In this document: piece after piece, positions 1-37,915 of the stretch | Numbering within the stretch: position 1 is the first letter of the stretch | How the letters are laid out: every line of letters begins with the position of its first letter | Source: a virus | Lineage: Duplodnaviria; Heunggongvirae; Uroviricota; Caudoviricetes | DNA: 37,915 nucleotides | IMG/VR virus record: IMGVR_UViG_2778261269_000005 | Span: 1-37,915 of that record | Strand: one strand, 5' to 3' | Notes under the pieces: generated by a model | The model's database searches: none | What the model was told of the DNA's origin: nothing | Seen by the model: the letters and a program-made list of their open reading frames with translations, nothing else | Program-made: the position numbers and the translations under genes

Positions 1-921
1 GTACTGGCCGATGACATACAGCGCCCATTTATCCACATCCGCCGCACCAAGACGTTTCCCCATGCCGTAGCGCGGATGGGTCAGCATATCCCACAGACAC
101 CAGGCCATGTTGTTGCTGTATGCCGGTTTAAACGTTCCGTCCCAGATACCGCTGTATTGCCGCGTCTGCGGGTTATAATTCGACGGCACCTGCAGAATAC
201 GCCCGCGCAGATGATAATTACGGCTCACCTGCTGGCTGCCGAACTGCTCCGAGTCCACCTGCACGCCGACCAGTGCCGTGTTCGGGTAGCACTGTTTCAC
301 ATCGATAATTTCGGTGTATGACGACCAGAGCGTTTTGTTCTGCAGCTGGTCTGTGGTGCTGTCCGGCGTCATCCTGCGCATCCGGATACTGAACGGGCGC
401 GGCGGCAGGTTACCCACCACCACCGAGGCCAGATACTGCGAGGTGGTTTTGCCCTTAATGGTGATGTCTTTTTCCGTCACCCAGCCACCATTACGCTGTA
501 TCTGAACCAGCAGACGGACTTCCGACGGATTCCTGTCACCCTTTGAGGTGGTTTCCACCAGTGCCTGCACACCGAAGGTAAAGCGCAGACGGTCGATGTT
601 TGCAGACGTGATGGTCCGGGTAATCGGCGTGTCGTACTTCACTTCCGTACCGAGCACCGTCTCGGAGCCGGAGGATTCAAATCCCTCCGGCGGTGTCTGC
701 TCCTGCTCACCTGCCCGGAACACCACCGTGACGCCGGATATATTGGTATTCCCCTCACTGTCCAGCACCGGCGTACTGTTCAGCAGCACGCTTTTTAATC
801 CATCCACCGGACCTTCAATCGGCCCTTCACTGATCGCATCAATCACGCTCAGTAACTGCGTGGATTTCAGGTTATCTTTCGCTTCGCGAGGAGTGTGCCC
901 CTTGCTGCCACCTTTACCCAT
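1..921 (-). CDS. J: tail tip / host specificity protein J, N-terminal 307 codons (gene continues past left edge)
   Basis: Minus-strand frame from ATG at 921 (GGAG upstream) is open to position 1 and reads MGKGGSKGHTPREAKDNLKSTQLLSVIDAISEGPIEGPVDG..., matching the remembered lambda J N-terminus. Absent from ORF track because no stop lies in the window. Confidence 0.85.
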   Translation of the reverse strand, partial: MGKGGSKGHTPREAKDNLKSTQLLSVIDAISEGPIEGPVDGLKSVLLNSTPVLDSEGNTNISGVTVVFRAGEQEQTPPEGFESSGSETVLGTEVKYDTPITRTITSANIDRLRFTFGVQALVETTSKGDRNPSEVRLLVQIQRNGGWVTEKDITIKGKTTSQYLASVVVGNLPPRPFSIRMRRMTPDSTTDQLQNKTLWSSYTEIIDVKQCYPNTALVGVQVDSEQFGSQQVSRNYHLRGRILQVPSNYNPQTRQYSGIWDGTFKPAYSNNMAWCLWDMLTHPRYGMGKRLGAADVDKWALYVIGQY

Positions 922-981
922 TTATCTGGCTCCATTAACAACAAAACCGCCCGCAGGCGGTTTCACATAAAACGTTTTACA

Positions 982-1629
982 TCAGCGACCAATCACCACA
1001 ACCTGACCACCATTACCCTCATCAGCAGTACTGATACTCTGTGAAATCACACGCGACCCCACACGCATCTCACCATACAGTACCGGTAACGGATTCCCCT
1101 GGGCGATCATATTATCCAGCGAGGAAAAAAAGGTGTTCTGTTTGCCGTTATCCGCGGACTCCATGGACGGCGTTTTGATGGCCGGTGTCAGCATCTGCGC
1201 TATCCCGCCGAGGATCATACTGGCCCCGGCGGCATACATCCCCGTAAGTGCTGCCGCACCCAGCCAGCCCGCGGGGTTCCACCAGGCTACCGCAACAACC
1301 ACAGCACCCAGGATGGTCTGAAAAATTCCGCCATGCTTTGCACCGGCAAGCCGGGGAACAATGTGGATCACCGCACCGTCCGGTAACGGCTCATGGAGCT
1401 GTGCCGTTACCCCGGACTCGCTGACATCCCGCCCGGCGATACGTACCTGATACCAGCCGTCACTCAGTTTCTGACGAAACGACGGAAGTTGTGTGGCCAG
1501 CGCCCGGATGGCTTCAGCCCCCGTTTTCACACGAAGGTCGATGCGGCGGCCAAATCGTTGCAAATCCCCGTAAAGGCAGAGGCGTGCCATGCCCGGTGCC
1601 GCCAGAGGGAGTGTGTGCGTCGCTGCCAT
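982..1629 (-). CDS. I: tail tip assembly protein I
   Basis: 215-aa ORF; lambda I-like sequence and position between J and K. Confidence 0.85.
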   Translation of the reverse strand: MAATHTLPLAAPGMARLCLYGDLQRFGRRIDLRVKTGAEAIRALATQLPSFRQKLSDGWYQVRIAGRDVSESGVTAQLHEPLPDGAVIHIVPRLAGAKHGGIFQTILGAVVVAVAWWNPAGWLGAAALTGMYAAGASMILGGIAQMLTPAIKTPSMESADNGKQNTFFSSLDNMIAQGNPLPVLYGEMRVGSRVISQSISTADEGNGGQVVVIGR

Positions 1630-2270
1630 TTTTCTGTATACCTCTCTCGTTTACTCAGTTGTTCAGGAATATGGTGCAGCAGCTCGCCGTCACCACAGTA
1701 AATGGCGGCATGATTCGGCACCGATGAACCAATGCAGCACAGCAACACATCGCCCGGCTGCGCCGCTGACAGGGTGACCGGGTAAAAGCCTGTATCTGCC
1801 ATGTTGTCCAGGTAAAGATTCTGACCGTTACGCCACCAGTCATCCTCACGATGAAAATCCGGTATCTCAATTCCTGCCAGATGATAAGCGTCCCGGAACA
1901 GCGTGTAACAGTCCGTCACCCCGTGATCAAAGCGCCTTCCGGTCAGATGTGGCACGCAGCGGAATTTATGGAGAGCCCCCCGACAGACCAGCCACCACGG
2001 CAAATCACTCTGTACCTGCAGCTGACGGTCGGCTTCACTCAGCCAGGGCAGACCACCGGGATGGCTGTGGACCAGCGCCACCACCTCGCCCTGTATTTGT
2101 GCCCGCAGCCAGTCTTCCGGTACCATCCGGAAACACGCCTCCGGAGTACCGGAGATATTCACGCAGGGAAGATACCTTTCCCCCTCCGGCGTTCTCACCA
2201 CGAAGCCGCACGACTCCGCTGGCGCACATCGCCGGGCGTGCGCCAGAATCACTGATTCAGTCTCTGTCAT
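1527..2270 (-). CDS. K: tail tip assembly protein K (JAB/MPN plus NlpC/P60-like)
   Basis: Start moved to the internal ATG at 2270 (MTETESVILAHARR...) just after the L stop; HSHP JAMM-like motif and conserved Cys/His; overlaps I as in lambda. Confidence 0.8.
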   Translation of the reverse strand: MTETESVILAHARRCAPAESCGFVVRTPEGERYLPCVNISGTPEACFRMVPEDWLRAQIQGEVVALVHSHPGGLPWLSEADRQLQVQSDLPWWLVCRGALHKFRCVPHLTGRRFDHGVTDCYTLFRDAYHLAGIEIPDFHREDDWWRNGQNLYLDNMADTGFYPVTLSAAQPGDVLLCCIGSSVPNHAAIYCGDGELLHHIPEQLSKRERYTEKWQRRTHSLWRHRAWHASAFTGICNDLAAASTFV

Positions 2271-2274
2271 GGAT

Positions 2275-2973
2275 TTACTGCGAAAGTTTATTGATGGAAA
2301 GGAAACCGCCAAAGTTACCGACGTTATGACGTGACTTACAGCCACTCAGGCATTTACTGCATTTATCCTTCGTGATATCAGACGTCGGCTGGTCATATTC
2401 ATCCGCGACAGCCGGACCGTGATAACCGCACTCATCACCGCGATAGGTCCAGGTACAGGTGTTGGCCAGCATGGTACGTCCCGGGAAAACCGCACCGTCT
2501 GTCTCCGCTGGCGAGGCCAGAACAAACGTTGCCGTCAACGCCGTCAGATCGCTGCACTGTTCAATACGCCAGTAACTGATCACCTCCTGTTCCGGATCGG
2601 CTTCACTGTTTCCGTTAGTAAAATTCACCGCATCCAGAAAACGGGCGTAAACCTTACGCCGGATCACCGTTCCGCCAGCCAGACTCTGTAAATCCTCCAC
2701 CATCCCGGTAACCATCCCGTACAGGTTGGACACCGTCAGGGTGGGGCGGGCGCTGCTTCCCTTGCCTTTCATTTCAAACCCTGCTCCCTGAACAGGATAC
2801 ACCTCATATTTCCGGCCCTGCCAGGTGACGGCCTCCCCCTTCTCGTTAGGCTCATTACTGAAAAAATAACGCTCCCCGCCAATCTCTGTCAGATCAATTT
2901 CCCAGAGTACCAGGCTGGCAGACTGCTCCGTACGGGTACATTCATTCAGTGTTTCCTGCCGGATATCCTGCAT
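2275..2973 (-). CDS. L: tail tip protein L
   Basis: 232-aa ORF, lambda L-like, C-terminal Cys cluster. Confidence 0.85.
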   Translation of the reverse strand: MQDIRQETLNECTRTEQSASLVLWEIDLTEIGGERYFFSNEPNEKGEAVTWQGRKYEVYPVQGAGFEMKGKGSSARPTLTVSNLYGMVTGMVEDLQSLAGGTVIRRKVYARFLDAVNFTNGNSEADPEQEVISYWRIEQCSDLTALTATFVLASPAETDGAVFPGRTMLANTCTWTYRGDECGYHGPAVADEYDQPTSDITKDKCSKCLSGCKSRHNVGNFGGFLSINKLSQ

Positions 2974-2982
2974 CCGTCCTCC

Positions 2983-3315
2983 TCATACCACGACCTGTTC
3001 AAAATTTGCGGTTACCGTGACCCACAGCGCCCCCACACTGGACGACCATTTACGGCAGACCACCCGGACAGGTGTCCAGCCATAAGGCGGTGTCCACTGA
3101 AACGCCCTGACCCCACCGTGCCGGGCCAGAAACGCTTCCAGCGCCTGATGCTCCCCTTTACGGACACGGATCGTGACACTGTACGTTGGCAACAGAGGAT
3201 TCAGTCCCGCCGGACGACGCTGTTCATAACCATCACCCAGTTTAACTGTCACCACTTTGGGCTCTGAATCCACCTTCATATCCGGACGGACTTTCCAGCT
3301 AAATATCTCCATCAC
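2983..3315 (-). CDS. M: tail tip protein M
   Basis: 110-aa ORF, lambda M-like; ATGA overlap with the H stop. Confidence 0.85.
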   Translation of the reverse strand: MMEIFSWKVRPDMKVDSEPKVVTVKLGDGYEQRRPAGLNPLLPTYSVTIRVRKGEHQALEAFLARHGGVRAFQWTPPYGWTPVRVVCRKWSSSVGALWVTVTANFEQVVV

Positions 3316-6300
3316 CGGTATACTCCGCTTAACTGCCCGCCATCACGGGACTGTTGTTGCATAAAATCTTCTGCAGCCCTTTTCCCCAGGTTGTAAACCG
3401 CCTGCATGACTTCCGGCCCAATCTGTCCGTTCTGGCCATCATTATTGATCTCGATGTTGTACTGCGGCGCAAACATCACCATCCCCGAACCACAGGTCGC
3501 TGCCACAACACCCAGCTTACCGTCAGCCCCCCTGCGCAAGGGCAGGATAGCCTCAGGCCCCGCTTCACCCATCACCCCCGCGCCTTTTGCAAAAGCAAAA
3601 AACGTCGGACGGTTAACCACCGTGCCACTGTAGCGACTCAAATCAGCAGACTGATAAACACCACCTTCTGCATTGGTTTTCACATCACCGAAATCAAACC
3701 CCATCACACTGCCAATCCCTTTGACAGCCTTCATCATGGTTGCCTGCGCCAGAATTTTTGCCATATCTGACAGCACAGATGAGGTGAAAGATTTGAAATT
3801 GAGTTTGCCGGTGGTAACAAAAGTTGCCAGACCATTTCCCATACTACTGAAAGCAGACATAAACATCTGTTCTGCAGTCCCGGCAGCATTATCCGCGTCG
3901 GCAGTAAAATTCATGAACGCGCGTTTTGTACCGTTTCTCCACTCCCCCTGCGCAGCATCCATCTGTTGCCAGTAGCGGCGATTCTCATTCAGTTTCCGGT
4001 TCAGACTGTCTGTCAGCGTCTGTTCAGCCTTCCGGTATGCGTCAGAACCATACGAGCCTTTCTGCTTACTGTCCCGTTCAAGTTGCTCCAGCTGTTGCTG
4101 GTACTGCTGTCGTAGACGCAACTGCGACTGGTACCGCTGCCGTTGCTGATCGCCCATTCCTGCCATGGCAACGTCCAGATCGTGTTGCTGACGCTGTGCG
4201 CGCTCTTCCTCAGCCAGTTGACTGGTCAGCTGAATGGTCTTTTTCTTCAGGTCATTGAGGGCAGTCTGCTTCTGCAGCTCCTGCTGTTTTGCATCCAGCA
4301 GCGTCAGTGCCTGAATCAGCTCATCCTTGTGAGCCAGTACACTTTTTTCATCTGCTGTCAGTTTTTTACCGGCTAAATCGCTGATACGCTGCTGAAGGGC
4401 CAGAAGCTGTTTATGCGCTTCTGTCATCCTTTCAGTAGCCATGCCCGCTGACTGTCTGGCGGCGGCAATCTGTCCCTCCACCTGCGCCTGTTGCTGGCTG
4501 TACTGCAGTAATAGCCGGGTGGCCTCATCATTACGGGTGGCAGGCGTTTTTTTCTTAATGGCTTTTTCGTAACGTTCATTTTCACGCTGTATCGCTGCGT
4601 CCCTGACCGCCTGATCGGCGTACTGCATGGCATTAATACGCGCAATTTCACGCTGATGTCGTGCTGCTTCCGTTTCGTTCATCCGGTTCAGCGCGGCATT
4701 TTCAGCATTCCGGCGTTTCTGCTGCTCCTGATAATTTCGCTCAGCCTGCTCTTTTGCATCCTGCAAATCCTGCTGGCGTTTTCGCTCTTGCAGCGCATCC
4801 AGTTGTTGCTGATCGTATTCCCCCGTGGTGGACGCCTTAGTCCACGGAAATTTCTTCGCCCGCTGAATTTTTTCCTGCAGCGACGCAATCTGCGCATCAA
4901 GGGAATCTTCCCGACCAATGTTCATGGCCGCATCCCAGAACTGCTTCCACCAGTCAGACAAGGTTTGCAGCGTACTGCCCAGCGCATTGAGGTTATTATC
5001 AATATCCGACGTACGTTTACCGGTTTCCTCTGCCAGTGCAGACATGGCTATCCGGGCTGCGTCACTGGTGCGCCCCTGCTCTCCGAGCACACGGATCTGT
5101 TCAAGCTGGGTGGCTGTCAGAAAATGCAGTTCATCATCCAGCGCCTTCGCAGCACTGACCGGATCATCCTTCAGCCGTTTAAACTGACTGATGGTGTCAC
5201 TGACAGACTGCCCTACCGAGCGTTCCATCTGTGCGGCAGCTTTCGCCACCATACCAATATCGTTACCGTGAAATGCACCGCTCCCCACTACCTGCGCCAG
5301 TGACCCCGCCATGGCATGTTGCGTGATGCCATTACCGGAAAGATTTTTACTGAGCGCCCACAACTGCCCGGCTGTCACACCGGCATAGTGTCCGGTGAGC
5401 TCAAGCTGCCGGTTAAAGGCTTCGCCTTCTTCCTGCCCCTCCATCCAGGCTTTACCCAGACCAATAACCGCAGCAGTGATCCCTCCGATAACTCCCCCCA
5501 CCGCCAGGCCTTTCGGAGTCATTAATTTATCAATCCAGCCGGCACGGTTAGCCAGGGTGATCCCGGAGCCACGAAGCGCACCGAAATTACCTCGCGCCAG
5601 CTCACCAATCATGACCCCCAGCTCCCGACGGGCTGCCGCACTTTTCAGTCCCAGCGAATGTGTGGTGTTTCCGGCTTTCTCCATTTTACGGATGTACACC
5701 TCCGCGGCACTGCTGCACCCAAGTTGTGCCGCCTTTGCCCGAAGCAGTTCCGTCGTGGTCATTTTCTGGCGACTTGTCTGTTCTTTCAGCTGACGAATAA
5801 ATGCGGTTTTCTGGCGGGTGGCCGTTTCCTCTGCCTGTGTCAGAACGCGGGTTTTCGCTGTCACCTCAGAAATCAGGGCCAGATAATCCTGCTGAGCAAT
5901 CCCGCCACTGTTTCTGGCCTGTCGGATCTGCTGCTGAATACGCTGTAACTCCTGCAGCCCCGCACTGGCCTGTTTTACGCTGTCGATCTGACGATAAAAT
6001 GCGGCAGCCATCTTATCCTGCGCCGCAGCCAGCGCAGCCGCCTGAACCTGCTCCTCCCGCATCTGACGACTCAGGGCCTCCATCCGCAGGCGCGCCCTTT
6101 CCACATCTTCCGCCAGCGAAACATGCCCCTGCGCATGCTTCACCACGGCCTGAGTCTGTATCACCGTCGCGCTGGCAGCCTGTTTCTGACTTTCCTCAAA
6201 CCGTTTCATACGGGCTTCGGCCCGCTCCGCCTCCCTTGCTGTACCATTCAGCAGATTTTTTACACGCGGAAGCTGCTCTTTAAAATCGGCGGTATCAATG

Positions 6301-6335
6301 CTTAAATCAATGACAAGGTCAGCAATCTGGTCCAA
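3312..6335 (-). CDS. H: tail tape measure protein
   Basis: 1007-aa ORF, long coiled-coil Q/R/E-rich centre, conserved lambda-type C-terminal region; sits between G-T and M. Confidence 0.85.
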   Translation of the reverse strand: MDQIADLVIDLSIDTADFKEQLPRVKNLLNGTAREAERAEARMKRFEESQKQAASATVIQTQAVVKHAQGHVSLAEDVERARLRMEALSRQMREEQVQAAALAAAQDKMAAAFYRQIDSVKQASAGLQELQRIQQQIRQARNSGGIAQQDYLALISEVTAKTRVLTQAEETATRQKTAFIRQLKEQTSRQKMTTTELLRAKAAQLGCSSAAEVYIRKMEKAGNTTHSLGLKSAAARRELGVMIGELARGNFGALRGSGITLANRAGWIDKLMTPKGLAVGGVIGGITAAVIGLGKAWMEGQEEGEAFNRQLELTGHYAGVTAGQLWALSKNLSGNGITQHAMAGSLAQVVGSGAFHGNDIGMVAKAAAQMERSVGQSVSDTISQFKRLKDDPVSAAKALDDELHFLTATQLEQIRVLGEQGRTSDAARIAMSALAEETGKRTSDIDNNLNALGSTLQTLSDWWKQFWDAAMNIGREDSLDAQIASLQEKIQRAKKFPWTKASTTGEYDQQQLDALQERKRQQDLQDAKEQAERNYQEQQKRRNAENAALNRMNETEAARHQREIARINAMQYADQAVRDAAIQRENERYEKAIKKKTPATRNDEATRLLLQYSQQQAQVEGQIAAARQSAGMATERMTEAHKQLLALQQRISDLAGKKLTADEKSVLAHKDELIQALTLLDAKQQELQKQTALNDLKKKTIQLTSQLAEEERAQRQQHDLDVAMAGMGDQQRQRYQSQLRLRQQYQQQLEQLERDSKQKGSYGSDAYRKAEQTLTDSLNRKLNENRRYWQQMDAAQGEWRNGTKRAFMNFTADADNAAGTAEQMFMSAFSSMGNGLATFVTTGKLNFKSFTSSVLSDMAKILAQATMMKAVKGIGSVMGFDFGDVKTNAEGGVYQSADLSRYSGTVVNRPTFFAFAKGAGVMGEAGPEAILPLRRGADGKLGVVAATCGSGMVMFAPQYNIEINNDGQNGQIGPEVMQAVYNLGKRAAEDFMQQQSRDGGQLSGVYR

Positions 6336-6633
6336 ATCTCATTCCTCCCGATATACCTTCCCCCAGATGCATCAGCTCTTCATCCGTGCGTTCAGGGATC
6401 ACCCTGTCATCCGTAACCAGACTGAAATCATCCGCCGGAATACGTTCACCGGACACCATCTGAACCATCAGCGACTTCAGTGTGGAAATCTGTGCATCCA
6501 GCCAGATATCCCCGAAACTCTGCTTCCGGAAGAAATCCCCCCATTCGCCCAGTTCTGACGCTGACATTTCTGATAACATCCGCCGCCAGTCTGCCCGCCG
6601 GAACTCACGGGCAAGCTGCATCACAAACTGCAT
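6319..6633 (-). CDS. T: T segment of the G-T tail assembly chaperone (expressed by -1 frameshift from G)
   Basis: ORF in the -1 frame relative to G, open across the G stop; slippery-like GGAAAAG (plus-strand 6648-6654) lies 3 nt before the G stop. Confidence 0.65.
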   Translation of the reverse strand: MQFVMQLAREFRRADWRRMLSEMSASELGEWGDFFRKQSFGDIWLDAQISTLKSLMVQMVSGERIPADDFSLVTDDRVIPERTDEELMHLGEGISGGMRFGPDC

Positions 6634-6641
6634 CTCCCGCG

Positions 6642-7061
6642 TCAGGACTTTTCCGGTGTCAGGGGAACCTGTTCACCGTTCTGAACATCACCGGTGGAGA
6701 CCGGCATACCACTCAGGGATAAAACCAGACTGCCCCCGTCGCCAAGCGCGTCATAAGACCAGGTGTTTTTTACATCCTCATTCAGCGCATCCACATCCTG
6801 TGACGGGTCCGTATTCCACATTGACCGGGAAACCAGCCAGGCATTGATATCCATCCCCATACGCAGAAATTCAATCTGACGATCCGCCACCGGCATGGCA
6901 TCATCCAGGGCGTCAAACTCAGCTGTCCGTTTCTGGACAAACGCCAGATACTCCACCCGCTGAAGTCCGGATAATTCTGTCAGTACCACAGACTGATTAC
7001 CGTAGTTAAATGTGTCCTGTTTCAGAAACATGTCCCCTCCGTAAACAAAAAACCCCGGCAT
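6642..7061 (-). CDS. G: tail assembly chaperone G
   Basis: 139-aa acidic ORF immediately upstream of the tape measure, lambda G-like size and position. Confidence 0.8.
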   Translation of the reverse strand: MPGFFVYGGDMFLKQDTFNYGNQSVVLTELSGLQRVEYLAFVQKRTAEFDALDDAMPVADRQIEFLRMGMDINAWLVSRSMWNTDPSQDVDALNEDVKNTWSYDALGDGGSLVLSLSGMPVSTGDVQNGEQVPLTPEKS

Positions 7062-7087
7062 ACCGGGGTAAAAAACAGACTGCCAGG

Positions 7088-7828
7088 TTAATCACCATTA
7101 ACGGTAATACCGGCCACAGCAACCTGCGCACCACCCGCAGTCATCCCCACAATCGAGGTGCTGCCCGCTTTCACACCTTTCACCGTGGCCACCATGCCAC
7201 TCAGCGTAACCGTGGCGATATCAGGAGATGATGACGCCACGCTCACCGTTTTATCAGAAGCATCTTCCGGTACTGTGCTGAATGTCAGCGTCGTCGTTGC
7301 CCCCACTCTGACACTGGCGGAAACCGGCATTACTGTCAGCCCGGTCACCCCCACAATTTCAGTCCCCTCCTCAGCCAGATACGGACGCCCCACACCGCTG
7401 ATTTTAACCGTACGGGTCATCACATCTTTTGACGTAATGGTTTTACCCAGCGAACTCAGCCAGCCGCGGAACACATCAACGGTACCGTTAGGGTATTTAA
7501 TGCGGAATGCACGAACTTCACCGGAATCAAACAACTGAATCAGTTTTTTCTGTCCGCTGTCACCCGGACGCCAGGCCAGCGTCGCGGATGTATCACCAAC
7601 AGATTTTTGCCCCTGAGTTGTCGTTTTCCAGTCAGCATTTTCATCATCGAGATAATCGTCATCTTCCGCATCTGCAGTCATTTCCCCCGGCTGCAGATCC
7701 TTCACCATCGCGAGGCGCAGCCAGTCCGTATCTGACAAAGGATTCGCAAATGCGTCGCCCTTGCCGGTATACATCCAGAACGTCGTCCCCGCCCCTTTCA
7801 TTTTTTCAAGTGGATTCGGTGTCGTCAT
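7088..7828 (-). CDS. V: major tail tube protein V with C-terminal Ig-like domain
   Basis: Start set at the internal ATG at 7828 (MTTPNPLEKMKGAGTTFW..., AAGGGG RBS); 246 aa as lambda V; C-terminus ...VTGLTVMPVSASV... is Ig-like. Confidence 0.85.
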   Translation of the reverse strand: MTTPNPLEKMKGAGTTFWMYTGKGDAFANPLSDTDWLRLAMVKDLQPGEMTADAEDDDYLDDENADWKTTTQGQKSVGDTSATLAWRPGDSGQKKLIQLFDSGEVRAFRIKYPNGTVDVFRGWLSSLGKTITSKDVMTRTVKISGVGRPYLAEEGTEIVGVTGLTVMPVSASVRVGATTTLTFSTVPEDASDKTVSVASSSPDIATVTLSGMVATVKGVKAGSTSIVGMTAGGAQVAVAGITVNGD

Positions 7829-7838
7829 TTCCCACCCC

Positions 7839-8240
7839 TTAATTTGTATATGTGATTTGATACGTGATTTCCGCCATCGCCCATGTTGCCATATCGTTAT
7901 CACGCTGATAGTTAAATCCCCGTGGGATCATGGTATCGATAAGGCCGTAAAGCGCCGGAATATCCTCCAGTGCCGGGTAAATAATGTTGTCCATCCACGT
8001 ATCCAGATCAGAATCCGGTGCCTGTGCGCGGATAAAGACGGCGACATGCAGAACTGCCAGCCAGTCATCCTCATCCGTCATTTTTCCGGTGTACTGTGCA
8101 TCACTCAGCCACACCGCCACGGCAGGCAGCTCCTGCGCATCAATAAAGGCAGGAAGGCCGTCAAACAGGACGGTCTTCTCCCCGCACGTCGTTTTCAGGC
8201 GCGACAATACGGCCTGACGAATTTGTGTGTGTCGGTTCAT
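7839..8240 (-). CDS. U: tail terminator protein U
   Basis: 133-aa ORF, lambda U-like. Confidence 0.8.
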   Translation of the reverse strand: MNRHTQIRQAVLSRLKTTCGEKTVLFDGLPAFIDAQELPAVAVWLSDAQYTGKMTDEDDWLAVLHVAVFIRAQAPDSDLDTWMDNIIYPALEDIPALYGLIDTMIPRGFNYQRDNDMATWAMAEITYQITYTN

Positions 8241-8827
8241 CGGGTCAGATATAACCTCAGTTGGTGTTTCAGGGCATACCCCAGCTGTTTCGGCATCTCG
8301 TTATCAATGACGCTTTTACGGGCATCCTCAAATGCCTGTGTCAGCGCTCCGGCCAGCGGGATTTTCACAACCTCCACAGGTAGACGATTTTTTTTCGGTC
8401 TGCCCTGATGGTCGCGCCCTGTTGCGAAACGCGCTTCAGGAAGACGTCTCAGAACATGCCAGCGACCATTCGCCAGTTGCCGGATAAACGCGCCACGGAA
8501 AAAATATTTCCCCACCCTCAGCCCGTCACCGGCACGCCGTCGCGTTGTGTTCAGTTTGATGGCGGGAAGGTTGCCACGGTTAATGCGGATCCTGGCATAC
8601 ATTTTTCCGGAAGGGCTGGCACTCAGCATCCTGACGCGCCCCCTGACCAGTTTCAGGGGGATCCCCTTCATCTGGTTATCACCGGCTACGGTATCGCGGG
8701 CAACCTGTCGGGTAGCCTGAGAAATGGCTTTCTGTGCCACACGATTTATTGCCCAGGCGCTGGCCTGTGGCACCATACGGGTATCAAGGATGTCCAGATT
8801 ACGGATGGCGTTTTCAAGACCTTTCAT
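8237..8827 (-). CDS. Z: tail completion protein Z
   Basis: Start set at the internal ATG at 8827 (MKGLENAIRNL...), giving 196 aa; lambda Z-like. Confidence 0.75.
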   Translation of the reverse strand: MKGLENAIRNLDILDTRMVPQASAWAINRVAQKAISQATRQVARDTVAGDNQMKGIPLKLVRGRVRMLSASPSGKMYARIRINRGNLPAIKLNTTRRRAGDGLRVGKYFFRGAFIRQLANGRWHVLRRLPEARFATGRDHQGRPKKNRLPVEVVKIPLAGALTQAFEDARKSVIDNEMPKQLGYALKHQLRLYLTR

Positions 8828-9188
8828 AATATCGCCCCGTACTGATATCACCCCGGGAACTGTCACACCGTTGCAGGCGGATATAACAGCATCCCCCGTC
8901 GTCCTGAGTAATGCGATCCACCCGAAAAAGATCCCCACCAACCTCCAGCGTATCCAGACGGCGCAGTCCCGTAATATCTGCTGTTTTCACAAACAAAGAC
9001 GGTGAAGAATCTTCAAACCGTACTCCTCCGGCAACGAACGAAATTTTTTCAGGATCATCAAAAACACCCCTGAGTGTTTTTCCTTCAAGCTGACCGGACG
9101 TAATTACCGCCGTAATCCCCATATGACAAAGAATGACCTCGTCAGCCATGGCGACGGCGGCATCAAACGGATTATCGAAATCTGCCAC
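8814..9188 (-). CDS. FII: head-tail joining protein FII
   Basis: Begins MADFDNPFDAAVAMADE..., close to lambda FII; C-terminus diverges. Confidence 0.8.
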   Translation of the reverse strand: MADFDNPFDAAVAMADEVILCHMGITAVITSGQLEGKTLRGVFDDPEKISFVAGGVRFEDSSPSLFVKTADITGLRRLDTLEVGGDLFRVDRITQDDGGCCYIRLQRCDSSRGDISTGRYYERS

Positions 9189-9201
9189 CTTTCCCCCACA
9201 T

Positions 9202-9582
9202 TCAACACATTTTCACGAGGCCACTTTCTACCATGCTGGCTGCCACCACGGCAGATACACGAAACACTTCTCCCGGACGTACAAATGCCACGGGGTTATC
9301 CCGTGTGGCGTGGAGTGCATTGACATGTAACATCACCACAGCTTTGACCATGACCATATCCACAGAATTTCGGTTCTCACTCTCCCCACGTTCGGATCGT
9401 GTTTCGTTTTTTTGTTGTGGTTCTTCATCATCCTTATACAGGCCGTCTGAACCATCACTTAATTCTTCTTCCCACTCCGCCAGACGTTGTTCAAGATCAG
9501 CTTTAGAGCCTGAAATATCGGCATCGCGCCCGAGTACTGCCGCCAGCTCCTGAAGACGCGCTGTTATTTCTTCTTTTGTCAT
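9202..9582 (-). CDS. FI: DNA packaging protein FI
   Basis: Start set at ATG 9582 (MTKEEITARLQELAAV..., AGGAGAG RBS); C-terminus ...HATRDNPVAFVRPGEVFRVSA... matches lambda FI. Confidence 0.8.
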   Translation of the reverse strand: MTKEEITARLQELAAVLGRDADISGSKADLEQRLAEWEEELSDGSDGLYKDDEEPQQKNETRSERGESENRNSVDMVMVKAVVMLHVNALHATRDNPVAFVRPGEVFRVSAVVAASMVESGLVKMC

Positions 9583-9603
9583 CACATCTCTCCTGTGCGA
9601 TAA

Positions 9604-9627
9604 AGAAAAAGGCGGGAATATCCCGCC
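9604..9627 (-). terminator. intrinsic terminator-like hairpin between capsid gene E and FI
   Basis: GGCGGGAATATCCCGCC hairpin followed on the minus strand by a T-run. Confidence 0.45.
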
Positions 9628-9632
9628 TGACC

Positions 9633-10661
9633 TTATTTCACCTGAACTACCACAAACGCGTCCGGATCCGGCAACACCATCAACGGCGCAGACTGCGTCA
9701 TGGTATATTCGCACCCCGGGTCCCCCACCTCTAACCAGTGTTTCGGATAACGAATTGCAGAGGTGATCCCTTCACTCAGCGCCTGGTTATCCTGGATTGC
9801 GCCATAACAACGGACACCCTCCACCTGAGTGTTTCCAAGAATCAGTGTGCCTTCCGGCAGATAACGCTGCTCATCCCCGTTTTCATCAACATACGTTGTT
9901 TTCGCCACCATGATGGCCAGATCACCGTAATAACCTTTAAAAGAAACCACGGAACCCAGATCTTTCAGCGCGGTTTCCAGTTCAGATTTTGAGCCACGGC
10001 GGGTATCCAGTTTTTCACGAAACAGCTTAAAACCGTTCAGCATACGCCAGACAGTACCGTCCATAATCGCAATATTGATGGTACCGGAAGCAAAATCGCA
10101 GTACGCATCCAGATCATGCGTCGGATCAAAGGTGTCAGCATTCTGTTTTGACCATTCGCGTCCCCCTGCCTGCGTAATGTTATTGGCGGCAGAACGACCA
10201 AAATCCACTTCCACCGTCTCAAACTGTTCACCGCTCATGGTGTACTTACCCTGCAGAACAGCGCTGACCGCCTGCATTTCTTCCACCTGCACAATCGCTT
10301 GCTCTTCCTGTTTCAGGTTGTCAGTCAGAATACGCAGGCGACGGTAGGCCGGGTCATTAAGACGGGCCGGATCTTCCCCCGGAAGACGCTCCACCGCCTG
10401 CTGATAATCCAGCCGGTGTTTTGGTTTAACATAGCCGGGGCGTAACACGCGGGTTTCACCACCACGACTGCGCAGTACCTTACCTGACACAACCGGAGAC
10501 ACATATGCCGCAACCGGTGTTTTTCCGGTGATTTTATCCAGCATCACTTCCTGAGTATGGAAAGTGACCGTACGACGAAAAAACAGCTCCAGAAACAGCG
10601 CACGGAATTTCACTTTCTGCTCGGTGTAGCCGAGCAACTGACGCGTGGTAAATAACCCCAT
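9633..10661 (-). CDS. E: major capsid protein
   Basis: Start set at ATG 10661 (MGLFTTRQLLGY..., AAGGAAAG RBS); 342 aa; strong lambda gpE-like sequence (GYVKPKH, DPAYRR, EEMQAVSAVL). Confidence 0.9.
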   Translation of the reverse strand: MGLFTTRQLLGYTEQKVKFRALFLELFFRRTVTFHTQEVMLDKITGKTPVAAYVSPVVSGKVLRSRGGETRVLRPGYVKPKHRLDYQQAVERLPGEDPARLNDPAYRRLRILTDNLKQEEQAIVQVEEMQAVSAVLQGKYTMSGEQFETVEVDFGRSAANNITQAGGREWSKQNADTFDPTHDLDAYCDFASGTINIAIMDGTVWRMLNGFKLFREKLDTRRGSKSELETALKDLGSVVSFKGYYGDLAIMVAKTTYVDENGDEQRYLPEGTLILGNTQVEGVRCYGAIQDNQALSEGITSAIRYPKHWLEVGDPGCEYTMTQSAPLMVLPDPDAFVVVQVK

Positions 10662-10730
10662 AATTGACTTTCCTTTAAAAACACAAACGGGCCGCATCAC
10701 GACCCGTTTTTTCAGTTAATCACTTCACCA

Positions 10731-11066
10731 TCAGGCGTGGCTGATGGCACTTCCCACAAACGCGTTGGCTTTTTTCACCGCATCCACCGAATCCGGCCAG
10801 ACCAGCGATTCGGTGGCAAACGTACCGCTTTTGTAGTACGTCAGTGTGGGCTCGGTCCCGGCCAGCGCCAGTACCAGCACCCCCACAGCCGTTCCGGCTT
10901 TCTGACCATCCCATGCCACCAGTTTTCCGCTGGCGTCATCCAGCATCAGTGGCGTCAGTGAAGGCGTGGCAACACTGATACCACTGGTACCTGTTGCGGT
11001 ATATACCGGATCGCTTCCGGCAAAAATGCGCCCGTCCGCGCGCTTTTCTGTGGTGGTTTTAATCAT
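10731..11066 (-). CDS. D: head decoration protein
   Basis: Start set at ATG 11066 (AGGAGA RBS); 111 aa; motifs TPLMLD, KLVAWDG, YKSGTF as in lambda gpD. Confidence 0.85.
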   Translation of the reverse strand: MIKTTTEKRADGRIFAGSDPVYTATGTSGISVATPSLTPLMLDDASGKLVAWDGQKAGTAVGVLVLALAGTEPTLTYYKSGTFATESLVWPDSVDAVKKANAFVGSAISHA

Positions 11067-11106
11067 TTTCTCAGTCTCCTGATTTATCTGAATCACGGAT
11101 CCCCGC

Positions 11107-12723
11107 TTACGGCATACTCATCAGCAGTTCTTCTTCCCCGTTCCCGGCAGTTCCGCCACCGGAAACGGCACTGGCGGCATGCTGTGCCATGAAGCGCTCA
11201 AAAAGTGTTACCTGTGACGGTTGCGATACTGATGGCGCAGCTGCCAGCAGCGTTTTCGCCTGCTCCACTGTCATTCCAGGTTGTTCAGCCAGCGCCTGTG
11301 CCAGTTTTTCGCGTCCTTTTGCTTCCGGCAACGCAATAATTTGATCGCCGGTACTTGCCGTACCGGTTGCCGGTGCCGCTACCAGTAGCATTTTCGCCTG
11401 TTCCACCGTCATTCCCGGCTGTTCAGCCAGCGCCTGTGCGAGTTGTTCACGCCCTTTTGCTTCCGGAAGTGCCATAATCTGCTCGCCGGTACTTGCCGCA
11501 CCGGAAACCGGTGCCGCTGCCAGTAACGTTTTCGCCTGCTCCACCGTCATTCCCGGCTGTTCAGCCAGCGTCCGTGCCAGTTGTTCACGCCCTTTTGCTT
11601 CCAGAAGTGCCATAATCTGATCGCCTGTGCTGTCAGTACCGGCAACCGGTGCTGCCGCCAGTAATGTTTTTGCCTGCTCAACTGACATTCCCTGCTGACC
11701 TGCCAGCATCTGCGCCAGTTTTTCGCGTCCTTTCGCCTCCTGACAATTCAGGATCCCCATCACGCGCTGATTTTCCTGGGACACCGCTTCAGCAACGGTG
11801 AGATTTTTTGTTGTCATCGTATTCTCCTGTGTAACAGAGTCGTTCAGAGCAGAAACCATTACATCAACGGCATCTGCAGCATTAATCAGTTGATCAGCCA
11901 GGCCTATATCAATGCCTGCCTGACCGTCATAAACGGTAGCCTCGGTATTCATCACCGCCTCTGAACTCAGCCCCGTATAAAGCGCCACCTTGTCGACAAA
12001 CATCCGGCGGGCCTCATCAATACGGCGCTGAAAATCCGCACGCACACCTGTCGGCAACGCCTGAATACTGTTGCCGTCAACCTTGTGCTGCCCGGAGTAA
12101 ATCAGCGTGATATCCACGCCTTCCTGTGCCAGTTGTTTCTCGTAACTGGTGTGCGCCATCATCACACCAATCGAACCAATTTTTGCCGTCTGCGTGACCA
12201 GCCGACGCGTACAGGCCGCCGCCAGCAACATGGCGGCTGAACAGGCCATGTCATTACACAGCGCCCACACGGGCTTCTGTTCCCGCAGACGGTAAATCAT
12301 GTCAGCACAGTCAAACGCCCCGGCAGCCTGACCACCCGGACTGTCGATATCCAGTAAAATGCCGCGTACATCCGGGTCGTTCACCGCTGACTTAAGACGG
12401 GCAGTCAGACCGTCATAACCGGTCATACCGGAATATGGCCGCAGGGTACCCATTTTATGTACCAACGTGCCGCTCACCGGCAGAATGGCAATACCATTTT
12501 TCACCTGGTAACTCTTTACCGGACGCGGACCACCAGTCATATAATCGGTAACCGCCAGCTGCATACCATCGGCATCAAGCTGAACGGCCTGCTGCGGAAC
12601 GGCAAGGTTGCCCGCCCCCATCTCCTTACCCAGTGCGCAAAAGAAAACCCGCGCATAGGCGGGTTCCAGTAAAAGCGGCTCATTAAATGCCATCGCGGCA
12701 ATATGTGATAAATTACAGCGCAT
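11107..12723 (-). CDS. C: prohead protease / scaffold (S49 peptidase, C/Nu3-type) with internal tandem repeats
   Basis: 538-aa ORF; N-terminus MRCNLSHIAAMAFNEPLLLEPAYARVFFCAL is lambda C-like; S49 peptidase region; C-terminal part holds repeated 46-aa units. Confidence 0.85.
   Translation of the reverse strand: MRCNLSHIAAMAFNEPLLLEPAYARVFFCALGKEMGAGNLAVPQQAVQLDADGMQLAVTDYMTGGPRPVKSYQVKNGIAILPVSGTLVHKMGTLRPYSGMTGYDGLTARLKSAVNDPDVRGILLDIDSPGGQAAGAFDCADMIYRLREQKPVWALCNDMACSAAMLLAAACTRRLVTQTAKIGSIGVMMAHTSYEKQLAQEGVDITLIYSGQHKVDGNSIQALPTGVRADFQRRIDEARRMFVDKVALYTGLSSEAVMNTEATVYDGQAGIDIGLADQLINAADAVDVMVSALNDSVTQENTMTTKNLTVAEAVSQENQRVMGILNCQEAKGREKLAQMLAGQQGMSVEQAKTLLAAAPVAGTDSTGDQIMALLEAKGREQLARTLAEQPGMTVEQAKTLLAAAPVSGAASTGEQIMALPEAKGREQLAQALAEQPGMTVEQAKMLLVAAPATGTASTGDQIIALPEAKGREKLAQALAEQPGMTVEQAKTLLAAAPSVSQPSQVTLFERFMAQHAASAVSGGGTAGNGEEELLMSMP
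11233..11739 (-). repeat. about 3.7 in-frame tandem copies of a 138-bp unit inside the protease/scaffold gene
   Basis: TTTTCGCC(TG) recurs at 11253, 11391, 11529 and about 11667 (period 138); protein shows repeated AKGRE(K/Q)LA...GMTVEQAKTLLAAAP...STG(D/E)QI(M/I)AL(L/P)E units. Confidence 0.8.
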
Positions 12724-14284
12724 CGCCTTTTTCTCCCGTTGTCTGTCGGATCTGCTGTTGAAACGCGTTCTTTATCCAGACCGGACGCGGAAGACCGGCA
12801 GCCTGTCGCTCCTGAGTTTCCCGTAGCTGCTGGCGGAAAATCTCCTGATAGTCATCCCCCATCAGGGCCAGCTCTTTCTCGTATGTACTCAGGCCGCCTT
12901 CAATGCGCATCACCGCTTCCTGCACTTCCTTAAGGCCATCAATCGCCATACGACCGGCACCAATCCACTCGGCACGGCACCACCCGGAACGAGCCTCCCA
13001 GAATGAGAAACGGGATTTCGGCGGACGGATCACACCACGAATAAGGGCTTCCTCCAGCCAGCAGGCAAACATCTGTGACGCCAGGCGACTGGCCACAAAT
13101 TTTCGTTTTCCCATAAAATACCGCCACGACTCATTGGCGGATGCCCTGGCACTGGAATAACTGACCTGTGAATAATCCCGGGAAAGCTGCTCATACGACA
13201 CACCCAGTCCGGCAGCAATGTAACGTAACAGCGCCTTTTCCAGTTCAGAAAAACCATTATCCGCATTCTGGGCTGTCTGCAGATTCAGTGAATCTCCCGG
13301 GTAAAGATGCGGAATACGGACCCCGCCCAGTTTTACCGTATTGGTGGCGTAATAACGCGCGTAGCCTTTCATGATGGTGTTCAGGGGATTTTTACCTCCA
13401 TCTCCCACCCCGGCGATATATTCAAACGCTTTTTCCGAATCCAGTGTGGATTCAATCGTGGCGGCATACATGGCGCGAACCACCGCCGACTGCAGTTGCG
13501 TGGCCTGCAGTGTGTCGAGCATCTTGAGACGCTCCATTACAGAATAAAACTGGTTGGCCCCGCGGGTCTGCCCGTCTTCCTGTGGCTGAAACACATGGAT
13601 CATTCCCGGTCGTCCGGAAGGCAGTGTTGCCGTAATTCGTGTCCATTTACTGACACCGTAGCCGGGCCAGTCATCATCCTGAACATGGTAGGCCAGCGCT
13701 TTTCCGTGTCGGTTTATTTCCACCCCGGCACGCATAAAACGATCGCCGGTACCATAACCGGGTGTACTGACACGCTTCGGGCTGATGGTTTTGAATTTCG
13801 TCCGGAATAATGACGTGGATTCCGCATCCCATACGGGCTGGACAAAAATTTCACCGTTAAACGTATGGACCCCCACCCCTTCACGAATAAATTCGGTAAA
13901 CGAACGACGCCCTTCCACATCCATCGTACCAAACACCGGATCGCAGTATTCCATCCACGCCGCCTCAACATCTTCAATAAAAGCATGTGAATCTGCTTCC
14001 GACATCCCCAGCCAGCGCCAGTTGGGACGGTAACTCAGACGAAACATGTGCCCGACAATATGATCCTTATGAATTTCCACTGCATTCGATGCAATACCGT
14101 TGTTACGGACCAGCTCATCCGCGCGGGCGTTACCCAGATGAATGGAAGGTAAGAGCGCCACGTCGGCACTTTCCGGTGCAGGCAGCCATTCTGCCATTTG
14201 CCCACCGAACCCGGAACCACCACCAGAATATCCCATGCTTTGCCGTAAAGGCTGCCCATGAATATCCACCAGTTCCCCGTTCAC
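12713..14284 (-). CDS. B: portal protein
   Basis: 523-aa ORF between terminase/W and the protease, lambda gpB-like. Confidence 0.85.
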   Translation of the reverse strand: MNGELVDIHGQPLRQSMGYSGGGSGFGGQMAEWLPAPESADVALLPSIHLGNARADELVRNNGIASNAVEIHKDHIVGHMFRLSYRPNWRWLGMSEADSHAFIEDVEAAWMEYCDPVFGTMDVEGRRSFTEFIREGVGVHTFNGEIFVQPVWDAESTSLFRTKFKTISPKRVSTPGYGTGDRFMRAGVEINRHGKALAYHVQDDDWPGYGVSKWTRITATLPSGRPGMIHVFQPQEDGQTRGANQFYSVMERLKMLDTLQATQLQSAVVRAMYAATIESTLDSEKAFEYIAGVGDGGKNPLNTIMKGYARYYATNTVKLGGVRIPHLYPGDSLNLQTAQNADNGFSELEKALLRYIAAGLGVSYEQLSRDYSQVSYSSARASANESWRYFMGKRKFVASRLASQMFACWLEEALIRGVIRPPKSRFSFWEARSGWCRAEWIGAGRMAIDGLKEVQEAVMRIEGGLSTYEKELALMGDDYQEIFRQQLRETQERQAAGLPRPVWIKNAFQQQIRQTTGEKGDAL

Positions 14285-14493
14285 AGCCCCACTCCTGCCG
14301 GGCCACGACGCCGTCCGGATACACCCAGCGCACTTTCCAGCTCTTCAATATACTGACGCAGTTCACCAATTGTCGCCCGCGAATACTGAACCTGACGCCC
14401 GTCCTTGCTGACGGAAACCACAGCACGTCCGATCATCAGTTCATGTAACGCCCGGCGGGCATCGCATAGCATTTCATGCGTATAAATCATCAC
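14281..14493 (-). CDS. W: head-tail joining protein W
   Basis: 70-aa ORF, lambda W-like size and position. Confidence 0.8.
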   Translation of the reverse strand: MMIYTHEMLCDARRALHELMIGRAVVSVSKDGRQVQYSRATIGELRQYIEELESALGVSGRRRGPAGVGL

Positions 14494-16413
14494 TTATCCT
14501 CCACTCAGAGCAGCCGCGATTTCTTCAATAGTCATTTCATCGTCGTCCTGTTCATCTCTTCTGGCGCGGGCCAGTGCATCCAGATCCAGTTGCCACCGCT
14601 GAACGGAAATGCGCAGCGCTGCATAGGCATACACCAGACAGTCCAGAGCTTCATTACGCCGTTTTCTGGCATCCCACTGGAGTTTCACCCGCCCGTTCAC
14701 AACTTTTTCAACCAGCTCTTCTGCCACGAGTTGTTTAGCTTCAACATCAGAAAAAATGTCCGGGTTATCCGGAAAACGGAAGGTATACGGTGCGGCTTCA
14801 CTGGCAGATACCACCGGCAGGGCAAAACGCGCATACAGCATTTCCTTGACGGTATCGGAACCCACCTCACACAAAAACACCCCACGCTGGTTTCGCTTTT
14901 TTGGCATGGTGATCACCGGCTTGCCGTACACCGACGCCCCTTTGATGGGGAGCACAAAAAAAGTGCCGTGTTTTCTGGATCGCTGATACACAATGTCCTG
15001 GTCAATACCACCGGTATCCCAGCAGACGCGGGAAATGGAAATTTCAGTGCCATCTGCATGACGGTATTTTTTCCGGATCACGGCATCAACGCGTTTAAGG
15101 GTGTCCTCATCTTCCGGTCTCCCCATGATGATCTGCTTGTCAATCAGAAAAGCTTCTTCGCCAGGAGCCCAGCCCCAGACATAAATCTCATAACGGTTTT
15201 TCTGAGAGTCGATCCCTGCGGTCAGGTAAACCACCCGCAGGGGAACCTGCGCATCATAGTGGCAGACTTTTTCCAGCAATAACTCAAAGCTCAGTTTTTC
15301 TGCCACAGCCTCTTCATAAGGCTCCCCCAGCGTGGTGTTAATGAACGTCTTGACGCCATTCGGATCCTTCAGTGCATCAAGCCAGTCATAAACAATCTGT
15401 ACCCAGGTGGTGAACGGGCTGTATGCCGTCCAGATGTGGTACGAGATTGAGCGCGGTGGCGGGATTTCCTCATCACCGGCGCTGTAAAATGTCAGACCGT
15501 CACGCGTCCACATCCCGGTATTGTCACAAATCCACCGCCCGTCGGTCTGGTCAAGTTCCGACTGACGGATCACGCAGCCATTATGTTCACACAGGTAATA
15601 CACCGTCTCCGGTTTGCCCTTCTCCCATTTCAGGCCAAAGGTTGTCGCATCATCGCCAAACTTCAGATACTGGGCTTCACCACAATGAGGGCATGGCACA
15701 TAAAACCGCATAAAATGTGCAGATTCGTTCGCGGCTTTTTCAATCTGGCAAAAACCTTTAATTTTGGGCGTTGAGCCGCGTATGGATTTAGGCCATACCG
15801 AACCTTCGATACGCTTATCGCCAAGCAGAGTTGGTGAACCTTCTTTTTCCACATCCGGTTCAAACGAGGAGAGTTCGTCATAGCAGACCACATCCACAGA
15901 TTTTTCACGGTAGTTTTTGGCAGCAGCTCCGCCCAGACACCAGAATCCCACACCGGAGGAGAAACGTTTCAGGGTAAGCGTGTTGTCCCGATGTTTTCTG
16001 CCAAACCACGGAGCCAGCTCCAGTAATACAGGAACGTCTCTTATCGTTGGTTCGACATGGGATTTCATAAAATCTTCTGCCGCAGAATCTGTCGGCTGAA
16101 AAAGCAGGCTGTTACGGGATTTGTGTTCAATAAAATAAGCCTCCACCCCCAACAGCATTTTGGTGTAACCAACACGCGCCGATTTAATCAGATTAACGGT
16201 GCGGATCCGGTCATTCCCCATGCTGTTCATGATGGCAACCTGAAACGGCAGTGTTTCCCATTGCCCGGGAGTATATGAAGACTCTTTTGGCAGATAATAA
16301 TGCTGATCAGCCCACTGAACTGTCGTCAGTGGTACCGGAATATTGAGAGATACAAGCCCTGTTGCTATCGCACCGGCTGCATTAGCTGCCTTCTGTGCGT
16401 CTGAAATCATCAA
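14494..16413 (-). CDS. A: terminase large subunit
   Basis: 639-aa ORF, lambda gpA-like throughout. Confidence 0.9.
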
Positions 16414-16930
16414 TCCACCCGCCTACGTTCTCACCAGCTTTAGCTGCAACGTTGGAGGCTTTTGCGATTTCAGTTTTCACCACATCAAGGTGTGACGGTG
16501 AAATATCCGGATATTTACGCTGTAATGTCAGCGGCACACGTACAAGTATCCCCGAAATCTCCTGTGCCACACGTTGCAGAATGAAGGTAAACAATTCCGT
16601 TTCCAGTACCAGCCCTTCTTCGCGGGCATTTTTCAGTTCCTGTGCATCAGCCTGTGCTTTTGTGAGTCGGTAGCGCTCATAGTCAATGGTGCCGGGTTGT
16701 AAATCTGATTCCGCAGCCGCACGCAAATCCTCGGTCTCTTTGCGGAGTTTTTCGTTTTCAATATCGGCTTCGCGCTGCGCATACCACTGAATTGCCATGG
16801 CGGTATCAAATACAGATTCAACCCCCTTACTACCACCAGAGACACAAGAGAGCCCCTGAGACTGCCAGCGTTCAATCGTTCGTGGATCCACGTTGAAAAT
16901 TTCCGCGAGCTTCTTTTTATTAACCTTCAT
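16382..16930 (-). CDS. Nu1: terminase small subunit
   Basis: Start set at ATG 16930 ([23 protein letters not shown]...); wHTH N-terminus and [37 protein letters not shown] match lambda Nu1. Confidence 0.85.
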
Positions 16931-16954
16931 AAAACATTTCCATATCAAATGCAG

Positions 16955-17009
16955 GGTCCGACATGGAAGTGCTCAAAAACGTCTTTTTCGGGCACTTTCA
17001 TGTCGGACC
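16955..17009. promoter_or_regulatory. cosB-like terminase binding region (17-bp inverted repeat pair)
   Basis: GGTCCGACATGGAAGTG (16955-16971) and its near-perfect inverse CACTTTCATGTCGGACC (16993-17009), between Nu1 start and cosN. Confidence 0.5.
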
Positions 17010-17099
17010 TTTTACGGATGTGATTGATGAAAAAACAATGAGTTATACACGAGAAGTACCGACACGCTTTTTCCCGAAAAATTTTCATAAATAGCGAAA

Positions 17100-17125
17100 A
17101 TCCGCGCCGCTGCCGCCCCGTGGCA
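17100..17125. other. cos cleavage site (cosN-like)
   Basis: Minus-strand reading CCACGGGGCGGCAGCGGCGCGGATTTTCGCTATTTATGAAAATTT closely resembles the remembered lambda left cohesive end GGGCGGCGACCTCGCGGGTTTTCGCTATTTATGAAAATTTTCC. Confidence 0.6.
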
Positions 17126-17530
17126 GGCCACCCCACCGGAAGGACCCGCACAAATGAGAGCGTTTATCATTAACATTTACAGATAAGATGACGTACATCA
17201 TTGAAACGCCATTCAGCCATATACCGGCAGCATTCGTAGTTGCACTCCGTAACTCTGCGACTAAGGTTAAAAACATGGCCCTCTTTTGCCACCGGCAAAT
17301 CTTCAATGGATTTCCCCTGCCGGTTTTTTATTTTCGTCGATGCATAACATTGCATTTACATCAATAGCGGCTATTGTCATTAGTATGTTGCATCAATGCA
17401 TGGGTGGTATTGGCGGTCTTCGCCGGCCGGTTCTGTGTAGCTGCTCCCTGTGACCGGTTTTTTATTTCTCACATTATCGCAGCCCCTCAGTGTGAAGGGC
17501 TGCTGTAATGCCGCAATCTTTTTTAACATG

Positions 17531-17551
17531 AAAAAGGCCGCATAGCGGCCT
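17531..17551. terminator. bidirectional terminator-like hairpin
   Basis: AGGCCGC-ATA-GCGGCCT 7-bp GC stem flanked by an A-run upstream and T-rich sequence downstream. Confidence 0.45.
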
Positions 17552-17572
17552 TTATGGTTTATTGACAATTGA

Positions 17573-17788
17573 TTAAGACGTGTGGCACTTATTGGCACAC
17601 CAATAGCAACCATTCACCCGGGAATATCCTTTGGCCTTTGCCTCTGTTACCGCCGAAGAACAATCACTATAGTAACCAAGGTAATCGCGGTTAGCTACAG
17701 CAGGAAGATATGAACATTCCTCAGCATGCACCTCATGATCGCCATTGCTCTGAGCATTTTTGTTCACGTAATAGTGTTTAAAAACCAT
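17573..17788 (-). CDS. hypothetical small Cys-rich protein (moron between lysis genes and cos)
   Basis: 71-aa ORF in AT-rich DNA; C-terminal CYWCANKC; no family recognised. Confidence 0.4.
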   Translation of the reverse strand: MVFKHYYVNKNAQSNGDHEVHAEECSYLPAVANRDYLGYYSDCSSAVTEAKAKGYSRVNGCYWCANKCHTS

Positions 17789-17911
17789 TGTATAACTCCA
17801 TGTTGACGCTGATATTCAGCATTAACATGCTATATCACCAATTACACAAACATAAGCTTGTTATTTCAATTAGTTGATAACGATCACCACTGAACTTTGG
17901 CCTTGCGAAAT

Positions 17912-18121
17912 TCAAATGTTTTTCTGACTATTATTGGGCTGATAAACAGATATTATTTGAGCGTTTTGGTTCATTACATAAGCAATATCTCCATCTTTCA
18001 GAATGACTTTCCCATCCTTTCCCGATACGGCAATACTCCGCTGCTCTGGATGATAGCCAATGCTACGCCCGCAATGGATCTCTTCCCCACCATTTTGAGA
18101 CATGACTTTTACAGTTAACAT
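17912..18121 (-). CDS. hypothetical small protein (moron)
   Basis: 69-aa ORF in AT-rich DNA; no family recognised. Confidence 0.35.
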   Translation of the reverse strand: MLTVKVMSQNGGEEIHCGRSIGYHPEQRSIAVSGKDGKVILKDGDIAYVMNQNAQIISVYQPNNSQKNI

Positions 18122-18208
18122 TTTTCTGCTCCTATTTAGATGCCCTTTCCATCCGGGCCACTGTTCAAAGTAAATTTAGATTCAACAATATTCTGCTCTT
18201 ACAGGCGA

Positions 18209-18391
18209 TCAGTTCTGCATACACTGCCTGGCACTTTCGACAATTTCGCAGACCTGCGAGGCCGTATCGAAAAGCTGGCGCACCTTATCCAGGCTAACGC
18301 ATCCCACCAGGAAAAACGACACCAGTATCGCTACCAGTGCCCATTTCGCCGCCGTTCGCGGCATTCTGTGTGTCCAGTGTTTTCGGCTCAT
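18209..18391 (-). CDS. small outer-membrane lipoprotein (possible o-spanin-like lysis accessory)
   Basis: Start set at ATG 18391 (AGGTGG RBS): MSRKHWTHRMPRTAAKWALVAILVSFFLVGC... has basic n-region, hydrophobic core and LVGC lipobox; 29-aa mature part with 3 Cys; directly after the endolysin. Confidence 0.5.
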   Translation of the reverse strand: MSRKHWTHRMPRTAAKWALVAILVSFFLVGCVSLDKVRQLFDTASQVCEIVESARQCMQN

Positions 18392-18405
18392 AAACCACCT
18401 GGTTA

Positions 18406-18789
18406 TTAGCGCTTCAACTGAAAGTGAGGCCCGTCTTTCAGCGTTTTCCAGTCCCCGCCCCATTCGATGGCGATTCCCAACTCTGCGCCAGCCTGCTTAA
18501 ATGCCTGCGCGATTTTCTCGTACAGAGGCCAGTCCCATGACACCTGGCTGCCAACGTAGGCAACAACATCCACCGCATCACCGGTCAGGTGGCGGCTGTT
18601 CATGGTCTGGCTTTTCCCTTCCGCGACCAGCTGCTTCTGGCGATACTTACTGCGCAGGCCTTCCGTAATACCGAAATCAACCTCCGTCAGCTCCAGCGCA
18701 CGGCGAACAACAGCAACCAGCTGTGGTTTGACGCCCTCCAGATTTTTCTCACTTCGACGACTGAATCTGAATTTACCGGGCATACTCAC
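18406..18789 (-). CDS. endolysin, peptidase M15 family (L-alanyl-D-glutamate peptidase type)
   Basis: 127-aa ORF with SRHLTGDAVDV and GIAIEWGGDW, typical of zinc M15 cell-wall peptidases; ATGA overlap with the preceding membrane protein. Confidence 0.75.
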   Translation of the reverse strand: MSMPGKFRFSRRSEKNLEGVKPQLVAVVRRALELTEVDFGITEGLRSKYRQKQLVAEGKSQTMNSRHLTGDAVDVVAYVGSQVSWDWPLYEKIAQAFKQAGAELGIAIEWGGDWKTLKDGPHFQLKR

Positions 18790-19073
18790 CTCCGTAATGA
18801 AAGGATTTTTGATACGTTCCCGCGTGCTCGTATCACCAGCACGCAGAACACCAGGTTAATCAGGACGACCAGCCAGTTACCGGGTGGAAAGCGACCACAC
18901 AGATAACAAAGCGGCGCAAAGGCATAAAGCAGCATCAGCAGCCAGGCCAGCCACGACATCAGCGGTTTATGTCTCGACTCACCACGACGATAAAAAAAGA
19001 GCGTCAGCACGATAACCGTGCTTAACACCACATTCAGTAATCCGGGAAGGTTACTTAACATTACCGCCTCCAC
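18786..19073 (-). CDS. small membrane protein of the lysis cassette (holin/antiholin-like)
   Basis: 95-aa ORF with 3 predicted hydrophobic helices, between holin and endolysin. Confidence 0.55.
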   Translation of the reverse strand: MEAVMLSNLPGLLNVVLSTVIVLTLFFYRRGESRHKPLMSWLAWLLMLLYAFAPLCYLCGRFPPGNWLVVLINLVFCVLVIRARGNVSKILSLRR

Positions 19074-19440
19074 CCCGCAGACGGGAGAACAGCCCGGATA
19101 CCAGCGATGCGATATCCTGCTGGTGGATGAATGAGAGAATCTTCACCGACACCACCGATACCAGTACCGCGCAAAGCGCGTCGAGAGATGTGCTGTGAAG
19201 ATTCAGTTTTTCAACCAGGTAAGACGCCATCACATCCGCCCCCAGCACGCCAACAATGAACGACACCAGAAAATGCGCTGCCACACGCCAGACAGAAATC
19301 TGCTGTGGTATCGTGGCCACAAACAGCGCCCCTGCGAATGCACCAAACACAATCCCGAAATCCGTTCCGGTAAACAGCCCGAATACTGTCGCCCCGCCGA
19401 GCGCCGCAGCCGTGCCGGAACCGGACAAGGGTTCAGACAT
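19051..19440 (-). CDS. putative holin
   Basis: 129-aa ORF with several Gly/Ala/Val-rich hydrophobic helices, AGGAGA RBS, first gene of the lysis cassette. Confidence 0.55.
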   Translation of the reverse strand: MSEPLSGSGTAAALGGATVFGLFTGTDFGIVFGAFAGALFVATIPQQISVWRVAAHFLVSFIVGVLGADVMASYLVEKLNLHSTSLDALCAVLVSVVSVKILSFIHQQDIASLVSGLFSRLRGGGGNVK

Positions 19441-19460
19441 ACGTTTTTCTCCTGTAAATA

Positions 19461-19481
19461 AAAAAGGGCCTCTGTCGGCCC
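19461..19481 (-). terminator. terminator-like hairpin just upstream of the holin RBS
   Basis: GGGCC-N6-GGCCC stem-loop followed on the minus strand by a T-run. Confidence 0.45.
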
Positions 19482-19912
19482 GTAAAAAAACACCCCGTCA
19501 AAGGCACCCGCAGATACCTTTTGTGTGGCGCTATCTGATGTGATGTGCGCCAGGCGTGGCGCGGATATGAAAAAGGCCCGCCGCAGCGAGCCATATGCAT
19601 AGGTAAAAAAAATGCCCACACATAAGGCGGGCTAACGCAATGTAATGATGAAACAGAGTTTACTTGTATAGATGTTATAAGAATGCGCCGTCAGCCTGCT
19701 GTGCAAACTGGCAAATCGTAGGCCCGGAAACAGACAACGACGCATTCTGGTATCACCTCATCCCTGCAACATGCAGGGATGACTACAAAAAAAGCACTGA
19801 AACTGTAGGCGGTCAGGTCTACAGAATGAAAAACAACAAATCCACCTGCCAGGTCTGTTCTTCACGAAAATTCGCCAGTGCTGATAATAAAGCTATGACT
19901 CATCAGTTTTAC

Positions 19913-19989
19913 TGGAGAGCGGGTGGCGAGAATCGAACCCACATCATCAGCCTGGAAAGCTGAGGTAATAGCCATTATACGATACCCGC
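19913..19989 (-). tRNA. diverged tRNA-Gly(UCC)-like gene, possibly a pseudo-tRNA
   Basis: Minus strand reads GCGGGTATCGTATAATGGCTATTACCTCAGCTTTCCAGGCTGATGATGTGGGTTCGATTCTCGCCACCCGCTCTCCA: cloverleaf with GGTTCGATTC T-loop and UCC anticodon, but a 7-66 mismatch, wobbles in the T-stem and no clean CCA. Confidence 0.55.
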
Positions 19990-20206
19990 ATACTGTACTG
20001 GCTTCCGGAATCACACGAATTACCAGGAAAGCCAGCACTGGTCCTTCAGACGATAGTAACGCCCCTGTGAACACAAAAATAACCGTCTTCCGGACCAGTC
20101 AGAATACTAACGACAGTTTTTCAGACATCAAAAATATATTTGGTGTTCAGTTTTAAATATGTGTATACATCTGTATCAGAAATATACAACTTATATCATC
20201 ACTGAA

Positions 20207-21253
20207 TTAAAAATCTTTCGTGATTTCTCTGACCGTCTGATTAAAACGTTCCTCTTCCAGTTCCACGCCAATCGCCCTGCGTCCCAGCGACAGTGCCGCT
20301 TTTATTGTCGACCCCGACCCCATAAAAAAATCTGCGACCAAATCGCCTGGACGGCTGCTGGCAGTAATTATCTGACGCAACATATCCGCCGGTTTTTCAC
20401 AGGGATGTTTACCCGGATAATACTGCACGGGCTTGTGCGTCCAGACATCCGTATACGGAACGGCAGCCGATACGGAAAAATAACGCCGCAGGGATTTGTA
20501 CTCATCCAGCAGGCTGGCATATTGCCGGTTCAGTTCGCTGTATGTGCTGACCAGCTGGTGGGGTGGCTGCTCCAGTTCACCGCGCTGGTGTTTTTCTGCC
20601 GCAACACGCGCAAACAACGCCTGCAGTTTACTGTAATCGGCCTCATTCGGTAACTGCCACTGACTGGTACCAAACCAGTGCGAAGCCATGTTTTTCTTTC
20701 CGGTGGCTTCAGCTATCTGTTTTGACGTTATCCCCAGTAATTCACGCGCATCACGGAAGTAAGAAATCAGCGGAGCCATCACGTGCTGTTTAAGCTCGCG
20801 CCCCTTTGCTGCATAGCCGTCATTTTTTGGCTGGTATGGCCCCTGATAATGTTCAGCAAACAGAATGCGCTCTGTTGCCGGGAAATATGCCCGTAAACTT
20901 TCCTTATTGCACCCGTTCCAGCGTCCGGACGGCTTCGCCCAGATAATGTGGTTCAACACATTAAAACGTTCACGCATCATGAGTTCGATATCTGATGCCA
21001 GTCGATGGCCACAGAACAGGTAAAGACTTCCGGCAGGCTTCAGTACCCGCCAGAACTGTGCAAGACACTGGTCCAGCCATTTCAGGTAATCATCGTCCCC
21101 CTTCCACTGGTTATCCCAGCCCTCGGGCTTCACTTTAAAGTATGGCGGGTCTGTGACTATCAAATCGACAGAGTTTTCCGGTAAGGTCAGGATAAATTCC
21201 AGGCAATCAGCGTTGACTAACTCACAGCTGGATATTTTTACAGTATTAGCCAT
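20207..21253 (-). CDS. DNA methyltransferase, beta-class N6-adenine/N4-cytosine (DPPY) family
   Basis: 348-aa ORF; N-terminal LIVTDPPYF (motif IV) and C-terminal DFFMGSGST (motif I). Confidence 0.85.
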   Translation of the reverse strand: MANTVKISSCELVNADCLEFILTLPENSVDLIVTDPPYFKVKPEGWDNQWKGDDDYLKWLDQCLAQFWRVLKPAGSLYLFCGHRLASDIELMMRERFNVLNHIIWAKPSGRWNGCNKESLRAYFPATERILFAEHYQGPYQPKNDGYAAKGRELKQHVMAPLISYFRDARELLGITSKQIAEATGKKNMASHWFGTSQWQLPNEADYSKLQALFARVAAEKHQRGELEQPPHQLVSTYSELNRQYASLLDEYKSLRRYFSVSAAVPYTDVWTHKPVQYYPGKHPCEKPADMLRQIITASSRPGDLVADFFMGSGSTIKAALSLGRRAIGVELEEERFNQTVREITKDF

Positions 21254-21403
21254 AGATCAATAAGCACTTCTCTGATAGGCTCATACCGCTTTTGCGCAAA
21301 GCAGATGGGCCTGAGGTTTGCTTGTGACCCCAACGCATGAGCAGATGGCTGGCAGGTGCCGCTAACACCCACCAGCCGCCCATTACCACAAATTAAAAAG
21401 CCT

Positions 21404-21601
21404 TCACTGAGGAAGGCGTCTGTAACAACCGAACTGATAATCTGCCAGACCCGCCATAACAAGCTGGGTCAGTATTAACTGGCAGCGTTCGCGTGAAAGG
21501 TAAGTATTCTGCGCAATTTCCCCAACTGTTGCCGGTTCAGTGACGCTTAATTCATTAAACACCACTCTGGCTGTTTCGGTCATATCCTGCTGTTTTAGCA
21601 T
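21404..21601 (-). CDS. hypothetical small protein, possible winged-helix DNA-binding
   Basis: 65-aa ORF between the membrane moron and the methyltransferase; PATVGEIAQNTYLSRERCQLILTQL is HTH-like. Confidence 0.35.
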   Translation of the reverse strand: MLKQQDMTETARVVFNELSVTEPATVGEIAQNTYLSRERCQLILTQLVMAGLADYQFGCYRRLPQ

Positions 21602-21774
21602 GTCTTTTTCTCTTTATTGGTTAACGTGACATACCAATAACTCTTGTCGAAAAAGCCAGCAAGCTGAAAGACCGGTATTAATAACCACCTGCACATTTTA
21701 TGTACCGAACCATTTTTCTGGCATAAAAAACCTCTCAATGGCGGGCGGTAAAAATCTTTGTTACTCAAGAAATT

Positions 21775-22488
21775 TTAACGCACTCTGACTGTATTAATTT
21801 CAAAATCATTAATATTTCCGCTATTAAATATAACGAATTTCTTACCCCCACTCCTGTATGATTTCGATAACACCAGACGAGCATCATAACGCGCAATAAT
21901 GTAATACCATACATTCTCATAGTGGATCGCCTGATATTCCCTCTTAAACTGTGGTTTGTACCAACCGGCAATGAGAGAGAATGCCCAGAAATAAATCATA
22001 AACCCAGCCATCATGAACTCAATTCGGTGATGGCGAATAAAAGACATTTCCGAAAAACATTTGACTGAAACAAGTCTTCTTCCAGACCTGACAAAAAGCG
22101 TGATTGTAAAGGCAGCAAGAATGCAGAAAATCAGTACATCTGGCTCAACATGCTGATGAATTACCGAAAACTCCAGAACAGGTGGAATAAAAAGCAGCAA
22201 TATCGCGAGAAAAAGCCGGATAAAACTCAAATTTTGTATATTGCGCTTTTGTTTTATGCCCAAAAAGAAAATAATACCAACTCCCCATCCAATAAGGAAT
22301 ATAACGATAACTGTCACAGCATAAAACAAACTTCGTGCTACATCATCGACACCAGCCCCGACAACCCACCATGGAAAGCCATAGTAAAATGAAGTACCCC
22401 ATCCATAGAAATAAGCGCTTCCCCATCCTAGACAGCCCATATAAGCAACAAAAAGTGAAGAGTTTCTGAGCAGAGCACTGTCATCCAT
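21775..22488 (-). CDS. hypothetical polytopic membrane protein (AT-rich moron downstream of Q)
   Basis: 237-aa ORF in a markedly AT-rich island; aromatic-rich N-terminus (WGSAYFYGWGTSFYYGFPWWVVGAG), several hydrophobic helices, about 100-aa soluble C-terminus. Confidence 0.55.
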   Translation of the reverse strand: MDDSALLRNSSLFVAYMGCLGWGSAYFYGWGTSFYYGFPWWVVGAGVDDVARSLFYAVTVIVIFLIGWGVGIIFFLGIKQKRNIQNLSFIRLFLAILLLFIPPVLEFSVIHQHVEPDVLIFCILAAFTITLFVRSGRRLVSVKCFSEMSFIRHHRIEFMMAGFMIYFWAFSLIAGWYKPQFKREYQAIHYENVWYYIIARYDARLVLSKSYRSGGKKFVIFNSGNINDFEINTVRVR

Positions 22489-22629
22489 AGTAACACCATT
22501 AACAACTCAAAAATATCAACACATATTACATAACAAATTGGATTCCATGCAGTCAAGGGGCGTCATTGATGGAGAAAGTATTGGCACAATCATCATCACG
22601 TTTAATGTCTATGCCATTTTTTTGGGGAT

Positions 22630-22653
22630 AAAAAAACCCGCTCGGTCACGGGT
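22630..22653 (-). terminator. tR'-like intrinsic terminator
   Basis: ACCCG-N8-CGGGT hairpin followed on the minus strand by T7, about 50-65 nt after the putative start. Confidence 0.5.
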
Positions 22654-22706
22654 TTTACTAGCTTTGCCATCACGTATAAAAACGGCAAAATATCAGATTC
22701 ACACGA

Positions 22707-22735
22707 AATATATGCCTTTTTATCTACTTTTGCAA
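22707..22735 (-). promoter_or_regulatory. pR'-like late promoter immediately downstream of the Q-like gene
   Basis: Minus strand TTGCAA-17bp-TATATT starting about 10 nt after the Q-like stop codon. Confidence 0.45.
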
Positions 22736-22742
22736 TACTTTG

Positions 22743-23414
22743 CTATGAAAATGCCGCCTTTTGTTTTGAACGTGTTCCCTCCACCAACAATAAAGCTTCA
22801 CCATCCAGCCGATGAAAAATGTGTTTCATTGCAACCCAGTGACCAGTAAATGTCTTGGACCAGTTTTTGGTTGTTACTCCCACCAGTAACGCCAGTTCCT
22901 GGTATTCGTAACCTTCCCCACCAAAAAGCTCAGCTTTTACCGCCTGCGCCGCCAACCAGATCAACGTCTTCAGGCGCACCAGAGTTTTTCCTGCAATTTT
23001 TCTGGTACCGGATTGAGCATTAAATTCAGTCCACGCCCACTGCGTTATCGCGATCTGATGCTCCCAGCAAATGCTACCGCTGTAACACCACAGCAGCCAG
23101 GCTTTATGATGTTCTTCAAGAGACAGAACGGCGCGTCGCCATGATGATGTCGAAAACTCAACCGGACTGACCAGGGCAATTGATGAACCTTTCGCCAGCG
23201 ATTGCTTTCCCGGGATCGGTGGATTATCCAGCGTTACTATTTTTCCAGTGACCTTATCGCGGTACCGGATTTTTTTACGTCTGTAACGCCCTGTATTGAA
23301 CATGGCATTCTCCTGCCAGGCTTCAAGCTGACCTTTTGTTGCTCCACTCAAATCAGCGGTGGCGATCATGAGCTGCTCACGCACAAACTGTAAATACTGG
23401 TTATTCATGCGCAC
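22743..23414 (-). CDS. putative late-gene antiterminator (Q-like, QuuQ/YdfT-type)
   Basis: 223-aa ORF between rusA and the pR'-like promoter/terminator; synteny with quuQ-ydfU of Qin. Family not verified. Confidence 0.45.
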   Translation of the reverse strand: MRMNNQYLQFVREQLMIATADLSGATKGQLEAWQENAMFNTGRYRRKKIRYRDKVTGKIVTLDNPPIPGKQSLAKGSSIALVSPVEFSTSSWRRAVLSLEEHHKAWLLWCYSGSICWEHQIAITQWAWTEFNAQSGTRKIAGKTLVRLKTLIWLAAQAVKAELFGGEGYEYQELALLVGVTTKNWSKTFTGHWVAMKHIFHRLDGEALLLVEGTRSKQKAAFS

Positions 23415-23764
23415 TCCAGTTCTGTGATTTTTATCCCCAGCCGCCCACCCGGAACGAGCTGACCACGCACAATATTGATTTCATCAAACTGCTCGTCGTC
23501 TATGAGTAATCCGGCATGGGTCAGTGCATCCAGTGGTGCTTTCAGGATATTGTCCTGGTCACGACGGCGCTTATCCGGTGGCTCTGCAATAATCTTTATC
23601 GCCAGCCTTCCGGACAGGTTTAATTTCAGCCGCTGCTGGCGAACAATAAGCGCCACATCCCGGCGATAACGCTCACCGGCTTTTGATACAAAATATGCGC
23701 TGCCACGACGCCGCCAGTAGGTGTTCACCGTCGGCGGATAAGGCAAAACAAACTCTATACGCAT
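23405..23764 (-). CDS. rusA: Holliday junction resolvase RusA
   Basis: 119-aa ORF; DKRRRDQDNILKAPLDAL and GGRLGIKITE match RusA. Confidence 0.85.
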   Translation of the reverse strand: MRIEFVLPYPPTVNTYWRRRGSAYFVSKAGERYRRDVALIVRQQRLKLNLSGRLAIKIIAEPPDKRRRDQDNILKAPLDALTHAGLLIDDEQFDEINIVRGQLVPGGRLGIKITELECA

Positions 23765-23776
23765 CAGTAACCTCTT

Positions 23777-24826
23777 TTACCCAAGCACGCCGGTTGCAAA
23801 GGCGTGATCAAGAAAACGAAAAATTAAATCAACCTGAGAACCATGCTTTTCTTCGAACGCCAGCGGATCCGCATGAAGTTCGTTGTGATGTTCCCGGCAC
23901 AACGGTAGCGTGAAAATATCGTGGGCCTTTGTTCCCATCCCTCCCTGACCGTGACCTATCAGGTGATGGGGATCGTCGGCTGGTTGACCACAACACGCAC
24001 ACGGCTGTGTCTTCACCCAGCGCGTATATTTCTCATTTACCCAACGGCGACGTTTAGGTCGCCTCATGAAAGATTCCGGAGACTCCGGATCAACGGTGAT
24101 GCATACCACCGTCTTTTCCAGTGGTGGGTTCTGTTGCTGGTGGGAGTGAGGCAACGGCGCAAGATTTTTTGTGCGCTGCTTCAGTATGCTGGTGGCGGTC
24201 TGCTCTCCCGGTACGATGTCGCTTTCGCGGTACACCGCGCGGATTTTTTCCGCACGTAACCCCAGAGAACGACGTAATACTGCCTCCGGAAGCGCGTCCG
24301 CCACTTGATTGCAGACCGCCCACCAGGATAATTCAGCCAGCGATAACTCCCTCTCCTGCGTGCCATTCATTGCATGGCGTATGACGTCAATCATCCATGC
24401 TGACAGATTTTGATGAGCAAGTTGCCCGAGTGATTCGGATGTCTGGTCACGCAGCTGGTTGTCGCAGTGCCAGCACAACACCATCGCGCCGGTACCGTAA
24501 CGATGTATGACGATTTCACTGTGATGATAGTCACCATGAGGCCACTGGCAGGATTTGACATGACGCAACAGCCAGTCAGACAGTGCCCCAGCGCCGCCAG
24601 CAGCACGAATCACCCGCTCATCGCTGAAAAATGGCAGTAATGATTTATCCTCCGCCAGCGGCTGGCGAACGGCAGGGACGACTCCGGATGGCAGGCCGCA
24701 CATGCTTTTCGATTCCGGCTCCACCAGCACTCGAGGATTGTGAAATACCTGCATGGATTCACGACCTGGCTTAAGGACCACCAGCCCGAGTTCCGGTACC
24801 AGAACAGGTCGAAGTAATACCCGCAC
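23777..24826 (-). CDS. ydfU: YdfU-like prophage protein (DUF968) with C-terminal HNH/zinc-finger-like motif
   Basis: 349-aa ORF (same length as Qin YdfU); C-terminus CACCGQPADDPHHLIGHGQGG...CREHHNELH. Confidence 0.65.
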   Translation of the reverse strand: MRVLLRPVLVPELGLVVLKPGRESMQVFHNPRVLVEPESKSMCGLPSGVVPAVRQPLAEDKSLLPFFSDERVIRAAGGAGALSDWLLRHVKSCQWPHGDYHHSEIVIHRYGTGAMVLCWHCDNQLRDQTSESLGQLAHQNLSAWMIDVIRHAMNGTQERELSLAELSWWAVCNQVADALPEAVLRRSLGLRAEKIRAVYRESDIVPGEQTATSILKQRTKNLAPLPHSHQQQNPPLEKTVVCITVDPESPESFMRRPKRRRWVNEKYTRWVKTQPCACCGQPADDPHHLIGHGQGGMGTKAHDIFTLPLCREHHNELHADPLAFEEKHGSQVDLIFRFLDHAFATGVLG

Positions 24827-24827
24827 G

Positions 24828-25154
24828 TTACCTCCAGATGCGTTGCTGGAATGTGCGGGACGGACGCGGTGGGCGTTCGGAATAAGGGAGTCTGACGTAG
24901 ATTATCCAGTGACGATAATCGAGGCTGAGGGCTTTCCTAAACTCATACCCACGTCTGCGGTAGTTCTGTATCAGCCATTCGGCCTGTTCTTCAGTGCAGG
25001 GGGCATGCTGATACCAGTCATATTTGAATGTGTGAGAACGCCGCCCTTGCCTGCTGGCAGGGGCGGTATCAGAATTGTGATGTTTGGTATTGTGCGCCAT
25101 CGGTTTTCTCTGCTGGCGCAGCAGGTGCCAGTTGTTCAAGCTGGCGTGCGGCAA
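24828..25154 (-). CDS. hypothetical basic protein
   Basis: 108-aa ORF (possibly starting at an internal Met); occupies the rem-equivalent position of Qin. Confidence 0.35.
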   Translation of the reverse strand: MPHASLNNWHLLRQQRKPMAHNTKHHNSDTAPASRQGRRSHTFKYDWYQHAPCTEEQAEWLIQNYRRRGYEFRKALSLDYRHWIIYVRLPYSERPPRPSRTFQQRIWR

Positions 25155-25169
25155 TATTGTCTCTGATTT

Positions 25170-25185
25170 CTGTTGTCGTCAACAG
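25170..25185. promoter_or_regulatory. palindromic operator-like site in the parDE promoter
   Basis: CTGTTG-TCGT-CAACAG palindrome overlapping a TTGTCG ... TATCAT promoter-like pair upstream of parD. Confidence 0.4.
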
Positions 25186-25235
25186 GCAACGTGCTATCAT
25201 CAAATGGTGTTCTATCCTACTCCGTGAGGTTTACC

Positions 25236-25493
25236 ATGCGTACAACCCAACAATTCAGCATTACATTAACTAACGAAATGGCTGACATGGTGCGCGCCCG
25301 TGTGGCTTCCGGTGCCTATGCTTCAGAAAGCGAGGTCATTCGTGAAGGGCTTCGCGCACTGAATGAGCGCGATAAAGCAATCGAAGCGTGGTTAACGCAT
25401 TCAGCCGCCCCCTCTCTTGATTCTATCCGCGAAAACCCAAACAACGGACGCTCCATTTCACAGGTTCGCGCCGCGATTCGATCCGGGAAGTAA
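25236..25493 (+). CDS. parD: type II antitoxin, ParD family (RHH)
   Basis: Start set at ATG 25236 (GAGG RBS): MRTTQQFSITLTNEMADMVRARVASGAYASESEVIREGLRAL... Confidence 0.8.
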   Translation: MRTTQQFSITLTNEMADMVRARVASGAYASESEVIREGLRALNERDKAIEAWLTHSAAPSLDSIRENPNNGRSISQVRAAIRSGK

Positions 25494-25498
25494 TCTGC

Positions 25499-25798
25499 AT
25501 GACATATGAAGTCATCATTACTCCTGAGGCCGAACAACAAATAATCAACCTGCACAGGTATATAACGGAGAAAGCAGGGAACGTCATTGCTGACAATTAT
25601 GCCAATGCGCTTCTTGATTATCTTGATGGGTTTTCTACATTCCCGCATCGGGGCAATAAACGCGATGATATTCGCCAGGGGATGCGGGTAACTCATTTCC
25701 GCCACAGAACGATTATTGCTTTTGCCGTTGATAGCAGAAAAGTCTTTATTGTCGGTATCTATCATGGTGGGCAAAGTTATGAAACCGATTTCTTATAA
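25499..25798 (+). CDS. parE: type II toxin, ParE/RelE family
   Basis: 99-aa ORF 5 nt after parD; ...RQGMRVTHFRHRTIIAFAVDSRKVFIVGIYHGGQ is ParE-like. Confidence 0.8.
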   Translation: MTYEVIITPEAEQQIINLHRYITEKAGNVIADNYANALLDYLDGFSTFPHRGNKRDDIRQGMRVTHFRHRTIIAFAVDSRKVFIVGIYHGGQSYETDFL

Positions 25799-25880
25799 AC
25801 TTTTACCCACATCATTCCGGTGTTAGAATAAACCGTCCGCCCCCTCTCTTACTGGCGGATTCGTAGGCTATATAAATCAA

Positions 25881-25916
25881 AGATCCCGGCTCATGTTTGT
25901 GTCGGGATCTTTTTTC
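25881..25916 (+). terminator. intrinsic terminator after parDE
   Basis: GATCCCG-N14-CGGGATC hairpin followed by TTTTTT. Confidence 0.55.
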
Positions 25917-26002
25917 GGCGATTTATCCCCAGCGGCAAATCGAATACACCACCAGCGCCACCGCCATCGCAATTCTTACCGTGGTGAATGCTTCAGGCCA
26001 GG

Positions 26003-26518
26003 TCATCGCAAAACATCCTCCGCGCTTATCAGTTCGTTCCGCTTCAGGTAGTCCATCGCCTTCTCCGGTAATTTGCAGTCCGGCTTAGCTTTTTCCAGTT
26101 GGCTGGCCAGTCGTTTAACCCACATTGTTAATTCGCCAACCTGATTACTGGATGCTAGTGGATTGTCGGCTTTACCCAGAATGACAGCACAGCAGGCCTC
26201 TTTGAGTACCCAATCAACAGCATCTTTCCATGCTCCTGTTTCGACTGGTGGATTCTCACGCTTTACCTGTTCATAAAAGCGCACGGCTTTAACCAGTCCT
26301 TCTGATGTCACAGGGACTGGCGGGGTAGTGAATAAGGCCTGAATCTCATAGCCCGGCCTGTCGTTGCACCCCTCTTTTGTCGGTACATATTTCCAGTCAC
26401 CAACCCACATCTTCTCCTGAAAGTCCGTAACGCCTTTTTTCACGTAGCGATATCGCCATGCAACTGGTTTTGCCTGCCCTGCCGTTTCATGCCCTTCCTG
26501 ATAATTAATCTCGCTCAT
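26003..26518 (-). CDS. hypothetical protein (nin-region-like)
   Basis: 171-aa ORF, translationally coupled (ATGA overlaps) to ORFs on both sides. Confidence 0.5.
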   Translation of the reverse strand: MSEINYQEGHETAGQAKPVAWRYRYVKKGVTDFQEKMWVGDWKYVPTKEGCNDRPGYEIQALFTTPPVPVTSEGLVKAVRFYEQVKRENPPVETGAWKDAVDWVLKEACCAVILGKADNPLASSNQVGELTMWVKRLASQLEKAKPDCKLPEKAMDYLKRNELISAEDVLR

Positions 26519-26691
26519 TCATCGCCCCACTCATCACAATATGCTTCGACCGGTGTTTTTCCTGCTTCATAATCATCACGCCATGCATCGGCATCAGCAG
26601 CACTTCCACCACGTAACTCTGCATAGTCCATTAACAGTTCATGCCATTCTTTAAAACTGACGTTGTATTTAGTTGAACCAAAATCAGCCAT
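26515..26691 (-). CDS. hypothetical small acidic protein (58 aa)
   Basis: Hand-translated MADFGSTKYNVSFKEWHELLMDYAELRGGSAADADAWRDDYEAGKTPVEAYCDEWGDE; stop overlaps the start of the 171-aa ORF; below the ORF-track length cutoff. Confidence 0.4.
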   Translation of the reverse strand: MADFGSTKYNVSFKEWHELLMDYAELRGGSAADADAWRDDYEAGKTPVEAYCDEWGDE

Positions 26692-26866
26692 TTTGTTCTT
26701 CCTCTTCGTCTTTTATTTCGTGATATGAGTAATTGCAGTAGTTAAAGAAAATTTCTTTTGCTTCGTCATGAATTTCATCAGGTGTTGCGTCATCGTCCAC
26801 TTCGAATACATCCTCAAAATCTCCACCAGCTATTCCAGTTTCAATAATTACTTTGAACTTTCGCAT
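26684..26866 (-). CDS. hypothetical small acidic protein (60 aa)
   Basis: ORF-track ORF; its stop overlaps the start of the 58-aa ORF. Confidence 0.4.
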   Translation of the reverse strand: MRKFKVIIETGIAGGDFEDVFEVDDDATPDEIHDEAKEIFFNYCNYSYHEIKDEEEEQNG

Positions 26867-27058
26867 TTCACTACTGCCCTTTCGGGTGGCCTCCTGCTGT
26901 TCTGAGGGTGCAGAAATCCCTCCGGTAAAGGATTAAATTTTTAACCGTGCTAAATTTAATTATTCAGTTCTGGATTTTGTCACCCTGCGTATCCGCGCTT
27001 TCGCGTTACGCTCAATCTGAATTAACTTTTCTATATTTTTCCGTCTTTCCTGTTCCTC

Positions 27059-27349
27059 CTAGCGCAATAGCCTTACATCATCTGCCAGTCTGGTTTCTCT
27101 TTTCGCCACAGAGAGCATCCAGTCAAACGGCTCCACAACTGCACCGCAGATTTTACAGCGGACCTGACGCTCTTTTTCATCAACCCTGACAGAAGCGTGA
27201 TGGCAATATGGTCTTTCCGATGGCTCATAAAGAAAATTAACCTGATTACGTGGGTCATCTTCTTTTACCGGAAATAAAACAATATTACTTAACTCATCTT
27301 CTGGTTTTATTTCCACGTCACTCTCCTTTGATGCGAATGCCAGCAACAC
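27059..27349 (-). CDS. hypothetical protein with Cys/His cluster
   Basis: 96-aa ORF with CHH...CKIC motif; overlaps the upstream ORF end. Confidence 0.4.
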   Translation of the reverse strand: MLLAFASKESDVEIKPEDELSNIVLFPVKEDDPRNQVNFLYEPSERPYCHHASVRVDEKERQVRCKICGAVVEPFDWMLSVAKRETRLADDVRLLR

Positions 27350-27629
27350 GTAGTGCGCGCTCTAAATCAGCCAGATAAATCCAGCTGCCATTTTCCTTAG
27401 GTATCATGACATGGCGCTCATCAGCATTTATCGGGTGTCCATATCGAAGTTCATAGCCAGCCGGTAGCTGGACTTCCCTTGCCTCCAGTTCTGCAATGCG
27501 CTTGTCTTTGGCTTCCAGTTCATCAAGAACCTTTTTGATGGCTGGTGAATGTGTCGTATAACTCGCAGCCGGACCGGCAAGCATTATCCTGAGCTGCGTT
27601 TTCGCTTTTTCCGTGTTCATTTGGTTCAT
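27318..27629 (-). CDS. hypothetical protein
   Basis: 103-aa ORF in the early-right operon. Confidence 0.4.
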   Translation of the reverse strand: MNQMNTEKAKTQLRIMLAGPAASYTTHSPAIKKVLDELEAKDKRIAELEAREVQLPAGYELRYGHPINADERHVMIPKENGSWIYLADLERALRVAGIRIKGE

Positions 27630-27644
27630 TACCTTATTTAGTGG

Positions 27645-28064
27645 CTATATTCCCCAATAGAACGTTAGTATACGCTGCATAACTTCGCTTTCCCGGCACT
27701 CACGGCAAATCATGTTCTGACGCCTGTCGTAACGACGTATTTCTCCATCAGGTAATGACCAGATAAGGTCCGGATCAACCGCAGATGGTTTCTTCAGCTT
27801 TGCCCTTGAGAGCTTTTTACGGGCATTTTGCCAATCCTTACGCGCCTGTTCAGACGGGAATAACCCGTAACCAGAGTTGTATACATCGCCACTGGCAACC
27901 AGCTCTCTGGCCAGAACGCTCATCAGATATCTTGTTGCCCCAGTTTTAGCTTCCAGTTGTCGTAACGTCTCGCGTCCACTCTGGCGTACGAGTTCAACAA
28001 CCAGCCCTTTAATTTTTTCCCGCTCTTCCTGTGTAAATACTTTTGCCATAAGCGCCTCCGGCAA
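27645..28064 (-). CDS. hypothetical protein (replication/nin region)
   Basis: 139-aa ORF; ATGA-type junction with the upstream gene. Confidence 0.4.
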   Translation of the reverse strand: MPEALMAKVFTQEEREKIKGLVVELVRQSGRETLRQLEAKTGATRYLMSVLARELVASGDVYNSGYGLFPSEQARKDWQNARKKLSRAKLKKPSAVDPDLIWSLPDGEIRRYDRRQNMICRECRESEVMQRILTFYWGI

Positions 28065-28859
28065 TCACTTTTCCGATACAACACGGCGGGAAGAATCAGT
28101 AATCTGTCGAACAATATCCCGGTGCTTGTTCAGCTCCCGCAGCGCGGCGCAGACTCGCTCCCACTTCTGGACATGATTTTTCGCCCGACGCAGTTCACGG
28201 TTTGCCATATGCAGCGATGGTAAAATCAGGTTATCCGCTTGCGTTTCAGTAAACGATGGCAACGACTGCACAATGTCCCCCACAGTATCTGTTTTAATTT
28301 CTTCCTGTGTTGCCGCTTCCTGTACTGGTAACGCAACACCGGCTGGCTGAGAAAAGGCTTTACCAGGTGTTTTCGCTACCGATACAACTTTCGGCTCTGC
28401 TGGTAAATTTTCCCCGGTTTCTTTTACCAGCATCCACTTACACCCCTTCCCCTGTCCCAGCTTAATCGCCATGCCATCGCGGCAAAGCTTTTCCATCGCA
28501 GAAACCAGCGACCTGACGCAATCAGCACGCCCCACAGCAATTGCAATCTCAGCGGTGGTCATTGCCCCACCATGAACAAGTGTGGACAGGATGTCGCAGC
28601 GTTTCAGTGGCTCACGCTCTTTTCTGCTGACCACCGGATAGGATTTTCTTTCCACTTTACACACCGTTACTTTTTTTTCTTTCACGCCCGTTTGTCGTTC
28701 TGAAACAGACCAGTAACCATTAACCGACACAACTTCTCCCAGCTCTTCGTACTCCCTCAGCATTTTAATCGCCTCTGCAGGTTCAATGCCCAAACTGGCA
28801 GCAAGCTCGGTGCACGTCACCTTTTGCATCGCTTTTAACGTATCAATCAACGTTTCCAT
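28065..28859 (-). CDS. hypothetical protein with winged-helix-like segments, in the lambda P-equivalent position
   Basis: Start set at ATG 28859 (GGGAGA RBS); no Walker A motif seen, so probably not a DnaC-type loader. Confidence 0.45.
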   Translation of the reverse strand: METLIDTLKAMQKVTCTELAASLGIEPAEAIKMLREYEELGEVVSVNGYWSVSERQTGVKEKKVTVCKVERKSYPVVSRKEREPLKRCDILSTLVHGGAMTTAEIAIAVGRADCVRSLVSAMEKLCRDGMAIKLGQGKGCKWMLVKETGENLPAEPKVVSVAKTPGKAFSQPAGVALPVQEAATQEEIKTDTVGDIVQSLPSFTETQADNLILPSLHMANRELRRAKNHVQKWERVCAALRELNKHRDIVRQITDSSRRVVSEK

Positions 28860-28903
28860 CAAAATTTCTCCCGTTAAAATCATTTACCAATCTCAAACCA
28901 AAC

Positions 28904-29866
28904 TTATCCCCTGAACCCTGGCGGAATTTCGGTGTCCGGTTCAGAAATGTGATTCACACAACGCTGTACAGGCGAACGTCCCAGACGAATAACCAGCTCA
29001 TCCCATTTTTCGCGAAGCTTTGACGGGCTCATGACGTTTTTTACCCAGAATGGATCCCGTTGTACCCGACTGAACATTTCGCAAATTTGCCTGTGAGTTC
29101 TGCCATCCAGCATCCGCATTGTGCGCACGTCATTGGCCCATGCGGTCCAGTTGGGTTCTTTCGGTCGCGTAATCTCGCCATCATCGCTGGCAGCCTGTTC
29201 GTAAAGACTCACGATTCGCCACCAGATCCACTGCGCACACGTCAAATCTTCCTGAGTTCCCCACTGGCGTTTTTTCACACTGAACACAACCGCATCAGGA
29301 TGACGGGTTAAAAACGCCTGTTCAGCTGTCTTCTCGTCCGGTTGCGAAGTTTCCGGACAAGAAGATCTTTTATCTGACGGATCAGGTTTTAATACTGACG
29401 GATCGGGGCCAACCATCGCCCCCCTAACCGGCTGTTTTTTATCAACGGTTGATCCATCAGAATTTGACGGGTCAACCGTTGAGGGGTCAATATTTGACGG
29501 GTCAACGGTTAGCGGGTCATTTTTTGCCGGGTTAATTTTTCTTTTCGGTTTATATGCCTCACGCGCCGCCGCTGCTGCTGCTTCGAGTTTTTCCACATTA
29601 AGACGGTAGATATTGCTTTCATTACGCCCACCGACCTTACGTTCCTCCTTCGTCAGCCAGCCGTTCTTTTCCAGTTCAGCTATCGCAGCTTTAACCGTTG
29701 ATTCACTCTTTGCCCCAATCTGACGACGAATGGTCTCCACTGCAGGCCATGACACACCTTCGTCATTGCTGTAGTCTGCAAGGCGAGCCATTACTGCCAC
29801 TCTGGATAAGATCATGCCTGTGAAGGCACACCCTTCCCAGACAAGACCATGAAGCTTACTGCTCAT
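28904..29866 (-). CDS. replication initiator (lambda O-like; wHTH N-terminus, iteron-encoded repeats)
   Basis: 320-aa ORF; wHTH-like N-terminus (STVKAAIAELEKNGWLTKEER); internal VDPSNIDPSTVDPSNSDGSTVD repeats coincide with DNA iterons. Confidence 0.65.
   Translation of the reverse strand: MSSKLHGLVWEGCAFTGMILSRVAVMARLADYSNDEGVSWPAVETIRRQIGAKSESTVKAAIAELEKNGWLTKEERKVGGRNESNIYRLNVEKLEAAAAAAREAYKPKRKINPAKNDPLTVDPSNIDPSTVDPSNSDGSTVDKKQPVRGAMVGPDPSVLKPDPSDKRSSCPETSQPDEKTAEQAFLTRHPDAVVFSVKKRQWGTQEDLTCAQWIWWRIVSLYEQAASDDGEITRPKEPNWTAWANDVRTMRMLDGRTHRQICEMFSRVQRDPFWVKNVMSPSKLREKWDELVIRLGRSPVQRCVNHISEPDTEIPPGFRG
29466..29537. repeat. replication origin iterons (five GGGTCAA-type repeats at 15-bp spacing) plus adjacent AT-rich tract
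   Basis: GGGTCAA/GGGTCAT/GGGTTAA at 29469, 29484, 29499, 29514, 29529, followed by TTTTTGCCGGGTTAATTTTTCTTTTCGGTTTATAT. Confidence 0.6.
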
Positions 29867-29889
29867 AAAAAACCCCGAACACCGTGCTT

Positions 29890-30315
29890 TTAGTGCATCA
29901 CCACGGCATTTCCCGCCGGGCCACCACGATTCATCTGATTGAAGCCAGCGATCGCCACTGCGACAAAATCATCGGCGTCTCTCACCAGCCGTTCCCGCGA
30001 CTCCACCAGCTCCCGAAACCAGGCTGAACTGTGACTGCGCATTCGGGCCACCAGCAGAGGCGGCATTGCCTTTTCGATCGCAGGCAACAACGCCTGAATT
30101 TTTTTAACCGCATCAGGAGTGTCTTTCTCCACCCAGCGGAAAATTTTCTGGGTATTGCGAGCCAGGGCTTCTGGGTGTGAATCGTCATACAGTTCCGGAA
30201 ACGTCATACCCAGTTCAAAATAAGCCCGGGTTATTTCAGCTGCCGGAACTTTTTCGCCGTCCGGATGCGCCCAGGCATTCATCGCCATGCGGATGTGCTC
30301 ATGCTTGATTTTCAT
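29890..30315 (-). CDS. YdaT-like protein (CII-position early regulator)
   Basis: 141-aa ORF beginning MKIKHEHI, directly after the Cro-like gene (ATGA overlap). Confidence 0.5.
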   Translation of the reverse strand: MKIKHEHIRMAMNAWAHPDGEKVPAAEITRAYFELGMTFPELYDDSHPEALARNTQKIFRWVEKDTPDAVKKIQALLPAIEKAMPPLLVARMRSHSSAWFRELVESRERLVRDADDFVAVAIAGFNQMNRGGPAGNAVVMH

Positions 30316-30614
30316 GAATCAACTCCATCAGATAAGCATGCACTACAATCACCTTCAGCATGAACTACATGTGTTTGCCCCAAACGAATGCCGCTCGCAT
30401 ACTCAGGCCAAATAAGCTCCCAATCATGGGGTCGTAGCTCCGCCCTACTTACTTGGCCTTCCGTCGCAGATTCGATCATAAGGGCGCGGGTTGGAGATAT
30501 AGCTGCTCGTCCAGACGCCATTTGCGATAAGTAAGATGGCGATACACCAAGTCTGGCCGCGAATTTCTTAGCATCACCAACCCTCAATGATTTAATAAAC
30601 TCTTTTAATGTCAT
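30312..30614 (-). CDS. Cro-like HTH regulator (YdaS-type)
   Basis: 100-aa ORF; FAARLGVSPSYLSQMASGRAAISPTRA HTH; divergent from the repressor across an operator-rich intergenic region. Confidence 0.7.
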   Translation of the reverse strand: MTLKEFIKSLRVGDAKKFAARLGVSPSYLSQMASGRAAISPTRALMIESATEGQVSRAELRPHDWELIWPEYASGIRLGQTHVVHAEGDCSACLSDGVDS

Positions 30615-30620
30615 ACCTTC

Positions 30621-30705
30621 CTCGGTTTAGTGTTTTTTTCGAGTTTAGTGTTTAATAAACCATTAAGTCAAGTATTTGCTTATTTAGTGATTACTAAAGA
30701 TAATT
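30621..30705. promoter_or_regulatory. OR-like operator/promoter region between Cro-like gene and repressor
   Basis: GTTTAGTGTTT at 30625-30635 and 30643-30653, TATTTAGTGA at 30681-30690, TTAAGTCAAGTA at 30663-30674; TTGACT and TTGCTT-17-GATAAT promoter-like hexamers. Confidence 0.5.
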
Positions 30706-30710
30706 ACCAC

Positions 30711-31082
30711 ATGCAAAAAAAAGAAATTCGCCGTTTACGTCTCAAGGAGTGGTTTAAAGATAAAACTCTGCCACCCAAAGAGAAGAGCTACCTATCTCAA
30801 CTAATGAGTGGGAGGGCCTCGTTTGGAGAAAAGGCTGCCAGAAGAATAGAGCAAACATACGGGATGCCGGAAGGGTATCTGGATGCGGAATACGCAGAAC
30901 AACCGGAAGTTTCTCCACCACATGTAGGGTTAACGTCTAATCAACTGGAATTATTGCAGATTTTTTCAGCCTTCCCTGAGGATGAGCAACGCCAGATAAT
31001 CAGCGAGTTAAAGCAGAAAAAAGAATCAATGGAAGATCTCATAGCGAGATGGATTGCGGCGCAAAAATGCCGCCGCGCCTGA
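30711..31082 (+). CDS. prophage repressor, XRE-family HTH without S24 peptidase domain (CI analogue)
   Basis: Start set at ATG 30711 (123 aa): MQKKEIRRLRLKEWFKDKTLPPKEKSYLSQLMSGRASFGEKAARRIEQTYGMPEGYLD; almost no leader after the -10-like GATAAT. Confidence 0.65.
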   Translation: MQKKEIRRLRLKEWFKDKTLPPKEKSYLSQLMSGRASFGEKAARRIEQTYGMPEGYLDAEYAEQPEVSPPHVGLTSNQLELLQIFSAFPEDEQRQIISELKQKKESMEDLIARWIAAQKCRRA

Positions 31083-31102
31083 GTTATAAAACCGGAGGAA
31101 AC

Positions 31103-31294
31103 ATGAATAGAGCCCTTTCACCAATGGTTTCTGAATTTGAAACCATTGAACAAGAAAACAGTTACAACGAATGGCTGCGTGCGAAAGTAGCAACGAGCCT
31201 TGCAGATCCGCGCCCAGCAATTCCCCATGACGAAGTTGAGCGCAGAATGGCAGAACGCTTTGCTAAAATGCGCAAGGAACGGAGCAAGCAGTAA
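31103..31294 (+). CDS. putative type II antitoxin
   Basis: Start set at ATG 31103 (GGAGG RBS), 63 aa; stop 1 nt before the toxin start. Confidence 0.55.
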   Translation: MNRALSPMVSEFETIEQENSYNEWLRAKVATSLADPRPAIPHDEVERRMAERFAKMRKERSKQ

Positions 31295-31295
31295 A

Positions 31296-31574
31296 ATGTT
31301 ACCCGTGTTATGGCTTGAAAGCGCAGATACCGACCTAGATGATATAACTAGTTATATTGCTCGTTTCGACATAGATGCGGCTGAACGCTTATGGCAGCGA
31401 TTAAGGGGTTGTGTGCTGCCGTTATCCGAACATCCGTATTTATACCCACCAAGCGACAGAGTACCTGGCTTGCGTGAGATTGTAGCCCACCCTAACTATA
31501 TAATTCTATACCGCGTAACAACATCAAGCGTTGAAGTAGTAAACGTGATCCACACAAGACGCCAGTTTCCCTAA
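31296..31574 (+). CDS. RelE/ParE-superfamily toxin
   Basis: Start set at ATG 31296 (92 aa): ...LREIVAHPNYIILYRVTTSSVEVVNVIHTRRQFP is RelE/ParE-like. Confidence 0.65.
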   Translation: MLPVLWLESADTDLDDITSYIARFDIDAAERLWQRLRGCVLPLSEHPYLYPPSDRVPGLREIVAHPNYIILYRVTTSSVEVVNVIHTRRQFP

Positions 31575-31640
31575 CTTTCACTACCAATAGAAACATAACA
31601 ACCGCAACGACTTTATCAAAAGCGTTGTGTTTGTTACGCC

Positions 31641-31690
31641 CCATGGTTTAGTTTTTACTTGACTTAAGTTTAATGTTTATTAAACTAAAA
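31641..31690. promoter_or_regulatory. OL-like operator/pL-like promoter
   Basis: GGTTTAGTTTTT, ACTTGACTTAAG (inverse of the OR TTAAGTCAAGT) and TTTAATGTTTATTAAAC repeat the OR elements; TTGACT-16-TAAACT on the plus strand. Confidence 0.5.
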
Positions 31691-31865
31691 ATACCAACCC
31701 ACCCCGCCCCACAGAACGCAGGGCAATACTTCGAGTTACCATGCAGTGGTCAGGGGGTAAGTAGCCAGCCCGAGGCGTAAGAACATGACGGCAGGGTTCA
31801 ACTTTAATAACTATGCAGCAGGTTTTTGTTCCGCTACCCCGGCGTTAAGGGGAAATGAGGTCAGC

Positions 31866-32021
31866 ATGGATACTATCGATCTTGGCAACAACGAATCTCT
31901 GGTATACGGCGTGTTTCCCAACCAGGACGGAACGTTCACCGCCATGACGTATACCAAAAGCAAAACGTTTAAAACCGAAACTGGCGCGCGTCGCTGGCTG
32001 GAAAGAAATTCAGGTGGGTGA
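31866..32021 (+). CDS. ydfA: YdfA-like small protein
   Basis: Start set at ATG 31866 (GAGGT RBS): MDTIDLGNNESLVYGVFPNQDGTFTAMTYTKSKTFKTETGARRWLERNSGG, 51 aa. Confidence 0.7.
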   Translation: MDTIDLGNNESLVYGVFPNQDGTFTAMTYTKSKTFKTETGARRWLERNSGG

Positions 32022-32022
32022 T

Positions 32023-32151
32023 ATGGATTTCGACACAATCATGGAAAAGACTTACGAAGAATACTTCGAAGGCCTTGCCGAAGGCGAAGAAGCTCTCGGC
32101 TTCAGCGAATTTAAACAGGCGCTTTCCAGTTCGGCAAAATCTAACGGCTGA
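32023..32151 (+). CDS. ydfB: YdfB-like small protein
   Basis: Hand-translated 42-aa ORF MDFDTIMEKTYEEYFEGLAEGEEALGFSEFKQALSSSAKSNG; below the ORF-track cutoff. Confidence 0.65.
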   Translation: MDFDTIMEKTYEEYFEGLAEGEEALGFSEFKQALSSSAKSNG

Positions 32152-32180
32152 TAAGCGAAACAGCACCGCGAGGAATCAGT

Positions 32181-32399
32181 ATGCAGAAACGAGAACCCGT
32201 CATCATCGCGCCAGACTATACCGATGATAAACTTTATGAGTGGATGCGCCAGAAAATTAATGCAGCGCAGGATCTGAAATGGGCCAATGAAGCCAGGGCT
32301 AAGCAGGCTGAAAATCTGTCCGCTCTGGAGCAGGATATCACCAGGCTGGAAAAAGCAGCGGCATTAAGCATTGCCAGAATGGTTACATACCCACGTTAA
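32181..32399 (+). CDS. ydfC: YdfC-like protein
   Basis: 72-aa ORF MQKREPVIIAPDYTDDKLYEWMRQKINAAQDLKWANEARAKQAENL... Confidence 0.7.
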   Translation: MQKREPVIIAPDYTDDKLYEWMRQKINAAQDLKWANEARAKQAENLSALEQDITRLEKAAALSIARMVTYPR

Positions 32400-32421
32400 T
32401 AGCTAACCAACGAGGCTAATA

Positions 32422-32796
32422 ATGGAATTTAAAGATTTACCAATGCAATTCCAGGAAATGGCAGCGAATATAGTTCGTTCCCAACTGGCGACTCTTGACC
32501 TGAGTACCGTAGAAAAAGAAACCATCGATACTATATCCGGTAACGTGCGTCGTGCCTTTATCGGGCTGTACGAAGAGAAGCAGCTCTCTGATAACCAGGA
32601 TTTACATGAAAAATACTTCATGGAATTAATGGATATCATTGATAAGGGGTTTGGCTTGTTAATGAAAAAGAAATGGATTCGGATAGACCCCCTTAAGAAC
32701 CATTTTACTGAGTGCGGCATTAATCCCAGCGATTTAAACCATCCCGCCACAGATGGGAGTGTTACAGTTAGCCATGAAATTTCGATTAATCATTAA
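32422..32796 (+). CDS. hypothetical protein in AT-rich insertion
   Basis: 124-aa ORF with GAGG upstream; no family recognised; 3' end overlaps the convergent gene by 11 bp. Confidence 0.45.
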   Translation: MEFKDLPMQFQEMAANIVRSQLATLDLSTVEKETIDTISGNVRRAFIGLYEEKQLSDNQDLHEKYFMELMDIIDKGFGLLMKKKWIRIDPLKNHFTECGINPSDLNHPATDGSVTVSHEISINH

Positions 32797-33007
32797 AATC
32801 AATTGCACTTTCAATAAGTGATGCCATCTCATTGCATTTTGTTGAATTCATCTTACGCAATGAGTCACAAATTTCCGCTGGCTTTGATGACGCAGGCAAC
32901 TTAGCAGCAAGTAGCATAATTGCCGTTTTTATAGCAGTGAGTTCATCCGCAAGTCCAGCAGGAGAAACATCGTGGTTAAACTGGATATTTACATTTTTAC
33001 TAGTCAT
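32786..33007 (-). CDS. hypothetical protein, convergent partner in AT-rich insertion
   Basis: 73-aa ORF with strong AGGAGGG RBS 5 nt upstream of ATG 33007; no family recognised. Confidence 0.5.
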   Translation of the reverse strand: MTSKNVNIQFNHDVSPAGLADELTAIKTAIMLLAAKLPASSKPAEICDSLRKMNSTKCNEMASLIESAIDFND

Positions 33008-33338
33008 TTCACCCTCCTAAGGGTTGGTAATTAAGGAGTTCTCCACGGGTCAGGTGGAGTGCGTGCGCCGGACACGGGTGAGCATCCGGCACTGGCAGTT
33101 TACTGAAAGGATATATCCCTGAAAAGTCAGGGCATAACGCGGAAGCGCACGGCGAAGTTCGTCTCTATGTACGGCGTAGTTAAATTTAATTCGACCGTAC
33201 GCTTCCGGTTGTGGCAATACGCGAAATGGCGCGGCGGTAAGTATGGCGGTGTTATTCCTTCCCCGTTGAGGACACCGGGTTGTCAGGTTGACCATACGCT
33301 TAAGTGACAACTCCGCTGCAACGCCCTCTGTTATCAAT

Positions 33339-33396
33339 TTTCTGGTGACGTTTGGCGGTATCAGTTTTACTCCGTGGCTGCTCTGCCGCCCTTTTT
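33339..33396 (+). ncRNA. dicF: DicF small regulatory RNA
   Basis: TTTCTGGTGACGTTTGGCGGTATCAGTTTTACTCCGTGGCTGCTCTGCCGCCCTTTTT matches remembered DicF nearly base-for-base, with 3' hairpin and U-run, upstream of dicB. Confidence 0.85.
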
Positions 33397-33592
33397 AAAG
33401 TGAATTTTGTGATGTGGTGAATGCGGCTAAGCGCACGCGGAACAGTTAAAAGACCATTTGTTCTCCGTATCAATACTTATGGGTAGGTACTTGCAGGCGG
33501 GTCCCTGTATTCCGGCGTTAATTGTTAACTGGTTAACGTCACCTGGAGGCACCAGGCACCGCATCACAAAATTCATTGTTGAGGACGCGATA

Positions 33593-33781
33593 ATGGAAAC
33601 GTTATTACTCAATTCCACTACGCCTGAGACTCGTTTTGAAATTGGCGTTATCACTGGCGATAAAAACTTTATTGAGGATGCCATTAATCAGATAAAGCAT
33701 GAGCCAGATTCATCAAATGAGATATGCATTGCTTCAATGCTGGCCCGTTTACGCCCGACGCAAAAAGGATGCTGGCAATGA
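33593..33781 (+). CDS. dicB: cell division inhibitor DicB
   Basis: Start set at internal ATG 33593 (62 aa): METLLLNSTTPETRFEIGVITGDKNFIEDAINQIKHEPDSSNEICIASMLARLRPTQKGCWQ. Confidence 0.85.
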   Translation: METLLLNSTTPETRFEIGVITGDKNFIEDAINQIKHEPDSSNEICIASMLARLRPTQKGCWQ

Positions 33782-33981
33782 ATACCACATTTGCACTTGT
33801 TCTGACGGTTTTTCTTGTTTCCGGTGAAACAGTTGACATGGTTATTGGCGTATACAGCTCAATGAAAGAATGCATGGCTGCCGCAGATGAACAGAAAATT
33901 CCCGGTAACTGTTATCCGGTCGATAAAGTTATTCACCAGGATAATAACGAAATCCCGGCAGGACTTAAAACAGCGCCGTAA
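33778..33981 (+). CDS. ydfD: YdfD-like small membrane/lysis protein
   Basis: Start set at ATG 33778 (ATGA overlap with dicB stop): MNTTFALVLTVFLVSGETVDMVIGVYSSMKECMAAADEQKIPGNCYPVDKVIHQDNNEIPAGL... Confidence 0.7.
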   Translation: MNTTFALVLTVFLVSGETVDMVIGVYSSMKECMAAADEQKIPGNCYPVDKVIHQDNNEIPAGLKTAP

Positions 33982-34058
33982 TTGATATTCGGTTTCATTT
34001 TTATATGTCAGCAATGACAGGGATTTGTTCACCCTTAAATCTGTAATGAGGTTTATCA

Positions 34059-36494
34059 ATGAGCACTGATAAAGAAGAATTTGCATTATATTGTGAAGCA
34101 AAAAATGACAAAGTCAGAAAACGCCTTGGAATTAAAGGTGGTTTTTACTGGACTACAGCAAAAAAATTATCTGTTGCCATCTCCCGCTGCATTACCGCAA
34201 TGGATGACAACGATTATGATGAAGACGACTTTAAAAAACCCGTCCGCGTCCATTTACCCGTTGTGAATGACCTTCCACCTGAAGGCGTGTTTGATACTGA
34301 ATTCTGTAACCGTTACGAAAAAGGCGGGGAAGATGGCATCACAATGGTATTTATCGCGCCCTCACCCTCTGCGCAGGACAAACCAGCCAACACTGACAAT
34401 ACCAACGTCAACGGCGAAGACATGACTGAGATTGAGGAGAACATGCTCCTGCCGGTTTCAGGTCAGATTCTGCCTGTTCGATGGCTGGCACAGCACGGCA
34501 GCGAAAAACCGATCACACACGTTTCGCGGGACGAACTGCGCGCATTACATAACGCACAGGATGAAAAACTTCCCGCCGTTACCGCGCTGGCTATCTCAAA
34601 TAAAGCAGCGCAACTCGAACCGCTGGAGATTCGCGATCTCCACAAACTGGTGCGAGACACTGACAAAGTTTTCCCCGCCCCCGTAAATTCGGACCTGGGA
34701 CTGATAACCTCTTTTATCGAAGCTTACCTGGACGCCGACTACACCGATCGCGGTCTGCTGACAAAAGAGTGGATGAAAGGAAATCGTATTTCGCGTATCA
34801 CCCGTACGGCTTCCGGTGCAAATGCCGGTGGCGGGAACAAAACCGATCGCAATCCGAATTTAGTACACACCTTCGATACGCTGGATGTGGAGATTGCAGC
34901 AGCCACACTTCCGATGGATTTTAATATTTATGAAATTCCGGGCAGCGTTTATCGTCGCGCAAAAGAAATCGTCCTGAAAAGAGAAAGTCCGTTCAAAGAA
35001 TGGTCCGCAGCACTTCGCGCAACCCCGGGTATTCTGGATTATTCCCGCGCCGCTATTTTTGCACTTATCCGGAGCGCTCACCCTGAGTTTTATCACTACC
35101 CGGGACGCCTTCAGGGGTATATCAACGCCCACTTAACGGAGACTGATCACGAGAACCCCAGCAAGGAAACTCTCACTGCTGCACGACATACACCGGAAAA
35201 AGACATCCTGGAAGAAGTTAACCGCGAACTGGCTGCTGAACGCGAAACAGAAGAAGAAAAAAATAATGAGGAAAAATCACAACCGTCTGACGCAATGGCA
35301 GATGAACAGGCAACGACTGAAGCAATGGGACAGGATACAACTGAATATCGCCAGGACACACAATCGCTGGATACTCAGGCACAGATAAATCCGGTTAATC
35401 AGGTAAAAGTTACCGCTGACGAAGTAAACAAAATTATGCAGGCAGCCAATATCAACCAGCCTGATGCCGACAAAATACTGGCAGTCCATCGCGGTGAATT
35501 CGTTGACGGAATTAGCGACCCGAATGATCCGAAATGGGTTAAGGGGATTGAAACCCGCGATTCTGTGAACCAGAACCAGCCCGAATCGGAACAAAACAGC
35601 CAAAATGCGTTACAAAACGAGCCAGAAACGAAACAGCCTGAACCAGAAGAGCAACAAGAACCGGAAAAAGTCTGCACCGCCTGCGGTCAGACCGGCAGCG
35701 GCAACTGTCCTGACTGTGGCGCGGTGATGGGCGACGCAACATACCAGGAAACATTCGATGAAAAAAATCAGGCTGAAGTTCAGGAAGATGATCCGGAGGA
35801 AATGGAAGGCGCTGAACATCCGAACAATGAGAATGCTGGTAACGATCAGTATCACACCAGCGATAGTGAAACTGGCGAGGCGACAGATCCCTTAATTAAT
35901 GTGAACGGTCATCACGAAATCACATCCACCAGCAGTACGTGTGACCATCTAATGATCGACCTTGAAACCATGGGAAAAAATCCTGATGCCCCGATTATCT
36001 CAATAGGTGCAATATTTTTCGATCCGCAAACCGGAGATATGGGACCGGAATTTAGTAAGACTATAGATCTGGAAACAGCTGGCGGAGTCATTGATCGTGA
36101 CACCATTAAATGGTGGCTTAAGCAATCACGCGAGGCGCAATCTGCCATTCTGACCGATGAAATCCCGTTAGATGATGCACTGTTGCAATTGCGGGAATTT
36201 ATCGACGAAAACTCCGGCGAATTTTTTGTTCGTGTCTGGGGAAATGGAGCCAGCTTCGACAACGTAATTTTACGCCGTTCATATGAACGGCAGGGGATCC
36301 CCTGCCCGTGGCGTTACTACAACGATCGCGATGTACGCACAATTCTTGAACTGGGAAAAGCCATAGACTTCGATGCCAGAACGGCTATTCCATTCGAAGG
36401 CGTACCCCACAATGCGCTGGACGATGCCCGTCACCAGGCAAAACAAGTTTCAGCTATCTGGCAAAACCTGATCCCGAGTCAGGCTGATTTTTAA
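34059..36494 (+). CDS. large early-left protein with C-terminal DEDDh 3'-5' exonuclease domain (YdfE-like)
   Basis: 811-aa ORF; C-terminal MIDLETMG...ISIGAIFFD, WGNGASFDNVIL and HNALDDARHQAKQ motifs; acidic Q/E/N-rich low-complexity centre; CTACGQTGSGNCPDCG zinc-ribbon-like motif. Confidence 0.7.
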   Translation: MSTDKEEFALYCEAKNDKVRKRLGIKGGFYWTTAKKLSVAISRCITAMDDNDYDEDDFKKPVRVHLPVVNDLPPEGVFDTEFCNRYEKGGEDGITMVFIAPSPSAQDKPANTDNTNVNGEDMTEIEENMLLPVSGQILPVRWLAQHGSEKPITHVSRDELRALHNAQDEKLPAVTALAISNKAAQLEPLEIRDLHKLVRDTDKVFPAPVNSDLGLITSFIEAYLDADYTDRGLLTKEWMKGNRISRITRTASGANAGGGNKTDRNPNLVHTFDTLDVEIAAATLPMDFNIYEIPGSVYRRAKEIVLKRESPFKEWSAALRATPGILDYSRAAIFALIRSAHPEFYHYPGRLQGYINAHLTETDHENPSKETLTAARHTPEKDILEEVNRELAAERETEEEKNNEEKSQPSDAMADEQATTEAMGQDTTEYRQDTQSLDTQAQINPVNQVKVTADEVNKIMQAANINQPDADKILAVHRGEFVDGISDPNDPKWVKGIETRDSVNQNQPESEQNSQNALQNEPETKQPEPEEQQEPEKVCTACGQTGSGNCPDCGAVMGDATYQETFDEKNQAEVQEDDPEEMEGAEHPNNENAGNDQYHTSDSETGEATDPLINVNGHHEITSTSSTCDHLMIDLETMGKNPDAPIISIGAIFFDPQTGDMGPEFSKTIDLETAGGVIDRDTIKWWLKQSREAQSAILTDEIPLDDALLQLREFIDENSGEFFVRVWGNGASFDNVILRRSYERQGIPCPWRYYNDRDVRTILELGKAIDFDARTAIPFEGVPHNALDDARHQAKQVSAIWQNLIPSQADF

Positions 36495-36558
36495 TGTTCA
36501 ACCCCGGTCGTCGCCCACCAGCTATAGTGGTGGCGACCATGATTAGCGAACGACGCTC

Positions 36559-36807
36559 ATGGCAAGACTTATTCTGCTCACTGAGTGGGCAAAAGAGGAA
36601 TTCAGCGATCCGGTCCCGACTCCGGGCACGTTAAGTAAATACGCTAAAGCCGGAATGATATTTCCTCTCCCCAAAAAAGTTGGAAGACACTGGCGAGTGG
36701 ATCCACGAGCTCGCTTTGTCGGAATGGTAAACAAGCCGGAGGTGATCGCCACAGATCACCCTGCTTTGAAGAGGATACTGGAAGATGGCGCGCCCGCGAA
36801 AATATAA
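36559..36807 (+). CDS. xis: excisionase (lambda Xis-like)
   Basis: 82-aa ORF: LTEWAKEE...TLSKYAKAGMIFPLPKKVGRHWRV resembles lambda Xis; 3' end overlaps the int start. Confidence 0.7.
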   Translation: MARLILLTEWAKEEFSDPVPTPGTLSKYAKAGMIFPLPKKVGRHWRVDPRARFVGMVNKPEVIATDHPALKRILEDGAPAKI

Positions 36808-37915
36808 AACCGAAGTTCCGGGACTATCTCCGTATTTTGACAAAAGAAATAACAAAGTTTACTGGCGTTACAGGCATCCCATAACAGGCAAAAATCACGG
36901 TCTCGGCAGTATTGACCAGAAACTGGCAGAAACTATTGCAGCAGAAGCGAACAGCCGTCTTGCCAGGCAGCAAATGGAACAAATGCTCAGTCTGCAGGAG
37001 AAAATTATTAATGATACCGGCGGTTCATCAACCGTTTCCATTTTTCTGAATAATTACAGAAAAATTCAACAGGAAAGATATGAAAACGGAGAGATCAAAC
37101 TCAACACGCTGAAACAAAAAGCGGCCCCTCTCAGGGTATTTGATGAACGTTTTGGCACCAGACCGTTAGATGCCATAACTGTAAAAGATGTGGTATCGGT
37201 GCTGGAAGAGTACAAGGCCAGAGGACATAACAGAATGGGGCAAATTTTCAGGAAGGTACTGATCGATGTTTTCCGGGAAGCTCAGCAAACAGGCGATGTT
37301 CCGCCAGGCTTTAACCCTGCAGAATCGGCAAAAAAACCGCAGGTGCGGATATCAAGACAGCGACTGACTTTTGATGAGTGGATGATGATTTATAACGCAG
37401 CGGAAAAGGATGGTTACTTTTTACAGCGCGGCATGTTGCTGGCACTGATGACAGGCCAGCGCCTTTCAGATATTTGCAAAATGCAATTTTCGGATATCCG
37501 GGATGGTTATCTTCATGTCGAACAGCAAAAAACAGGAACCCGGATTGCCATCCCTCTTGCTCTGCGTTGCAATAAATTAAATCTCACCCTGGATGATGTG
37601 GTGTCATCCTGTCGCGATTGCGTTCTTAGTCCGTGGCTATTGCACCACCATCATGCGAAAGGGACAGCCAAGCGCGGCGGGATGGTTAAGCCAGCAACGT
37701 TAACAGTTGCATTTAAAAAAGCGCGGGATTCTGTAGATTACAACTGGTGCCCTAATGGTACCCCACCCTCTTTCCATGAACAGCGATCATTGTCGGAGCG
37801 TTTATTCAGGGAGCAAGGGATCGACACCCAAATTTTGCTGGGCCATTCGAATCAAAAAATGACCGATATTTACAACGATGCACGTGGTAAGGAGTGGAAA
37901 AAACTGGTCATTTGA
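36785..37915 (+). CDS. int: site-specific tyrosine integrase, lambda family
   Basis: 376-aa ORF; catalytic-region motifs TGQRLSDICKMQFSDI, HEQRSLSERL, LLGHSNQKMTDIYNDARG; stop codon is the last 3 bases of the window. Confidence 0.9.
   Translation: MARPRKYKTEVPGLSPYFDKRNNKVYWRYRHPITGKNHGLGSIDQKLAETIAAEANSRLARQQMEQMLSLQEKIINDTGGSSTVSIFLNNYRKIQQERYENGEIKLNTLKQKAAPLRVFDERFGTRPLDAITVKDVVSVLEEYKARGHNRMGQIFRKVLIDVFREAQQTGDVPPGFNPAESAKKPQVRISRQRLTFDEWMMIYNAAEKDGYFLQRGMLLALMTGQRLSDICKMQFSDIRDGYLHVEQQKTGTRIAIPLALRCNKLNLTLDDVVSSCRDCVLSPWLLHHHHAKGTAKRGGMVKPATLTVAFKKARDSVDYNWCPNGTPPSFHEQRSLSERLFREQGIDTQILLGHSNQKMTDIYNDARGKEWKKLVI

Follow-up and report, generated by a model that had tools for sequence, protein, structure and literature searches.

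In phage lambda, the replication origin lies in gene O and comprises four 18-19-bp iterons, an AT-rich tract and, to the right of that tract, a dyad; the O protein itself joins an N-terminal ori-binding domain to a C-terminal domain that binds P. The iterons of plasmids measure 17-22 bp, follow one another at intervals of about two helical turns and sit outside the rep coding sequence. At P1 oriR and at oriC there is an adjacent AT-rich region with Dam sites, and P1 uses a winged-helix Rep with directly repeated sites. The O gene of 933W-type Stx phages contains six iterons (PMC7466680), and PMC6022878 describes in-frame ori deletions in lambda. Nothing is known, according to PMC8951638, about the replication proteins of the non-lambdoid 'Eru' Stx phages.

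We analysed a stretch of 37,915 nt, referred to throughout as the window, and identified in it a segment that probably serves a lambdoid (CP-933P/Sp12-like) prophage as its cis-acting replication origin and that lies inside the prophage's own initiator gene. Judged from sequence, its design is very probably that of lambda, with a different DNA-binding domain and with different, more closely packed candidate sites. No prior description of this origin appeared in the literature searched, which covered few subscription-journal papers, and an earlier mention is possible.

The gene concerned (28904-29866, minus strand) encodes an O-like replication initiator of 320 amino acids (phrog_391, 'replication initiation O-like', E = 8e-113). 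Residues 25-71 match PF13730 (HTH_36) with E = 6e-8; in the same scan, lambda O scored 5.7e-36 on PF04492. That family, which represents the N-terminal ori-binding domain of lambda O, had no match in the initiator protein even at E <= 1, and the Pfam scan found no Rep_3-type domain. In an AF2 model, residues 1-104 (encoded at 29555-29866, minus strand) form a winged-helix DNA-binding domain, presumed to be the iteron reader, with helices at 3-15, 20-31, 43-50 and 55-67, a beta-hairpin at 71-89 and a helix at 91-104 (pLDDT 70-88). A Foldseek search for a specific initiator fold returned only weak matches (E >= 5e-3) to generic MarR/PadR/PerR winged helices. A linker predicted to be disordered (residues 109-178, pLDDT < 50) separates this domain from a helical C-terminal domain (residues 190-293, encoded at 28988-29299, minus strand; pLDDT 70-83) that is 43% identical to residues 179-270 of lambda O (BLASTP, E = 5e-25). 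The protein ends in a tail, VNHISEPDTEIPPGFRG (28907-28957, minus strand), that is almost the same as the C terminus of host DnaT: with a query of 33 amino acids, phmmer matched the PDB entries 2ru8, 6aep and 9zbt_D (DnaT 160-179, ...VNTVSEPDSQIPPGFRG) at E values of 2e-4 to 5e-4. YdaU of the Rac prophage, a DUF1376 protein belonging to a different family, was rejected as a relative.

The surrounding genes run in the order CI-like (30630-31082, plus strand), YdaS/Cro-like (30312-30614, minus strand), YdaT/CII-like (29890-30315, minus strand) and O-like, such that the initiator gene holds the rightward-operon position after the Cro-like and CII-like genes. These assignments are supported by PMC8630535, in which the equivalent CP-933P gene is termed an o homologue. 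On its 3' side, the initiator gene is followed by DUF1627 (28065-28883) and then DUF977/Ren-like (27645-28064), and neither domain nor phrog annotation identified a P-type or DnaC-type helicase-loader gene directly downstream. In SfIV, the genes that come after gp41 are PerC-like.

Within the linker-coding region, repeat finding, TRF, translation and lag-15 statistics together delineated an array of six contiguous 15-bp units (29447-29536). Five of these, read on the plus strand, are TGACGGGTCAA (29465), TGAGGGGTCAA (29480), TGACGGGTCAA (29495), TAGCGGGTCAT (29510) and TGCCGGGTTAA (29525), in exact 15-bp steps; three are strong and two degenerate. The sixth (29447-29461, TGATCCATCAGA) precedes the start of the array given in the initial annotation and has a centre of the reverse-orientation type. 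On the coding strand, the units read ATTAACCCGGCAAAA, AATGACCCGCTAACC, GTTGACCCGTCAAAT, ATTGACCCCTCAACG, GTTGACCCGTCAAAT and TCTGATGGATCAACC. The core of the unit is a 12-bp near-palindrome, TTGACCCGTCAA (TTGAC-CC-GTCAA), and the recognition unit can be read either as TTGAC-NN-GTCAA (12 bp) or as an interleaved TCAAC-N-GTTGA (11 bp), both of which are palindromic in the array. The period of 15 bp corresponds to about 1.4 helical turns, with a super-period of 30 bp, and TRF reported both (period 15, 3.7 copies; period 30, 2.4 copies with 85% matches). Self-identity at lag 15 over the 90 bp from 29449 was 0.65, the highest among 37,825 windows of the stretch (mean 0.27, s.d. 0.058), and reached 0.73 at lag 30. 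The initial annotation had thus been right that GGGTCAA-type repeats recur at exact 15-bp intervals (29469-29535), that they fall within the coding sequence of an O-like initiator and that they are mirrored by a DPS pentapeptide, as the units encode x-D-P-S-x; the full peptide (residues 111-140) reads INPAK NDPLT VDPSN IDPST VDPSN SDGST. The units are more alike as DNA than this peptide repeat demands, because 38 lag-15 matches were observed compared with 29.8 +/- 2.9 under synonymous-codon resampling (P = 0.0036).

The flanks of the array carry further features. The initial annotation had placed an AT-rich tract after the repeats, and a T-skewed tract encoding the basic stretch YKPKRKINPAKN does exist there (29516-29559; GC content of 32.5% at 29520-29559). 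It is, however, only moderately AT-rich (97th percentile of duplex instability), lies, relative to the direction of the gene, on the upstream side of the array and is not conserved, with AT fractions at equivalent offsets in relatives averaging about 0.50-0.52 (s.d. 0.08-0.10). The conserved tract is on the opposite side. The stretch bordering the array (GTTGATAAAAAACAG CCGGTTAGGGGGGCG ATGGTTGGCCCCGAT; 29402-29446) combines a G+C-rich clamp with degenerate iteron-like units; at the same place, the Erwinia and Edwardsiella relatives have an inverted pair that is intact, TTAAGGGGTCAA-TGG-TTGACCCC. The family AT profile has its minimum at this clamp, immediately ahead of the anchor (0.40, s.d. 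0.04), and then rises to 0.68 (s.d. 0.04) at +10 to +40 past the anchor in 50 of 50 homologues. This AT-rich tract (about 29357-29407; coding strand CCCGATCCGTCAGTATTAAAACCTGATCCGTCAGATAAAAGATCT), downstream of the array in the direction of transcription and in the 92nd-94th percentile of instability, is the leading candidate unwinding element, although both AT-rich tracts are only moderately unstable and the site is not assignable from sequence. Beyond it, at the junction with the C-terminal module, is an inverted repeat (TCTTCTCGTCCGG / CCGGACAAGAAGA; 29329-29365) with 13-nt arms and an 11-nt gap, the core of which, GTCCGG-N11-CCGGAC, recurs in several homologues.

GATC sites occur in the conserved tract at 29364, 29380 and 29401, the conserved pair being GATCCGTCAG. 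Across the family, all 79 D-P dipeptides of the array have GAC as the Asp codon, whereas 99 of 110 immediately beyond the array have GAT, a choice that results in conserved GATC sites; their density is 2.4 per 100 bp in the conserved AT-rich tract compared with 0.32 elsewhere. It is this family-wide codon test that carries the GATC argument, because clustering in the window (4 sites in 91 bp compared with an overall 1 per 311 bp) is suggestive, yet weak once multiple testing is taken into account. DnaA boxes were left out of the argument, as the 84 in the window do not exceed chance (73.6 +/- 8.7), even though exact TTWTNCACA matches lie nearby at 29271 and 29589.

An array bound by the initiator could also act as a control element, through titration, handcuffing, incompatibility or an autoregulatory roadblock, with the true origin elsewhere. 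Copy control is the role of plasmid iteron arrays like those of P1 incA and F incC, and neither AT-rich tract is extreme. We nevertheless consider this unlikely. In the window, the motif is restricted to the initiator gene, and there is no second cluster there or in 277 kb of flanks from 57 loci; in those flanks, it matched once compared with 163 matches in the linker zones (about 3,300-fold enrichment in linkers). Moreover, the conserved G+C clamp, the GATC-bearing AT-rich tract and the dyad beside the array resemble the anatomy of an origin, and the order of DNA-binding domain, iterons, AT-rich tract, dyad and C-terminal domain is collinear with that of lambda, whose annotated iterons are also recovered by the same repeat finder.

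A comparison across relatives bears on whether the repeats matter as DNA. A 15-bp array is found at the same place in at least 50 homologues across Enterobacterales, and 37 homologues from many genera give the unit consensus TCTGAC-nnn-TCAAAA. Serine at unit position 4 is encoded by TCA in 151 of 167 cases (90%), compared with 57 of 349 (16%) in the N-terminal domains of the same genes, and serine at position 1 by TCT in 118 of 137 cases compared with 27 of 349. The bias is strong (p about 1e-62, Fisher), although such p values are inflated, since neither the units of one gene nor the genes of different species are independent observations, and part of the codon uniformity could stem from concerted evolution of the tandem repeats. 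Lysine is encoded by AAA in 108 of 108 array cases and 131 of 219 in the comparison set. The central codon is the least conserved of the unit, changing non-synonymously among A, V, G, P and T. Within the subgroup of the window, TTGACCCCTCAA appears in one frame in either orientation (VDPS and VEGS) and once in another frame (LRGQ); the sites of group B in the family are TCTGACGCGTCAAAA.

These patterns weigh against a purely peptide-level explanation, by which a flexible Pro/Ser-rich linker has grown by slippage and the DNA periodicity is passive. The array does encode a disordered linker with its pentapeptide periodicity kept at the protein level, and E. coli alleles of 310, 315 or 320 amino acids differ in array copy number by in-frame steps of 15 or 30 bp. 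However, synonymous positions are fixed whereas the central codon is variable, reverse-complemented copies turn DPS into EGS with the DNA kept, the D-P codon changes from GAC to GAT at the edge of the array, and the substitutions DQS, APS, NPS and GPS are tolerated. We therefore regard that explanation as very unlikely, and selection on the repeats as DNA, beyond the peptide, is well supported by the codon and orientation analyses.

Few parts of the gene are less polymorphic among E. coli alleles than the array (pi of 0.025-0.038 compared with 0.12-0.15 in the winged-helix domain). Many of these alleles have mutated units or deletions of 15 or 30 bp, and the copy in the window may therefore come from a decaying prophage; family members are also present in the viable phages SfII, SfIV, phiP27, YeP1-3 and phiNP. 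The N-terminal domain and array occur together with at least four unrelated C-terminal domains. That the repeats are instead sites for another protein (YdaT, DUF977, DUF1627 or a host factor), a promoter array or an RNA element is barely credible: TTGAC resembles a -35 hexamer and adjacent genes encode DNA-binding proteins, but scans for sigma-70-like promoters and terminators in 29250-29950 and for Rfam families at gathering score in 27500-31500 were empty, the array co-segregates with the winged-helix domain across neighbourhoods in which downstream genes differ and DUF1627 can be absent (L002 and SfIV), and in mEp460 the array has been swapped together with the N-terminal domain.

If the segment is an origin, transcription from the Cro/CII-like (ydaS-ydaT) operon would both supply the O-like protein and run through the origin. 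The winged-helix domain would bind the near-palindromic 12-mers, probably as dimers, and as these lie head to tail every 15 bp, a nucleoprotein array would form over 29447-29536 and strain the downstream AT-rich tract, whose opening may be controlled by Dam methylation or SeqA acting at the GATC sites. The lambda-O-like C-terminal domain, perhaps with the DnaT-like tail, might then recruit the host helicase machinery, a step that is conjectural because a P-like loader gene is absent. Origin and gene can share the same sequence because the stretch encodes a disordered linker, and the x-D-P-S-x peptide would be largely a by-product of the DNA motif.

These features might together define an uncharacterized class of origin, in which a gap-free array coated by a winged-helix protein is coupled to Dam-gated opening and to loader-free helicase recruitment through the DnaT-like tail; we raise this tentatively and regard it as doubtful. 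Such a class would span Enterobacterales prophages and phages (SfII/SfIV, phiP27 and HTH_36 'Eru' Stx-phage types), with alternating half-sites at a 15-bp period, by which adjacent sites would come to face opposite sides of the helix; opening would be gated by a conserved pair of Dam sites, and a tail copied from host DnaT would recruit helicase without a phage loader. A DnaT-derived tail and the lack of a loader would in turn imply that replication starts through the PriA/PriB/DnaT restart machinery.

More broadly, our analysis provides a concrete candidate origin for a very common replication module: the gene has a match in 2,930 of 5,426 complete E. coli genomes (about half), and Shigella serotype-converting phages carry the module too, as do some Stx phages, which have been described as uncharacterized with respect to their replication. 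It also offers an unusually clean natural case of overlapping codes, in which a candidate binding-site array dictates the amino acids of a disordered linker, as shown by one 12-mer that is translated in two frames and in either orientation. In addition, the family alignment predicts a recognition sequence for each initiator subgroup, which offers a possible basis for typing prophage replication and incompatibility groups.

Compared with known systems, the locus is closest in plan to lambda ori: both place the origin in the linker-coding middle of an initiator gene in the rightward operon, both run from dyad-symmetric iterons through an AT-rich tract to a dyad along the direction of transcription, and their C-terminal domains are homologous. 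The in-frame changes in copy number seen here also parallel the in-frame ori deletions of lambda. The lambda-like arrangement proposed in the initial annotation holds for the linker location, the C-terminal domain and the family codon pattern, but not for the N terminus, which is PF13730 rather than PF04492, or for a following P gene. As also proposed there, iteron sequence and spacing depart from those of lambda, with 12-bp cores every 15 bp instead of 18-19-mers every 20-24 bp; the conserved GATC pair in the AT-rich tract and the DnaT-like C-terminal tail are further differences. With iteron plasmids and P1 oriR, the locus shares a winged-helix initiator, direct repeats and a neighbouring AT-rich region with GATC, but it differs in its lack of a Rep_3-type match, its 15-bp period and the position of the repeats within the ORF. 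With 933W-type Stx phages, it has in common a variant iteron number, a lambda-type ori inside O and an E. coli prophage context, although those phages have true lambda O/P with lambda-like iterons, and the DNA-binding domain and motif here are different. The O-like protein of mEp460 (LR597641, 'Primosomal protein I') has the same C-terminal domain, the same DnaT-like tail and repeats in its linker, with 87% nucleotide identity to 28904-29371 of the window, but combines these with another N-terminal domain, four to five other repeats (CATCnnGnCATTTTGACCnGATG) at 23-bp spacing and three 12-mers (TATTCTCTGTAG). The system in the window itself corresponds to the HTH_36/YdaT-type 'Eru' replication regions.

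The O-like gene (28904-29866, minus strand) is an ORF of 320 amino acids whose product matches PHROG 391 'replication initiation O-like' (E 8e-113). Pfam HTH_36 (PF13730) matches residues 25-71, and the lambda Phage_rep_O model (PF04492), which recovers lambda O itself at 5.7e-36, gave no match to the protein even at E ≤ 1. Because PF13730 replaces PF04492 while residues 190-293 align with lambda O residues 179-270 (43% identity, E 5e-25), the protein is a mosaic O, with a different DNA-binding domain ahead of a lambda-type C-terminal domain. AlphaFold, run on 35 homologues, modelled a winged helix (residues 1-104, pLDDT 70-88), a disordered region (residues 109-178, pLDDT < 50) and a helical C-terminal domain; Foldseek searches with the N-terminus returned only generic MarR/PadR/PerR-type winged helices (E ≥ 5e-3).

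The surroundings form a CP-933P/Sp12-type lambdoid region of immunity and replication genes, with a PaaR2-like repressor (30630-31082, plus strand) found with PaaA2/ParE2, the Cro-like YdaS (30312-30614, minus strand) and the CII-like YdaT (29890-30315, minus strand). The immunity region also includes a PaaA2-like gene (31049-31294) and a ParE/RelE-like gene ending at 31574, such that 30630-31574 forms a paaR2-paaA2-parE2-like three-gene toxin-antitoxin/repressor locus opposite ydaS-ydaT. CP-933P of E. coli O157:H7 has the same layout, including paaR2-paaA2-parE2, with a gene named o homologue (PMC8630535); that paper contains no origin analysis of it. The O-like gene is followed by DUF1627 (28065-28883; phrog_630, function unknown) and then DUF977 (27645-28064; phrog_142, 'Ren-like exclusion protein'). 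DUF1627 is facultative, as it is absent from the related E. coli prophage L002 and from phage SfIV. Elsewhere in the window, a tandem repeat at 11240-11740 (period 138 bp, 3.6 copies, 84% matches, TRF score 638) is probably an in-frame repeat of a structural gene.

Inside the O-like gene, the plus-strand motifs TGACGGGTCAA (29465), TGAGGGGTCAA (29480), TGACGGGTCAA (29495), TAGCGGGTCAT (29510) and TGCCGGGTTAA (29525) follow one another in steps of exactly 15 bp. Tandem Repeats Finder reported a period of 15 (3.7 copies) and a period of 30 (2.4 copies, 85% matches), and the 90-bp stretch from 29449 had the highest lag-15 self-identity of all 37,825 such windows (0.65; mean 0.27, sd 0.058), with 0.73 at lag 30. 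These results bear out the initial annotation of GGGTCAA-type repeats at 15-bp intervals in the initiator ORF, and its proposal that they are mirrored as DPS-type pentapeptides agrees with the in-frame translation of the coding-strand units, INPAK NDPLT VDPSN IDPST VDPSN SDGST (residues 111-140). Three units are strong (TTGACCCGTCAA, TTGACCCCTCAA and TTGACCCGTCAA on the coding strand), the two closest to the N-terminal side are degenerate, and an extra unit at 29447-29461 has the G-rich centre of the reverse-orientation type. The unit core is a near-palindrome, TTGAC..GTCAA.

Alignment of 50 genes on a conserved G-D-P-S-V anchor revealed a G+C-rich clamp (AT 0.40, sd 0.04) followed by a sharply conserved AT-rich stretch of ~45 bp (AT 0.68, sd 0.04). 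This stretch has two GATCCRTCAG boxes ~21-24 bp apart, and its GATC density is 2.4 per 100 bp compared with 0.32 elsewhere in the genes. In the window, the conserved tract lies at 29357-29407, with GATC at 29364, 29380 and 29401, and is followed by an inverted repeat with 13-nt arms (29329-29365). The order along transcription (DNA-binding domain, iterons, AT-rich tract, dyad, C-terminal domain) is the same as in lambda. The lambda-ori arrangement proposed in the initial annotation is supported by this order and by the C-terminal homology, and iteron motif and spacing differ from lambda as it claimed, but the conserved AT-rich tract flanks the array on the other side. An AT-rich tract does lie beside the array; the one originally singled out, 29516-29559, is upstream, encodes a basic stretch (KPKRK) and shows no conserved base composition among family members (AT about 0.50-0.52, sd 0.08-0.10, at the equivalent position). 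By 30-bp duplex free energy within the window, it ranks at the 97th percentile and 29357-29407 at the 92nd-94th, both only moderately unstable; conservation favours 29357-29407 as the putative unwinding site.

A short, conserved dyad, GTCCGG-N11-CCGGAC, marks the junction of the N-terminal and C-terminal modules (peptide ...SSCPxxSQPD...) in the window and homologous loci. Megablast similarity to mEp460-type genes stops at a mosaic breakpoint near 29371, with which this dyad coincides; the dyad may belong to the origin or mark a recombination joint. At two loci from Gilliamella of the bee gut (L135 and L136), TCTGACCNGTCA units are kept and an extremely AT-rich run, ATATATAAATAATAATATAAATAATAATAAATTA, comes right after GACCCCGATCC, which fits an unwinding element downstream of the array. 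The array could instead be a control element, with initiation elsewhere. We consider this unlikely, as no second cluster of the motif was found in the window, where it is confined to the O-like gene, or in the flanks of the family loci, and the conserved elements beside the array resemble an origin.

The O-like gene has a match in 2930 of 5426 complete E. coli genomes, full length in 1514. The closest, in strain BCE049 (99.3%), lacks exactly 30 bp (two units), and IMG/VR alleles encode 310, 315 or 320 residues, differing by whole units. The array has the lowest nucleotide diversity across 28 distinct full-length alleles (0.025-0.038; winged-helix coding part, 0.12-0.15), which is unexpected for a low-complexity linker if the protein alone mattered. 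Searching proteins and then scanning a single genome from each species gave 56 loci, in Erwinia, Mixta, Edwardsiella, Kosakonia, Enterobacter, Yersinia, Proteus, Providencia, Rosenbergiella, Tatumella, Gilliamella, Pectobacterium, Citrobacter and others, with 42-80% identity across their N-terminal domains. Every intact homologue has the 15-bp/pentapeptide array immediately after the winged helix. Family members occur in viable phages, including Shigella SfII and SfIV (the latter with five or six units at 15-bp spacing), phiP27, Yersinia YeP1-3, Citrobacter phiNP and several Klebsiella phages.

Four independent lines of sequence evidence point to selection acting on the DNA of the array. First, conservation tracks the DNA motif, not codon positions. 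In group B, the homologue subgroup with the unit consensus TCTGAC-nnn-TCAAAA (173 units, 36 genes), the third codon positions at 3, 12 and 15 rank with the best conserved (1.2-1.4 bits of information), and conservation is lowest over the whole central codon (0.4-0.6 bits), which varies non-synonymously (A, V, G, P, T). Second, the repeats keep to particular codons for residues whose coding varies freely in the rest of each gene: comparing repeats with N-terminal domains, Ser at unit position 4 is TCA in 151/167 versus 57/349 (Fisher p 3e-62), Ser at position 1 is TCT in 118/137 versus 27/349 (p 8e-65) and Lys at position 5 is AAA in 108/108 versus 131/219 (p 4e-19), these p-values being illustrative only, as non-independent units are treated as independent. 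Pairwise third-position identity over the first 30 codons is only 0.48, and synonymous sites are therefore well diverged outside the repeats. Third, a 12-mer DNA word is kept while the encoded peptide changes. The subgroup to which the window's gene belongs (Erwinia, Mixta, Edwardsiella, Kosakonia sacchari) has TTGACCCCTCAA in either orientation without a change of frame, GTT GAC CCC TCA A encoding VDPS and its reverse complement, GTT GAG GGG TCA A, encoding VEGS; the related locus L115 has one copy in another frame, encoding LRGQ. Fourth, D-P codons depend on location, with GAC in 79/79 inside the array, GAT in 99/110 in the next 25 residues and a 12:12 split elsewhere. A slippage repeat that matters only as peptide is contradicted by all four patterns and is very improbable. 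In the window's array, 38 lag-15 matches were observed versus 29.8 ± 2.9 with random synonymous codons for the same peptide (P = 0.0036), and across loci the motif has 163 matches in 240-bp linker zones versus one in 277 kb of flanks. If the units are origin iterons, the protein has a pentapeptide repeat because 15-bp packing imposes it.

The winged helix and array are found fused to four or more unrelated C-terminal domains (lambda-O type, PF09524, Salmonella/Citrobacter type and Pectobacterium type). In phage mEp460, another N-terminal domain precedes the C-terminal half found in the window's gene (87% nucleotide identity over 28904-29371). The O-like linker of mEp460_ev081 (L003:3465-3640) has repeats different from the window's, with CATCnnGnCATTTTGACCnGATG four or five times at intervals of 23 bp and three tandem 12-mers, TATTCTCTGTAG; these make up a candidate origin of its own. 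Hybrids of lambda, 434, phi80 and P22 exemplify the classical lambdoid rule whereby the N-terminal half of O and the accompanying iterons act as a single unit of specificity, and the module swaps in the window family and mEp460 appear to follow it. Sites for another, neighbour-encoded protein, a promoter array or an RNA element are scarcely credible, as the array accompanies the N-terminal domain through different neighbourhoods and no support was found for a promoter array, terminator or RNA element at the array.

Established here, at the level of sequence, are the anatomy of the locus, the DNA-level constraint, modular co-inheritance and C-terminal homology to lambda O. In the candidate origin, winged-helix dimers would bind the near-palindromic units, and the packed array, with its 15-bp period (~1.4 helical turns) and 30-bp super-period, would distort the DNA. 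The AT-rich tract with its GATC sites would open, possibly under modulation by Dam or SeqA, and the C-terminal domain would bring in the helicase, in a manner that is speculative. No P-type or DnaC-type gene was found beside the O-like gene, where DUF1627 and DUF977 lie instead. The last 17 residues of the protein (304-320; 28907-28957), VNHISEPDTEIPPGFRG, are almost the same as the C-terminus of host E. coli DnaT, VNTVSEPDSQIPPGFRG (PDB 2ru8, 6aep, 9zbt_D), for which a recent preprimosome structure paper gives no function. An IPxGFRG ending also closes four homologous proteins (P0044, P0070, P0031 and P0073) whose C-terminal domains are otherwise unrelated. The tail may mimic a host primosome protein, the module itself having no P-like loader.

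An origin within O is textbook lambda biology, and the repeat finder applied to the mEp460 and SfIV linkers recovered lambda's four annotated iterons as a positive control. Lambdoid phages, Stx phages among them (PMC7466680), are known to vary in their iterons, and the 'Eru' replication regions catalogued for Stx phages include ones with HTH_36 and YdaT (PMC8951638). The literature searched, mostly open-access, yielded no earlier description of the origin of this HTH_36-type initiator, although phage genome papers may mention it. Unlike lambda, the O-like locus has an HTH_36 DNA-binding domain, tighter, 15-bp iteron packing, a conserved Dam-site pair and no phage-encoded loader; the combination of these features with the lambda architecture appears to be what is new here.

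Follow-up and report, generated by a model that had tools for sequence, protein, structure and literature searches.

CP-933P (Sp12) is a cryptic lambdoid prophage of Escherichia coli O157:H7 (PMC8630535). Its immunity region has been described by Jurenas et al. 2021 (PMC8630535) and by Hallez et al. 2010, and its YdaT protein has been treated separately (PMC9986795). 5' RACE mapped the start of PRM933P to the first base of the paaR2 ATG; PaaR2 expressed from its native promoter has the N-terminus MQKKE and the expected intact mass (PMC8630535). EMSA and DNase I footprints of the 97-bp region indicate that PaaR2 covers ~78 bp and YdaS ~65 bp, and that both overlap both promoters (PMC8630535). 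PR933P has been confirmed by 5' RACE together with a gfp fusion; such fusions were made for PRM, PR, PL and PRE, and PRM933P and PR933P are cross-regulated (PMC8630535). In particular, PRM is activated and PR repressed when PaaR2 is low, YdaS has a preference for PRM, and the locus as a whole is bistable (PMC8630535). Of these properties, the transcription starts, the PaaR2 N-terminus, the binding, the regulation and the bistability have been demonstrated directly only in the O157:H7 locus, which is near-identical to the one described below.

Several other elements of this system have been defined. A further promoter, PL933P, lies beyond parE2, has the same -35 and -10 sequences as PR, and is repressed by both PaaR2 and YdaS (PMC8630535). 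YdaT has been assigned as a CII analogue (PMC8630535, PMC9986795); it activates a PRE-type promoter at the ydaS/ydaT junction (PMC8630535), and its site has been defined as TTGATTN6AATCAA by Prolic-Kalinsek et al. (PMC9986795). PaaR2 has no autocleavage motif and gives no response to mitomycin C (PMC8630535). The O157:H7 control region contains four equally spaced 18-bp inverted repeats with the half-site consensus GTTTAGTAA (PMC8630535). IR1 overlaps PRM and IR3 overlaps PR, and IR2 and IR4 each retain one half (PMC8630535). The precise sequences recognised by PaaR2 and YdaS were left open by the authors, who considered either the inverted repeats or "pseudosymmetrical operators" (PMC8630535).

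The paaR2-paaA2-parE2/ydaS-ydaT locus

The window (the whole stretch of DNA that was analysed, 37,915 nucleotides) carries this system. On sequence grounds, positions 30615-30710 are the operator/promoter region of a lambda-like prophage switch in which the PaaR2 repressor opposes YdaS, and the whole locus is the paaR2-paaA2-parE2/ydaS-ydaT immunity region of a CP-933P-type lambdoid prophage. The feature is not new: Jurenas et al. 2021 (PMC8630535) had characterised it by experiment in E. coli O157:H7. With high confidence, the region can be regarded as an analogue of a right operator, with back-to-back PRM and PR promoters, a leaderless paaR2 transcript, and inverted repeats for which PaaR2 and YdaS compete to give a bistable switch. 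A first reading, made from the sequence alone, had foretold both the operator region and the leaderless repressor mRNA, each of which had already been proven by experiment. The region governs a bistable prophage switch and sets the expression of a toxin-antitoxin pair whose toxin, ParE, is a gyrase poison. Two aspects are modestly new: a natural 96-bp allele with altered IR4-IR3 spacing, and the retention of the leaderless geometry across genera.

The reference used for comparison is the locus of O157:H7 strain TR01. All 14 of the Table S3 primers that were checked match it exactly, and the TR01 locus can therefore be taken as the published sequence. What is established for the window is its sequence identity to the O157:H7 locus, its geometry, and the conservation of its elements across genera.

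The control region (30615-30710) is 96 bp long, compared with 97 bp in the published locus, and has 29% G+C versus 50.5% for the window. It separates a minus-strand helix-turn-helix gene of 100 aa (30312-30614) from a plus-strand gene of 123 aa (30711-31082). The first of these is ydaS, the Cro analogue (Pfam YdaS_toxin PF15943 and HTH_3), which is preceded by the Shine-Dalgarno sequence GAGGAAGG at 30616-30623 and whose product is identical to that of O157:H7 at 99 of 100 residues. Behind the divergent ydaS comes ydaT, the CII analogue (29890-30315, minus strand; 141 aa; Pfam YdaT_toxin PF06254, E = 1.5e-9), whose product is 85% identical to the O157:H7 protein (21 of 141 residues differ).

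The gene on the plus strand is paaR2, the CI analogue. Residues 1-65 of its product are 100% identical to PDB entries 7NKV/8C3K, "Phage repressor protein CI" (E = 1.4e-39), and the solved structures that match it (PDB phmmer, E <= 0.01) are PaaR2 entries only (7NKV, 8C3K, 8C3L). Identity to the O157:H7 protein is 120 of 123 residues, and the three differences (residues 66, 67 and 72) all lie in the linker. No Pfam family is matched at E <= 0.01, and the Pfam search with the 123 aa gave no match to Peptidase_S24. (The earlier note had described simply a repressor; more exactly, it is a short CI analogue that lacks a RecA-cleavable domain and heads a toxin-antitoxin operon.) Directly downstream and on the same strand are the PaaA-type antitoxin gene paaA2 (31103-31294; 63 aa; Pfam PaaA2 PF21217, E = 1e-19), whose product is identical to that of O157:H7, and the ParE-type toxin gene parE2 (31296-31574; 92 aa; Pfam ParE_toxin PF05016, E = 1.6e-16), whose product differs from it by one residue; together with the regulator they form a paaR-paaA-parE module.

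Beyond parE2 is a second operator/promoter set, OL/PL (31646-31686, plus strand), a copy of the cassette that had been overlooked in the earlier note. It has IR-like sites at 31646-31663 and 31668-31685 and a promoter, TTGACT-16-TAAACT (31659-31686), with -35 and -10 sequences identical to those of PR. The operator/promoter core is identical to that of O55:H7 and falls within the published PL933P reporter fragment (primer matches at 31575 and 31671).

The prophage in the window has portal, terminase, protease, tape-measure and integrase genes. The region is present in 593 of 5426 complete E. coli genomes (~11%), and at least one deposited phage record, phage Evi, carries it. Rfam gave no match to the intergenic region; in the whole window it reported only DicF and a tRNA. 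Literature matches to "PaaR2" from 2022 onwards mostly concern the PAAR2 of type VI secretion, which is unrelated, and were set aside.

Promoters and operators of the control region

The two promoters of the control region, both of the sigma-70 type, lie back to back. The PR-type promoter of ydaS-ydaT (30642-30671, minus strand) consists of TTGACT (30671-30666), an 18-nt spacer and TAAACT (30647-30642), scores 9/12 in a consensus promoter scan, and has an exact pattern twin in PL. The PRM-type promoter of paaR2 (30676-30704, plus strand) consists of TTGCTT (30676-30681), a 17-nt spacer and GATAAT (30699-30704).

As the earlier note had pointed out, repeats lie between the divergent Cro-like and repressor genes, and all of the elements that it listed are present. 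The sequence GTTTAGTGTTT occurs at 30625-30635 and at 30643-30653, with starts 18 bp apart, and TATTTAGTGA occurs at 30681-30690. Their clustering is far from random. The heptamer TTTAGTG has five copies over both strands of the 37.9 kb, and three of these are inside the 96-bp gap, where 0.005 would be expected (Poisson P = 2e-8). The description of these copies as direct repeats is only partly adequate: the copies are there, but they fit better as half-sites within 18-bp inverted repeats. What had been overlooked is that the second copy is the left half of IR3 and the third is the left half of IR1.

Read in this way, the region contains four 18-bp units that start at 30625, 30643, (30662) and 30682, with a spacing of 18-20 bp. 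IR4 (30625-30633, plus strand) is represented by the half-site GTTTAGTGT, which is the first direct-repeat copy and lies near the expected PR start. IR3 (30643-30660), with the halves GTTTAGTGT and TTAATAAAC, includes the second copy and overlaps the -10 element and spacer of PR. IR2 (30662-30679), a degenerate repeat ATTAAGTCAAGTATTTGC with inferred limits, spans the back-to-back -35 boxes. IR1 (30682-30699), a near-perfect palindrome with the halves ATTTAGTGA and TTACTAAAG, includes the third repeat and fills the PRM spacer. Compared with GTTTAGTN4ACTAAAC, IR3 has one mismatch and IR1 has two. The window thus has the expected region of about 97 bp in which GTTTAGTAA-type inverted repeats overlap both promoters. 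We infer the role of each individual repeat from these positions. The earlier suggestion that this is an OR-like region is supported by EMSA, DNase I footprints and gfp fusions on the O157:H7 locus (PMC8630535). (RACE, EMSA and reporter fusions, which the earlier note had suggested, are experiments already contained in Jurenas et al., PMC8630535.)

A candidate site for YdaT lies elsewhere. The predicted high-affinity site OM, TTGATTTTCATGAATCAA (30305-30322), at the ydaS/ydaT junction in the PRE region, is the sole exact match in the window to 5'-TTGATTN6AATCAA-3', and it falls within the published PRE933P reporter fragment, which by its primers corresponds to about 30287-30406 of the window. 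Binding of YdaT inside OR was considered and rejected: that region has no consensus site, and the literature reports no binding of CP-933P YdaT to the paaR2-ydaS region.

Conservation of the cassette across genera

A scan that used one genome per species gave 27 heterologous loci encoding relatives of PaaR2 (44-76% identity over the best aligned segment). A divergent YdaS-like gene is present in 22 of the 27, and PaaA2 was found beside none of the 27 homologues. Within the DNA-binding domain, the segment KEKSYLSQL...SFGE.AARR is invariant. Seventeen of the loci share with the window a cassette that has a fixed order: a palindrome resembling IR3, GTCAAG (the PR -35 read backwards), TAT, TTGCTT, the 17-nt spacer that contains IR1, a -10 element of the form CAAAAT or CACAAT, and the ATG. 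Their sources are Yersinia, Erwinia, Raoultella, Enterobacter, Morganella, Arsenophonus, Winslowiella, Acerihabitans, Escherichia sp., Photorhabdus caribbeanensis, Massilia, Mycoavidus, Glomeribacter and a scaffold labelled Martelella.

Together with the window these loci make up 18 distinct sequences. Sixteen of the 18 (counting one Morganella locus whose start codon was checked) have 6 nt between the -10 element and the homologous ATG; the remaining two have 5 and 7 nt, respectively. This length is kept although the sequence of the gap drifts. Half-sites at -68/-57 (IR3) and at -29/-18 (IR1) from the ATG are found in nearly all of the 17 loci. IR4, the half-site at -86, was seen solely in the E. 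coli CP-933P type; a scan of the 17 loci with leaderless geometry gave no copy of it. Nine further homologues, from Xenorhabdus and Photorhabdus, keep the cassette but have their ATG 50-310 nt further downstream, and consequently leaderless expression is not universal in the family; the leaderless layout appears to be a trait of PaaR2 family members without being common to them all.

This pattern of conservation supports three suggestions. First, the palindromes would be the recognised units. Across genera, conservation extends to the other half of each palindrome, and for this reason the palindrome reading is preferred and a reading as iterons or direct repeats has been dropped. Conservation of this kind favours inverted repeats as the PaaR2 operators, the point that the original paper left open. 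Second, the leaderless geometry would be under selection. Third, the toxin-antitoxin pair would be a late insertion, as Jurenas et al. had already proposed (PMC8630535). A broader reading, which we favour with some reserve, is that a single immunity specificity with an obligatory leaderless maintenance repressor is ancestral across Gamma- and Betaproteobacteria, and that paaA2-parE2 and the IR4 half-site are late additions in E. coli. It is based on a cassette that is kept near base-for-base in prophage regions of more than 12 genera and on the invariant helix-turn-helix of PaaR2. No description of this cross-genus conservation was found in the literature examined.

A natural 96-bp allele

Aligned with either O157:H7 TR01 or O55:H7 DEC5E, the intergenic region shows two differences in 97 positions. 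One difference is the deletion of a G between 30639 and 30640, in the IR4/IR3 interval between a run of T and CGAG; it brings IR4 and IR3 closer together (a spacing of 18 instead of 19 bp) and also takes one base out of the interval from the PR -10 element to the PR start. The other replaces the outer G of IR1 (30682) by A. Each of the two changes could modulate the switch. Going by their distribution, both can be regarded as natural polymorphisms that are probably neutral, and the two-base variant would act like the O157:H7 allele.

The alternative is that the variant is a decayed or shifted copy in which the switch has been disabled or rewired through the length of the PR discriminator, the phasing of IR4 and IR3, or a weaker IR1. 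Both variant bases fall within footprinted DNA, and among 5,426 complete E. coli genomes none of the 593 carriers has the exact 146-bp region (the best is 98.6%). However, an exact 38-mer containing the deletion occurs once in IMG/VR, in an independent prophage whose flanking DNA shares just 94.8% identity. The half-site whose spacing is changed, IR4, is wholly missing from the leaderless-geometry loci of other genera, and an A at the outer position of IR1 is natural in Photorhabdus and common in homologues. In addition, all five proteins of the locus are intact, and the prophage retains the structural and integrase genes named above (portal, terminase, protease and tape-measure genes among them). 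A disabled or rewired switch is for these reasons improbable, and a natural allele of a working switch is the preferred reading.

The predicted leaderless start of paaR2

The earlier note had placed a GATAAT about 7 nt before the repressor ATG, and this is correct: GATAAT (30699-30704) is followed by the 6 nt TACCAC and then by the ATG at 30711-30713, whose A is the 7th base past the -10 hexamer. When a -10-like hexamer is defined as one with at least 4/6 matches that include A2 and T6, GATAAT is the only one on the plus strand of the gap. By geometry, TTGCTT-17-GATAAT-6-ATG predicts that the PRM transcript starts at 30711, with the A of the paaR2 start codon as its +1. PRM is identical to that of O157:H7 save for the first base of the spacer, and the window is identical to O157:H7 from -28 to at least +25. 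The published "+1" cloning primer F-1-PaaR2 is an exact match to positions 30711-30738. The 6 nt between the -10 element and the ATG leave no room for a Shine-Dalgarno sequence, and none precedes paaR2. The first 35 nt of a leaderless mRNA are predicted to be unpaired (MFE -3.4 versus -6.7 kcal/mol for shuffled sequences), and an unpaired 5' end fits translation from a 5'-terminal AUG.

These features have to be weighed against the possibility that the repressor is made from leadered transcripts only, coming from PRE or another upstream promoter, or is translated from an upstream in-frame GTG, and that GATAAT is not a working -10 element. An upstream PRE-type promoter with an exact YdaT site does exist, but transcripts from PRE add to those from PRM and do not replace them. 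The consensus promoter scan reported PR and not PRM. This miss has been dropped as evidence against PRM, because the scan needs at least 4/6 matches in the -35 element and TTGCTT, with 3/6, is below its threshold. Three in-frame GTGs (codons -27, -21 and -8), with no stop between, precede the paaR2 ATG, and the ORF listing calls a 150-aa frame from the GTG at 30630. These GTGs could in principle serve on PRE-derived transcripts; however, no Shine-Dalgarno sequence lies ahead of any of them. The 150-aa call is mechanical, since the GTG at 30630 is in frame because of the 1-bp deletion and is out of frame in the reference; lacking a Shine-Dalgarno sequence, and given the published N-terminus MQKKE, it was rejected. 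The 123-aa product is the real PaaR2 protein. Finally, the 6-nt distance between the -10 element and the ATG is maintained across genera as the sequence drifts, and in the near-identical locus, to which the window corresponds over the whole of -28 to +25, 5' RACE places the start at the ATG and the protein made from its own promoter begins with MQKKE and has the expected mass (PMC8630535). Expression without a leaderless PRM transcript is accordingly improbable, and the claim that the repressor mRNA is leaderless, like that of lambda cI from PRM, is supported by these 5' RACE and MQKKE results.

A last alternative, that the repeats are chance sequences of AT-rich DNA or iteron-like direct repeats for another protein such as YdaT, has in its favour the 29% G+C of the gap and the fact that on one strand the copies are in direct orientation. 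Against it stand the clustering (P = 2e-8), palindrome partner half-sites kept in sequence and position across genera, the location of the sole YdaT consensus site at 30305-30322, and the reported failure of CP-933P YdaT to bind the paaR2-ydaS region, and it is for practical purposes refuted by PaaR2 and YdaS footprints that cover the repeats (PMC8630535).

A model for the switch

In the preferred reading, RNA synthesis from the rightward PRM-type promoter TTGCTT-17-GATAAT would begin on the A of the paaR2 ATG, and paaR2-paaA2-parE2 would be translated from this leaderless mRNA. The leftward PR-type promoter, TTGACT-18-TAAACT, would yield a normally leadered ydaS-ydaT mRNA. The GTTTAGT repeats would serve as half-sites of the 18-bp inverted repeats, with IR2 the weaker and IR4 reduced to a half-site, and these inverted repeats would be bound competitively by PaaR2, as the CI analogue, and by YdaS, as the Cro analogue. 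Low PaaR2 would shut both PR and PL (31646-31686); PRM would be stimulated by low PaaR2 and repressed by high. YdaS would prefer PRM, and PaaR2 and YdaS together would constitute the bistable switch. YdaT, as the CII analogue, would bind its TTGATTN6AATCAA site at 30305-30322 and turn on the PRE-type promoter, which would give rise to a second paaR2 transcript, one with a leader.

Relation to CP-933P, Rac and lambda

The closest relative is CP-933P of O157:H7 itself. Shared with it are the genes and their order, the PaaR2 DNA-binding domain, PaaA2, the -35/-10/ATG geometry of PRM, the PL/OL core, and the exact YdaT site. In contrast to the cryptic CP-933P, the prophage in the window looks structurally complete, and its replication and late genes are mosaic when compared with O157:H7.

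The racR/ydaS-ydaT locus of the Rac prophage (E. coli K-12) is alike in its gene layout and in the Pfam families of YdaS and YdaT, and its PracR3, the strongest racR promoter, also yields a leaderless transcript (PMC9638921, PMC11879457). However, Rac has another repressor and other operators, one RacR operator being inside racR (PMC9638921, PMC11879457). The intergenic region is a target of YdaT in Rac but not in CP-933P, and Rac has no toxin-antitoxin pair downstream. The CP-933P YdaS and YdaT proteins are 26% and 31% identical to those of Rac, and PaaR2 has been treated as a distinct repressor (PMC8630535).

The likeness to lambda is one of functional analogy, as argued in PMC8630535. As in lambda OR, where cI is served by PRM and cro by PR, the repressor and Cro genes diverge from back-to-back promoters, and several palindromic operators are common to two competing regulators; as in lambda, the maintenance transcript lacks a leader, PL carries a second set of operators, and PRE is activated by a CII-type protein. 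PaaR2 has no detectable sequence similarity to the lambda CI family and no HTH_3-type N-terminal domain (Pfam and PDB phmmer, E <= 0.01). Thus the region works like lambda OR, but PaaR2 stands outside the lambda CI family. Unlike lambda CI, it is a protein of 123 aa without the S24 autocleavage domain; rather than the three 17-bp operators of lambda (PMC8630535) there are four 18-bp repeats, 18-20 bp apart; and, in a further departure from lambda, the PaaR2 operon carries a ParE toxin-antitoxin pair.

Variation in the Control Region

The control region between ydaS and paaR2 differs from the published O157:H7 sequence at two positions. One base pair is deleted at 30639-30640, in DNA that separates IR4 from IR3 and also links the PR -10 to the PR start, and the outer base of IR1 (30682) is A here rather than the published G. 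This exact allele has no match among the complete E. coli genomes of the collection; the deletion without the second change is found again in the IMG/VR contig UViG_2537561936_000014.

PaaR2, YdaS, PaaA2, and ParE2 are each ~98-100% identical to their O157:H7 counterparts, and the YdaT operator is exact, whereas YdaT itself (29890-30315) has 85% identity, with 21 differences in 141 positions that lie mostly in the C-terminal half. This disparity between YdaT and both its neighbors and its operator suggests either that a mosaic junction lies here or that YdaT evolves faster.

The Start of paaR2 and Its Relatives

Codons 2-4 of the leaderless paaR2 contain a run of eight A residues (30715-30722). 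In the Morganella homologue (locus L013, 2995-3006), there is a frameshift inside the equivalent A run, for which mutation, assembly error, or slippage could each be the source. A perfect 10-nt inverted repeat, CGAATTTCTT / AAGAAATTCG, flanks the control region, with one arm within ydaS (30560-30569) and the other over paaR2 codons 4-7 (30721-30730); a transcript derived from PRE would include both arms.

In nine homologous loci of Xenorhabdus and Photorhabdus (L004-L008, L010, L011, L016, and L017), the same promoter/operator cassette is kept ~50-350 nt upstream of position 3001, but the repressor ATG is displaced downstream by 50-310 nt. Either the repressor mRNA of these loci would carry a leader, or the repressor may be preceded by a small leaderless ORF. 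Candidate ORFs of this kind are seen in L004 and L017 (e.g., ATGCTACAAAAG...).

The Surrounding Prophage

The O-like replication gene (28904-29866, minus strand) contains iteron-like 15/30-bp repeats (TTGACGGGTCAAC...) at 29442-29532, which probably form the prophage origin, in the manner of lambda. Downstream of PL, the early-left region carries a DicF antisense sRNA gene (33340-33391, plus strand; Rfam RF00039, 75 bits). A tRNA-Gly gene with anticodon TCC (19917-19989, minus strand) lies within the prophage and neighbors an N6/N4 DNA methylase gene (20207-21253, minus strand). Query coverage reaches at least 80% in 13 E. coli genomes, and in the few genomes listed the corresponding stretch is annotated with the same tRNA-Gly.

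The S49-peptidase gene of the head protease/scaffold type (11107-12723, minus strand) contains a 138-bp tandem repeat (11240-11740; 3.6 copies, 84% matches), which yields a 46-residue protein repeat. Besides this protease, 982-37915 encodes a lambda-type portal, large terminase, tape measure, exonuclease VIII-like protein, and an integrase whose gene extends past the end of the window. The Escherichia phage Evi record (LR597642) carries this immunity region too. Unlike CP-933P, which is cryptic, the prophage at 982-37915 appears to be structurally complete.

Follow-up and report, generated by a model that had tools for sequence, protein, structure and literature searches.

The question raised by the DNA analysed here (37,915 nucleotides, referred to as the window) concerns two short genes that lie between a phage repressor gene and the promoter PL: what do they encode, and what would they do for the prophage that carries them? 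The first-pass annotation took them for a toxin-antitoxin (TA) pair of the RelE/ParE type in the position that rexAB holds in lambda. Judged from their sequences, the two genes are those of the PaaA2 antitoxin and the ParE2 toxin of E. coli lambdoid prophages, which are already crystallised and well studied. In the following, we first describe the pair and the immunity region around it, then the published mechanism of the same system in O157:H7, and finally other readings and the rest of the prophage.

Both genes are encoded on the + strand. The first, paaA2 (31103..31294), extends from the ATG at 31103 to a TAA and encodes 63 amino acids, and the second, parE2 (31296..31574), extends from the ATG at 31296 to a TAA and encodes 92 amino acids; a single base, 31295, separates the TAA of paaA2 from the ATG of parE2. 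The raw sequence and the list of open reading frames (ORFs) agree exactly with the earlier description in coordinates, lengths, strand and 1-nt spacing. A GGAGGA Shine-Dalgarno sequence lies 5 nt upstream of the paaA2 ATG, and a GGAG stands ahead of the parE2 ATG, within the 3' end of paaA2. The mechanical ORF list also contains a 124-aa, TTG-started ORF (31200..31574), which we do not accept as a gene model; the experimentally defined start of parE2 is used instead.

The search against ParE/RelE and antitoxin family profiles, which had been proposed as a check, returns family matches for both proteins. For the 92-aa protein, the Pfam family is ParE_toxin, aligned along residues 4-91 (E=1.6e-16; 61 bits, with the cut-off at 23). 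Its C-terminus had been singled out as ParE-like; the similarity to ParE stands, but the restriction to the C-terminus is too narrow, because the match covers the whole toxin. The 63-aa protein matches Pfam PF21217, 'PaaA2, stability determinant' (E=1e-19; 70.7 bits, with the cut-off at 27), and NCBIfam TA_RelB_antitoxin (5.2e-24), and at E<=0.1 it matches no RHH, HTH or other Pfam family besides PF21217. Solved structures give a more specific answer. Residues 2-63 of the paaA2 product, all 62 of them aligned, are identical to PaaA2 of PDB entries 3ZBE, 5CW7 and 5CZE (E=5.5e-37), an identity that covers the 62 native residues in the crystallised construct. The parE2 product is identical to ParE2 (PDB 5CW7_B) at 91 of 92 positions (E=2.6e-59), the sole difference being A87T. 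The toxin chain of 5CW7 and 5CZE is titled 'plasmid stabilization protein ParE', and the solved relatives of ParE2 that are farther away (3KXE, 6X0A, 5CEG and 8C24) are all ParE toxins. The pair belongs to the type II TA systems of the RelE/ParE superfamily, as had been suggested, and it can be placed more finely on the ParE branch, since the ParE_toxin match is above its cut-off and the NCBIfam RelE_StbE match (TIGR02385, 22.0 bits) is below its cut-off of 27.9.

The first gene of the operon is paaR2 (30711..31082, +), which encodes a 123-aa repressor analogous to CI. As the first-pass annotation stated, the pair follows this gene directly on the same strand; the gap to paaA2 is 20 nt. Residues 1-65 of PaaR2 are identical to PDB 7NKV/8C3K, titled 'Phage repressor protein CI', which is the N-terminal domain of PaaR2, and the C-terminal part resembles DicA (NCBIfam, 4e-7). 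A Peptidase_S24 domain is not matched in PaaR2 by the Pfam search, which agrees with the published finding that mitomycin C elicits no response. The mechanical list gives this gene as a 150-aa, GTG-started ORF (30630..31082); we replaced it by the experimentally defined start, the leaderless ATG at 30711, from which the N-terminus reads MQKKE, as in the protein sequencing of PMC8630535.

Upstream of paaR2, the intergenic region OR (30615..30710) comprises the 96 bp between the ydaS start at 30614 and the paaR2 start and contains repeated operators of the GTTTAGT type. It also contains two promoters on opposite strands. PR (30671..30642, -) has the -35 hexamer TTGACT (30671..30666) and the -10 hexamer TAAACT (30647..30642) with an 18-nt spacer, and PRM (30676..30704, +) has TTGCTT (30676..30681) and GATAAT (30699..30704) with a 17-nt spacer; from this arrangement, the PRM transcript would begin at the A of the paaR2 ATG and be leaderless. 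Downstream of parE2, the OL operators and PL (31646..31686, +) follow, with TTGACT (31659..31664), a 16-nt spacer and TAAACT (31681..31686). The hexamers of PL are the same as those of PR, and PL is directed away from the paaR2-paaA2-parE2 operon. An 18-bp operator palindrome pattern has six strand-specific matches, against 0.15 expected by chance, and these correspond to four distinct sites, all in OR and OL/PL. Because operator and promoter clusters that share repeats flank both sides, the pair lies inside the immunity region bounded by OR and OL, between repressor and PL. The claim that this slot is equivalent to that of rexAB likewise holds, and the same analogy has already been made in PMC8630535.

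A promoter scan detects no promoter-like site on the + strand from 30711 to 31296. We rejected an internal promoter for paaA2-parE2 that is independent of paaR2, the only candidate being a weak 9/12 match at 31315..31343, inside parE2; this site is taken as chance, since five sites were found in the region where 2.5 are expected. Similarly, a consensus terminator scan detects no terminator-like sites on the + strand here, and a canonical intrinsic terminator after parE2 was rejected. Along with the coupled stop and start codons of the pair, these negative scans lend indirect support to co-transcription of the three genes in the window. Instead, an imperfect stable hairpin is located between parE2 and PL (31596..31636, +), with an RNA fold of -19.5 kcal/mol (z = -4.0 against shuffles). 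The hairpin is conserved in O157:H7 and phage Evi and is a candidate for the end of the PRM transcript, albeit non-canonical as an intrinsic terminator. Inside the same hairpin, the - strand carries a promoter-like site (31619..31592; TTGATA, 16-nt spacer, TATGTT, upstream TG) that would read antisense into parE2, and a 50-aa ORF (31492..31644, -) overlaps this region. Both are probably due to chance; nothing is annotated there in RefSeq genomes.

The genes on the other side of OR are divergent. A ydaS-like gene (30312..30614, -) is transcribed from PR and encodes a 100-aa Cro analogue (Pfam YdaS_toxin 3.9e-12, HTH_3 1.4e-6), which also gives weak Cro matches in the Pfam search. It is followed by a ydaT-like gene (29890..30315, -) that encodes a 141-aa functional analogue of lambda CII (Pfam YdaT_toxin 1.5e-9) and agrees in position and size with that of O157:H7. 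The high-affinity operator of YdaT, OM TTGATTTTCATGAATCAA (30305..30322), is located at the ydaS/ydaT junction; the published TTGATTN6AATCAA, an operator defined by footprinting (Prolic-Kalinsek et al., PMC9986795), occurs nowhere else in the window.

We thus have an orthologous ParE2 toxin, a PaaA2-family antitoxin immediately 5' of it and the HTH regulator PaaR2 upstream, together with divergent ydaS-ydaT, OR with PR and PRM, the YdaT site OM and the downstream OL/PL. Nothing was found against the identification, and we regard it as nearly certain that the window locus is the three-component type II TA operon paaR2-paaA2-parE2, in an immunity region of the CP-933P/Sp12 type and with a published mechanism. 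The first-pass finding is real and its structural reading right, but it re-describes an already known system, which has been named since 2010 and has crystal and NMR structures, an eponymous Pfam family and a thorough study of its regulation; the window locus departs from the reference locus only at the level of alleles. The value for annotation is that the immunity region is typed as CP-933P/Sp12, that the start of the repressor is fixed at ATG 30711 rather than GTG 30630, and that PR, PRM, PL and the operators are placed.

The reference locus is paaR2-paaA2-parE2 (RAE2) of E. coli O157:H7, in the cryptic prophage CP-933P of EDL933, or Sp12 of Sakai, which has the same genes, order, spacing, promoters and operators. 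The DNA is ~99% identical over 1.24 kb (30560..31800), the order ydaT-ydaS / paaR2-paaA2-parE2 / PL is shared, and the N-terminal domain of PaaR2 is identical. Compared with the studied allele, that of the window has A87T in ParE2, a few changed residues in the PaaR2 linker (EVSPPHV against GGSPPHA) and a different OR. The latter is ~98% identical to the O157:H7 region that was studied by 5'RACE, EMSA and DNase I footprinting, and it is 96 bp long rather than the published 97 bp, one G being absent between the first two GTTTAGTGTTT repeats, which puts them 18 bp apart rather than 19; in addition, the palindrome overlapping PRM has a G>A change in its left half-site. The two changes in OR fall near 30639 and 30683. 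This OR allele, with both the 1-bp deletion and G>A, is common to all eight retrieved loci with ParE2-T87 and is absent in O157:H7 and phage Evi. Outside the immunity region, the window is another mosaic than the O157:H7 prophage, with a second parDE pair and without the IstB/DnaC-like gene beside the O-like gene.

In O157:H7, paaR2, paaA2 and parE2 form one operon (Jurenas et al., mBio 2021, PMC8630535), and the same study established the leaderless PRM transcript of paaR2 by 5'RACE, N-terminal sequencing (MQKKE) and mass spectrometry. The footprints of PaaR2 and YdaS overlap on the operators in the 97-bp intergenic region; the two proteins repress PR, PRM and PL933P, whose hexamers equal those of PR933P, and the region is bistable (PMC8630535). 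YdaT activates PRE, which yields an alternative paaR2-paaA2-parE2 transcript (PMC8630535, PMC9986795). The CI/Cro/CII analogies and the placement of paaA2-parE2 in place of rexA/rexB were already drawn there (PMC8630535). By extension from this ~99% identical locus, PaaR2, as the CI analogue, would be produced in the window from a leaderless PRM transcript that runs on into paaA2 and parE2, and would compete with the Cro analogue YdaS for the OR and OL operators, forming a bistable switch; the CII analogue YdaT would switch on the second promoter, PRE, which also reads into the operon.

With regard to the products, ParE2 of O157:H7 is toxic unless neutralised by PaaA2, is found at the nucleoid and triggers SOS, and PaaA2, which lacks a DNA-binding domain, is a substrate of the proteases ClpAP and ClpXP (PMC8630535). 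The ParE-fold toxin encoded here would act likewise at the nucleoid and induce SOS, and PaaA2, which according to the literature binds ParE2 highly cooperatively in a large hetero-oligomer, would be the protease-labile partner. Upon loss of the locus, PaaA2 would decay and ParE2 would kill or arrest the cell. Such post-segregational killing is reported for the O157:H7 locus, whose stabilising effect on an unstable mini-F equals that of ccdAB (PMC8630535); the operon alone and the whole ydaST-RAE2 region are each reported to have this effect. The authors proposed genome stabilisation as its role (PMC8630535). In the window, the module would confer addiction to the immunity region and thereby to the prophage; losing this region by deletion, or having it replaced through recombination with a heteroimmune phage, would carry a penalty. 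Note that no toxin activity was seen at steady state in single cells in either transcriptional state (PMC8630535), so the addiction role rests on plasmid-loss rather than prophage-loss assays. Moreover, CP-933P is defective, and regulation could have other consequences in the prophage of the window, which looks more complete.

Other prophage-borne TA pairs of the ParE family include ParE_SO/CopA_SO of the Shewanella prophage CP4So and PfiT/PfiA of Pseudomonas Pf4, which are reported to stabilise the prophage or to modulate its production. They belong to other phage types, have other antitoxins and are located outside a lambdoid immunity region, with no control by a CI analogue.

Canonical ParD-ParE systems, such as RK2 parDE, Caulobacter ParDE1 (3KXE) and Vibrio cholerae ParDE2, share the ParE fold with the window toxin (E=3.6e-5 for 3KXE), and in them, as in paaA2-parE2, the antitoxin gene comes first and is tightly coupled to the toxin gene. 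Unlike their antitoxins, PaaA2 has no ribbon-helix-helix DNA-binding domain, and autoregulation is therefore delegated to the separate repressor PaaR2. The toxin raises a further question, namely whether ParE2 is a classical gyrase poison like RK2 ParE and V. cholerae ParE2. Its ParE fold and family membership are in line with such a target, as are SOS induction and co-localisation with the nucleoid. However, ParE2 is reported neither to bind GyrA59 nor to inhibit gyrase, in which it differs from canonical ParE toxins, and PMC8630535 calls its target 'to be uncovered'. We consider gyrase poisoning to be on the unlikely side.

Another reading concerns the slot rather than the target and takes up the first-pass hint at phage exclusion, the one part of that annotation for which the analysis yields no support. 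Besides or instead of addiction, the pair may act in the manner of RexAB: expressed from PRM in the lysogen, it would exclude superinfecting phages or abort their infection; the trigger would be, for example, the shut-off of host transcription by a phage or degradation of the labile PaaA2, which frees ParE2. Position is the basis of this comparison. As in lambda rexA-rexB, the pair lies between the repressor gene and OL/PL and, according to the work on O157:H7, shares the PRM transcript of the lysogen with the repressor; the slot is occupied, PaaA2 is protease-labile, and the module is present in the isolated coliphage Evi and not in cryptic prophages alone. Many type II TA systems are now tied to phage defence. 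On the other hand, rexA-rexB has no sequence or fold relationship to paaA2-parE2, and lambda Rex is an exclusion system made of a sensor and a membrane channel, whereas PaaA2-ParE2 is a type II TA system for which addiction is demonstrated and exclusion is suggested by the analogy of position. PADLOC-DB v2 models of known anti-phage defence systems match none of PaaA2, ParE2 and PaaR2 at E<=0.01, and the literature searched yielded no phage-challenge or other phage-defence test of PaaA2-ParE2, a result that is no proof of absence given the thin coverage of subscription papers. Furthermore, the authors who studied the locus proposed genome stabilisation, and activation of the toxin was not seen in the steady state. 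On balance, an exclusion function is unlikely.

A more specific form of the exclusion idea, in which paaA2-parE2 is an abortive-infection or anti-recombination device in the Rex slot of Evi and of an apparently more complete, possibly inducible prophage, appears very doubtful to us. If it were true, a superinfecting or heteroimmune phage that stops PRM and PRE or swaps the immunity region would cause release of ParE2 and death of the cell, protecting the resident lineage, and the allele with T87 and the OR deletion could tune the switch. Finally, the toxin as a RelE-type, ribosome-dependent mRNA interferase is scarcely credible and was rejected: the shared superfamily, the NCBI annotation 'RelE/ParE family toxin' and the weak RelE_StbE match speak for it, but that match stays under its cut-off and the ParE_toxin match clears its own easily, the nearest solved relatives past ParE2 itself are all ParE toxins, and the phenotype is SOS induction, not translation arrest.

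Among 5426 complete E. coli genomes, the TA pair is present in 633 (in 586 of them at >=99% identity), paaR2 plus OR in 593, and the whole 2.3-kb region, at >=80% coverage, in 591. Since these counts nearly coincide, repressor and TA pair travel together. In the phage collection, a single record contains the region, Escherichia phage Evi (LR597642.1), in which ydaT-ydaS / paaR2-paaA2-parE2 / PL is 98.6% identical to the window; the remaining genome of Evi is only partly related. Evi is a coliphage isolate from infant faeces, which indicates that the module is not confined to dead prophages. In its record, an intact parE2 (4986..5264) is left unannotated and paaA2 is labelled 'hypothetical protein'. 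In the assembly collection, 74 blocks list the exact ParE2 sequence with T87 (24 contigs were read), and two NCBI draft assemblies share 12.3 kb with the window at 100% identity.

The window as a whole is a mosaic lambdoid prophage. Its - strand contains late genes (a tape-measure-sized ORF, portal and terminase), a tRNA-Gly, a DUF968 gene and an O-like replication gene, and its + strand after PL contains a DUF1391 gene, the first of the PL operon, followed by DicF, dicB, a DUF1482 gene, an exonuclease and an integrase. Within the nin-like region, on the strand opposite to its neighbours, a second, canonical pair consists of a ParD antitoxin (25236..25493, +; 85 aa, Pfam ParD_antitoxin 1.6e-7) and a ParE toxin (25499..25798, +; 99 aa, Pfam ParE_toxin 4.5e-10). 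The second ParE has no close solved relative and shows no BLASTP similarity to ParE2, which rules out a recent duplicate of ParE2. The two toxins being unrelated in sequence, one prophage contains two unrelated ParE modules. In seven of eight related contigs, the second pair recurs at the same distance from paaA2-parE2 as in the window.

The PL operon downstream of the TA pair resembles the dicA / ydfA-ydfC-dicF-dicB region of Qin. It contains the DUF1391 (YdfA-like) gene, the antisense sRNA DicF (33340..33391, +; Rfam RF00039, 75 bits) and a 62-aa ORF (33593..33781, +) in the position of the gene called DicB (PF05358) in related loci, and the C-terminus of PaaR2 is DicA-like. With DicF and dicB in the PL operon, PaaR2 would also silence cell-division inhibitors, as DicA does in Qin. 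Unlike the window, Qin has no TA pair behind dicA.

On the other side of the immunity region, the - strand segment 28065..29866 comprises the O-like replication gene (HTH_36, 320 aa) and, directly after it, a DUF1627 gene. In O157:H7 and one related locus (L006), an IstB/DnaC-like ATPase gene is located between the two; it is missing in the window and in most loci of the T87 lineage. Farther away, between a putative membrane-protein gene (21775..22488) and candidate lysis genes, a tRNA-Gly(TCC) (19917..19989, -) adjoins a 348-aa ORF (20207..21253, -) that has a DPPY motif and, from its sequence, looks like a DNA methyltransferase.

Follow-up and report, generated by a model that had tools for sequence, protein, structure and literature searches.

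Between ydfC and dicF this prophage carries two small genes, one read with the surrounding operon and one against it, and the locus raises the question of whether they form a functional pair or are two accessory genes that have come to lie side by side. A reading made from the letters alone (hereafter the sequence-only reading) had described them as convergent ORFs of 124 aa (plus strand) and 73 aa (minus strand) that overlap by 11 bp at their 3′ ends, and had thought of a toxin/antitoxin or small defence pair. The coordinates of the two ORFs, here called ORF124 and ORF73, are as it described. We consider below where the genes came to lie, what they encode, how they are distributed and how the reverse gene might be expressed.

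An extra block in the dicBF operon

The window (the whole stretch of DNA analysed, 37,915 nucleotides) has the following features around the site:

32181..32399, plus strand: ydfC, an ORF named ydfC in the annotation of near-identical genomes (phrog_1744; 96% identity to K-12), the last conserved gene before the insertion
32420..33016: 597-bp block without counterpart in K-12 Qin, its contents being exactly ORF124, ORF73 and the ORF73 Shine-Dalgarno sequence
32422-32796, plus strand: ORF124, 124 aa, operon-sense accessory gene
32786-33007, minus strand: ORF73, 73 aa, reverse-oriented
33012..33018, minus strand: Shine-Dalgarno sequence AGGAGGG of ORF73, common to all the unrelated reverse ORFs at the site
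33034..33092, minus strand: structured leader upstream of ORF73 (hairpin 1, hairpin 2 and a CUCCU element)
33097..33125, minus strand: candidate ORF73 promoter, picked out by eye
33340-33391, plus strand: DicF sRNA (Rfam RF00039, 75 bits, E 6e-15)
33593-33781, plus strand: dicB (Pfam DicB, 2.9e-26), toxic downstream operon gene
33778-33981, plus strand: ydfD/DUF1482 (Pfam DUF1482, 2.5e-24), toxic downstream operon gene

The order ydfA, ydfB, ydfC, DicF RNA, DicB and YdfD on one strand is that of a dicBF-type (Qin-like) early operon, known in E. coli K-12 Qin as ydfABC-dicF-dicB-ydfD (PMC5069750). In a blastn comparison with K-12 Qin, positions 31828-32419 (96% identity) and 33017-34053 (84%) align to adjoining K-12 sequence with a 4-nt overlap, and 32420-33016 is therefore absent from K-12; in K-12 as in UTI89, ydfC is followed directly by the dicF leader. 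The insertion into a conserved operon that the sequence-only reading proposed is thus confirmed, as 597 bp of low-GC DNA with clean junctions. Its GC content is 0.40 vs a window mean of 0.505 (sd 0.047), a value as low as which is found in 2.6% of the 597-bp stretches of the window, so that the reported drop is real and the word ‘sharply’ a little strong. ORF124 starts 22 nt past the ydfC stop, with GAGG at 32412-32415, 6 nt ahead of its ATG, and its 3′ end overlaps that of ORF73 at 32786-32796. ORF73 has the strong ribosome-binding site claimed for it, AGGAGGG (33018-33012) followed by 4 nt (TGAA) and the ATG; the 5-nt spacing given earlier holds when counted from the AGGAGG core.

Transposon-like terminal repeats flanking the 597-bp block were looked for and none were found. 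A short inverted repeat, ACCAAC...GTTGGT (32406-32411 and 33023-33028), brackets the block, which occupies its loop; at K-12-like empty sites that loop is only 9 nt, and a CTAA microhomology is common to the block junctions. Other elements have entered this operon elsewhere: in several ETEC genomes (e.g. NZ_CP022912.1, 2844696-2846931) an IS1 lies within the ydfC–ORF124–ORF73 region and splits the match into two or three pieces, and in two related prophages (L004, 2791-2979; L008, 3327-3515) isrK and a C4 antisense RNA beside a Rha-family gene are inserted in a truncated dicB downstream of dicF, an insertion that the window is without. Upstream, the AT-rich gap between parE and ydfA (31640-31700, plus strand) holds a promoter-like sequence, read by eye as TTGACT, a 16-nt spacer and TAAACT, which is likely the equivalent of the DicA-controlled promoter of the dicB operon.

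The two genes and the question of a pair

Both proteins belong to families already on record without a function, which agrees with the earlier statement that neither could be recognised. Near-identical proteins are catalogued in RefSeq (WP_000394538.1 and WP_000202162.1 for ORF124 and ORF73, respectively) as hypothetical, and ORF124 falls in phrog_6937 (its N-terminus also matching phrog_1363, 2151 and 9419) and ORF73 in phrog_7249, both ‘unknown function’. Profile searches of Pfam, NCBIfam and PADLOC (PADLOC-DB 2.0) gave no match for either, PDB sequence and profile searches gave nothing, and Foldseek of the AF2 models against the PDB (both proteins) and BFVD (ORF73) returned nothing with E below 0.5. 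The structure and profile checks from which a functional identity might have come are accordingly negative for both proteins.

ORF73 is taken to be a soluble protein, acidic (pI 5.2) and without a transmembrane segment (maximum 19-aa Kyte-Doolittle window 1.27), and is modelled by AF2 as three helices (16-36, 44-52 and 56-72; pLDDT 76). Its family is small (18 clusters among 5.8 billion proteins; 15 matches among 1.84 billion representatives) and confined to the Enterobacterales genera Escherichia, Salmonella and Yersinia, across which the protein sequence is kept down to 32-47% identity with eight invariant residues (A25 K27 L32 K36 P38 P43 S49 L50). We guess that it is a small protein-binding factor. 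One member, gp050 of Salmonella phage 118970_sal3 (L017, 4788-5204), is annotated as 138 aa and matches the ORF73 family only from an internal Met65 to its end (hhalign probability 98.8%); the deposited start is probably too far upstream and the annotation over-extended. A tandem duplication in gp050 was considered and rejected, hhalign giving a single ORF73-like domain.

ORF124 is built differently, with a conserved N-terminal part of about 55 aa (MEFKDLP...NVRRAFIGLYEEK), a C-terminal part that is mosaic in alignment, and a last stretch of about 20 codons that varies with the reverse cargo. The AF2 model (pLDDT 62) has helices at 8-23, 32-55 and 59-84 and a disordered tail (87-124), and the protein is not hydrophobic (maximum 19-aa Kyte-Doolittle window 0.53). 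Its 239 homologues are all from Enterobacteriaceae (Escherichia and Salmonella) and are all labelled ‘hypothetical’. ORF124 is best explained as an operon-sense accessory gene of an ordinary kind, whose helical N-terminal domain is conserved and whose C-terminus recombines.

Short ORFans without domain matches can be annotation artefacts, here in a non-coding leader, yet we regard that explanation of one or both ORFs as having a negligible chance of being right. For ORF73, comparison with homologues from E. coli, Salmonella and metagenomes, at identities down to 64%, gives a dN/dS of 0.08-0.26, and for ORF124 the value is about 0.3 in both halves; such values well below 1 occur in the annotated frames only, and the alternative frames have stops in homologues, among them a rival 62-aa plus-strand ORF that is interrupted by stop codons in ORF73 homologues. 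ORF length is conserved across genera, and both genes have good Shine-Dalgarno sequences. Both genes are under purifying selection.

The two genes differ in how widely they occur. Among 5,426 complete E. coli genomes, with ORF124 counted by its C-terminal half at 80% coverage or more, we found:

ORF73: 88 genomes
ORF124 C-terminal half: 544 genomes
allele B (135 aa with reverse 77 aa; e.g. O157:H7): 650 genomes
allele C (133 aa with reverse 92 aa): 125 genomes

About 84% of the genomes with the ORF124 C-terminal half are therefore without ORF73, ORF124 standing alone in about 456. The allele of the window is carried by ETEC strains such as B4103-1 and TW10598, at 98.8% identity across a 681-bp query that takes in the cassette. 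From the common ORF124-only allele (e.g. O157:H7 Z1767, L007) ORF73 is missing together with its Shine-Dalgarno sequence and the 3′ arm of hairpin 2; with half of a hairpin gone as well as the gene, this allele has arisen by deletion, and ORF73 can evidently be dispensed with. ORF73 homologues in turn occur away from any ORF124-type gene, in Salmonella prophages (L010, L011 and L015), a metagenomic prophage (L016) and Salmonella phage 118970_sal3, and in Yersinia between antiterminator Q and the holin (L013) or in the early-left operon (L014). In every fully resolved context the ORF73-family gene lies reversed within a phage operon of one direction, its 3′ end overlapping that of the forward gene by 11-83 bp (on the short contig L012 the downstream partner of the homologue is cut off); it is the sole reverse gene in most contexts, L014 and L017 each having a second. 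The forward partners are mutually unrelated (124 aa, 57/66 aa, 76 aa, a 90-aa zf-ClpX protein and 111 aa). The ORF124 body likewise occurs beside another reverse gene, rev91, or without any, and a forward domain marked by ‘LLEDAKRLQQ’ has rev92 as its partner in E. coli and rev73 in Salmonella and L016. In the Yersinia prophage L014 (4149-4639) a second reverse ORF, of 77 aa (phrog_28250), converges with an 86-aa forward gene with a 4-bp overlap; that forward gene is of the ‘LLEDAKRLQQ..EPNAGT’ family, the same domain that forms the C-terminus of the allele C forward protein. The reading best supported by these distributions is that ORF124 and ORF73 are two independent accessory genes, not an obligate pair.

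They bear directly on the proposal that ORF124 and ORF73 are a toxin/antitoxin or small two-gene defence module in which one product neutralises or controls the other. A convergent, overlapping, cargo-like pair of low GC is what drew attention to it, and in E. coli ORF73 lies beside an ORF124-type gene in 88 of 88 cases; against it stand the uncoupled frequencies (544 vs 88 genomes), the unrelated partners of ORF73 homologues and the pairing of the ORF124 body with rev91 or nothing, together with searches of PADLOC, Pfam, NCBIfam, PDB and folds that gave no match, and we consider it very unlikely. By K-12 knowledge, moreover, the forward gene lies in an operon that is repressed in lysogens; if it is off there, as the K-12 analogy implies, products encoded on opposite strands would not be co-expressed as such a pair needs. 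Set beside type II systems, the genes are convergent on opposite strands rather than co-directional and co-transcribed, the partners do not keep company (88 vs 544 genomes; unrelated ORF73 partners) and no homology to a known toxin or antitoxin family or fold was found (Pfam, NCBIfam, PADLOC, PDB, Foldseek vs PDB and BFVD). Set beside type I systems, neither partner is a non-coding antisense RNA, both being conserved reading frames with dN/dS of 0.1-0.3, and neither is a small hydrophobic or membrane toxin (Kyte-Doolittle maxima 1.27 for ORF73 and 0.53 for ORF124). Nor did either protein match a known anti-phage defence system in PADLOC-DB 2.0. The tight linkage of ORF73 to ORF124-type genes in E. 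coli, as well as that within allele B (650/652 genomes) and allele C (125/169), is explained by linkage, which leaves some room for functional pairing.

A related idea is that forward and reverse proteins are matched allele by allele, as cognate polymorphic pairs: the forward protein would have an effector as its variable C-terminal domain, and the reverse ORF would supply the immunity protein or partner that fits it. The layout resembles that of pore-forming colicin operons, in which an immunity gene of reverse orientation separates the toxin gene from the lysis gene, and lysis-type genes lie downstream here; the forward N-terminus is conserved with a variable C-terminus, to one form of which each E. 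coli reverse family is tied. We nonetheless think there is very little chance that it holds, with ORF124 alone in so many genomes, rev73 beside unrelated forward proteins elsewhere, the ‘LLEDAKRLQQ’ domain shared between rev92 and rev73, and co-variation expected anyway of neighbouring DNA between two recombination anchors.

A toxin/antitoxin system of this prophage does exist, 850 bp upstream of the ORF pair, in a three-gene module (30630-31574) ahead of ydfABC:

30630-31082, plus strand: paaR2-like HTH gene
31103-31294, plus strand: PaaA2 antitoxin (PF21217, 1e-19)
31296-31574, plus strand: ParE toxin (PF05016, 1.6e-16)

PaaA2/ParE is the real toxin/antitoxin of this prophage, and the module as a whole we take to be the paaR2-paaA2-parE2 three-component system of O157 prophages, its domains being identified by Pfam. 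Two relatives (L008 and L009) have RelB/RelE-ParE annotated at the corresponding position.

A site with varying reverse genes and a shared leader

Seen across genomes, the site between ydfC and the dicF leader varies in its contents. A 17-nt leader motif, run against IMG/VR, picked out 134 sites, of which about 83 are empty and K-12-like (counting with them some chance motif matches and a small number of ORF124-only deletion sites, allele D) and about 51 carry a reverse ORF that starts from the same GGAGGG-ATG; about 60% of the sampled sites are thus empty, as in K-12. A small reverse ORF occupies this fixed position in roughly a quarter to 40% of dicBF operon copies, the lower figure (about 23%) being that of the three alleles in complete E. 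coli genomes and the upper (about 38%) that of the IMG/VR sample. The reverse ORFs, of 63-96 aa, fall into at least six families (rev73, rev77, rev92, rev91, rev69/63 and rev96), among which we detected no similarity in the comparisons made; rev73, rev77 and rev92 were compared with one another, and rev92 with a Yersinia reverse ORF, and homology was rejected in each case. Known domains were sought in the other reverse ORFs with none found, and PADLOC gave only a weak BrxA-like match for rev91 (E 0.014). Alleles A, B and C share a right junction, TTCACCCTCCT[A/G]AGGGTTGGTAATTAAGGAG, which contains the Shine-Dalgarno sequence of the reverse gene and lies directly upstream of its start codon, and all reverse ORFs at the site overlap the 3′ end of the forward gene. 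The forward gene ends differently with different cargo: the ORF124 body has the tail ...ISINH with rev73 and ...SINSFDSK(QEN) with rev91, which fits forward ORFs that read a few codons into exchangeable cargo.

On balance, then, we favour the interpretation that the segment is one state of a variable slot of Qin-like (dicBF-type) prophages, downstream of ydfC and ahead of the dicF leader, and that ORF73 is an autonomous reverse moron rather than half of a two-gene module. It is present or absent in collinear relatives with sharp boundaries, and its base composition differs from that of the flanks. Cargo has probably been swapped through recombination, with the conserved 5′ portion of the forward gene on one side and the conserved leader on the other, and the 11-bp overlap would arise as the forward ORF reads a few codons into the 3′ end of the cargo.

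The leader itself has three elements on the minus strand:

33092-33063, minus strand: hairpin 1
33059-33041, minus strand: hairpin 2
33038-33034, minus strand: CUCCU element, which can pair with the Shine-Dalgarno sequence

Folded as minus strand, 33092-33007 forms two strong hairpins and a third helix involving the Shine-Dalgarno sequence (-35.7 kcal/mol, z -3.36, matched by 1 of 200 shuffles); folded as plus strand, the leader DNA gives z -0.44. Compensatory changes in the Salmonella and metagenome loci affect both hairpin 2 (CTCCAC/GTGGAG to TCCCAAC/GTTGGGA or TCCCG/CGGGA) and the anti-Shine-Dalgarno pairing (CTCCT/AGGAG to CTCCAT/ATGGAG). All dicBF-type leaders, those of K-12 and empty sites included, have hairpins 1 and 2 in conserved form, and the two hairpins may for that reason serve the operon-sense RNA instead; G-U vs A-C variants, as a guide to the working strand, point both ways. 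The two-hairpin element may form a 5′ UTR for the reverse genes, or else act in processing or antitermination of the operon RNA, which must read through the DicF terminator. A search of Rfam with the leader hairpins found no family, inspection of the leader by eye found no LexA box or operator, and a palindrome, GGATATATCC, is not conserved in the other alleles.

A promoter scanner reported none on the minus strand of 33008-33500. The candidate ORF73 promoter has a -35 TTTTCA (33125-33120), a 17-nt spacer and a -10 TAAACT (33102-33097), matching at 8 of 12 positions, below the scanner threshold, and homologous loci, when scanned, give no consistent picture, with a single plausible site in L012 and none in L013, L015 and L016. 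No intrinsic terminator was found after ORF73, where the 3′ region folds with z +1.46. In K-12, DicA represses the dicB operon; from this repression and from the reverse orientation of ORF73 we infer that ORF73 is probably expressed in the lysogen. A weak promoter of its own would drive it as long as the dicBF operon is shut off, with translation from the strong Shine-Dalgarno sequence behind the structured leader; once the prophage is induced, convergent transcription of the operon and pairing of sense with antisense RNA would silence it. Its protein may bind a host or phage protein to the benefit of the lysogen, e.g. in superinfection exclusion or modulation of a host function.

The leader invites two further interpretations. 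Unrelated ORFs under one leader and Shine-Dalgarno sequence, with no terminator after ORF73 so that transcripts would run antisense into the operon, might mean that the reverse gene acts mainly as a transcription unit with its protein secondary, so as to hold down read-through that leaks into dicF, dicB and ydfD in the lysogen, or to destabilize the ydfC/ORF124 mRNA via RNase III; this slot and the Yersinia Q–holin site both lie upstream of toxic genes. We find this improbable in view of the conservation of the ORF73 protein (32-47% identity, invariant residues, dN/dS 0.1-0.2), the operon working without a reverse gene at the 60% or so of sites that are empty, and the minus-strand promoter scan that gave nothing. 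Going further with the protein, the leader and Shine-Dalgarno sequence could be a dedicated reverse-strand slot into which at least six ORFan families have been swapped, expressed only in the lysogen and turned off at induction by convergent transcription of the operon, as diversifying lysogen-benefit factors that would be, e.g. inhibitors of incoming phages or of host proteins. This is a tentative proposal that we think rather unlikely as a whole; a stronger version of it would have each factor matched to the variable C-terminus of the forward protein.

Significance and comparison with known systems

The direct finding is an ordinary one, a pair of catalogued hypothetical prophage genes in a prophage moron or variable accessory region, which is a known kind. 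A plausible-looking toxin/antitoxin call proves very unlikely, and the real toxin/antitoxin is located nearby. The dicBF operon has been studied for DicF/DicB toxicity and phage resistance, and the slot adds variable reverse ORFs to it. If these are expressed in lysogens, they offer a compact and tractable set of small proteins that may affect phage–host or phage–phage interactions, and the accompanying antisense transcription could alter DicF/DicB output in pathogenic strains such as ETEC and EHEC, where it is not known to have been considered. Searches of the literature on the accessions, on dicBF antisense transcription and on reverse morons in early operons found nothing specific. A slot in which interchangeable ORFans share a leader appears to be undescribed in the literature searched, and appears a modest refinement rather than a new category.

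One close relative is the K-12 Qin dicBF operon itself, the same operon with flanks 96% and 84% identical and with DicF, DicB and YdfD, from which the window differs by 597 extra bases with two genes. The paaR2-paaA2-parE2 system shares the early region of the prophage with ORF124 and ORF73; its genes are on the same strand and co-transcribed, with recognizable PaaA2/ParE domains, whereas ORF124 and ORF73 have none of these properties. Convergent, 3′-overlapping transcription units in a prophage early region recall the RalR/RalA type I system of the Rac prophage and the 3′-overlapping type I systems txpA/RatA and bsrG/SR4. These pair a toxin, in most cases a small hydrophobic peptide (RalR being an exception), with a non-coding RNA, whereas ORF124 and ORF73 are both protein-coding under purifying selection, neither is hydrophobic, and there is no sequence similarity. 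The morons of lambdoid prophages (the concept of Juhala and Hendrix; examples are bor and lom of lambda and HK97 gp15) are extra genes in some of a set of collinear prophages, and ORF73 resembles them in this respect as well as in its clean boundaries, lower GC and orientation against the surrounding operon. Classical morons carry their own promoter and terminator, whereas for ORF73 scans found neither (the candidate promoter matching at 8/12), and they differ further from the site described here in that several unrelated ORFs come to lie in it under one conserved leader and Shine-Dalgarno sequence.

Follow-up and report, generated by a model that had tools for sequence, protein, structure and literature searches.

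The window analysed here, a stretch of 37,915 nt of lambdoid prophage DNA, carries a gene for an 811-aa protein in the position in which phage lambda has its exo/bet/gam recombination genes. A preliminary description of this DNA had recognised in the protein an uncharacterised N-terminal part, an acidic linker with a zinc-ribbon motif and a C-terminal DnaQ-like 3′–5′ exonuclease. The locus raises the question of what protein this is, on which substrate it would act and to what end.

Gene, operon and annealing proteins

The ORF runs from ATG to stop over exactly the interval given for the complete gene in Table 1 (811 aa plus stop), and a GAGG Shine-Dalgarno sequence is located 7 nt 5′ of the ATG. 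The product is identical to NCBI protein P0001, and a gene of E. coli PapRG-04-4 annotated as “exonuclease” shares 99.7% nucleotide identity with it. This is a genuine gene, very frequent in E. coli prophages, and codes for a mosaic early protein.

The gene is the final one of a dicBF-type early-left operon of a lambdoid prophage, its membership being deduced from the Qin prophage and from gene order; the expression logic of the dicBF operon has been described (PMC10448788). DicF, dicB and a ydfD-like gene lie upstream, and the gene order around the latter is kept in record H1, in phages Tritos and 640R1 and in locus L008. As the last gene before xis and int, the 811-aa gene does occupy the position of lambda exo/bet/gam that had been assigned to it. 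In H1, a near-identical record, ompW follows immediately after int, which places the inserted prophage beside ompW. Consensus scans of positions 30000–37915 yielded neither a promoter nor a terminator of the gene's own: 11 promoter matches were obtained versus 11.6 in shuffled sequence, and 14 terminator matches versus 9.9, a number judged not to exceed the shuffled background. A hairpin followed by a T-run (36467–36483) overlaps the 3′ end of the gene and was given no weight.

Between the exonuclease gene and xis, recT is absent. PHROG and Pfam scans revealed no annealing protein in the early regions of the window, and Bet, Erf and Sak were ruled out, for the window only, by PHROG/Pfam annotation and ORF size. 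Neither member of a lambda Red-type pair (a PD-(D/E)XK exonuclease and a Bet-, RecT- or Erf-type protein) is encoded in these regions. Because an annealing protein is lacking, the gene does not form part of a two-component recombinase of the Red or RecET type. The RecT protein and the RecE nuclease are also missing from all 80 related prophage loci examined (the 80 best IMG/VR matches), RecT being the sole annealing-protein family screened by sequence across them.

Table 1. Coordinates of the 811-aa gene, its parts and the neighbouring genes in the window
Feature	Position (nt)	Strand	Evidence
DicF sRNA, upstream, same operon	33340..33391	+	Rfam RF00039, 75 bits vs gathering score 48
dicB, cell-division inhibitor, upstream, same operon	33593..33781	+	Pfam DicB, E=2.9e-26
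ydfD-like DUF1482 gene, directly upstream	33769..33981	+	Pfam DUF1482, E=2.9e-24
Complete gene, RecE-type N-terminal region fused to DEDDh exonuclease	34059..36494	+	ORF list, P0001, PapRG-04-4
aa 1–100, small alpha/beta N-terminal domain	34059..34358	+	
aa 113–265, helical domain, part best conserved with RecE; overlaps Pfam Exonuc_VIII	34395..34853	+	PF06630, K-12 RecE alignment, AF2
aa 266–405, second helical domain	34854..35273	+	AF2
aa 406–445, acidic disordered linker	35274..35393	+	pLDDT, composition, dN/dS
aa 484–494, GISDPNDPKWV, near-invariant short motif amid disorder	35508..35540	+	Homologue comparison
aa 539–553, CxxC-x7-CxxC, zinc-ribbon-like (C539-x2-C542...C550-x2-C553)	35673..35717	+	Sequence
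Mosaic junction, about aa 613 (DPLI), end of homology to recE alleles	35895..35900	+	DNA alignment vs L008; BLASTP
aa 626–805, DEDDh (DnaQ-fold) 3′–5′ exonuclease domain, DexA/Rv2179c-like	35934..36473	+	PF16473, AF2, Foldseek, profile
Excisionase (xis), directly downstream	36559..36807	+	ORF; “excisionase” in H1
Integrase (int)	36785..37915	+	ORF; H1 annotation

A DEDDh exonuclease joined to the N-terminal region of RecE

The three parts distinguished in the preliminary description are all present (C-terminal DEDDh domain, acidic linkers, Cys4 motif). The N-terminal part described there as unknown can be identified: about 610 aa correspond to the N-terminal region of RecE, or exonuclease VIII (PF06630, PRK09709). 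PF06630 spans aa 57–189 (E=3.4e-28), and BLASTP aligned the N-terminal part with residues 50–591 of K-12 RecE at 56% identity and aa 1–613 with the RecE allele of another E. coli prophage at 95% identity, the two matches extending over about 560–613 aa. Beyond aa 613, BLASTP found no similarity to K-12 RecE or to protein P0093. Of the 877 positions of the NCBIfam profile PRK09709 only 1–602 are matched, the score with the RecE/exonuclease VIII equivalog model NF007259 (883.5 bits) stays below the cut-off of 1269, and PF12684, the C-terminal PD-(D/E)XK 5′–3′ nuclease, has no Pfam match in the protein.

The prophage harbouring the 95%-identical allele has the same upstream dicB-DUF1482 genes as the window, and codons 1–500 of the two genes are nearly the same (dS 0–0.017). 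The product of its recE allele has PF12684 at the C-terminus, and the genes after it are recT, lar and DUF1187; in the window the DEDDh domain has taken the place of that nuclease, of recT and of two small genes. The alignment of the window with L008 sets the junction of the swap near nt 35897. Given the homology over about 610 aa, this is a RecE that has lost its own nuclease domain, together with recT, in a swap: aa 1–613 represent the N-terminal, non-catalytic part of RecE and aa 614–811 a DEDDh exonuclease. The same alternation recurs among distant homologues of the N-terminal part, nine of which (n=38) carry PF12684 and eight PF16473, so that the combination of RecE N-terminus and DEDDh domain is retained in distant homologues as well.

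According to the AlphaFold2 (AF2) model, the N-terminal region consists of three confidently folded domains and acidic disordered linkers, and its fold gave no informative match in the PDB or BFVD. The helical domain of aa 113–265, with pLDDT of 82–97, includes stretches that are more than 90% identical to K-12 RecE. Within the second helical domain, aa 266–370 form a sub-module that is itself swapped among alleles (32–35% amino acid identity to L113 and L114 versus 95–99% to L007, L036 and L110). AF2 confidence is low across the acidic stretches of aa 361–440 and 521–625, in which Asp and Glu make up 20–35% of the residues; in the linker of aa 406–445 they reach 25–35%, and pLDDT falls below 50 for aa 407–445. 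The GISDPNDPKWV motif is also found in K-12 RecE. Of 58 long representatives with an overall identity of no more than 50%, 24 keep it nearly intact, DEDDh-ended and other forms among them, and it may be considered a candidate partner-binding motif. The Cys4 motif is likewise common to the 811-aa protein and K-12 RecE; it occurs in only seven of the 58 long representatives, its Pfam DZR and RZ matches are weak and below cut-off, and its pLDDT is moderate (58–74).

When compared with RecE of the Rac prophage, which works with RecT, the protein shares the N-terminal region with its short motif and Cys4 ribbon and the slot, namely that of the last early-left gene or genes before xis-int and after a kil-type division inhibitor. 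It differs from RecE in that the PF12684 nuclease is replaced by the DEDDh domain and recT does not follow, and its polarity is expected to be the opposite one.

Judged by its sequence and its predicted fold, the C-terminal domain is a DnaQ-like DEDDh 3′–5′ exonuclease and not a lambda-Exo or PD-(D/E)XK nuclease, as the preliminary description had stated. PF16473 (Rv2179c-like) matches aa 630–801 with E=3.6e-66 and 222.7 bits (cut-off 27), covering profile positions 2–177 of 177. The catalytic motifs are MID634LE636T (Exo I), ASFD734N (Exo II) and H784NALDD789A (Exo III), the last with the H-x4-D spacing of the “h” subtype. It had been pointed out that poor conservation of the catalytic residues would speak against an exonuclease; D634, E636, D734 and H784 are found in 66 out of 66 diverse homologues and D789 in 65 of them. 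The domain is modelled with pLDDT above 90 as an RNase H-like alpha/beta fold. Foldseek returned T4 DexA (8kel/8ken, E about 1e-11) as best match, then RNase T, REXO2 and Orn, all with a probability of 1.00. When the family profile was compared with the PDB, DexA was again first (E=8e-22, DexA residues 3–198), the next matches being at 1e-5 or weaker.

Three relatives help to place the domain. Rv2179c of M. tuberculosis, the founder of PF16473, is according to Pfam a chromosomal stand-alone exoribonuclease; its Pfam model matches aa 630–801 end to end, and no Rv2179c chain of the PDB is among the sequence, profile or top-50 Foldseek matches listed. T4 DexA (exonuclease A) is the closest solved structure (8KEL/8KEN) and has the same DEDDh set, DexA H186 and D191 aligning with H784 and D789. 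Unlike the domain studied here, with which it shares only about 21–23% identity, DexA is a stand-alone protein of 227 aa with extra loops, and the phage that encodes it is virulent and has modified DNA. The two DexA residues reported to read 5hmC are not conserved: W152 corresponds to Y754 and D169 to A768, the alignment of the D169 loop being less certain; in the W152 column, 31 of the 66 homologues have W and 16 have Y. Of two further DexA positions, D90 is kept (D706) and S87 is changed (P703).

DexA is a 3′–5′ DNA exonuclease, and its E. coli homologue EcD, or “HREX” (Kang et al., 2025), is active on DNA too (PMC12153337); in EcD the residue equivalent to DexA D90 is reported to be Ala, with the loss of a tetramer contact that would give selectivity for modified DNA (PMC12153337). 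EcD was compared through an IMG/VR proxy of 189 aa which shares the published forward-primer 17-mer (the first 17 nt) and Ala78; since the reverse primer does not match its C-terminus, we call it EcD-like and not EcD. The 811-aa protein is 38% identical to this EcD-like protein (E=3e-37), whose gene sits in the early region of a P2-like prophage. EcD and the 811-aa protein belong to the same Rv2179c/DexA-like family and, taking the proxy for EcD, both are encoded in early prophage regions. EcD is, however, a stand-alone protein in which the positions of W152 and D90 are taken by Trp and Ala, respectively; the 811-aa protein has Tyr and Asp there and the 613-aa RecE-type extension in addition.

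The whole protein falls in catalogued families (phrog_607, phrog_2082, PF06630 plus PF16473). Hence the suggestion that it might match a well-characterised family throughout holds in part, as far as its cataloguing and its annotation in thousands of E. coli genomes are concerned. Our literature search found no enzymology of the 811-aa protein or of any RecE-N::DEDDh fusion, and queries for a RecE-N/DEDDh chimera, Rv2179c in prophages, PF16473/DUF5051 and a ydfE-dicB exonuclease returned nothing relevant.

Distribution, selection and the sister variant

The DEDDh module was detected in 4049 of 5426 complete E. coli genomes, in up to seven copies, and is commoner than recET (1728 of 5426); many genomes hold both. 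RefSeq names the gene variously “exonuclease”, “3′-5′ exoribonuclease” and “exodeoxyribonuclease VIII”. The dN/dS ratios amount to 0.04–0.25 for the folded N-terminal domains, 0.12–0.21 for the nuclease domain and 0.5–0.84 for the linkers (0.3–0.6 for aa 406–445), values according to which both folded halves are under purifying selection. Of the 80 best IMG/VR matches, 68 have an intact ORF and 12 a shorter one, and the viable phages Tritos and vB_EcoS-640R1 carry the gene at the same operon position.

The exonuclease of the Tritos/mEp460 type, with 823 aa, is a sister variant. It shares the central linker, the short motif, the zinc ribbon and the DEDDh domain, with about 90% identity from approximately aa 446 onwards, and lies in a dicB-ydfD-exo-xis-int operon as well, whereas its first 250 aa or so are unrelated and represent a YdfE module that is 99% identical to K-12 ydfE. 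It outnumbers the form found in the window by 61 to 16 within the set of the 80 best IMG/VR matches. K-12 Qin ydfE was at first expected to be the orthologue of our gene because it has the same operon position; it was discarded, as BLASTP detected no similarity to the N-terminus of the 811-aa protein. Qin ydfE is a pseudogene, the IS2-truncated 5′ remnant of the sister variant.

Substrate, role and meaning

The preliminary description had suggested a broad range of roles (recombination, anti-defence, degradation of foreign DNA or RNA), which the analysis narrows to some extent. The reading that we favour, with moderate confidence, is that early in lytic development the RecE platform and the DEDDh nuclease together trim or degrade linear DNA from its 3′ ends, with no annealing partner. 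D634, E636, D734 and D789 would hold two Mg2+ ions, H784 would act as the general base, and nucleotides would be taken one by one off free 3′-OH ends. The substrate would most likely be DNA, because DexA is the nearest relative with a solved structure and known biochemistry and the platform comes from an enzyme of dsDNA ends; RNA substrates are conceivable too, since RNase T, Orn and REXO2 are structural neighbours and the Pfam family takes its name from an exoribonuclease. We assume that the platform and the linker motif probably take the nuclease where RecE goes, for example to the ends of linear DNA or to a partner in the host. Expression would probably occur only when the dicBF-type operon is derepressed, that is, upon induction or in a spontaneously switched-on subpopulation. 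The end use may be end-joining or recombination with host functions, or the destruction of host or competitor DNA, and we pick neither.

A more specific role, possible and in our opinion unlikely, would be to drive recombination or the joining of ends with no annealing protein of the phage involved. The 3′–5′ chew-back would expose 5′ tails, short homologies would anneal with the aid of host functions or of the RecT or Bet of another resident prophage, and the RecE platform would give the same linear–linear stimulation as in full-length RecE. The gene is indeed in the recE/exo slot, with N-terminal 613 aa that are up to 95% identical to those of a bona fide recE allele; full-length RecE, and not the nuclease domain alone, enhances linear–linear recombination (reviewed in PMC11611040), the 3′–5′ exonuclease XthA suffices in E. 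coli to join linear fragments independently of recA and recET (PMC6379578), and the two modules coincide in many E. coli genomes. Such a nuclease would, however, have a polarity opposite to that of all characterised phage recombination exonucleases, and recT is gone wherever the DEDDh domain is present (none of the 80 best-matching loci has it). Moreover, enzymes of the DexA type are described mainly as exonucleases of ssDNA and oligonucleotides that scavenge DNA (PMC12153337), and an activity of the 811-aa protein on dsDNA ends is hypothetical.

It is somewhat less likely that the protein is an inter-phage weapon like EcD, which would degrade DNA of superinfecting T-even phages carrying 5hmC or other modifications, spare unmodified DNA and thus guard the lysogen or the induced cell. 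The common family of DexA and EcD, the 38% identity to the EcD-like protein with Ala78 and the very wide spread of the module in E. coli agree with such a role, as do the protection against T4 conferred by plasmid-expressed EcD (PMC12153337) and the phage exclusion known for dicB, its neighbour in the operon (PMC6832061). The position which is Ala in EcD is nevertheless Asp706 here, and 5hmC specificity was marked down once W152 and D169 had been mapped to Y754 and A768. The gene belongs to a repressor-controlled early operon and does not take the position of a lysogenically expressed moron, EcD has nothing equivalent to the long RecE-type N-terminus, and the EcD-like gene, too, comes from the early region of its prophage. 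No defence family of PADLOC-DB v2 matched at E≤0.1, in a library from 2023 that is older than the HREX report.

Less likely still, the enzyme could be an exoribonuclease which trims or degrades the 3′ ends of RNA (operon transcripts, sRNAs such as DicF, host RNAs) and not of DNA. The name of the Pfam family, one of the RefSeq names and the structural neighbours RNase T, oligoribonuclease, REXO2 and ERI1 point in that direction. The family profile favours the DNA exonuclease DexA by a wide difference in E-value (8e-22 versus 1e-5 or weaker), several of the neighbouring “RNases” cut DNA too, the RNase T entries being DNA complexes, and the domain takes the place of a DNA nuclease on the platform of a DNA-recombination protein. 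Finally, a decaying, non-functional mosaic born from illegitimate recombination in defective prophages is extremely improbable: the H7/L002 copy is annotated as a pseudogene with a shorter ORF, other loci also have shorter ORFs and ydfE in K-12 is a truncated remnant of the sister variant, but the dN/dS ratios of every folded domain, the invariant catalytic residues, the 68 intact copies, the conserved architecture of distant homologues and the presence of the gene in phages deposited as sequenced isolates led us to reject it.

The architecture is already catalogued in Pfam, PHROGs and RefSeq, both halves stem from known families and nothing about it is mechanistically unprecedented; the RefSeq labels “exodeoxyribonuclease VIII” and “3′-5′ exoribonuclease” both call for caution. 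If the above interpretation of the locus holds, a very common E. coli prophage gene would be a relative of RecE with its nuclease polarity switched and its annealing partner dropped. It would provide a natural experiment on the N-terminal 600 residues of RecE, a protein that in its full-length form serves direct cloning, and would suggest that DexA-like nucleases may have a second role, in temperate phages. A bolder proposal, which we advance tentatively and regard as doubtful, is that the RecE N-terminal region is a targeting platform indifferent to polarity, onto which phages would load either a 5′–3′ or a 3′–5′ nuclease, with GISDPNDPKWV possibly binding a host factor. The DEDDh-ended form would then be a distinct functional system and not a crippled RecE, acting as an end-joining or recombination device independent of annealing proteins or as a destroyer of linear DNA of competitors or host. 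Were this so, the system would be present in three quarters of E. coli strains and would explain the long-unexplained N-terminus of RecE.

The C-terminal nuclease and the RecE-type N-terminal region

The C-terminal part of the 811-aa protein matches the full model of the Rv2179c-like family PF16473 (Pfam; aa 630–801, E = 3.6e-66), with the DEDDh motifs MID634-L-E636-T, ASF-D734-N and H784-NALD-D789. When 66 homologues were aligned, most of them 36–58% identical to the query, D634, E636, D734 and H784 were invariant, and D789 was present in 65 of the 66. AlphaFold2 modeled aa 626–805 from this alignment with pLDDT above 90. Foldseek comparison of the domain with the PDB placed the T4 3′-5′ DNA exonuclease DexA first (8KEL/8KEN, E ~1e-11), followed by RNase T, REXO2, oligoribonuclease and Cap18. 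The family profile, searched against PDB sequences, matched DexA residues 3–198 with E = 8e-22, the next sequence scoring 1e-5. The preliminary description had proposed a DnaQ-like DEDDh catalytic domain, and family match, conserved residues and fold all agree with this; loss of the catalytic Asp, Glu and His, which it named as counterevidence, is discarded because these residues are kept in the homologues. The protein scores as a DEDDh/Rv2179c-like family member in all sequence and structure tests and, as judged from alignment and model, aa 626–805 are a bona fide DEDDh exonuclease domain, closest to a DNA 3′-5′ exonuclease.

The N-terminal part, previously considered unknown, proved to be recognizable. 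PF06630 (Exonuc_VIII, Pfam) covers aa 57–189, and BLASTP aligns aa 58–613 with residues 50–591 of K-12 RecE at 56% identity, with no similarity beyond. The NCBIfam exonuclease VIII equivalog aligns aa 1–613 with profile positions 1–602 of 877; its 883 bits fall under the cut-off of 1269 because the last third of the profile is unmatched. Similarity to RecE ends near the N-terminal border of its nuclease domain, placed at residues 564–866 in the review PMC11611040. In the AlphaFold2 model built from 38 homologues, aa 1–100, 113–265 and 266–405 are confidently folded (mean pLDDT 83.6), aa 102–112 and 407–445 are disordered, and most of aa 446–625 is also of low confidence. Neither BFVD nor a profile search of PDB sequences yielded an informative structural relative of these folded domains. 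The analysis thus shows a confidently predicted DnaQ fold with its DEDDh active site complete, tethered in the model to three folded RecE-type domains via about 220 mostly disordered acidic residues.

Part of the predicted disordered stretch is the motif GISDPNDPKWV (aa 484–494; 35508–35540). Of 58 long representatives sharing no more than 50% identity elsewhere, 24 carry it with hardly any change, and it accompanies both nuclease types; it looks like a candidate short linear interaction motif. Separately, aa 266–370 (34854–35168) are 95–99% identical to the alleles of loci L007, L036 and L110 versus 32–35% to those of L113 and L114, the latter being 85–98% identical to the window gene in the flanking domains, a sequence pattern of mosaicism within the gene.

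Alternation of nuclease domains and N-termini

Searching for homologues of aa 1–613 retrieved, among thousands of near-identical DEDDh-ended proteins, the 895-aa protein P0093, which is 95% identical over this region and carries PF12684, the PD-(D/E)XK domain of RecE. At its locus, L008, dicB-DUF1482 lies upstream as in the window, and recT, lar, DUF1187, xis and int lie downstream. DNA similarity between both loci ends near window position 35897 (codon 613), and therefore a DEDDh cassette of about 600 bp replaces the PD-(D/E)XK domain together with recT, lar and DUF1187. Codons 1–500 are almost identical (dS 0–0.017), so the exchange is recent.

PF06630 is present in all of 38 N-terminal homologues drawn from 50%-identity clusters; the C-terminal domain is PF12684 in nine of them and PF16473 in eight. 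Among 150 representatives classified by BLAST, about 20 were DEDDh-ended fusions, about 16 PD-(D/E)XK-ended fusions and 70 stand-alone DEDDh proteins (180–250 aa). From these sequences, nuclease alternation on the RecE-type N-terminus is recurrent rather than a single event. In the 703-aa protein P0128, RecE-N (aa 50–527) is joined straight to RecT residues 84–277, apparently by a deletion that fused recE-N to recT and removed the nuclease domain.

The N-terminus varies as well. The 823-aa variant of phage Tritos (L006 4641–7112) is about 90% identical across aa ~446–811, its first ~250 aa being unrelated to those of the window protein. The K-12 Qin pseudogene ydfE (L004 18079–18999) matches the first 256 aa of the Tritos protein at 99% identity and is accordingly what remains of the 5′ end of this sister variant after truncation by IS2, not a small protein in its own right. 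Across 80 related IMG/VR prophage loci, the N-terminus is of the YdfE type in 61 and of the RecE type in 16.

The predicted dicBF-type operon

The gene is preceded by GAGG 7 nt 5′ of its start codon, and its product is identical to the 811-aa NCBI protein "exonuclease [Escherichia coli]" (P0001). The gene of E. coli PapRG-04-4 shares 99.7% DNA identity; the order there is dicB - DUF1482 - exonuclease - excisionase - integrase - ompW, and therefore the window is a lambdoid prophage inserted beside ompW. The window order dicB, DUF1482/ydfD, exonuclease gene, xis, int agrees with the position of lambda exo/bet/gam assigned beforehand. With DicF, dicB and the ydfD-like DUF1482 gene immediately ahead of it, the exonuclease gene would be the final one of a Qin-like dicBF operon, and the prophage as a whole appears complete.

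Features of the prophage region and the tRNA gene
Feature	Position	Strand	Remarks
tRNA-Gly	19917-19989	-	anticodon TCC; ARAGORN; Rfam 46.8 bits
YdaS-like cro-type gene	30312-30614	-	
ORF in repressor position	30630-31082	+	150 aa; no Pfam match
PaaA2-type antitoxin	31103-31294	+	Pfam PaaA2 E=1e-19
ParE toxin	31296-31574	+	E=1.6e-16
DUF1391	31785-32021		
Small ORF, ydfC position in Qin	32181-32399	+	no Pfam family
Small ORF	32422-32796	+	124 aa; no Pfam family
Small ORF	32786-33007	-	73 aa; no Pfam family
DicF sRNA	33340-33391	+	complete; Rfam, 75 bits
dicB	33593-33781	+	
DUF1482/ydfD-like gene	33769-33981	+	
Exonuclease gene	34059-36494	+	ATG-started ORF, 811 aa
Hairpin, then CTGATTTTTA	36467-36483	+	GC-containing; overlaps last codons and stop of the exonuclease gene

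The PaaA2/ParE pair of the immunity region (31103–31574) lies directly 3′ of the 150-aa ORF, a layout (30630–31574) which we take to resemble a paaR2-paaA2-parE2-type three-gene module within the switch region. Three small ORFs (32181–33007) separate DUF1391 from DicF. The hairpin could be a terminator ahead of xis; terminator-like matches in the region around it do not exceed the level of shuffled sequence.

Among the early-right and early-left genes, the PHROG and Pfam scans recognized an O-like initiator, Ren, an HNH (NinG-like) protein, RusA, Q and small dic-operon proteins, and no RecT, Bet or Erf-type protein. Likewise, none of the 80 related loci, inspected with up to 6 kb on either side, contains RecT or the RecE nuclease.

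Predicted activity and role

By analogy, the protein would work like a DexA-type nuclease; it is built like RecE and encoded in a putative repressor-controlled early operon without an annealing partner. The C-terminal domain probably performs two-metal 3′-5′ exonucleolysis. DNA is the likelier substrate, a reading we hold with somewhat less confidence, because DexA, the nearest characterized relative, and its E. coli homologue EcD act on DNA (PMC12153337), and because the N-terminal platform derives from a dsDNA-end enzyme. Platform and linker motif would deliver a nuclease of either kind to a common site. Expression would follow derepression of the dicBF-type operon; in K-12 Qin, DicA keeps that operon silent, and about 1% of cells switch it on spontaneously (PMC10448788).

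A role in end processing for joining without an annealing protein is plausible: the 3′-5′ exonuclease XthA is enough for recA-/recET-independent linear-DNA assembly in E. coli (PMC6379578), and linear-linear events are specifically aided by full-length RecE (review PMC11611040). An anti-phage role like that of the HREX nucleases is suggested by analogy with EcD and by the part that the operon neighbor dicB plays in phage exclusion (PMC6832061). Against it, the window protein lacks the specificity residues of these enzymes (the reported 5hmC-reading residues of DexA, W152 and D169, correspond to Y754 and A768), PADLOC gave no match for it, and the recovered EcD-like protein, an early gene product of a P2-like prophage, is just 38% identical to it. 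This stand-alone 189-aa DEDDh protein (L032 6401–6991, minus strand) carries the published EcD forward-primer sequence and Ala78, and occurs also in loci L011, L016, L026, L027 and L029. Its gene is flanked by integrase/repressor on one side and by DNA methyltransferase and a gpA-like replication protein on the other; as it lies within a prophage, the "bacterial" HREX nuclease appears phage-borne. The DEDDh domain may instead act on RNA, given the Rv2179c-like family and the RNases among its Foldseek neighbors. A decayed gene is unlikely, with the ORF intact (800 aa or longer) in 68 of the 80 loci and, versus five alleles, low dN/dS in the folded domains (0.00–0.25 for aa 1–100, 0.11–0.23 for aa 113–265, 0.12–0.21 for the DEDDh domain; 0.5–0.84 in the acidic stretch aa 566–625).

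RefSeq names the protein "exonuclease", "3′-5′ exonuclease" or "3′-5′ exoribonuclease domain-containing protein", and some phage records "exodeoxyribonuclease VIII". Three of the four features defining RecE (nuclease domain, equivalog score, RecT partner) are absent, and the protein should not be called exonuclease VIII. The PF06630+PF16473 architecture is already precomputed in public databases, and PHROGs 607, 2082 and 20376 cover the protein; our literature search found no study of this architecture, so what is catalogued is the arrangement, the function being predicted from sequence.

Of 5426 complete E. coli genomes, 4049 carry the DEDDh cassette at a coverage of 80% or more, the copy number in a genome reaching 7; the whole gene with the RecE-type N-terminus is found in 1274 and the recE-nuclease+recT block in 1728. 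The appeal of the gene lies in this abundance and in what a swap of polarity could reveal about the RecE N-terminus.
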